Assembly (NCBI GenBank): GCA_015523565.1 | Contig: WAKA01000036.1 | Location: 1-23,332, forward strand | Reading direction: 5' to 3' | DNA length: 23,332 nucleotides | DNA from: Candidatus Heimdallarchaeota archaeon | GTDB taxonomy: Archaea > Asgardarchaeota > Heimdallarchaeia > Heimdallarchaeales > Kariarchaeaceae | Shown: positions 1 to 23,332 of the stretch, piece by piece | Layout: every line of letters begins with the position of its first letter | How positions within the stretch are numbered: position 1 is the stretch's first letter | Position numbers and translations under genes: made by a program | The notes under the pieces: model-generated | Told to the model about the DNA's origin: nothing | The model's input: the letters and a program-made list of their open reading frames with translations, nothing else | The model's database searches: none

Positions 1-330
1 GATGTTTGTGTTTGTATTTGAGTGTGTTCTTTGTCTTGATATATTGTGTATGTTGTGTTCTGTATTGTATGTTGTATTGTATTTATATTGTATGATGTAT
101 TGCATTATGTAATGTGTGGGGTATTGTATTTGTTCTTCTCCCTTTTTGGTTTCTTGTTAGTGTGTATCGCGTATTGTATCGCCTTTTGTTTTCATGCTGT
201 ATTGCACTATGTTCTTGGTGTATTGTATTTGTATCGCGTTTTGTGTCTCTCTGTATCATGTGATGACTATGTTGATTGCATTATGTTTTTGGTTAATGTG
301 TTGCAAGGCTCCTATTGACCCAAAGTATGT
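1..330. repeat. Low-complexity T/G-rich non-coding tract built from degenerate GTATTGTAT-like units
   Basis: GTATTG/TGTAT motifs recur many times. Larger degenerate blocks recur about 100 bp apart (tgtattgca(t/c)tatgt at ~96 and ~198; gg(g/t)gtattgtatttgt at ~118 and ~217). All three minus-strand frames contain stops, and the plus-strand ORF is a compositional artefact. Confidence 0.7.
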
Positions 331-491
331 TTGATTCAACTCATTTTGCATGTTGTGTATTGAATGTTGTATGGCCCTGCTTGTTCTGTTGTGGTTGTAG
401 TTGCTGCTTTGGTCGATGTCCCTCCTTATTTTCCAAAAGGACCGTATTATCTTATGTCTCCCAAGCAAAGGTGCATAGGGCATATGCAAGT

Positions 492-686
492 GGGATGCAA
501 TAGGATAATGCTGGGATGCAATGGTGCTGTGCAAGAGAGATGCAATAGTGCATGTGCAAGAGTGATGCAATGGTGCATGTGCAAGAGGGATGCAATAGTG
601 CATGTGCAAGAGGGATGCAATAGTGCATGTGCAAGAGGGATGCAATGGTGCATATGCAGGTGGGATGCAATGGAGCATGTGCAAGG
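492..686. repeat. Tandem array of a 25-bp unit GGGATGCAATAGTGCATGTGCAAGA (~7 full copies plus a partial one)
   Basis: Copies start at 513, 537, 562, 587, 612, 637 and 662, with a partial copy at 492. Units are head-to-tail with no spacers, and each has three TGCA cores. Confidence 0.95.
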
Positions 687-846
687 GAGGTATTCGCCAC
701 TCATCACGTCTCGAACAACTGCAAAAGCTCGGCTTAACGCATATCGAAATAATTGCTTTGACAACATCCGTCAGGCACACTAAGAAGAAATCCGTCAGAC
801 ATATAAAAAATAAAGTCGGCTACTGCCTCGATATCACGTGTTCAAA

Positions 847-1401
847 TCATGATAATACCATGAAGGCTAGAATAATGCCAAAAATCATGAAAGTTACTGC
901 CAACACTATCATCAAAATGATAATTGACACAATAAACGAGAGAAACATTTTCCCAACCCCTTGGGAAGTGGCAGCCGCCATTCCGAGTAGGAAGGCGATA
1001 AATCCTATGAGCCCAAAAAGGAAATAGAGGTTTATCCCTGCAAAAAGGATCAGATATCCCAATATTGCCCAAATCTGTGTCGCTCCAACTATTCTCAAGG
1101 TTTGTTTGGTATTTGCATCTGCTCCAAACATTCTGGCAACGGCGGCAAACACCCATGAAAAGACCAAGGTCATGACCAAAGTTATCACAATGTTTTGTAC
1201 AACAGCAACAGGTATATTGGTGGCTTGGTTTCCGTAACCTGGGGAAAGGGATTTCCCAACGCCCCCCAATGCTCCTGAAATCAAGGCGGCAATGATGATG
1301 ATGAGCAATGCATTTGTGGTTTCGGCATCATCATTCCCGATTTCACTCATTTTGTTCTTGTCGAACTTCAATCCTGCGATTATGATGTCTTGGATTGGCA
1401 T
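847..1401 (-). CDS. Yip1-domain-like multi-pass membrane protein (184 aa)
   Basis: About 5 hydrophobic segments. 'FAAVARMFGADANTKQTLRIVGATQIW' resembles the Yip1 'a.r.fgg.a.f....r..gya' pattern. Confidence 0.65.
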   Translation of the reverse strand: MPIQDIIIAGLKFDKNKMSEIGNDDAETTNALLIIIIAALISGALGGVGKSLSPGYGNQATNIPVAVVQNIVITLVMTLVFSWVFAAVARMFGADANTKQTLRIVGATQIWAILGYLILFAGINLYFLFGLIGFIAFLLGMAAATSQGVGKMFLSFIVSIIILMIVLAVTFMIFGIILAFMVLS

Positions 1402-1499
1402 AATGATGTCTGCAATTTTCCTCTTATAAGTTTTTTTTGCAAATGGGACACAAATCCCCTACCCGAATGCAGAAAAATATGCAGTCGATTTTCAAGTTG

Positions 1500-2009
1500 A
1501 TGAAAATCATTGTCGGTTCAACCAATCCGGTCAAGGTCAGTGCAGTACAGGAAGCAGTGGCTCTCTTTGGTTTGCCTGCAAGTGTGAGGGGGGTGAGTGT
1601 TCCTTCAGGTGTCTCTCCCATGCCCTTGTCCCGGCAGGAGGTTCGCAAGGGAGCCAAGACGCGTGCGATCAACGCCCTTTCACATGGGGCAACTCTTGCC
1701 ATAGGCATGGAGGGGGGCATAGCTCCAATTGAAGGTCAATATTATCTGACGTCCAGTGTCTATGCATGTACCGCCTCTGATGGGGCATGGGGTGGGGAAA
1801 TTCTTGTTCGACTTCCAGAGGACTTGGTTTCCTTGGTTCTTGAAAAAGGGATGGAACTTGGAGATGTGATCGACCTGCAAACAGGGCTGGAGAATTCGAA
1901 ACAGGGGGGTGGTGCTGTTTCCTATCTCACAGGCGGTCGGCTTACGCGTCAGCAGGTTTTTCGTGACTCATGTGTCCAAGCCTTGGCTCCTTTGCTTCAG
2001 TCCATTTGA
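1500..2009 (+). CDS. yjjX: Non-canonical purine NTP phosphatase (inosine/xanthosine triphosphatase, YjjX family)
   Basis: Motifs MKIIVGSTNPVKV, SGVSPMP, GAKTRA, IGMEGG, ELGDVID, KQGGGAVSYLTGG and TRQ. The start was placed at ATG 1500, where family similarity begins. Confidence 0.92.
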   Translation: MKIIVGSTNPVKVSAVQEAVALFGLPASVRGVSVPSGVSPMPLSRQEVRKGAKTRAINALSHGATLAIGMEGGIAPIEGQYYLTSSVYACTASDGAWGGEILVRLPEDLVSLVLEKGMELGDVIDLQTGLENSKQGGGAVSYLTGGRLTRQQVFRDSCVQALAPLLQSI

Positions 2010-3662
2010 GATATACTGGAAATGGTACGCGATTTGAAGTCCGCTTTCAGTTGGACGGACAGCCCTTCTGTTCATTTGTCCCAAAATGGGAATCTTTACA
2101 AGGTGGCCTTTTTCTGTAAGGTCATCTATTGCATCTCTCAATCTTCTTTCACTGTTGGGGTATATGCGAACCAATTCAACGATAGGTATGGCCTGGTCTT
2201 GGCTATGCAGGACAATGTAATGCAGGACAAAGAGCTCGTCAAAGTTCATTTTCAGGACAATGTGGATGATGTTTTGATCTGGCTTGAAGGTTTTTGGGAG
2301 AATGTCACCTTGTTGTGTCTCAGTTGTTTCTTTTCCCTTTTCCGGTTTTTCCGTGGGTTTTTCTTCCTGTATCTCAGTTGTATCATTTTCCCCTTCTGGT
2401 TTTTCCGTGGGTTTTTCTTGCTGCGTCTCAGTTGTATCATTTTCCTGTTTGTTTTCTTCTTTCAATGTGTCTGGGGTGTCCTTGGTGTCTGTCCATTCTT
2501 TTGTACTTATGGCTTCCTGTAGCGGTTCATTCGGCAGTTTGCTCTTTTGTTCTGTTTCAAGTATCTCTTGTTTGCCGGTTTCATTCTCCATGTGTTTGTG
2601 TTCAGTTTGTTGCATTATCACATCAATTATCTGCTGGATGGGTTGTCCCTTGAACAATCTCATTTCCTGTGCCAGGCTTCTTTCCTCAATCTTTGCAGAC
2701 TTCAAGTCTGCGAAGCTTAGGGAAAGTGGGACAATCCAGGTCACTGCAATGGCAATGGGGTTGGTAAGCATGTTGTTGTCCGTTTCAAGATATCGGAAGA
2801 GGATTGCAGTGAAGGTGACAATTGCCCCAAATATGGTCATTGTCTTAAGCAATTTCATTCTTTTTATGGTCTCGAATTGATTTCTCCTGTAGGATACAAT
2901 ATCCTGAATGGGTTCCTGTATGGATTGCGGTTGATGCTTGAAGTCGAGCTCATGGATGAAGATGTTGAAGAGGGCGAATATTACGGTTGGAATGGTCATG
3001 ACTAGTGTATAGTCGATCATTTGGATCTTGCCGTTGGAAAAGGAGTAAGGAAGGGTGAAAAGGACGAGCCAAACCAGGTTTGCAAGATATAACCATTCCA
3101 ATTCCTTCCATGCCTCTTTCTCTGCCGCTGTTTTTTTTTCCTTGTACCAGAAGATAGACCAGAAGACGAGAAGCAGTCCTATGGAAAAATTTTGGGAGAG
3201 TATTGATGCATAGGCAAAAAGGGCGAATATGGTCCATCCCCATGGACCGAACGAGAATAGGGATCCATAATTGTTGTCGTCCATCGGTGTTCCCATGACC
3301 AATTTTGGGTTTTGGGTAAACTTGCCCCAATCGGACAAGGCTACCAGGCCATAGAATATGGGGGTTCCAACAATGCTGATCCAGAGCAAGACTTTCCAGA
3401 TTTTGAATATTTTGTCTTTGTGTTCATTGTCCATTAGGGAGAAGAATTGTTCATTCAGGAAATCATAAGCCAATATCGTTGCATGATAGGTTGAAAGGAT
3501 GATGGCTCCATGCAGGCAAAGGAAAAGATAGCTGAACCAATCCCATCTGAAATCCGGTTCATAGATAAGGATTGCTGGAATGCCAAGGGGAATGATGGCA
3601 ATTGTTGCAATCCAGACACTGAGTGTAAGTTTTTTCCTGAGGCTTTTATCTCCCAAAAACAT
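1968..3662 (-). CDS. Membrane-tethered putative transcription regulator: ~8 TM N-terminal sensor, acidic repeat linker, C-terminal MarR-like winged HTH (564 aa)
   Basis: Hydrophobic helices span residues ~12-320, followed by an E/K/T/Q-rich disordered linker. The C-terminal 'IPIVELVRIYPNSERRLRDAIDDLTEKGHLVKIPILGQMNRRAVRPTESG' fits the wHTH pattern (L..kG.v.r......d.R.v.lT..G). Confidence 0.75.
   Translation of the reverse strand: MFLGDKSLRKKLTLSVWIATIAIIPLGIPAILIYEPDFRWDWFSYLFLCLHGAIILSTYHATILAYDFLNEQFFSLMDNEHKDKIFKIWKVLLWISIVGTPIFYGLVALSDWGKFTQNPKLVMGTPMDDNNYGSLFSFGPWGWTIFALFAYASILSQNFSIGLLLVFWSIFWYKEKKTAAEKEAWKELEWLYLANLVWLVLFTLPYSFSNGKIQMIDYTLVMTIPTVIFALFNIFIHELDFKHQPQSIQEPIQDIVSYRRNQFETIKRMKLLKTMTIFGAIVTFTAILFRYLETDNNMLTNPIAIAVTWIVPLSLSFADLKSAKIEERSLAQEMRLFKGQPIQQIIDVIMQQTEHKHMENETGKQEILETEQKSKLPNEPLQEAISTKEWTDTKDTPDTLKEENKQENDTTETQQEKPTEKPEGENDTTEIQEEKPTEKPEKGKETTETQQGDILPKTFKPDQNIIHIVLKMNFDELFVLHYIVLHSQDQAIPIVELVRIYPNSERRLRDAIDDLTEKGHLVKIPILGQMNRRAVRPTESGLQIAYHFQYISNGLKQRSQGLDT
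2311..2445 (-). repeat. Intragenic 54-bp (18-aa) tandem repeat, ~2.5 copies (ENDTTExQxEKPTEKPEG)
   Basis: Near-identical blocks at 2344-2391 and 2398-2445, with a partial third copy at ~2311-2337. The repeat is in frame. Confidence 0.9.
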
Positions 3663-3817
3663 CCATAATATTCTTGATTTTTATCCAATAAATACTTATT
3701 TTATACGGTTCAAAATCATGCACTTATATTTCTTTTCCCAAGGGTTTCCCATTTGCTGGTTTTTGCCCCTCCTTATTTATTGGCAAGGGGAATCTTTGAT
3801 TAGAGCAAAAACAGCTC

Positions 3818-3823
3818 GGAGGT
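3818..3823 (+). promoter_or_regulatory. Shine-Dalgarno GGAGGT for the small peptide ORF
   Basis: GGAGGT lies 9 nt upstream of the in-frame ATG at 3833 and abuts the ATG at 3824. Confidence 0.75.
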
Positions 3824-3994
3824 ATGAAAAAAATGAAACTCATGATGAAGAAACTGATGATCGCACTACTACCCTTTGTGATTGGAACAAGCATTGCCGC
3901 GGCAAGTGCCGCAGGAACCGTTTGTGACTTCTTTGGCGGCGGCGCATTTGGTTGCATAAGAACCGACGGTACCGCACCTGGTGGTGGCGCATAA
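3824..3994 (+). CDS. Small secreted Gly-rich, two-Cys peptide precursor (56 aa; 53 aa if it starts at 3833), missing from the ORF track
   Basis: Manual translation: MKKMKLMMKKLMIALLPFVIGTSIAAASAAGTVCDFFGGGAFGCIRTDGTAPGGGA*. It has a basic N-region, a hydrophobic core, an A-S-A signal peptidase site and a strong SD. The stop is TAA at 3992-3994. Confidence 0.85.
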   Translation: MKKMKLMMKKLMIALLPFVIGTSIAAASAAGTVCDFFGGGAFGCIRTDGTAPGGGA

Positions 3995-4011
3995 AGCAAC
4001 TCTAATTCTTG

Positions 4012-4218
4012 AAGTCCAATGTACTCAAACTCAATATTTTCAAAGTCCAATGTACTCAAACTCAATAACTTCAAGTCCAATGTACTCAAACTCAATATCT
4101 TCAAAGTCCAATGTACTCAAACTCAATAACTTCAAGTCCAATGTGCTCAGGCTCAATATCTTCAAGTCCAATGTGCTCAGGCTCAATATTTTCAAGATCC
4201 AATGTGCTCAAACTCAAA
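4012..4218. repeat. Tandem array of a 30/31-bp unit AAGTCCAATGTACTCAAACTCAATA(T/A)CTTC(A), 7 copies (last partial)
   Basis: Copies start at 4012, 4043, 4073, 4104, 4134, 4164 and 4194. There are no spacers. The 31-bp units break any reading frame. Confidence 0.95.
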
Positions 4219-4340
4219 GCCCTATCCCAACTGCAATCAAATTCTCTGGCAATCAATAATTCTGCTATCAATGCAAATCGAAAGCAACCCTCAATTGAAA
4301 AACACGCCTTGCAAACCAAGGGTCATCAAAGTTTTGTAAT

Positions 4341-5168
4341 CTATTGCTCAACAATTCTTTTGTAGCTTGCCACCGCCATTCCATAGTAGGTGGGGGCTCC
4401 TATAGTATGGAGCTTGCCTGTCCAATTTCCCTGTATGATGCCGTCAAGGAGCATAAGTCCTGTATAGCCACAAGATAGCGCAGTATTGACCAGTTCTGCG
4501 GCTTTTGCTTTTGCGTCCCTCCAATTCTGGTTTTTGAGGTGCAGGTTGCTGAGCCAATCTCCGATGGCTTCATCAAATGGCTCTGCATCTTCTGAATGAC
4601 CATATGGTCCACTTTCAAGGTGTGTATGCGCCCAATCTCCGCTGACAATGACTGCCACGTTTTCATCCCGTTGCTCAAAAAACTGTGATATCTGTTGTCC
4701 CAGCTTTCTGAGCTCCTCTTCCATTGTTTCAGGATGGATGTACCTGCGTGCAGGATGGGAGAGGATGATGGCTTTTAGGGTGATTTTCTGGAACATGAAA
4801 TAAAGGGGGATGACCTCTCCCCATCTTATCTCAATTGGGAGGGAGGGGACATGTGGTGTGATCAATTCTGCATTGGTCTTTTCAGCAAGCTTTTCCGTTG
4901 TTTCAATGTCCAGTTCCAATGTCAAGGTGAATTCCTTGTAGTCATCCTCCCATTCAGCACTTCCTGCTGCCTTTTGGGAATGGTAGAATGCAAAATGGTT
5001 CTTGAGCATGATCCCATGTGGAGTGCTTAGGACAATGAGGTCTGGTTTTACTTTTTCAATCTCATCGGCCACATTTTCCATTTCTTGTCTCAACGATTTG
5101 CTCGTCTCGTCCATTGGTTTGAGTACCAGTGCCCCATGGGGCAGGACTGCGGCATAATTGATTGGCAT
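4341..5168 (-). CDS. Class III extradiol dioxygenase subunit B / LigB-Memo-like protein (275 aa)
   Basis: Motifs AAVLPHG, PDLIVLSTPHG, WGEVIPL, VIVSGDWAHTH, GPYG, FDEAI, SCGYTG and PTYYGMAVA. Confidence 0.8.
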   Translation of the reverse strand: MPINYAAVLPHGALVLKPMDETSKSLRQEMENVADEIEKVKPDLIVLSTPHGIMLKNHFAFYHSQKAAGSAEWEDDYKEFTLTLELDIETTEKLAEKTNAELITPHVPSLPIEIRWGEVIPLYFMFQKITLKAIILSHPARRYIHPETMEEELRKLGQQISQFFEQRDENVAVIVSGDWAHTHLESGPYGHSEDAEPFDEAIGDWLSNLHLKNQNWRDAKAKAAELVNTALSCGYTGLMLLDGIIQGNWTGKLHTIGAPTYYGMAVASYKRIVEQ

Positions 5169-5208
5169 GTGTGGGCTTGGTGCCCCGTCAAAATAAATGT
5201 GGTGGTTC

Positions 5209-5451
5209 TCAGAGGGATGTTAGCTGTTTCTTGGTATGTTTGGCTGACACTTGCTGGTTGTCGCAGCACTTGTCAATCTTGATGGCGGACGGTTTACCAC
5301 AGCATGGTGCATGTTCTCCTTTCCAGCATCTCCAAAGATATCCGTCCTCGGCTTCAATGACAATCATGCTTCTTCCGCAATGGTGTGGTGCATCAAACTC
5401 GGTTTTGCAATTGTTGCAGATGTACTCCCCCGTAAAGTCCTGTATTTCCAT
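5209..5451 (-). CDS. Small Cys/His-rich metal-binding protein (80 aa)
   Basis: YICNNC...HHCGRSM...CWKGEHAPCCG...KCC gives 8 Cys. ATG 5451 was chosen as the start. It is co-oriented with its neighbours. Confidence 0.7.
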   Translation of the reverse strand: MEIQDFTGEYICNNCKTEFDAPHHCGRSMIVIEAEDGYLWRCWKGEHAPCCGKPSAIKIDKCCDNQQVSAKHTKKQLTSL

Positions 5452-5536
5452 GAATCTATTGGGGAAAAGGGAATAAATAAACATATGGATATGTCTTCAT
5501 TTGACATGTCTGTTTTTGTCGGATGTTTTTGGTCTT

Positions 5537-6661
5537 TTATTCTCTTTTGTTTTTCTCTTTTCTTTTCTTCCTCAGCAGTGGTAGAACGGCAACGGGTACA
5601 GTGATGATTGAGATGGGGCTTTTGGCGATGTTGCTCTTTGAGCCTGTGGGGTTGATTTCCATTTCGACAGTGAAATCGGCAATGGTTGATGTTGGGTCAA
5701 TGAAGTTTTCCACTCCTTCTTTGGCCTTGACATTTATCTTGAGCTTTGCAGTGGTGCCATTGAGGTTGCTGGCAATGTAGAACATGGATGCGGTTGTGAT
5801 CTCGTCACCTTCCTGCAATTTTGCATCACTTGCATAGCTCATGGCGAAAAAGTACTTGGAATCGGAGTTGGGAAGCTTGTCCTTCAGGGATTCATCTTGC
5901 AGGAGGATTGAGATTTCAAGGTCATGTACGTCTGTGGCATCCGGTCCCAATTTCAGAACCTTCAAGTAAAAGTAAAGTGAATATTTTGTCTGTGATTTGG
6001 CAATGGGTTTTTGGGTTTCATTGTCCATGCTGTCTGCCCCAAAAATGATGGTGAAATTGACCTGCGACTCCTTGCCCATGTAGGTGACAACGGATTTGTT
6101 GATCTTGATGCCGTCCTTGAAATCGGTAATTGGATAGCTTTTCTCGTCAGGATTCAGCGTCACCTCATATGTGATGGGTGTGAATTCCGTTTTTGGGTCA
6201 ATGTTGTTCTTGACATTTTCCTTGATGCTGATGATTACTGAAAGGGTGACTCCGTCAACTTTCTCAGTTGGTCCCAAGGGGATGATCTCAATGGATGCAG
6301 ACCATGAGTCTCCCTCTTTGAGTCTTGAATCACTGTCCATGTATATGCCTGAATGGTAGTATGTTGTTTTCTGCAATACATTGGTCTTGGTCATGGTGGT
6401 TGTGACCGCTATGTCATGGATGTCCTGTACATCCTGTCCCAATGCTTCGACAGTCATGCTTATGTTGAGCAGATAGGTTTTGTTGACTTGCATGGTGAGT
6501 TTGCCATTGACCAAGCCGTCATGACCAAGAGTCACATTGACCGCGACAGATGAGCCTTTGTCAGTTGGGAACAATGCATTTCTGCTGGTCTGCTCCGCCT
6601 GCACCTGAAAGGTCATTGTCGCAAAAAAGAAGAGGACAATCAATAGGAATGTTCTTTTCAT
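5537..6661 (-). CDS. Secreted/cell-surface protein with two tandem beta-rich repeats and a C-terminal membrane anchor (374 aa)
   Basis: Signal peptide MKRTFLLIVLFFF...VQA. The domain is internally duplicated (ALGQDVQDIHDI/KLGPDATDVHDL; SDSRLKEGD/SDAKLQEGD; KENVKNNIDP/KEGVENFIDP). The C-terminus is SPIS, then a hydrophobic stretch, then RKKRK. Confidence 0.8.
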   Translation of the reverse strand: MKRTFLLIVLFFFATMTFQVQAEQTSRNALFPTDKGSSVAVNVTLGHDGLVNGKLTMQVNKTYLLNISMTVEALGQDVQDIHDIAVTTTMTKTNVLQKTTYYHSGIYMDSDSRLKEGDSWSASIEIIPLGPTEKVDGVTLSVIISIKENVKNNIDPKTEFTPITYEVTLNPDEKSYPITDFKDGIKINKSVVTYMGKESQVNFTIIFGADSMDNETQKPIAKSQTKYSLYFYLKVLKLGPDATDVHDLEISILLQDESLKDKLPNSDSKYFFAMSYASDAKLQEGDEITTASMFYIASNLNGTTAKLKINVKAKEGVENFIDPTSTIADFTVEMEINPTGSKSNIAKSPISIITVPVAVLPLLRKKRKEKNKRE

Positions 6662-6818
6662 ACCTCAAGATTTGGTTGACTGACTATTTATTGCTAATCG
6701 CTGGGTCATGTCAAATTGAAAAAAAATGTATGATTTAGATAAAATTCCTTATGGATTTTGATCATATGCAAACTTTTTTTTCCATTAACTTTATTCCTTA
6801 CGAGTTTTATTTTGACAT

Positions 6819-8081
6819 GTGGCAAACAATGGAGAAGCTGATATATCCCGCATGGGATTTGTGGACACGGTGGGTCGACCGTTCTTTATAGCGAACGGCA
6901 TCCTTCTTTTTGAGGTCATTGTCCTTTCGATCCCCTATGTCGACACTTTATGGCATGATTTTAGGTGGTGGAGGATTGGTGGTATAATTCCCTATCATTT
7001 CATCGGGGCTTTCGCACTCTTCTCATTCACCGCAGTACTGCTCGTCGTGGGCATGAGACGCAAGAATTGGGTGAACAACCTATTGTTCACATTGTCTATG
7101 GGACTGGGTGGATTGGTCTTCTTTTGGTCTGGATATGTGGATTCCACCACTGGGGACACTTCCAGTCGAACCATTGATTCATGGCTTCATGATTCGGTAT
7201 GGTTCCCAATAATGGCAATGTTTGTTCTCGTCTTCTATCTTCACCTTGAATTTCAAACCAATGACTACCCTCCCTTGAAGCGGGTTATTCCAGTCATTGC
7301 TTCAACTTCCCCTGTTTTTTTTGTTGGAATTGTCTCTTTGATTTCCAGAAAAGATTTCATCCATGACCCTTCATTGGGCACTCTTGTAGCCAATCTGCTT
7401 TTCTTGGGTGGACTTCTTTTCACGTCCGTGCAAGGCACCTATTCCTATTTCCTCAGCTTGAAAAACTATGATCTTTTTGAAGGTGGTGCATCTGATGATG
7501 CAAAAATCCAATTTGCGGCGTTGGTAGGTCTAACCGAGGGAATGATTCTTTTTGCCTTGGACAATGCGCTTGACTTGCCCTTAAACATTCAATTCCCTCT
7601 TATTCTAATAACCTTCCTAATACCCTTGATGATCATTTATATCAAAAATCCCAACTATATATCAGTCTTGGCTACACCAATCCTTGAGCTTCTTGTGGTA
7701 AATGAATCTGGTGTCACGGCATATTCCTATAGCTTTATCAATAATAATGGAGGGACACAGAATCCAAGCACCGCATTTCTGAAAGGAAGTATCCTGTCCG
7801 CAATCTTTACCGTATTCAATGAGATTGCGGGAAAAGAATCGAGCTTCAACGAGGTTGACTTGGAGGGACGGGCATTCTTGGTTGAGAAAGTTTGGATAAA
7901 TGATACCACTTGGGTTGTCGGAGTCATTGCCACGGCTCCCTGTTATTATATCAAGCAGTCAATCCATATCTTTAGTGAGTTACTGAAAGAGTTGATAATC
8001 CAATATGAAGTAAACAACAAGGGTGCAATTTTAGAAATCCCTTCAGAAGTCAATAGTTTAGTGAAGGAGATTTTCACTTGA
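6819..8081 (+). CDS. Multi-pass (~8 TM) membrane protein with a C-terminal cytoplasmic longin/roadblock-like domain (420 aa; alternative start 6852)
   Basis: TM-rich N-terminal ~280 aa. The C-terminus 'LELLVVNESGVTAYSYSF...SILSAIFTVFNEIAG...NEVDLEGRAFLVE' has the beta-beta-alpha-beta-beta-beta-alpha pattern of longin-like folds. Confidence 0.65.
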   Translation: MANNGEADISRMGFVDTVGRPFFIANGILLFEVIVLSIPYVDTLWHDFRWWRIGGIIPYHFIGAFALFSFTAVLLVVGMRRKNWVNNLLFTLSMGLGGLVFFWSGYVDSTTGDTSSRTIDSWLHDSVWFPIMAMFVLVFYLHLEFQTNDYPPLKRVIPVIASTSPVFFVGIVSLISRKDFIHDPSLGTLVANLLFLGGLLFTSVQGTYSYFLSLKNYDLFEGGASDDAKIQFAALVGLTEGMILFALDNALDLPLNIQFPLILITFLIPLMIIYIKNPNYISVLATPILELLVVNESGVTAYSYSFINNNGGTQNPSTAFLKGSILSAIFTVFNEIAGKESSFNEVDLEGRAFLVEKVWINDTTWVVGVIATAPCYYIKQSIHIFSELLKELIIQYEVNNKGAILEIPSEVNSLVKEIFT

Positions 8082-8994
8082 TTTTTGGTTGCATATCCTT
8101 GTTTCTCTCATAAAATGCCCAAGGGTCTTTTGTATATTCGGCAATCATTTCCTTGACGATTTCAATGTTATCCTCCAAAATCAGGTGATCAGGGGCCTTC
8201 ATTCTCATCCAGATCGGATATGGAAGCTTCCAATATACCTCTGCGGATTCCTCCAGCTTGACCAATGGATCAGAATCAGATACAAGTATTAGTGCCGGCA
8301 CCTTTATCGCCTTCCAAAAACTGGACACATCCGCCTTCCATAGTACCTCCCTTGCCTGTCTGGCCGCCACGTCAAGATCCACTTGGTTCAGGCGTTTCAG
8401 GGCTTCCTGTCTGGATCGTTCCGATTCTTCTTTTGAGACGATCCTCTTGACGACAATTGGGGCAAGATATCTCCTAAGCACCTTGCTAAGGCTTGGTGGC
8501 ATAAAAAAGCCGAATTTTATCTTCCAGGGGAGATTGAACTTGCTGACTGGTGACAGAAGTACTGTACCATCTATTTTCCTGTGCAAGGGCAGTTTTGCGG
8601 CAAACATGGATGCCAATGCCAATGTGCCCATACAGTTGGCTTGAATGTATTTCCCTTGTGGTTCAATCCCCTGTTGGTGTGCCAGCCTGTCATACTGGGC
8701 AAATGCCTCTCCAATGAGCCTGTTCGCGTCAATGGCATTTTGTACAGGATCCAACCTACCATTCTTCGGGCTACGACCCGTCCCTCTTGCTTCATAGGAG
8801 AAGATATTGACAATTCCCTTCAGCTCGTCCTGAAACCATTGGTTGCTTTCGATATATGCCATCCATCCATTCATGATTGCATACGCAGGAAGGCTTAAGT
8901 CTGCCTTTTGCAAGTCAACAAGCCATCGCCTGTTGAATTTTCCATAGTCGTCATGCCTGTTTAGCCTGTGAGATAGTGGATGCACTAACCCCAT
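8074..8994 (-). CDS. Alpha/beta hydrolase fold protein with a Cys at the nucleophile elbow (306 aa)
   Basis: Motifs MNGW (oxyanion position), YEARGTGRS, QANCMG (elbow), VLLSP, IKVPALILVSDSDPLV (acid) and APDHL (His). Confidence 0.85.
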   Translation of the reverse strand: MGLVHPLSHRLNRHDDYGKFNRRWLVDLQKADLSLPAYAIMNGWMAYIESNQWFQDELKGIVNIFSYEARGTGRSPKNGRLDPVQNAIDANRLIGEAFAQYDRLAHQQGIEPQGKYIQANCMGTLALASMFAAKLPLHRKIDGTVLLSPVSKFNLPWKIKFGFFMPPSLSKVLRRYLAPIVVKRIVSKEESERSRQEALKRLNQVDLDVAARQAREVLWKADVSSFWKAIKVPALILVSDSDPLVKLEESAEVYWKLPYPIWMRMKAPDHLILEDNIEIVKEMIAEYTKDPWAFYERNKDMQPKIK

Positions 8995-9136
8995 TTACAA
9001 GAGTCAAAATAAAAATTGTTTGCCCTTCATTTATATTACAATATGTCGATTAGAATATGTAAATGTGTATAATTATATTGAATTTGTTTAATGTTTAAAT
9101 CATAACTTTTTAATTGAGTCTTCTCTTCAGGACTAT

Positions 9137-10054
9137 ATGGCAAAAAACTCTTTATACGCCGCTTTAACCGCTAATTTTTTGATCGGTGTGACCAAGCTGG
9201 TAGCTGGAATCCTGTCAGGCTCCGCAGCAATGATTGCAGAAGCTTATCACAGCTTTGCTGATACATTCAACCAAATTTTACTATTGTTTGGCATTAAACG
9301 TAGCCAAAAAATGCCTGACAAAACTCATCCATTTGGTTACCAAAAGGTTCAGTTTTTTTGGGCTTTTGTAATTGCAGTGCTTATTTTCGGAATTTCCGGT
9401 ACTCTTGCATTTGAAAAAGGTCTTAAAATCATCATGAATCCTGAAAAGCATGAGAAACTTGACGTGCCTTCGCTTTATAGGAACCTTATTGTGCTGGGCA
9501 TTGCAATAGCATTAGAAAGTTTCTCCTTCTACACTGCTTTGAAAGAAATCAATGAATTCCGCAAAAAGTCAAAAAATGAGGACTTTTTTGACGCTTTGGA
9601 TGAGATGCAGGATCCTGTGCTCCTTTCAATTTTTGTAGAAGATTTCTTGGCACTTGCTGGGCTTGTCATTGCATTTGTTGGAACCCTTATTACCTTCATG
9701 CTAGACGATCCCCTTTGGGACGGAATCACCTCTTTGGTGATCGGTCTGCTGTTAATGGTTGGCGGTCTGTTGTTGGCCAAGGAGAACAAGCAATACCTGA
9801 TTGGCAAAAGTGTCCACCCAACCATGCTTGAGAAAATCAAGAATACTGTCAAGGAATTTGAGGGAATCAAGACCATCCATGAAATCAAGACAATGTTGTT
9901 GGGACCAAAATCAGTCCTTCTTGCATTGGATCTTGAATTTGACGATGAAACCGAACGCAAGGACATTGCGGCTCACATAGACAAACTAGAGGATAAGTTG
10001 GTGGAAGCCTTCCCCGTGCTTGAAAAATCGAAAATCTTCATTGAAGTTCAGTGA
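9137..10054 (+). CDS. Cation diffusion facilitator (CDF) family transporter (305 aa)
   Basis: Motifs SGSAAMIAEAYHSFADT, PDKTHPFGY, EDFLALAG and WDGITS, plus a C-terminal ZT-dimer-like domain. Confidence 0.93.
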   Translation: MAKNSLYAALTANFLIGVTKLVAGILSGSAAMIAEAYHSFADTFNQILLLFGIKRSQKMPDKTHPFGYQKVQFFWAFVIAVLIFGISGTLAFEKGLKIIMNPEKHEKLDVPSLYRNLIVLGIAIALESFSFYTALKEINEFRKKSKNEDFFDALDEMQDPVLLSIFVEDFLALAGLVIAFVGTLITFMLDDPLWDGITSLVIGLLLMVGGLLLAKENKQYLIGKSVHPTMLEKIKNTVKEFEGIKTIHEIKTMLLGPKSVLLALDLEFDDETERKDIAAHIDKLEDKLVEAFPVLEKSKIFIEVQ

Positions 10055-10848
10055 TTTCCATTCAATCCGCTTTTCCTAAGCACTTCTCTTGCCGCATTCA
10101 ATGTTTTTTCATAAATTCCGAATGTCACTGGCGTAATGGTGATCTTATTATCAAACAGCACCTTATAGCTGTCCTTGTCCCTTTGCCAATCTTTCCTCTT
10201 GTCGCCCCAAAGCCAATAATATTTTTCACCTTTGGGATCAATCCTTTCCACAAGGTAATTGATGTATTTGTATGTTTCCAGTCCAACCACCTCTATCTTA
10301 CTGTTTTCATCCATGTTATGCGGAAAGTTGACATTGATGAACAAAATCCGGTTCCAAAAATCCTGTGGGGCTTGGACAAATGCCTCTGCAATGTCTATCG
10401 CCAAGCTTGCCACCTTGTCCAAGTCAAAAGGCAATGATTTGGCAAAAAAATACTCCTCAGGCACATCCAATGAAAATGCAAATGCTGGAATGTTTCTCAA
10501 TCCCGCTTCCATGGCTATGCCACATGTGCCTGAGGTCAGAATGCTGTGGATTGAGGTGTTCTCTCCTCCATTGATGCCTGAAAGCACTACATCAGGAGTT
10601 TTTCCAGTCAGTTGCTCATAGAGTATCAATGAATCCGCAGGCTTTCCTGAGTGTGCATATGTTTGTATGCCTGCCTCATCAATCTTATGGATGCGAATGG
10701 GTGAATTAAATGTCAATGACTTGCCTTGTGCTGTCTGCTGTGTTTCTGGAGTCACAATGGTGACATCTCCGAGCTTGCAGGCGGCTTTTGCCAAGCTTGT
10801 AATGCCAGATGAATGGACTCCATCATCATTGGAAACCTGGATGTTCAT
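10048..10848 (-). CDS. surE: 5'/3'-nucleotidase SurE (266 aa)
   Basis: Motifs MNIQVSNDDG, GKPAD, PDVVLSGINGGEN, SGT, INVNFP, DPKGEKYYW and ITITP. The start was placed at ATG 10848 rather than 11076. Confidence 0.95.
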   Translation of the reverse strand: MNIQVSNDDGVHSSGITSLAKAACKLGDVTIVTPETQQTAQGKSLTFNSPIRIHKIDEAGIQTYAHSGKPADSLILYEQLTGKTPDVVLSGINGGENTSIHSILTSGTCGIAMEAGLRNIPAFAFSLDVPEEYFFAKSLPFDLDKVASLAIDIAEAFVQAPQDFWNRILFINVNFPHNMDENSKIEVVGLETYKYINYLVERIDPKGEKYYWLWGDKRKDWQRDKDSYKVLFDNKITITPVTFGIYEKTLNAAREVLRKSGLNGNH

Positions 10849-10873
10849 TGCCTTCTTTTTAATCCATACAATT

Positions 10874-10891
10874 TCAATGTTTATACATTGA
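10874..10891. promoter_or_regulatory. Inverted repeat TCAATGT-ttat-ACATTGA overlapping a TATA-like box upstream of surE
   Basis: Perfect 7-bp arms. A minus-strand TATAAA lies inside, about 30-35 nt upstream of the surE ATG. Confidence 0.45.
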
Positions 10892-10970
10892 TCAGAATTT
10901 CTCCTTTTCCATTTATTTTTTTGTCTCCAAACTTTCCTGGAGCCCTCTGTTTTGAAAATCTTGGGCGATG

Positions 10971-11342
10971 CTAACTGGAAAAATGTTTCACAATCTTGAT
11001 GGTGAGGAAGGTAATGACATAGTAGGCAAGAATGAAGACAGGACTGACGAAGGCAAGTCCAAACGCAAGCAGACACAGCTCATTGACGCAATTTGCAATC
11101 ATCCAGATTACTGCCGCAAAAAACCCCAATGAGAACAATGCCACAGCCGGTTTCATTCCTACGTTGGGATTGTCATAAGCCAATGCCAATGCCAATCCAG
11201 AAAGGAAAGGCAGTGCATAAAAGCCAAACACCCCCCAATCCACATTGATATAGAACAGTCCTGCAATTATTGCCAACAATGGTGCAATAAGTTTCACTGC
11301 AAGGACAGGGTCTTCGGGTTCATTATTCTCAAGTAACATCAT
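10971..11342 (-). CDS. Hypothetical 4-TM membrane protein (123 aa)
   Basis: Hydrophobic throughout. The start overlaps the stop of the upstream LLM gene (ATGA coupling). Confidence 0.7.
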   Translation of the reverse strand: MMLLENNEPEDPVLAVKLIAPLLAIIAGLFYINVDWGVFGFYALPFLSGLALALAYDNPNVGMKPAVALFSLGFFAAVIWMIANCVNELCLLAFGLAFVSPVFILAYYVITFLTIKIVKHFSS

Positions 11343-12298
11343 TTCACCTTTGGGATGATTTTGTCTGCAAATGTCTCCATATGCTCAATCTCTTGATTCT
11401 GTGGAAACATGAAAATAAAGTGGGTTATCCCCAATTCAATATAGGCTTTCAGTTTGTCTGCAATTTCTTCTGCGGTACCATGAAGTGCCCCTTCCATCCG
11501 TTTCTCAAGTTGTTCCATAGTCAGGTTCCGTTTTTCGCAAATCTCTTTCCACGCCTTCAGTTTTTCCTCTTCTGTGGGGTAGACCCTTGTCCATGCCCCA
11601 TATGATTTCTTCAGGGTCGCAGGGTCTCGCCCGTGCTTCTCACAAAACCTGTTGACCCGTTCCAGCTTTTCCTGATAAATCTCTGGGGAAAATGACCATG
11701 CAATGTTGATTCCATCCGCCTTCTGTGCAATGACATTCAACATCTTTTCCCTCGCCTCCATTGTTCCCACCCAAATAGGTGGATGGGGCTCCTGCAAAGG
11801 CTTTGGACAGGCAATCGCATCATTCAACTGGTAATATTTTCCTTGGTAATTTGCCCGTTCTTCTGTCCAAAGCTTCTTGATGACATCCAATCCCTCACTC
11901 ATCATCCTGATACGAACCCCTGCCGTGGGAAATGGAATGCCATATGCCTTGTATTCGATCTCTTTCCAGCCCGCACCGTATCCGAACTCAACTCTTCCAC
12001 CAGAGAAATGATCCAATGTGACGATCTGCTTGGCCAAGACAGCAGGATGCCTATAACTGTTGCAGAAAACCAATGATCCAATCCTTAGGTTGTTGGTCTT
12101 GGATGCGGCGGCCATCATTGTTGCAAATGCCTCATAGGATACTGTGTCAACAGCATCTTTTGTTAGCATGAAATGGTCACTGAACCATGCATGGCTGAAC
12201 CCATTTTGCTCCGCGGCTATACAGATATCATATATCTGTTGCAGTTCATAGCCAAACTGTGGCTCTATCTGAACTCCAAAATACGTCATTTGAACCAT
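11339..12298 (-). CDS. LLM-class flavin/F420-dependent oxidoreductase (319 aa)
   Basis: Motifs AEQNGFSHAWFSDHF, RHPAVLAKQIVTLDHFSGGRVEFGYGAGW, EYKAYG, PKPLQEPHPPIWVG and ADG. Confidence 0.93.
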   Translation of the reverse strand: MVQMTYFGVQIEPQFGYELQQIYDICIAAEQNGFSHAWFSDHFMLTKDAVDTVSYEAFATMMAAASKTNNLRIGSLVFCNSYRHPAVLAKQIVTLDHFSGGRVEFGYGAGWKEIEYKAYGIPFPTAGVRIRMMSEGLDVIKKLWTEERANYQGKYYQLNDAIACPKPLQEPHPPIWVGTMEAREKMLNVIAQKADGINIAWSFSPEIYQEKLERVNRFCEKHGRDPATLKKSYGAWTRVYPTEEEKLKAWKEICEKRNLTMEQLEKRMEGALHGTAEEIADKLKAYIELGITHFIFMFPQNQEIEHMETFADKIIPKVK

Positions 12299-12348
12299 GG
12301 GGATTTTCCATCTTAATGAAACTTCTCAACAGAACCATGGAAAATTGC

Positions 12349-12735
12349 TTACACTTTCTTGACTCCTGGAATTCGATGAACTATGAAAATAATCGCGGCA
12401 TAAATGGCAAGGTAGATGGGTGAAAAAATAACCATGATTATTGCCACCACAACACCGTAATCCCCTTTACTGAATAATGAAAACGCAACTGCCAAGACCG
12501 CCATAAAAATCCCTGCAATTGTCCATTTGTCCGCAGTTCCAAATGTCTCCGGGAAGAGTCTCGGAAATGCAAATCCTGCAATGATTGGTGATCCAAATAT
12601 GATTAGGAGTGAATACGCTTCAAGATAATTCACAAGTCGTCCATACAACGCCACTGTAACTATTCCAAAAATAAGTCCCGTCCATGTCTCACGGGAACGA
12701 TCCGTTTCTCCCTCCTGCAATAATTGATTCTCCAT
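12349..12735 (-). CDS. Hypothetical 4-TM membrane protein (128 aa)
   Basis: Hydrophobic segments follow MENQLLQEG. ATG 12735 avoids overlap with the upstream gene. Confidence 0.65.
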   Translation of the reverse strand: MENQLLQEGETDRSRETWTGLIFGIVTVALYGRLVNYLEAYSLLIIFGSPIIAGFAFPRLFPETFGTADKWTIAGIFMAVLAVAFSLFSKGDYGVVVAIIMVIFSPIYLAIYAAIIFIVHRIPGVKKV

Positions 12736-12772
12736 TGATCCTTTTTGATAGTCTATCCCAAAAATCTTCCGT

Positions 12773-13663
12773 TTATGAAGCCAGATAAATTGAAAAAGGA
12801 AGATACAAAAGCAACAAAAGCATGAACAGTCCCACAGCAGTAAACCAAATGGGTCTTGACCAAGTCCAAATCTTCTTTCCATCTATAATGGAGAACGGCA
12901 ACAAGTTAAACAGACCCAATATGATATTGACAAAAATTGAGATGTCAACAAAAACAGCAAAGAACTCTGGACCTGTCCTTGCAATCGGAAAAATCAACAG
13001 AAAAACCAATGCCAGAGTAAAATTGACTGATGGACCTGCAATACTGAAAAGACCGTTTTCGCGTTTGCTGGGGGGTCTGCCCAAAATCATGGTTGCACCC
13101 GGTGTCCCGATGAAAAAGGGGAGAAATCCCATGAAAAAGGTCAGCAGGGCAAAATTCTTGATGATTGAGAACCTTGCATACCTGCCATAGTGCATTGCCA
13201 TGTATTTGTGGCCTAGTTCGTGCAAGATAAATGCAGGTGCCACCGCCAATCCGTATGCCAAGGCACTTGCCAAACTCTGCTGTCCCGTGAAGATGCCATA
13301 AAAGCTAATGCCCCAAAAGATCAAGAGAAACGCAATCAAAAGATCCACAGTTTCCCTTCCAAAGGATATCAATGCAGGGTTCATAAACAGGACTCTTTCA
13401 TAATGCTCCATCTCTGCCTTTTTCTGATCAGTACGTGCGAATGGAATGGCCTTGGGACTTGCAAAAGCAAACGCTGGCTGTTGCTGAGCCCTTGGGGGTG
13501 ATTGGTAAAGTTTCGCCTTCCTGTATTCATCCGTCCAAAAAATATCCTTTCTTGGACAATCATGGTTTTCTGGAAGTCGATGCGCAGGGCAGAACTTCTC
13601 ATGGCAGAGATTGCATGTAAAAGGCAATGCTACTGGAACGCCGCAATATGAACATCGGTTAAT
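12773..13663 (-). CDS. AN1-type zinc finger fused to an M50 site-2 intramembrane metalloprotease (~296 aa; apparent ATT start)
   Basis: CSYC...LPFTCNLCHEKFCPAHRLPENHDC is an AN1 finger. HELGH, IAGPSVN and FNLLPFSIIDG are M50 motifs. The reading frame extends 12 codons upstream of the tracked TTG, to ATT at 13661-13663. Confidence 0.88.
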   Translation of the reverse strand: MNRCSYCGVPVALPFTCNLCHEKFCPAHRLPENHDCPRKDIFWTDEYRKAKLYQSPPRAQQQPAFAFASPKAIPFARTDQKKAEMEHYERVLFMNPALISFGRETVDLLIAFLLIFWGISFYGIFTGQQSLASALAYGLAVAPAFILHELGHKYMAMHYGRYARFSIIKNFALLTFFMGFLPFFIGTPGATMILGRPPSKRENGLFSIAGPSVNFTLALVFLLIFPIARTGPEFFAVFVDISIFVNIILGLFNLLPFSIIDGKKIWTWSRPIWFTAVGLFMLLLLLYLPFSIYLAS

Positions 13664-13757
13664 ATTATCAGCCTCTCTGTACCTGTTAAAAAATTATCAT
13701 CTATAAAAATCTGCAAATGAAACCAATAAATTGTGACATTCACTGAAAATTTTTCAC

Positions 13758-14195
13758 TCAAATGAATTGATATTGGAGGACTACAAAAACTCCTCCAACA
13801 AGCATGCCAATAATCGGTCCCCCCACCTTTTCAAACATCCGCTTCCGTTCGTACGCCTCAACTGCAATGGCATCGCCCCTGCTGGTGTATGCGGCCAATG
13901 GAAATCCTCCACTTGATCCTGCCACATAGCTTGAATAAATCATAAGTGCACTAATCGTGAACAAAACAATATACATTTTCTCATAATAGTTTGGATTGCT
14001 TAAGTAATTGCCTCCCATAACCCTGCCCAACAAAACCATGGCAAAGAATGTCACCCCAATCCAAAATATCAGCCAGTTCCTTATGAACTCCACTTTTGAC
14101 TCTTGTTTGTATACTTTCACTGTCTTCTTCACTATCTCTTCAACCGACATCCCCGATTTTTGAAGTTGGGCAAACGTCGGCTCCTTCTTTACCAT
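13758..14195 (-). CDS. Hypothetical 3-TM membrane protein (145 aa)
   Basis: Charged N-terminus followed by three hydrophobic segments. No family recognised. Confidence 0.7.
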   Translation of the reverse strand: MVKKEPTFAQLQKSGMSVEEIVKKTVKVYKQESKVEFIRNWLIFWIGVTFFAMVLLGRVMGGNYLSNPNYYEKMYIVLFTISALMIYSSYVAGSSGGFPLAAYTSRGDAIAVEAYERKRMFEKVGGPIIGMLVGGVFVVLQYQFI

Positions 14196-14278
14196 GCGTG
14201 TATAATGTTTTCCGTTTATTTTTGCCTTTTGCTTCTTGAATGATTTCTAACTTTTTAAAGTCAATATATCCGAAAAGC

Positions 14279-14992
14279 ATGATGAAAAAAGGAATTGCCA
14301 TCTTGTTAATGGGGATTGTCTTTATCACCCTAATCCCACAATCATCTGCCTATAACATCAAACTGACCTACCTCGACCTAAGTGGAAATACCCATTCATT
14401 CGCTGAATTCGAGGGAAAATGGCTCTTTGTTGAAGTTTTCAGGCATGATTGCCCGCACTGCATCAATCAACACCCTGATTTGCAACAGCTTTACGACTTG
14501 AGAGTTGATGTGAACAACAGCAAAATGGAAATGCTTTCCTTGGCAGTATCTTCTGACACTGTGGAAGAAATCCAAACCTTCCTGAACGACCACCCGACCC
14601 CTTGGAATATCGGTCGGGATCCTCAAAACTCCTTTTCAAACACATATGGCATCACAGGCACTCCCACCATGATCCTTTTCGATACGAAAGGCAATGCCGC
14701 TAAATCATGGGTTGGTGAAACTCCCCTGTCAACATTACTCACTGACATTGACCCATTCCTCTCAGGGGAAAAATCAGCTACAATTACTGACCTTAAAGCA
14801 GTTGGAAACGCTCCCTCAAGCGGACAAAGCCTTATTGGATCCATTGTCGGCAATCCAATCGCCCAAGCGGGATTTCTCATCTCCTTGTTCCTTCTGGTCT
14901 ATTTCAAGCTTACATCACCATCTCCAGACGCAACGAAAAAAAGCCCAAAGAAAGAAACTAACCTGGATAGCCATCAATCAGCAAAGAAGTGA
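14279..14992 (+). CDS. TlpA/ResA-like extracytoplasmic thioredoxin-fold disulfide oxidoreductase with a C-terminal TM (237 aa)
   Basis: Signal peptide MMKKGIAILL...SSA, then DLSGNTHSFAEFEGK, CPHC and YGITGTPTMILFD, then a C-terminal hydrophobic helix. Confidence 0.9.
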   Translation: MMKKGIAILLMGIVFITLIPQSSAYNIKLTYLDLSGNTHSFAEFEGKWLFVEVFRHDCPHCINQHPDLQQLYDLRVDVNNSKMEMLSLAVSSDTVEEIQTFLNDHPTPWNIGRDPQNSFSNTYGITGTPTMILFDTKGNAAKSWVGETPLSTLLTDIDPFLSGEKSATITDLKAVGNAPSSGQSLIGSIVGNPIAQAGFLISLFLLVYFKLTSPSPDATKKSPKKETNLDSHQSAKK

Positions 14993-15462
14993 TAGGCATG
15001 AAAAACAAGACCATTCAAGCCATACTCTTTATCGCATCAATCGCAGGAATAATGGATACCCTTTTCCTGATTGACAGTTATTACAATGACCCCGCCGCCT
15101 GCTCCACCCCGTTTTTGCAATCAATTTTCGGTATCCCTGTTGATTGCGGGGAAGTTACCACCTCCCAATATTCCAAGGTGTTTTCCATCCCCCTTGCTTT
15201 CTATGGACTGGTCTTTTACCTCTCACTCTTCCTTATTCTGTATTTTGAAGACAGGCTAACCCCCCTCCTCAAAGACAAACCACTTGATTATGATTTCCTT
15301 CTTTTGGCATTTGGAATTACAGGTTTTCTTGTCTCCTCGATTCTCTTGTATATACAAGTGGGACTGATCGGCAAGGTCTGTCTTTATTGCCTTTTGTCGC
15401 TGGTCTCAAGCTATACCGTCTTAGGAACAACCTTTGTGAACCTCAAATTGTCAAAAAAATGA
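14989..15462 (+). CDS. Vitamin K epoxide reductase (VKOR) family disulfide-bond formation protein (154-157 aa)
   Basis: Loop cysteines AAC...VDCGEVTTSQYSKVFSIPLAFYG and the active-site CLYC. It is coupled to the upstream thioredoxin gene. Confidence 0.92.
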   Translation: MIGMKNKTIQAILFIASIAGIMDTLFLIDSYYNDPAACSTPFLQSIFGIPVDCGEVTTSQYSKVFSIPLAFYGLVFYLSLFLILYFEDRLTPLLKDKPLDYDFLLLAFGITGFLVSSILLYIQVGLIGKVCLYCLLSLVSSYTVLGTTFVNLKLSKK

Positions 15463-15540
15463 ATGGGTTTAAGTAACAACCCCTTTATTTGGGGATTAAA
15501 GTTTTATATCTTCTTGTAACTAAAATCAATAGAGTAAGAA

Positions 15541-16686
15541 TTGGCTACGTATCTTGAAATTTTCCTTGCTATGCTCAATGGCATTATTGTCCTCTCATAT
15601 ATCGGATTCAATATCCATCAGGTAATCTTACGCAAGGATTGGATCTCCATTGAAATCCTTTTCACCTCCACCCTCTACTTTTTTTCCATCATTGTAAACT
15701 TCTTATTGTTTGACCTTTTCTTTCTCCAGCCTCAGACCGCTCAGATTGTGTCCATGTTAGGGGACATTTCTGGCGCTCTTACGCTGGTATTTCTGCTCTT
15801 CTTTTTTGATAGACGCACCTATTCACATAGAATTGGCTATTCCGCTAAACTTGCCTATATGTTCCTTACCATTTGCATCTCCTTTCTTATAATGGCAGTT
15901 GCAACCAAGGATTTTTTCATCGTAGGTTCCCTTGTCCAAGAAAATAGGATTGTTCTTCATCGTCATCTCCTATTCAGGATATTTCTAGGAGCAGGTGCCG
16001 CTTTTTTCATTTATTCATTCACCTCCATGCTTGATTTCATTCATTTGGGAAAACCAAGTTGGTTTGTCATTGAACCTAAAAGGCAAATGTACCTGCTTTT
16101 CATTGCCTTGATCATTTCCCAAGGGCTCTTCTCCTTGATTGGGGGATCTCAAGAGTTCTTCCTCATTGCCGAAATCATCAATTCCATTGTCTATATTCTT
16201 GTGGCATCTCAAATCCTGCTCATCCCCAATTTCATTTACCTGAAACAACAGAATATACGTATCCTTTTCAACCAAGGCGAATTCGGATGGGGCATATATA
16301 GGCTAATCAATAACTTGCCAACAAAACAAGTGTTTTCACAGCAATTCCTTGACAACAATGGAATGGATCCAACTTTCGAGATTGGTCTTGTTTCTGCCAC
16401 AATGACTGGATTCCTTTGCATGAATGATTCATGTGGATCCATGATGCTGTTCTCAATTCCTAAATATTCCCAGATTATTGCAATCACAACATCATTCTTC
16501 CTCACTTCTGATAAGGAATGGAATGAATATCTCCTACAATTCTATATTCCTTATTCATACCTTGGCACCATCACCAAACTCGTTGATTTGCATCACATTG
16601 TTTACAAATGGCTAAACACCATCAAAGACATTGAAGATGACACCCTGTCAGAAAAACTAATGAAAATTATCATTAAATTTTGGTGA
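15541..16686 (+). CDS. 7-TM membrane protein with a C-terminal cytoplasmic domain (paralog 1, 381 aa)
   Basis: About 7 hydrophobic helices in the first ~230 aa. The soluble C-domain begins 'LFNQGEFGWGIYRL' and aligns by eye with the next gene. Confidence 0.7.
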   Translation: MATYLEIFLAMLNGIIVLSYIGFNIHQVILRKDWISIEILFTSTLYFFSIIVNFLLFDLFFLQPQTAQIVSMLGDISGALTLVFLLFFFDRRTYSHRIGYSAKLAYMFLTICISFLIMAVATKDFFIVGSLVQENRIVLHRHLLFRIFLGAGAAFFIYSFTSMLDFIHLGKPSWFVIEPKRQMYLLFIALIISQGLFSLIGGSQEFFLIAEIINSIVYILVASQILLIPNFIYLKQQNIRILFNQGEFGWGIYRLINNLPTKQVFSQQFLDNNGMDPTFEIGLVSATMTGFLCMNDSCGSMMLFSIPKYSQIIAITTSFFLTSDKEWNEYLLQFYIPYSYLGTITKLVDLHHIVYKWLNTIKDIEDDTLSEKLMKIIIKFW

Positions 16687-16692
16687 CCTATC

Positions 16693-17832
16693 ATGCATGA
16701 TCTTCAATATCAAATTTTGGTTGCAGTTGCTTTTCTTCTGTCAATAATTATCAACGGCATATTTTTATGCATCACGTTCTCTTCCTTAAAAAAACGCCTT
16801 GTCCTCCTGCTGTTGGGAAGCTTTCTGACTACCATCTCAATCATAATCCTTGCCTTTTACTCAATGCAATCCTCCCCTGTGGAAAATGTTCGATTGATCT
16901 CTTTTGCAGGGGAATTGGTCGTTATTGCCCTCTTGATCCTTATTTTCCATCTTCCCGATTATTCTTCCTTTCAACGGATTTTGGAAAGGATTGCCCTCCT
17001 CAGCTCATCGGTGCCACTTGCATTTTTGATGATTGGATCGTTCTATCCTGAACATATTGCATACTCTCCCTTATATTTGCCTGAAATGGTATTTTTTACT
17101 TTTATCCCAGTCCTTGTATCATTCCTTGTCATCATCCTTGCTTTTGTCAAATTGGTCTTATCCAATAAAAGTATCATAAAATCTCTCTCTCTCCCTGAAC
17201 ACGGACGTATCTTTGCAATAATCACTTTTATCATCTTCATTATGTCTTTCTTTGTTTTTTTCGACAACATTGACAATCATGATAAAATCAGCATTCTTGT
17301 CCTTTTCTACTCAGTTCTTACCAATATTTCATTTGTCTTGGCTGTTTTATATTACCCTCAACGTTTTCCATCTCGACGAATTCTAAACAATCTCATGAAA
17401 AACGGGGCAATTGGCTGGCTTATGTCCATTATGGACGATGATGGGCCTCGTTCCTTGGCTTGGTCGGAATCTTTCGTGGCATGCAATTCCATTGACCAAA
17501 CCGTCTTGGATCAAGTGACAGTCCATGTTATTTCCCTTATTGGGCTTGGAAAAGAGGATGAGAAATATGACAACCTTTCCAATTTTGTACTTACCCTGTC
17601 CCTCAAGGAACCAATGCTGATTTTGGTGTTTCCCTCAAATGCCTCCGCAGAATTTGAGGATGAACGTTTCCAAGGCAGTACTGTCGCAACACTGTCTATC
17701 TTTTTGCCTGCAAGACTTGCCTCTTCCTTGAACATTCACGCCATTGAACTTCCCCACTTCAAAATTGAAAGTATTGGGCATGCCGATATTGAACAAACTG
17801 TAATCGATATCCTGTCTGAAATCTATGCATAA
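16693..17832 (+). CDS. 7-TM membrane protein with a C-terminal longin/uDENN-like domain (paralog 2, 379 aa)
   Basis: About 7 TM, then 'LMKNGAIGWLMSIMDDDGPRSLAWS...DERFQGSTVATLSIFLP'. The beta-strand-D..GP-beta-strand start is typical of uDENN/longin-like folds. Confidence 0.65.
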   Translation: MHDLQYQILVAVAFLLSIIINGIFLCITFSSLKKRLVLLLLGSFLTTISIIILAFYSMQSSPVENVRLISFAGELVVIALLILIFHLPDYSSFQRILERIALLSSSVPLAFLMIGSFYPEHIAYSPLYLPEMVFFTFIPVLVSFLVIILAFVKLVLSNKSIIKSLSLPEHGRIFAIITFIIFIMSFFVFFDNIDNHDKISILVLFYSVLTNISFVLAVLYYPQRFPSRRILNNLMKNGAIGWLMSIMDDDGPRSLAWSESFVACNSIDQTVLDQVTVHVISLIGLGKEDEKYDNLSNFVLTLSLKEPMLILVFPSNASAEFEDERFQGSTVATLSIFLPARLASSLNIHAIELPHFKIESIGHADIEQTVIDILSEIYA

Positions 17833-17863
17833 ATTTTCATGCCTGTTTCCCCATGGGATAGGT

Positions 17864-18226
17864 ATGAATCAAGATTTGATAACGGCACTCGAAAAATTCC
17901 TGCAACAACGCCACTGGAAAAAATTCCATACTCCTAAAAATTTGGCCATGTCCATCGCAATTGAGGCCGCGGAAATAATGGAGCTCTTCCAATGGATGTC
18001 CGAACAAGAATCAATCGACGCCCTGAAACATGATGAGTTTGTCCATGCACTTCAAAATGAGATCGCAGATGTCTTCATCTACATGACATCATTGGCATCA
18101 CAAGCTGGCATTGACATGCTGGATGCGGCATTGGCAAAAATGAAACGGAATGAAACTCGATTTCCCCCTGCCAAAAGCAATATTGACGGTCTCCAATCAA
18201 AAATTGATTGGGTTCTCAATAAATAA
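17864..18226 (+). CDS. MazG-like nucleotide pyrophosphohydrolase (DCTPP1-like, 120 aa)
   Basis: RHWKKFHTPKNLAMSIAIEAAEIMELFQW...EIADVFIY...KMKRNETRFP. Confidence 0.92.
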   Translation: MNQDLITALEKFLQQRHWKKFHTPKNLAMSIAIEAAEIMELFQWMSEQESIDALKHDEFVHALQNEIADVFIYMTSLASQAGIDMLDAALAKMKRNETRFPPAKSNIDGLQSKIDWVLNK

Positions 18227-18276
18227 TCCCAACATGAATAAAAAGAAACAAAATTTTGATTTGCCAATTGTATTAT

Positions 18277-18975
18277 GTGCCCATAATCAACTTGGACGGA
18301 ATCGACGTTGAATATGCCATCGTGAGATCTCCTCGTCGAAAACGCGTATCCATCGTCATCATCAATGCCAAAGTGGAAATCCGTTGTCCAAGTTCCGTCA
18401 AGGACGAACATGCCCTTGCCTTCCTTGAAGACAAAAAACATTGGGTAATTCACCATCTAAAAGAACAACAAACCTATCCCCCTGCTGTCGAACTTAACTT
18501 TTCCACAGGTGAAAAAATACCGTTGTTCGGAAAGGACTATCTTTTGGAGGTCAAAAAAGGAAGAAAAACTCAATTTTCCATTGAAAACAATGCGATTGTC
18601 CTCTTTAAACGAGCTTCATCATCCCCCAACCTCATCAAGAAAAGACTCTTTGAATTCTACGCGGACGTATTGCTTGAATACCTGACGAAAAGAAGCTTGG
18701 AACTTAAACACGTCGGCATTCCTGAAAAAATAGAAATCAGATCCTATCGCAGGAAATGGGGGACTTGCCTGCCTAACGGAACCCTACGGTTCAATTGGAG
18801 ACTTGCCATGGCTCCCCCCGACGTCATTGATCTTGTGCTTATCCACGAACTTATCCATACCAAAATCAAGAACCATAGCAAATTGTTTTTCGCATATCTC
18901 AGCAGTTATGTCCCTAACCATAAAGAACTCAACCTGTGGTTAAAGAAAAATGCAGGACGATTGAATGCTATCTGA
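18277..18975 (+). CDS. YgjP/DUF45 (M48-like, SprT-like) metal-dependent hydrolase (~232 aa; start uncertain, 18256-18277)
   Basis: Motifs IVRSPRRKRVSI, KKHWV, RKWGTC, LRFNWRLAMAPPDVIDLVLIHELIH and NHSKLF. Confidence 0.9.
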   Translation: MPIINLDGIDVEYAIVRSPRRKRVSIVIINAKVEIRCPSSVKDEHALAFLEDKKHWVIHHLKEQQTYPPAVELNFSTGEKIPLFGKDYLLEVKKGRKTQFSIENNAIVLFKRASSSPNLIKKRLFEFYADVLLEYLTKRSLELKHVGIPEKIEIRSYRRKWGTCLPNGTLRFNWRLAMAPPDVIDLVLIHELIHTKIKNHSKLFFAYLSSYVPNHKELNLWLKKNAGRLNAI

Positions 18976-19064
18976 CAGCATAGCAACCTAGGCTTTTCCC
19001 CTTTCATTTCCTTTGGTTTTTTGCCCTTTCAAAATCCATTTAACTGTTGTGACAATGGAAATTC

Positions 19065-19796
19065 GTGATCGTTTCCATTGTCAGCTATCGTGGTGGAAGC
19101 GGAAAATCCGTCTTTTCCGTAAATTTCGCAAATGCGCTTGCAACCAATGTCCTTCTCGTGGAAGCCGATTTCCTTGCCCCTTCCTTGCACTATATCCCCC
19201 GCAAGACAAAAGAATACTGGAACGATTACGTCCTTGGCAAAACCAACAATATCGAGGCATTGAAGCATCGCATAGAAAACTTTGACTTGATCTGTACCAA
19301 ACCCCACGATCCCAACATGATTTCAATCCTCATGGATAGGGAGGCTTGGGGATCCTATATATCCGATAACATCAGCAGATTCTTCGGAATGGAAGAGGAC
19401 AAGTATGACTTTGTCCTGATCGACAACCAAAGCGGCACATTCTATGCAACACTACTGCATAGTTTCTTCTCTGACTTCCTCATCTGTATTCTCAGACCTG
19501 ACAGGAGAGATGTCATCAGCACCCTTGAATATCTCAAAATCCTCAAGAAACCTTTCTATATTGTTTGGAACCAAGTCATCATGCCTGAAAAAATGGATCC
19601 CGTCATAAAAAATTGGACTGAAACACTGTTCAAACCCCTGTCAATCTATCGAGGTACTTTGGGAAAGCTCCCCCTCGACGAGCAAACCGCCTTTCAGCTT
19701 TGGGTGGAGGGAACAGTCCTCATAAAGGAAACCGCATACCATAAATCACTTCAAAGGATCGCCCAAACGTTCAAACAGATAACACAAAAAAATTGA
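19065..19796 (+). CDS. MinD/ParA-family P-loop ATPase (243 aa)
   Basis: Deviant Walker A SYRGGSGKS (Arg at the signature Lys position), VLLVEADF, Walker B YDFVLIDN, and VWNQV. Confidence 0.88.
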   Translation: MIVSIVSYRGGSGKSVFSVNFANALATNVLLVEADFLAPSLHYIPRKTKEYWNDYVLGKTNNIEALKHRIENFDLICTKPHDPNMISILMDREAWGSYISDNISRFFGMEEDKYDFVLIDNQSGTFYATLLHSFFSDFLICILRPDRRDVISTLEYLKILKKPFYIVWNQVIMPEKMDPVIKNWTETLFKPLSIYRGTLGKLPLDEQTAFQLWVEGTVLIKETAYHKSLQRIAQTFKQITQKN

Positions 19797-19903
19797 CGTT
19801 TTCATGCGTTGCTAACGGATACAGCTTTTGATGATTCTCCGAACAAAAAAATTCAATACCAAGGTTCTGTTTTTGCTACCAAAAATCCAACGGGAATACC
19901 CAA

Positions 19904-20440
19904 TCAGCGTTTCATGTACTTGATCGGCAGGTATTTTCCCACCTTTGTCTTCCCGACCCATCCTTTCTCCATGAAATCCTTCAGGATGCTCCGAACATGT
20001 GTCTCCTTCAAATGTGTCTGATTCACCAGTTCACCAACTGAAATCCCACCATAATTCTCAATCAGCTCACTCCGTCTCAGCAATACCATGGCCACCTGCA
20101 ACTCGTCCTCATTCAGCATCAACTGAACTGAAGGGTCACGTAAATCCTTCAATCCTGAAAGAAGGTCATTGATGACTGAACTGACCGCATATTCCACAAA
20201 CTCCTCCACTGTCTTCGTGCCCAATTGGTTCTGTATCAGCGGGTTCCCCAAAATGTTCTCCACCCGTCCCCGCAACCCGCCAGAAATGGACACGGCATTA
20301 CCGTTGATGAACTTGCCCAGCAACAGCCTTAATGCATTTGGCTTGCTGCAATGGTATTCCTCTGCCAACTGTCGTATCAGTTCTGCATGCTCCCCCGTGA
20401 ATGTCGTGCTTATGGTTATGTAATCTTCCTTGGCAGGCAT
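19904..20440 (-). CDS. DNA-binding protein: N-terminal ribbon-helix-helix (probably two) plus a C-terminal winged HTH (178 aa)
   Basis: YITISTTFTGEHAELIRQLAEEYHCSKPNALRLLL (RHH); VSISGGLRGRVENIL...TVEEFVEYAV (RHH-like); LNEDELQV...ISVGELVNQTHLKETHVRSILKDFMEKGWV (wHTH). Confidence 0.72.
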   Translation of the reverse strand: MPAKEDYITISTTFTGEHAELIRQLAEEYHCSKPNALRLLLGKFINGNAVSISGGLRGRVENILGNPLIQNQLGTKTVEEFVEYAVSSVINDLLSGLKDLRDPSVQLMLNEDELQVAMVLLRRSELIENYGGISVGELVNQTHLKETHVRSILKDFMEKGWVGKTKVGKYLPIKYMKR

Positions 20441-20592
20441 TGCTTATGCAGACTTCATAGGTCCCTATTTATACTTGTTCACTGTAGGATGGGGAATCAG
20501 TTTATTTCCCTTCTCGTTCATTGTCCTTTTGGCTATCATTTCCCACTTTTCCCATCTAAAACATTTTTATCTGTTAAAACCACCGTCATTTC

Positions 20593-22083
20593 ATGGATTC
20601 ACTTGAGGACGCCATCCTCAAAAAGCTCCACGTCAAGGAACTTACTGGTCTCCCCGAAGCAATCCAAAAATTCCAAGAACCTTACCGTTCCCTTCTGTTC
20701 AGTGCATACTATTACCAAACCGAAGACCATGAAAAAGCTGTTGGATATGCACAAGATGCCTTTGATATGGCTTTTGCCTCACAATCCCGCCAACAGATCA
20801 TCAGGGCAACATCCCGCCTTGCAGAATGCCTCATCAGAATCGGACGGCTTGAAAACGCCATTGACGTAATCGAAGCAAACTATCAGATATTCAAAAGTGC
20901 CAAGAACCTGACCCCATACGAACAAAAATGGATCGGATATGTACATTATCAATACGCCGTTGCCTTGGCCCAACTCTCAAATTTCGATAAGTCAATGCAA
21001 CAATTCAAGTTTGCACTGGAATATGGACAAAAAAACAACGACAATCATCTTGTGTCTTCCTCCTTCAATGGTCTTGCCATTGTCTCAGAATGGATCGGCA
21101 AGATGAAAAATGCAGAGACCTATTACAAGAAAAGCCTCCGCCATAAACCAAAAAACACAATTGAGTATGCAGTCACCCTCGGAAACTATGGTGCACTGCT
21201 CCTGGCACTCGGCAAGACTGAACAGGCAACAGCCACCTACAGAAAAGCCTTGGCAATCTTTGAGAGAAAAGGAACCGCTGAACAAAAGATTTTGATATAC
21301 CAACAATTGGCATCCATCGCAACCGACCATAACCAACCCACTCTCGCCCTCAACTACTGCAAAAAGATACTTGCCGCCGCAAAAACTGTAAACCTGCCAA
21401 ACGATATCGCCTACGCTTCATTTGCCATTGGGCTCATCAATGTCAACCTTGGCAACCTGCCAGATGCAGAAAAAGCCTTGCACGATTTTGAAAAAACCGT
21501 TCAAGAAAATACCCTCAAACACCTTCTTCCCTATCTTGACTTTCTGAAAATAAAACTGCTCCTGAAACAGAACAAGCATGAGGCACTGCCATTGCTGAGA
21601 AAAATGATCAGACAGGAAAACCAAATGTTCGCCCATAAGCACTCTGCCATTCAAACACTCCTCACCTCTTTCCTTCCCCTCGATAACCTCCCTGAAAAAG
21701 CCCACATAGTAAGAGAAATTGAAATGACGTTTAAAAAAATGCAGGATGGGGCTAATGAAACCGAGTCCCCGCATTTCTATGCATCTGTCCTCAAACTTCG
21801 AGCCCTCCTCTCAAAGATTTCCGGTGACCATGACAAGTTCCACTCACTCCTGTCTGAGGCAATCTCCATCGCAAAAAAACACCATTACCCTGAACTTGAA
21901 GCCGAACTGAAAAAAACACAAATGGATACCCCTCCACAAGAAATTGAAAAAAATGTTCTTGACATGCTCCTTTCCGAATCATTCCAAAGGGAAATGCATA
22001 AGTCATTGAACCTCCCCACAAACGAAGTAAATGAATTCTACGACCTGCTCAACAGCAAGTTCGGGCTGTTTTCAACATCCTGA
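20593..22083 (+). CDS. Tetratricopeptide-repeat (TPR) protein (496 aa)
   Basis: Repeated ~40-aa helical units such as 'SSSFNGLAIVSEWIGKMKNAETYYKKSL' and 'AVTLGNYGALLLALGKTEQATATYRKAL'. Confidence 0.88.
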   Translation: MDSLEDAILKKLHVKELTGLPEAIQKFQEPYRSLLFSAYYYQTEDHEKAVGYAQDAFDMAFASQSRQQIIRATSRLAECLIRIGRLENAIDVIEANYQIFKSAKNLTPYEQKWIGYVHYQYAVALAQLSNFDKSMQQFKFALEYGQKNNDNHLVSSSFNGLAIVSEWIGKMKNAETYYKKSLRHKPKNTIEYAVTLGNYGALLLALGKTEQATATYRKALAIFERKGTAEQKILIYQQLASIATDHNQPTLALNYCKKILAAAKTVNLPNDIAYASFAIGLINVNLGNLPDAEKALHDFEKTVQENTLKHLLPYLDFLKIKLLLKQNKHEALPLLRKMIRQENQMFAHKHSAIQTLLTSFLPLDNLPEKAHIVREIEMTFKKMQDGANETESPHFYASVLKLRALLSKISGDHDKFHSLLSEAISIAKKHHYPELEAELKKTQMDTPPQEIEKNVLDMLLSESFQREMHKSLNLPTNEVNEFYDLLNSKFGLFSTS

Positions 22084-22190
22084 ACCGACTTGAATTTCCC
22101 ATACAAAAAGCCCTCCAAAAAATTTGTGTTGCCTCCGAAATTGTTAATACATGTCTCTTTTTAAATACAAATAACGATAAAACTTGATCT

Positions 22191-22565
22191 GTGGGGTTTG
22201 CCTTGCTGTTTCATGCCACGCGAATGTCTCAAAACAAATCTGCTCATAATAAATCCATTGGCATCAAAAGCATGTATGATGCACCCAAAATCCACACCGT
22301 TGAAAACTCCAACTCTCCGTCGGAAATACCTCAACATAGTCTAATTCATGCCCAGCTCACCCTTTGCAAGGTGATCCAAACATCATATTTTGCACTGAAG
22401 AAAGAAGGAGAGTATGCAAAAGAAGCCAGACCGCCCAAGTTCTTGCCCAAGGATGGCTGTTTCAATCTGGAATTCATTGAGAGACAGATCAAGCGTGGAG
22501 GTAAGCTTCTTCGGCTCAGTTTTGGCAAAAGAAAGACAAAAACTCTGGACAGGGGGTATCTATAT
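22191..22565 (+). pseudogene. tnpB: Probable decayed N-terminal fragment of an IS200/IS605/IS607 TnpB-like gene
   Basis: 'HAQLTLCKV..TSYFALKKEGEY.KEARPPKFLPKDGCFNLEF...QIK.GGKLLRLSFGK......RGYLY' resembles the TnpB N-terminal region (aQq.lk....kSFF...k.g.....rpPky..kdg). The best match is 22347-22565. No RuvC or zinc ribbon follows. Confidence 0.5.
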
Positions 22566-22676
22566 GACATACTCACGGTTTCTTCCAGTCGAAGCACTTG
22601 GGATCCCTACCTTGGTTGGGGATACATCGACTTGGATTATCTTTATGATTATGCTTGGAGTCTATCGGGTGAATAA
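22560..22676 (+). pseudogene. Possible 3' remnant of an S8 subtilase-like gene
   Basis: 'LYDILTVSSSRSTWDPYLGWGYIDL' resembles the C-terminal S8 motif (i..iL..ta......D...G.G.id). Its stop sits 1 nt before the next ATG, like an operon junction. Confidence 0.35.
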
Positions 22677-22677
22677 A

Positions 22678-23301
22678 ATGAAACTAGTATCCCTTTTTCT
22701 TATAATATTTCTTCTTGGGAATTCCTTATCCGTAATGTCCAAATCTGATGAGCCTGACTACTTGTATATCGCAAAGGACAGGGTCACGCTCAGTGCAGGC
22801 GAGGCTTATGGAATGAAGATTCAATTGAATGACACTTATCCCATCGAAAATTATAATTATGTAACCAATGTCTATATCGTCAGCTTCGAGGGGAATCTTA
22901 CCTTGCAACTGGCTCATTCCCCATCTGGAACCTATGTGGATATGGAACGGGATGTCAAAAGATACCAAAAAAATGTGACCCTTGATGCCGAGACGTACCC
23001 CGCCGCCTACAAACGGGAAAAAAACGTTACAGTTCCCGAAGAAGAAGCCATCTCCGTCTCCATCCATGGTTTTGGTTATATCGGTTTGGAAGATCGTGAT
23101 AACGCATGGAGAACCTTTTTCTTCAACATAACCTCCTTTGGTGTCGGAAATGTGACTCTTTATTTCAATGTTATCGGGACGCATATCCCAACCACTGATA
23201 TGGTTACTAGCCCTCTTCCGACACTTCCTGCTTTGATGGCTCTGGCTTTTGCCTCTTTCGCAAAAAGCTACTTCAACAAAAAGCAAACAAGAATTGAATG
23301 A
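22678..23301 (+). CDS. Secreted/cell-surface protein with a C-terminal membrane anchor (207 aa)
   Basis: GGGTGA SD, then the signal peptide MKLVSLFLIIFLLGNSLSVMS. The body is beta-rich with several N-x-T/S sequons. The C-terminus is TSPLP, then a hydrophobic stretch, then a basic tail. Confidence 0.8.
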   Translation: MKLVSLFLIIFLLGNSLSVMSKSDEPDYLYIAKDRVTLSAGEAYGMKIQLNDTYPIENYNYVTNVYIVSFEGNLTLQLAHSPSGTYVDMERDVKRYQKNVTLDAETYPAAYKREKNVTVPEEEAISVSIHGFGYIGLEDRDNAWRTFFFNITSFGVGNVTLYFNVIGTHIPTTDMVTSPLPTLPALMALAFASFAKSYFNKKQTRIE

Positions 23302-23332
23302 TCGGTTTTTCTTCAATTAAACGGCTGATGGA

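Follow-up and report, generated by a model that had tools for sequence, protein, structure and literature searches.

A probable 7TMIC-like winged-helix regulator and a family of predicted secreted two-cysteine peptides in a Heimdallarchaeia archaeon

A protein of a deep-sea Heimdallarchaeia archaeon, a member of the class closest to eukaryotes among archaea, joins a membrane region and a DNA-binding-type winged helix-turn-helix (wHTH) domain in one polypeptide, and probably represents a new 7TMIC-wHTH one-component regulator. Divergent from its gene lies a small gene of an apparently undescribed family of putatively secreted Asgard two-Cys peptides. We lean towards a reading in which the 7TMIC-like regulator and the lineage-specific, exported micro-peptides are separate genes that share one variable spot. 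The window, which is the whole stretch of DNA analysed, is an entire 23-kb contig of a 3.57-Mb genome that is 90% complete. A search of sequencing runs detected its DNA in hydrothermal-vent metagenomes from one study; the runs listed included no RNA data set.

The large gene (1968..3662, minus strand) encodes 564 aa, as first read, and a Pfam scan of the product found no family. The original prediction of about eight transmembrane (TM) helices is backed by hydropathy, by AlphaFold models and by a positive-inside bias in all seven aligned members (K+R 10-23 inside, 2-5 outside). Seven TM helices fill residues 1-293 (2784..3662, minus strand), with the N-terminus inside, a long conserved extracellular loop 2 and a short loop 3. 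An extra helix, TM8 (about residues 302-320; 2703..2759, minus strand), brings the chain back to the cytoplasm. It is followed by an acidic low-confidence linker (about residues 345-460; 2283..2630, minus strand) and a MarR/TubR-like wHTH (about residues 462-552; 2007..2279, minus strand). The acidic repeat linker had been noticed earlier, and a 54-bp repeat (2.4 copies, 2314-2445) is indeed found in it, but the linker is peculiar to the window protein and absent from all homologues. TM8 and the cytoplasmic wHTH are present in all full-length members of the receptor family. The winged-HTH fold of the C-terminal domain was confirmed (HTH_34, E 5e-5 in one homologue), basic residues are conserved in its recognition helix and wing, and the domain would bind DNA. 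A search of viral structures returned matches to the wHTH only.

By its modelled structure the TM domain is probably a 7TMIC homologue of the insect Gr/Or type. Gr/Or entries occupy the whole top of both lists of structural matches, over 230-256 residues and in order. The TM7 motif T283-F-hhhh-F-R290-Y291 (2790..2816, minus strand), which reads T[FL]hhhhx[RK]Y across the family, lines up in register with TYhhhhhQF, the Gr signature in pore helix S7b. Positive-inside counts and the model of residues 1-293 give the 7TMIC topology, with an intracellular N-terminus, seven TM helices and a TM7 that ends extracellularly. As to the long TM4/TM5/TM6 anchor domain of 7TMICs, the cytosolic TM4-TM5 loop of the window protein is short, a state also reported for the majority of prokaryotic members (Himmel, Moi, Benton, bioRxiv 10.1101/2023.08.30.555482). 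That was the one paper found on prokaryotic 7TMICs; it describes a superfamily of insect Gr/Or, DUF3537, PHTF and Bac/Arch7TMICs, the last including Heimdallarchaeota. Its screen retained only those prokaryotic structural hits with exactly seven TMs, and the words 'winged', 'DNA-binding' and 'fusion' do not occur in its text (bioRxiv 10.1101/2023.08.30.555482).

By the rule of exactly seven TMs and an extracellular C-terminus used in that screen for prokaryotes, the window protein does not qualify, since TM7 is succeeded by an eighth TM and by a MarR-like wHTH in the cytoplasm. It also differs from 7TMICs in carrying Arg/Lys in place of the gating Gln, in lacking sequence-level similarity and in a TM7 that, in the model, is not split into a cytosolic 7a and a membrane 7b; the TM7 region is polar at residues 252-270 and then hydrophobic at 272-290, and forms a single helix in a model built from only seven sequences. 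A search of PDB sequences with the TM profile gave no match, the 7tm_7 and DUF3537 profiles (which represent insect and plant 7TMICs) did not match the receptor loci, and the ESM Atlas, searched by features and by shape, returned nothing usable. Transmembrane transcription regulators of the ToxR/CadC type, which likewise unite a TM region and an HTH DNA-binding domain in a single polypeptide, are common in archaea (PMC10269533). The TM domain could be an unrelated 8-helix bundle in an ordinary multi-pass regulator of this kind, the Gr/Or match reflecting a common helical arrangement. This is the strongest of the alternatives, though clearly less probable than homology: Gr/Or entries fill the tops of the lists over 230-256 ordered residues, and the loop pattern, the N-in topology and two helix-specific motifs all agree with a 7TMIC. 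Compared with ToxR/CadC, the window protein is set apart by its eight TMs, its probable chemoreceptor fold and the C-terminal position of its MarR-like wHTH.

The function of 7TMICs is known almost solely from insects. By analogy with these receptors, the 7TMIC-like regulator would bind an extracellular ligand in a pocket formed by TM1-6; as for Gr/Or, this ligand is most likely a small molecule. The movement of TM5-TM7 that gates the insect channels would then pass via TM8 and re-orient the wHTH domains within an oligomer, so that their DNA binding changes. Arg/Lys at the gate may have changed or abolished channel activity. A 7TMIC-like domain joined to a transcription-factor domain would demonstrate a sensor role of the fold in prokaryotes, and the wHTH fusion would give ligand screens a built-in read-out in DNA binding.

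Among 400 genomes of the phylum, the receptor family is confined to one Heimdallarchaeia family. A search for a shorter, diverged allele of the receptor matched P0007 only. Strain differences in the receptor at window positions 1985, 2563, 2636, 3116 and 3326 are all five non-synonymous, one being a stop at residue 560; in the NTPase gene three of nine were non-synonymous, in both cases small numbers, some at low depth. Elsewhere, two receptor paralogues point outwards around a three-gene block that is conserved in two genomes (L001:5088-9338 and L016:2132-6425). The block consists of a CARF-like gene, which may hint at nucleotide signalling or defence, a gene for a small TM protein and a DUF7475 gene. 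A conserved 38-aa hydrophobic micro-ORF, outside the two-Cys family, lies past a tRNA-like gene at L001:4691-4807 and L016:7167-7280.

The small ORF occupies 3824-3994 of the plus strand, divergent from the 564-aa ORF across 161 bp, as originally described. It is a real, conserved gene: it belongs to a family of 20, was called independently in another assembly, and a variant keeps the frame, the stop and both Cys. The signal-peptide gene was thus rightly placed, but its start is probably 3833 (53 aa) and not 3824. The later start is preferred because the GGAGGT ribosome-binding site (3818-3823) directly abuts the ATG at 3824 and lies 9 nt from that at 3833, because paralogues start at the equivalent of 3833, because a natural G3826A change abolishes the ATG at 3824, and because the independent gene call also begins at 3833 and gives 53 aa. 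The divergent intergenic region accordingly spans 3663..3832. The precursor (3833..3994, plus strand) carries a KKL-x-IAL-x-P leader that, by eye and hydropathy, is of the basic-hydrophobic-AxA kind. Cleavage after A-S-A would release a mature peptide of about 27 aa (3911..3991, plus strand) with a C-x9-C spacing (Cys codons 3923-3925 and 3953-3955). The peptide would be exported via Sec, probably closed by a disulfide, and most likely used as a signal. A class III pilin-type leader was ruled out by eye, there being no G/A/S after the basic stretch. Elsewhere in the window (14240-15462) a thioredoxin-like (redoxin) gene overlaps a VKOR gene, likely an extracellular disulfide-formation pair.

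A variant core from a second sample has 15 substitutions and keeps the same stop; seven codons are changed synonymously, including one Cys and three Gly, and six changes are mostly conservative. The block that comprises the promoter-proximal region and leader (3735..3888, plus strand) occurs in two samples, which also hold the window arrangement, with other upstream flanks and a second peptide core. These extra copies in the sequencing runs are missing from the assembled genome, and neither the leader nor the variant flank turned up when JGI metagenomes were scanned with DNA patterns. A chimeric assembly at the leader was rejected as unlikely because a second assembly has the identical join (though it may derive from the same reads) and because long k-mers should be able to phase the join by means of variant sites close to it.

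The source genome encodes five members of the peptide family, well separated from the background (E 7e-10 versus 0.2). Iterated profile searches extended it to 20 members in seven genomes, all of the host's own taxonomic family, and no convincing member was seen elsewhere among 83 genomes of the class and 400 of the phylum, most of them incomplete. The leader is common to members, and the cores cannot be aligned. Exactly two Cys are found in the mature region of 18 of the 20 peptides, 7-15 residues apart (8 apart in nine); of the 12 members added by searches after the first profile, 11 have two Cys. The start codon is missing in one member. The conserved leader is followed by a hypervariable, putative disulfide loop, usually C-x8-C. 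At L029:1462-1611 and L023:1465-1614, orthologous peptides of two species, upstream of a HEAT-repeat gene, have a near-identical C-x10-C core, which shows purifying selection on it. The one Cys-free member (G000 C227, L015:2158-2304) precedes a methyl-accepting chemotaxis protein gene by 76 bp.

The other 19 peptides adjoin TPR (7), MCP, HEAT, peptidase, helicase and housekeeping genes. TPR genes are the commonest neighbour (7 of 20 loci), and some of their products exceed 500 aa. Some 2,700 genes contain 46 repeat matches to TPR_12, so that contact with a TPR gene is expected at no more than 3-4% of sites; it was observed at five of 17 independent loci (p 2e-5 to 9e-3, depending on the baseline). 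Direct TPR neighbours occur at G000 C221:19567-21662 (L059), on G002 C158, C53 and C117 (L061, L062, L064), on G006 C167 (L086) and on G011 C213 and C292 (L072, L082); in G011 the peptide and TPR genes were duplicated as a unit, the TPR proteins being 52% identical. These loci are candidate archaeal RRNPP-like systems. As in RRNPP systems (Rap-Phr, NprR, PlcR, AimR; PMC10075063), small Sec-type propeptide genes adjoin TPR genes, and the source genome encodes oligopeptide-binding proteins, which might serve import. At several relatives' loci, which agree with RRNPP systems in gene adjacency and in TPR content (PMC10075063), the peptides are likely read by the adjoining TPR protein in an RRNPP-like manner. 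At the window locus the propeptide, at 53 aa and with its basic-hydrophobic-AxA leader (judged by eye and hydropathy), may suit the small (10-100 aa) Sec-exported class, but an adjacent TPR receptor of 250-500 aa is lacking, the neighbours being the TM-wHTH gene and a LigB-like gene. In contrast to RRNPP systems, the host is an archaeon, the cores are two-Cys loops rather than short linear peptides, and the TPR partners are often longer than 500 aa and not of one family.

A conserved leader, hypervariable Cys-loop cores and several copies per genome at scattered positions also fit effector families. The peptides might be secreted antimicrobial or competition peptides (microhalocin- or bacteriocin-like) or short lipid-anchored surface peptides rather than signals, with the receptor unrelated to them. 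Some members, moreover, have a lipobox-like V/A-S-G/S-C leading up to the first Cys. Most cores, however, are short (11-40 aa) and either neutral or acidic, no immunity, transporter or modification genes recur near the peptides, and the TPR enrichment is not predicted; the lipobox, too, is absent from the window peptide. We regard these roles as improbable, and they retain some weight because it is hard to see how a protein in the cytoplasm would read a disulfide ring.

The original prediction was of a dedicated cassette, in which the disulfide peptide binds the adjacent TM sensor and the wHTH autoregulates the divergent promoter; it could be a recent or strain-level pherotype module. In its favour, the second assembly confirms the divergent layout, the syntenic site of a same-genus genome lacks both genes, the TM domain is probably of a chemoreceptor fold, receptor-like genes (TPR and, once, MCP) are frequent neighbours of other family peptides, and the population contains a second peptide core. 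Peptides are also encoded in all four genomes with the receptor gene (p 0.08), so a link in trans is conceivable. However, no family peptide lies within 1.5 kb of any of the seven full-length receptor homologues (four assemblies, three independent contexts), most of which have too little upstream space for a peptide gene, and a receptor gene stands beside none of the other 19 peptides; ORFs of 31 and 38 aa near receptor homologues proved to lie outside the peptide family. Receptors without a neighbouring peptide gene are an outcome that the original prediction had itself named as its refutation. Linkage is confined to one of the 20 peptides, the lasting linkage and co-variation expected of a peptide-sensor cassette are not seen across homologues, and a dedicated ligand-receptor pair is probably absent. 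The occurrence of the 3735-3888 block on other flanks shows that the peptide module and the receptor promoter need not go together. The idea of an operator was rejected too, as the intergenic region has no strong palindrome and no motif in common with the downstream array, and inspection by eye found no motif shared upstream of receptor homologues. Moreover, the solved 7TMICs among the structural matches bind small molecules; a complex prediction of TM domain and peptide, which scored zero, speaks neither way. As in Agr, ComCD and Fsr, a small exported peptide, possibly a ring, adjoins a membrane sensor, but there is no histidine kinase, response regulator, AgrB-like maturase or double-glycine leader, and the linkage is not conserved. 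We thus hold the cassette to be slightly less probable still than the effector roles, and the window peptide's own receptor is probably not the adjoining gene.

Least probable of all is an Asgard peptide-hormone-like system in which one disulfide-loop peptide is the ligand of a Gr/Or-fold receptor wired to a DNA-binding domain; if true, the 7TMIC fold would gain its first peptide ligand as well as its first output other than a channel, and Asgard archaea their first peptide signalling system; a literature search found none described for them. Apart from this, the two-Cys peptides are a concrete, synthesisable candidate for Asgard cell-cell signalling.

The tandem array seen after the small gene is real, with 7.2 head-to-tail copies of 30/31-bp units at 3998..4217. 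It is non-coding and has no spacers, which rejects a CRISPR array. The genome holds no second copy of it, no link to the wHTH was found, and an Rfam search gave chance matches only. About eight intergenic arrays of the same size class occur in the genome, two of them in the window contig and none by the other four peptide genes, and repeats are reported to be abundant in Heimdallarchaeum genomes (PMC8813620); the array is treated as incidental and ordinary for the genome. The second array of the window (475-685) has 8.6 copies of a 25-bp unit; it and a TGTAT-rich low-complexity stretch (40-300) differ in length between assemblies.

In the preferred reading of separate genes, two signalling genes that travel separately would share one variable site, located downstream of the ligB-like gene. 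The genes to either side are syntenic in a same-genus genome, where other genes fill the slot and neither receptor nor peptide is present. By the ligB-like gene of that genome (L107:5076-7267) stand genes for two tandem 7-TM proteins without a Pfam match and a RIO-domain gene. In one run, depth was 23.5 on the receptor side and 34.8 on the ligB side. Three further multi-TM proteins with cytoplasmic C-terminal domains (15541-17832 and 6819-8081 of the window), of which that at 6819, the sole one scanned, matched no Pfam family, are possibly additional receptor-like proteins.

Follow-up and report, generated by a model that had tools for sequence, protein, structure and literature searches.

A small family of predicted Sec-exported, two-cysteine peptides in Heimdall-group Asgard archaea

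Can an unannotated frame of little more than fifty codons, lying between two tandem-repeat arrays in the genome of an Asgard archaeon, be a gene, and if it is what would its product do? The frame lies in a contig of a Candidatus Heimdallarchaeota archaeon, all 23,332 nt of which were analysed and are referred to here as the window. The assembly to which the window belongs (3.57 Mb in 233 contigs) is about 90% complete. Among its genes is one for a true actin, which scores 455 bits against Pfam Actin, a family that had no match in 14 control prokaryotes; this fits the placement of the genome in the Heimdall group of the Asgard archaea.

The open frame at 3824-3994 of the forward strand would yield the 56-aa product quoted in the earlier note on this DNA, which had described a hidden small ORF with a perfect GGAGGT Shine-Dalgarno sequence. 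The Shine-Dalgarno sequence is indeed present, however as it directly abuts ATG 3824 (spacer 0) and lies 9 nt from an in-frame ATG at 3833 it would serve the second of these codons and not the first. The gene is therefore most likely 3833-3994, encoding 53 residues. This start agrees with that of the relatives described below, as the closest paralogs and one ortholog begin M-K-[LI]-x-x-K-K and a GGAGG stands 6-7 nt 5' of the start in two of the paralogs (those on C193 and G002_C18), and it agrees with the public database, in which the gene call for an identical sequence is the 53-aa form. The features of the locus and of the rest of the window are collected in Table 1.

Table 1. Coordinates of features in the window, with the basis of each assignment or a remark.
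Feature	Position	Strand	Basis or remark
25-bp tandem array, 8.6 copies	475-685		Unique to this contig within the genome
564-aa multi-pass membrane protein with acidic repeat linker	1968-3662	-	Divergent from the peptide gene; C-terminus read earlier as winged helix
Two TTTCCCA boxes ~11 nt apart, then TTTGCTGGTTTTT (putative regulatory element)	3733..3764	+	Alignment of upstream DNA
TATA-like box TTATTTATT (putative promoter)	3773..3781	+	Sequence only; about 52-60 nt before ATG 3833
Shine-Dalgarno GGAGGT	3818..3823	+	Sequence; GGAGG placement in C193 and G002_C18
53-aa prepeptide CDS, including stop codon	3833..3994	+	Orthologs, paralogs, dN/dS, leader-only test, public gene call
Leader, residues 1-26: n-region, hydrophobic core with invariant Pro14, A-S-A c-region	3833..3910	+	Layout, AlphaFold2 helix, leader-only test
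Predicted mature 27-aa peptide with Cys31, Cys41 and Gly/Pro tail	3911..3991	+	Ortholog conservation
30/31-bp tandem array, ~7 copies, 61-bp higher-order unit	3998-4217		Starts just after the peptide stop
Exported CPHC thioredoxin-fold protein with N-terminal signal and C-terminal membrane anchor	14240..14992	+	Pfam Redoxin, AhpC-TSA, Thioredoxin_2
VKOR homolog, loop Cys pair plus CLYC	14989..15462	+	Pfam VKOR, 65.7 bits

Substrates of signal peptidase I have a charged n-region, a hydrophobic h-region and small residues at positions -3 and -1 (PMC6098224), and the window peptide, judged by this tripartite layout only, carries a class I signal peptide: an n-region of seven residues with three lysines (MKLMMKK), a hydrophobic core of 16 residues, LMIALLPFVIGTSIAA, and then A-S-A. 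The Sec-type leader of the earlier note is in this respect as it was described. The same layout is found in most of the secure relatives, in which the core is followed by small residues at -3/-1 (ASA, VSA, ASA and VMA), and the residues there are poor in G002_C18 and G002_C117; it also resembles the signal of the exported CPHC protein encoded in the same window.

Cleavage would be expected after A26, to give the 27-mer AGTVCDFFGGGAFGCIRTDGTAPGGGA, in which Cys31 (codon 3923-3925) and Cys41 (codon 3953-3955) are separated by the nine residues DFFGGGAFG and would be joined by a disulfide. The codons and their spacing confirm what had been claimed of this Phe/Gly loop and of the tail rich in Gly and Pro that follows Cys41, and the further claim that the product is too small for an enzyme is supported as well. 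The predicted mature peptide is neither cationic nor amphipathic. In an AlphaFold2 model made from the family alignment, residues 4-26 form a helix that ends at the proposed cleavage site and, at low confidence (pLDDT ~55), residues 29-32 and 40-43 form short strands, each with one of the two cysteines. Two other kinds of leader were considered and rejected: Tat export, as the n-region, which is Lys-only, lacks RR, and a lipoprotein, as the lipobox [LVI][ASTVI][GAS]C is absent and the cysteine of G-T-V-C comes five residues after A-S-A. That box is approached only by uncertain look-alikes in G006.

The small ORF is a real gene under purifying selection. An ortholog, P0008 (GCA_027071915.1, L056:1475-1627), has 84% nucleotide identity to it over 150 nt, and 13 of the 24 differences fall at third codon positions. 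By the method of Nei and Gojobori 13 of the changes are synonymous and 11 non-synonymous (Fisher p ~0.001), with a dN of 0.105 and a dS of 0.454, so that dN/dS is ~0.23, well below 1, and it is alike in the leader (0.27) and in the mature part (0.22). P0008 keeps the frame, both cysteines and most of the loop. A second ortholog, P0009, which is represented on four contigs from three sequencing runs, has 56% amino acid identity to the window peptide and retains the pattern A-G-T-x-C-x-F-[FL]-G-x-G...C-x-R-T-[DE]-G. Neither stops nor frameshifts were found in these two orthologs. The metagenome contig L030 (1,666 nt) differs from the window genome by a single mismatch, as it represents the same genome it adds no independent support. 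The bias towards third positions, the dN/dS of 0.23 and the retrieval of paralogs by the leader alone place the ORF beyond chance.

With the window peptide as the query, paralogs were found on two other contigs of its own genome, C193 (E 8e-9) and C227 (E 1e-5), and profiles recruited further small ORFs both there and in the sister genomes G001, G002, G006 and G007. Such profiles contain Cys columns, which bias the Cys counts among their matches, therefore a leave-one-group-out test was used in which the leaders were cut before any Cys and were matched against all 78,922 stop-to-stop frames of the own genome. Nine lineages rank first in this test with E <=0.014, the window peptide having an E of 7.5e-9, and the leader motif of the family is KKLxIALxP. 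The nine lineages, which we refer to as secure, are the window peptide with its two orthologs; the own-genome copies on C193, on C227 and on C221, the last together with G001_C130 and P0005; and, one each, G002_C18, G002_C117, G002_C158, G002_C53 and G002_C106. The genome of the window peptide thus has three secure paralogs of it.

G001_C60 is borderline in the leader test (E 0.3) and has the upstream DNA element described below. The pair C161/G001_C32, G007_C87 and three copies in G006 fail the test and are look-alikes only, hence the profile searches overstate how large the family is. A leader-only profile built from the own-genome copies alone is too weak for most relatives. Searches of the tBLASTn type, a check proposed in the earlier note, came out as it had foreseen: the paralogs that they found share the leader, retain Cys pairs and differ in their loops. 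All of the paralogs are 40-71 aa in length.

The secure family was found in a single genus of Heimdall-group Asgard archaea, namely in the own genome, G001 and G002, and otherwise only on a few metagenome contigs. No member was found in G003 (93% complete), nor in 71 further genomes of the class. When 1.84 billion representative proteins were searched with a profile and with no length limit, eight matches of 42-71 aa were returned, two of which are the orthologs, and no long form of the peptide. When a database of 5.8 billion clusters was searched with the single sequence only the peptide itself was recovered, and an alignment query of the same database gave five proteins. A scan of JGI metagenome and GTDB genome contigs with the ortholog alignment produced pattern matches, none of which was confirmed, and nothing significant was found when 13 members were compared with Pfam and NCBIfam. 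The best of the look-alikes in the ESM Atlas scored 0.79, which is below lead level. A scan for small ORFs led by a Shine-Dalgarno sequence and combining a signal with two cysteines gave four matches, three of which are family members or the C161 look-alike and one an unrelated membrane protein; it follows that there is no larger hidden repertoire of such ORFs. The family is therefore small and previously uncatalogued, the kind of molecule is familiar, and what is new is its Asgard setting and the upstream element that several members share.

Paralogs share 58-73% of the residues of the leader and only 19-38% of those of the mature part, whereas between orthologs the mature part is about as well conserved as the leader, with 78% against 87% for one ortholog of the window peptide and 62% against 54% for the other, both cysteines being kept in each. 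That paralogs differ in this way and orthologs do not points to specific recognition of each peptide outside the cell. The predicted mature parts range from 14 to 33 aa across the family, and Phe, Trp, Tyr, Pro and Gly abound in their loops. Of the nine secure lineages seven (or eight of ten if G001_C60 is counted) have exactly two cysteines after the leader, 7-15 residues apart. Cys makes up 0.68% of the residues in the long frames of the own genome, and a comparable pair occurs in 7% of random control small frames, at which background seven of nine would have a chance of ~3e-7. Membership of the family does not require the Cys pair, as C227 and P0007, a near-identical relative in another assembly, have no Cys at all; G002_C106 has one. 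The mature part encoded at C227:9657-9803 is rich in Gly, Trp and Arg.

Some family members also share DNA upstream of their genes. When this DNA is aligned, an element consisting of two TTTCCCA boxes followed by GC[AT]G-GTTTT, just 5' of a TATA-like box, is common to the window gene, C193, C227, G002_C18, G001_C60 and the ortholog on L057; in the window it sits 69-100 nt before ATG 3833, and in the alignment of the window gene with C193, C227 and G002_C18 the conserved block precedes the start by about 75-88 nt. The paralogs have A/T-rich boxes in a corresponding position, and the TATA-like box is a putative promoter. A strict pattern of the element occurs three times in the 3.57 Mb of the genome, each time before a family member. 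A weight matrix finds seven sites that score above 25 bits, the maximum in a reversed-genome control being 22.4. The four additional sites precede a 429-aa exported protein without a Pfam family, hydrophobic ORFs of 58 and 42 aa, and, in one case, no clear gene; this last site possibly marks a decayed family member. Besides that of the window, sites in the own genome lie at C193:38991(-), C22:5059(+), C52:7097(-) and C60:15366(-). Neither the C221 subfamily nor the DNA upstream of the L056 ortholog has the element. We read it as the putative binding site of a regulator that would switch on a limited group of exported products; as unrelated genes are also preceded by it, the element may be a general promoter module.

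In keeping with stand-alone genes, no ORF of 80 aa or more is common to the 8 kb on either side of the five own-genome loci, and the two orthologs have other, unrelated neighbours. No neighbour recurs, and a modifying enzyme, immunity gene, transporter or receptor is thus not conserved beside these genes. Within the stretch L056:777-1627 the ATG of the ortholog overlaps, as ATGA, the stop of a PKD/DUF285 surface-protein gene, with which this copy seems to be co-transcribed. The ortholog on L057 is surrounded by a leucine-rich-repeat protein and proteins without assignment, with a radical-SAM gene 3.5 kb away. Three sister species representatives were searched and have no ortholog of the window gene, and in the closest species, G001, another gene lies beside the LigB ortholog where the peptide would be.

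The 564-aa membrane protein that is divergent from the peptide gene is the only receptor candidate adjacent to it; it has no Pfam family and is single-copy in the own genome. Three homologs of 430-452 aa are present in G001 and one in G007, none of them adjoining a family member, and none was found in G003 or in G002, which has five family members. A cassette of the peptide and this protein as its receptor is not supported by conservation, the 564-aa protein being missing beside the other paralogs and beside both orthologs, although it may hold for this one locus. The 30-bp array was rejected as part of any system, as it is unique to the locus and absent after both orthologs. The contig L030, from another assembly, breaks at the start of that array. 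Elsewhere in the window are two adjacent ORFs of ~380 aa without a Pfam family (15541-17832) and, at 20593-22083, a TPR protein of 496 aa whose TPR region is MalT-like.

The window also encodes proteins that may close the loop. The VKOR gene overlaps that of the CPHC protein by 4 nt, ~10 kb from the peptide gene, and in prokaryotes VKOR with a thioredoxin-like partner is an alternative to DsbB/DsbA for the formation of extracytoplasmic disulfides (PMC4555120). It is probable, from their sequences, that the two form such a pair in which VKOR re-oxidises its thioredoxin-fold partner, and the CPHC protein would then act in trans on secreted Cys pairs, including that of this peptide. VKOR is single-copy in the own genome; 9 of 11 genomes in the taxonomic family of the host encode it, and so do 26 of 31 in the neighbouring family, all peptide-bearing genomes included. 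Being so common in this order of Asgard archaea, it is a trait of the lineage and not a dedicated partner of the peptide. A homolog of the S26 type I signal peptidase is also present in the own genome.

How then might the peptide work? We propose that the gene is translated into the 53-aa prepeptide, that residues 1-26 take it to the Sec pathway, that after export signal peptidase I would cut behind A-S-A to release AGTVCDFFGGGAFGCIRTDGTAPGGGA, and that the CPHC protein and VKOR would oxidise Cys31 and Cys41 to give a small hairpin with a nine-residue Phe/Gly loop. The family would be one of stand-alone, genus-restricted genes that keep the leader and have a mature part specific to each paralog and conserved among its own orthologs. 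The peptides would be extracellular ligands, which we would guess to be cell-cell or self/non-self signals, and one subfamily may be co-switched through the shared TTTCCCA direct-repeat element 5' of its promoters. In this account export, the cleavage site, the disulfide and co-regulation are inferences, and the signalling role is a guess.

That the product is a cleaved, exported two-Cys peptide we consider probable. That a peptide of this kind acts as a signal rather than an antagonist we put at somewhat less than even odds, and the whole account, of a Sec-exported two-Cys peptide acting as an extracellular ligand, is put forward tentatively. We lean to ligands since there is no immunity gene, since selection among the orthologs is purifying and since a promoter element is shared. 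Peptide-binding TPR proteins could be candidates for the receptor. Against this account, C227 and G002_C106 lack the Cys pair and the element is limited to one subfamily. Moreover an exposed disulfide may not last in the anoxic or micro-oxic sediments that these archaea inhabit.

The exported two-Cys peptide could instead be a weapon, that is, an unmodified Sec-dependent archaeocin or bacteriocin-like peptide whose paralogs have diversified in an arms race, a strong rival account although one that we regard as unlikely. Toxin and bacteriocin families typically join a conserved export leader to strongly diverged mature parts, as is seen here, the family has hydrophobic loops with many Pro and aromatic residues, and the distribution is patchy and restricted to a lineage in which the genes change neighbourhoods. 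Nor are bacteriocin-like peptides implausible in Asgardarchaeota, as homologs of lactococcal bacteriocins have been reported there in a preprint, this peptide family not being among them (10.64898/2026.07.27.741052). However a weapon would sit uneasily with a peptide that is not cationic or amphipathic and matches no bacteriocin family in Pfam or NCBIfam, with the lack of a conserved adjacent immunity gene or transporter, and with orthologs under purifying and not diversifying selection.

It is distinctly unlikely that the leader stays uncut and that the product is a tiny single-pass membrane protein, N-terminus in and C-terminus out, which displays the Cys loop as, for example, an accessory subunit or a surface tag. 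Small membrane proteins abound and often escape annotation, the hydrophobic stretch spans 16-19 residues, the AlphaFold2 helix over residues 4-26 is continuous, and the poor -3/-1 residues of G002_C18 and G002_C117 would suit an anchor. In most of the secure members, however, small residues at -3/-1 come right after the core, the layout matches the signal of the exported CPHC protein, and a mature part that is conserved between orthologs yet variable between paralogs is a better fit to a released ligand.

A more elaborate form of the ligand account is an autoinducing circuit, in which disulfide-cyclised pheromones would be sensed by the 564-aa protein or by another receptor that binds the TTTCCCA repeats and acts at the peptide genes and at a few genes for exported and membrane proteins. 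We think this very unlikely; to our knowledge no peptide-based system of cell-cell signalling has been described in archaea so far, and if the circuit were true it would be the first such archaeal system, and in the closest prokaryotic relatives of eukaryotes.

The earlier note had also suggested a RiPP precursor. In such a precursor an N-terminal recognition leader would direct an enzyme encoded elsewhere to cross-link the cysteines by a thioether or similar bond. Many RiPP families do combine a conserved leader with a hypervariable core, and there is the radical-SAM gene 3.5 kb from the L057 ortholog. Its protein is, however, just Fer4_12 and a Radical_SAM core in a placement that does not recur, and no modifying enzyme, protease or transporter is conserved beside any paralog or ortholog. 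The leader is positively charged, hydrophobic and of the Sec type, and it gives no significant match to RiPP leaders (the best E values, 0.07-0.26, each fall on a single member). AgrB was not found in the about 90% complete genome. The suggestion is unsupported by these results and appears highly improbable. Finally, that so short and unannotated a frame, between repeat arrays and without an ortholog in the three sister species representatives, is an ORF by chance, or the 5' end of a former gene for a larger secreted protein that is now in decay, is hardly credible given a dN/dS of 0.23 and an intact frame in two orthologs, a conserved Shine-Dalgarno sequence and start context, paralogs that are all 40-71 aa, and 1.84 billion proteins that hold 42-71-aa relatives only and no long form.

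How archaea signal to their neighbours or fight them is poorly known, most of all for the Asgard archaea, which live in tight partnerships and are hard to culture. In a literature search no account of small, disulfide-closed archaeal peptides exported through Sec was found. The family provides molecules of 14-33 residues that can be synthesised, a candidate shared operator and an oxidative-folding pair, and with these in hand the hypothesis of signalling or antagonism becomes directly testable in enrichment cultures. Its reach is limited to one genus and a few metagenome contigs. It also illustrates how gene callers and family databases miss such genes, this one being unannotated, outside any Pfam or NCBIfam family and with eight relatives in 1.84 billion proteins.

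Amongst known systems, an AgrD of the Agr type was rejected as its processing protease AgrB (PF04647) was not found in the 90% complete genome and the leader is of the Sec type, where an AgrD has an amphipathic one. Closer in design are enterocin P and the pediocin-like class II bacteriocins (PF01721), which likewise have a small gene and an ordinary Sec signal instead of a double-glycine leader. With Sec-dependent class II bacteriocins the window peptide would also share a mature product of a few dozen residues that has one disulfide, a putative one here, and is otherwise unmodified. It differs from PF01721 in having no match to the profile, no YGNGV box and no adjacent immunity gene, in that the mature parts of its family are shorter (14-33 aa) and not cationic, and in its archaeal host; a pediocin-like or class II bacteriocin was rejected as none of 13 members has a match in Pfam or NCBIfam up to E = 1.

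The halocins C8, S8 and H4 of haloarchaea are, like the proposed product, made on the ribosomes of archaea and exported to work outside the cell, as peptides or as proteins. Larger precursors are cut to give the halocins, and C8 contains ten cysteines. The window peptide has no sequence match to them and no twin-arginine motif, whereas halocin H4 of haloarchaea is secreted through Tat (10.64898/2026.07.27.741052).

The Phe-Phe within the Cys loop and the Ala-Gly at the start of the predicted mature peptide recall the disulfide-loop hormones of vertebrates. In somatostatin-14 and urotensin II a signal peptide is followed by a short loop that is closed by one disulfide and contains Phe-Phe. There is no prohormone architecture in the window peptide, which is too short for a test of homology, and despite its Asgard host the likeness should be treated as a coincidence of shape and not as ancestry.

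In family design there is a likeness to the conopeptides of cone snails and to the secreted Cys-peptide families of animals and plants, which show the same multigene design with short loops rich in Pro and aromatic residues. Conopeptide superfamilies, for example the single-disulfide contryphans, conserve the signal and the Cys framework whilst the residues between the cysteines diverge. The archaeal genes differ from these in having no pro-region and no dibasic site, and in being prokaryotic genes with a Shine-Dalgarno sequence. The resemblance is one of analogy and not homology: a leader that is kept, joined to a short loop that varies from one paralog to the next.
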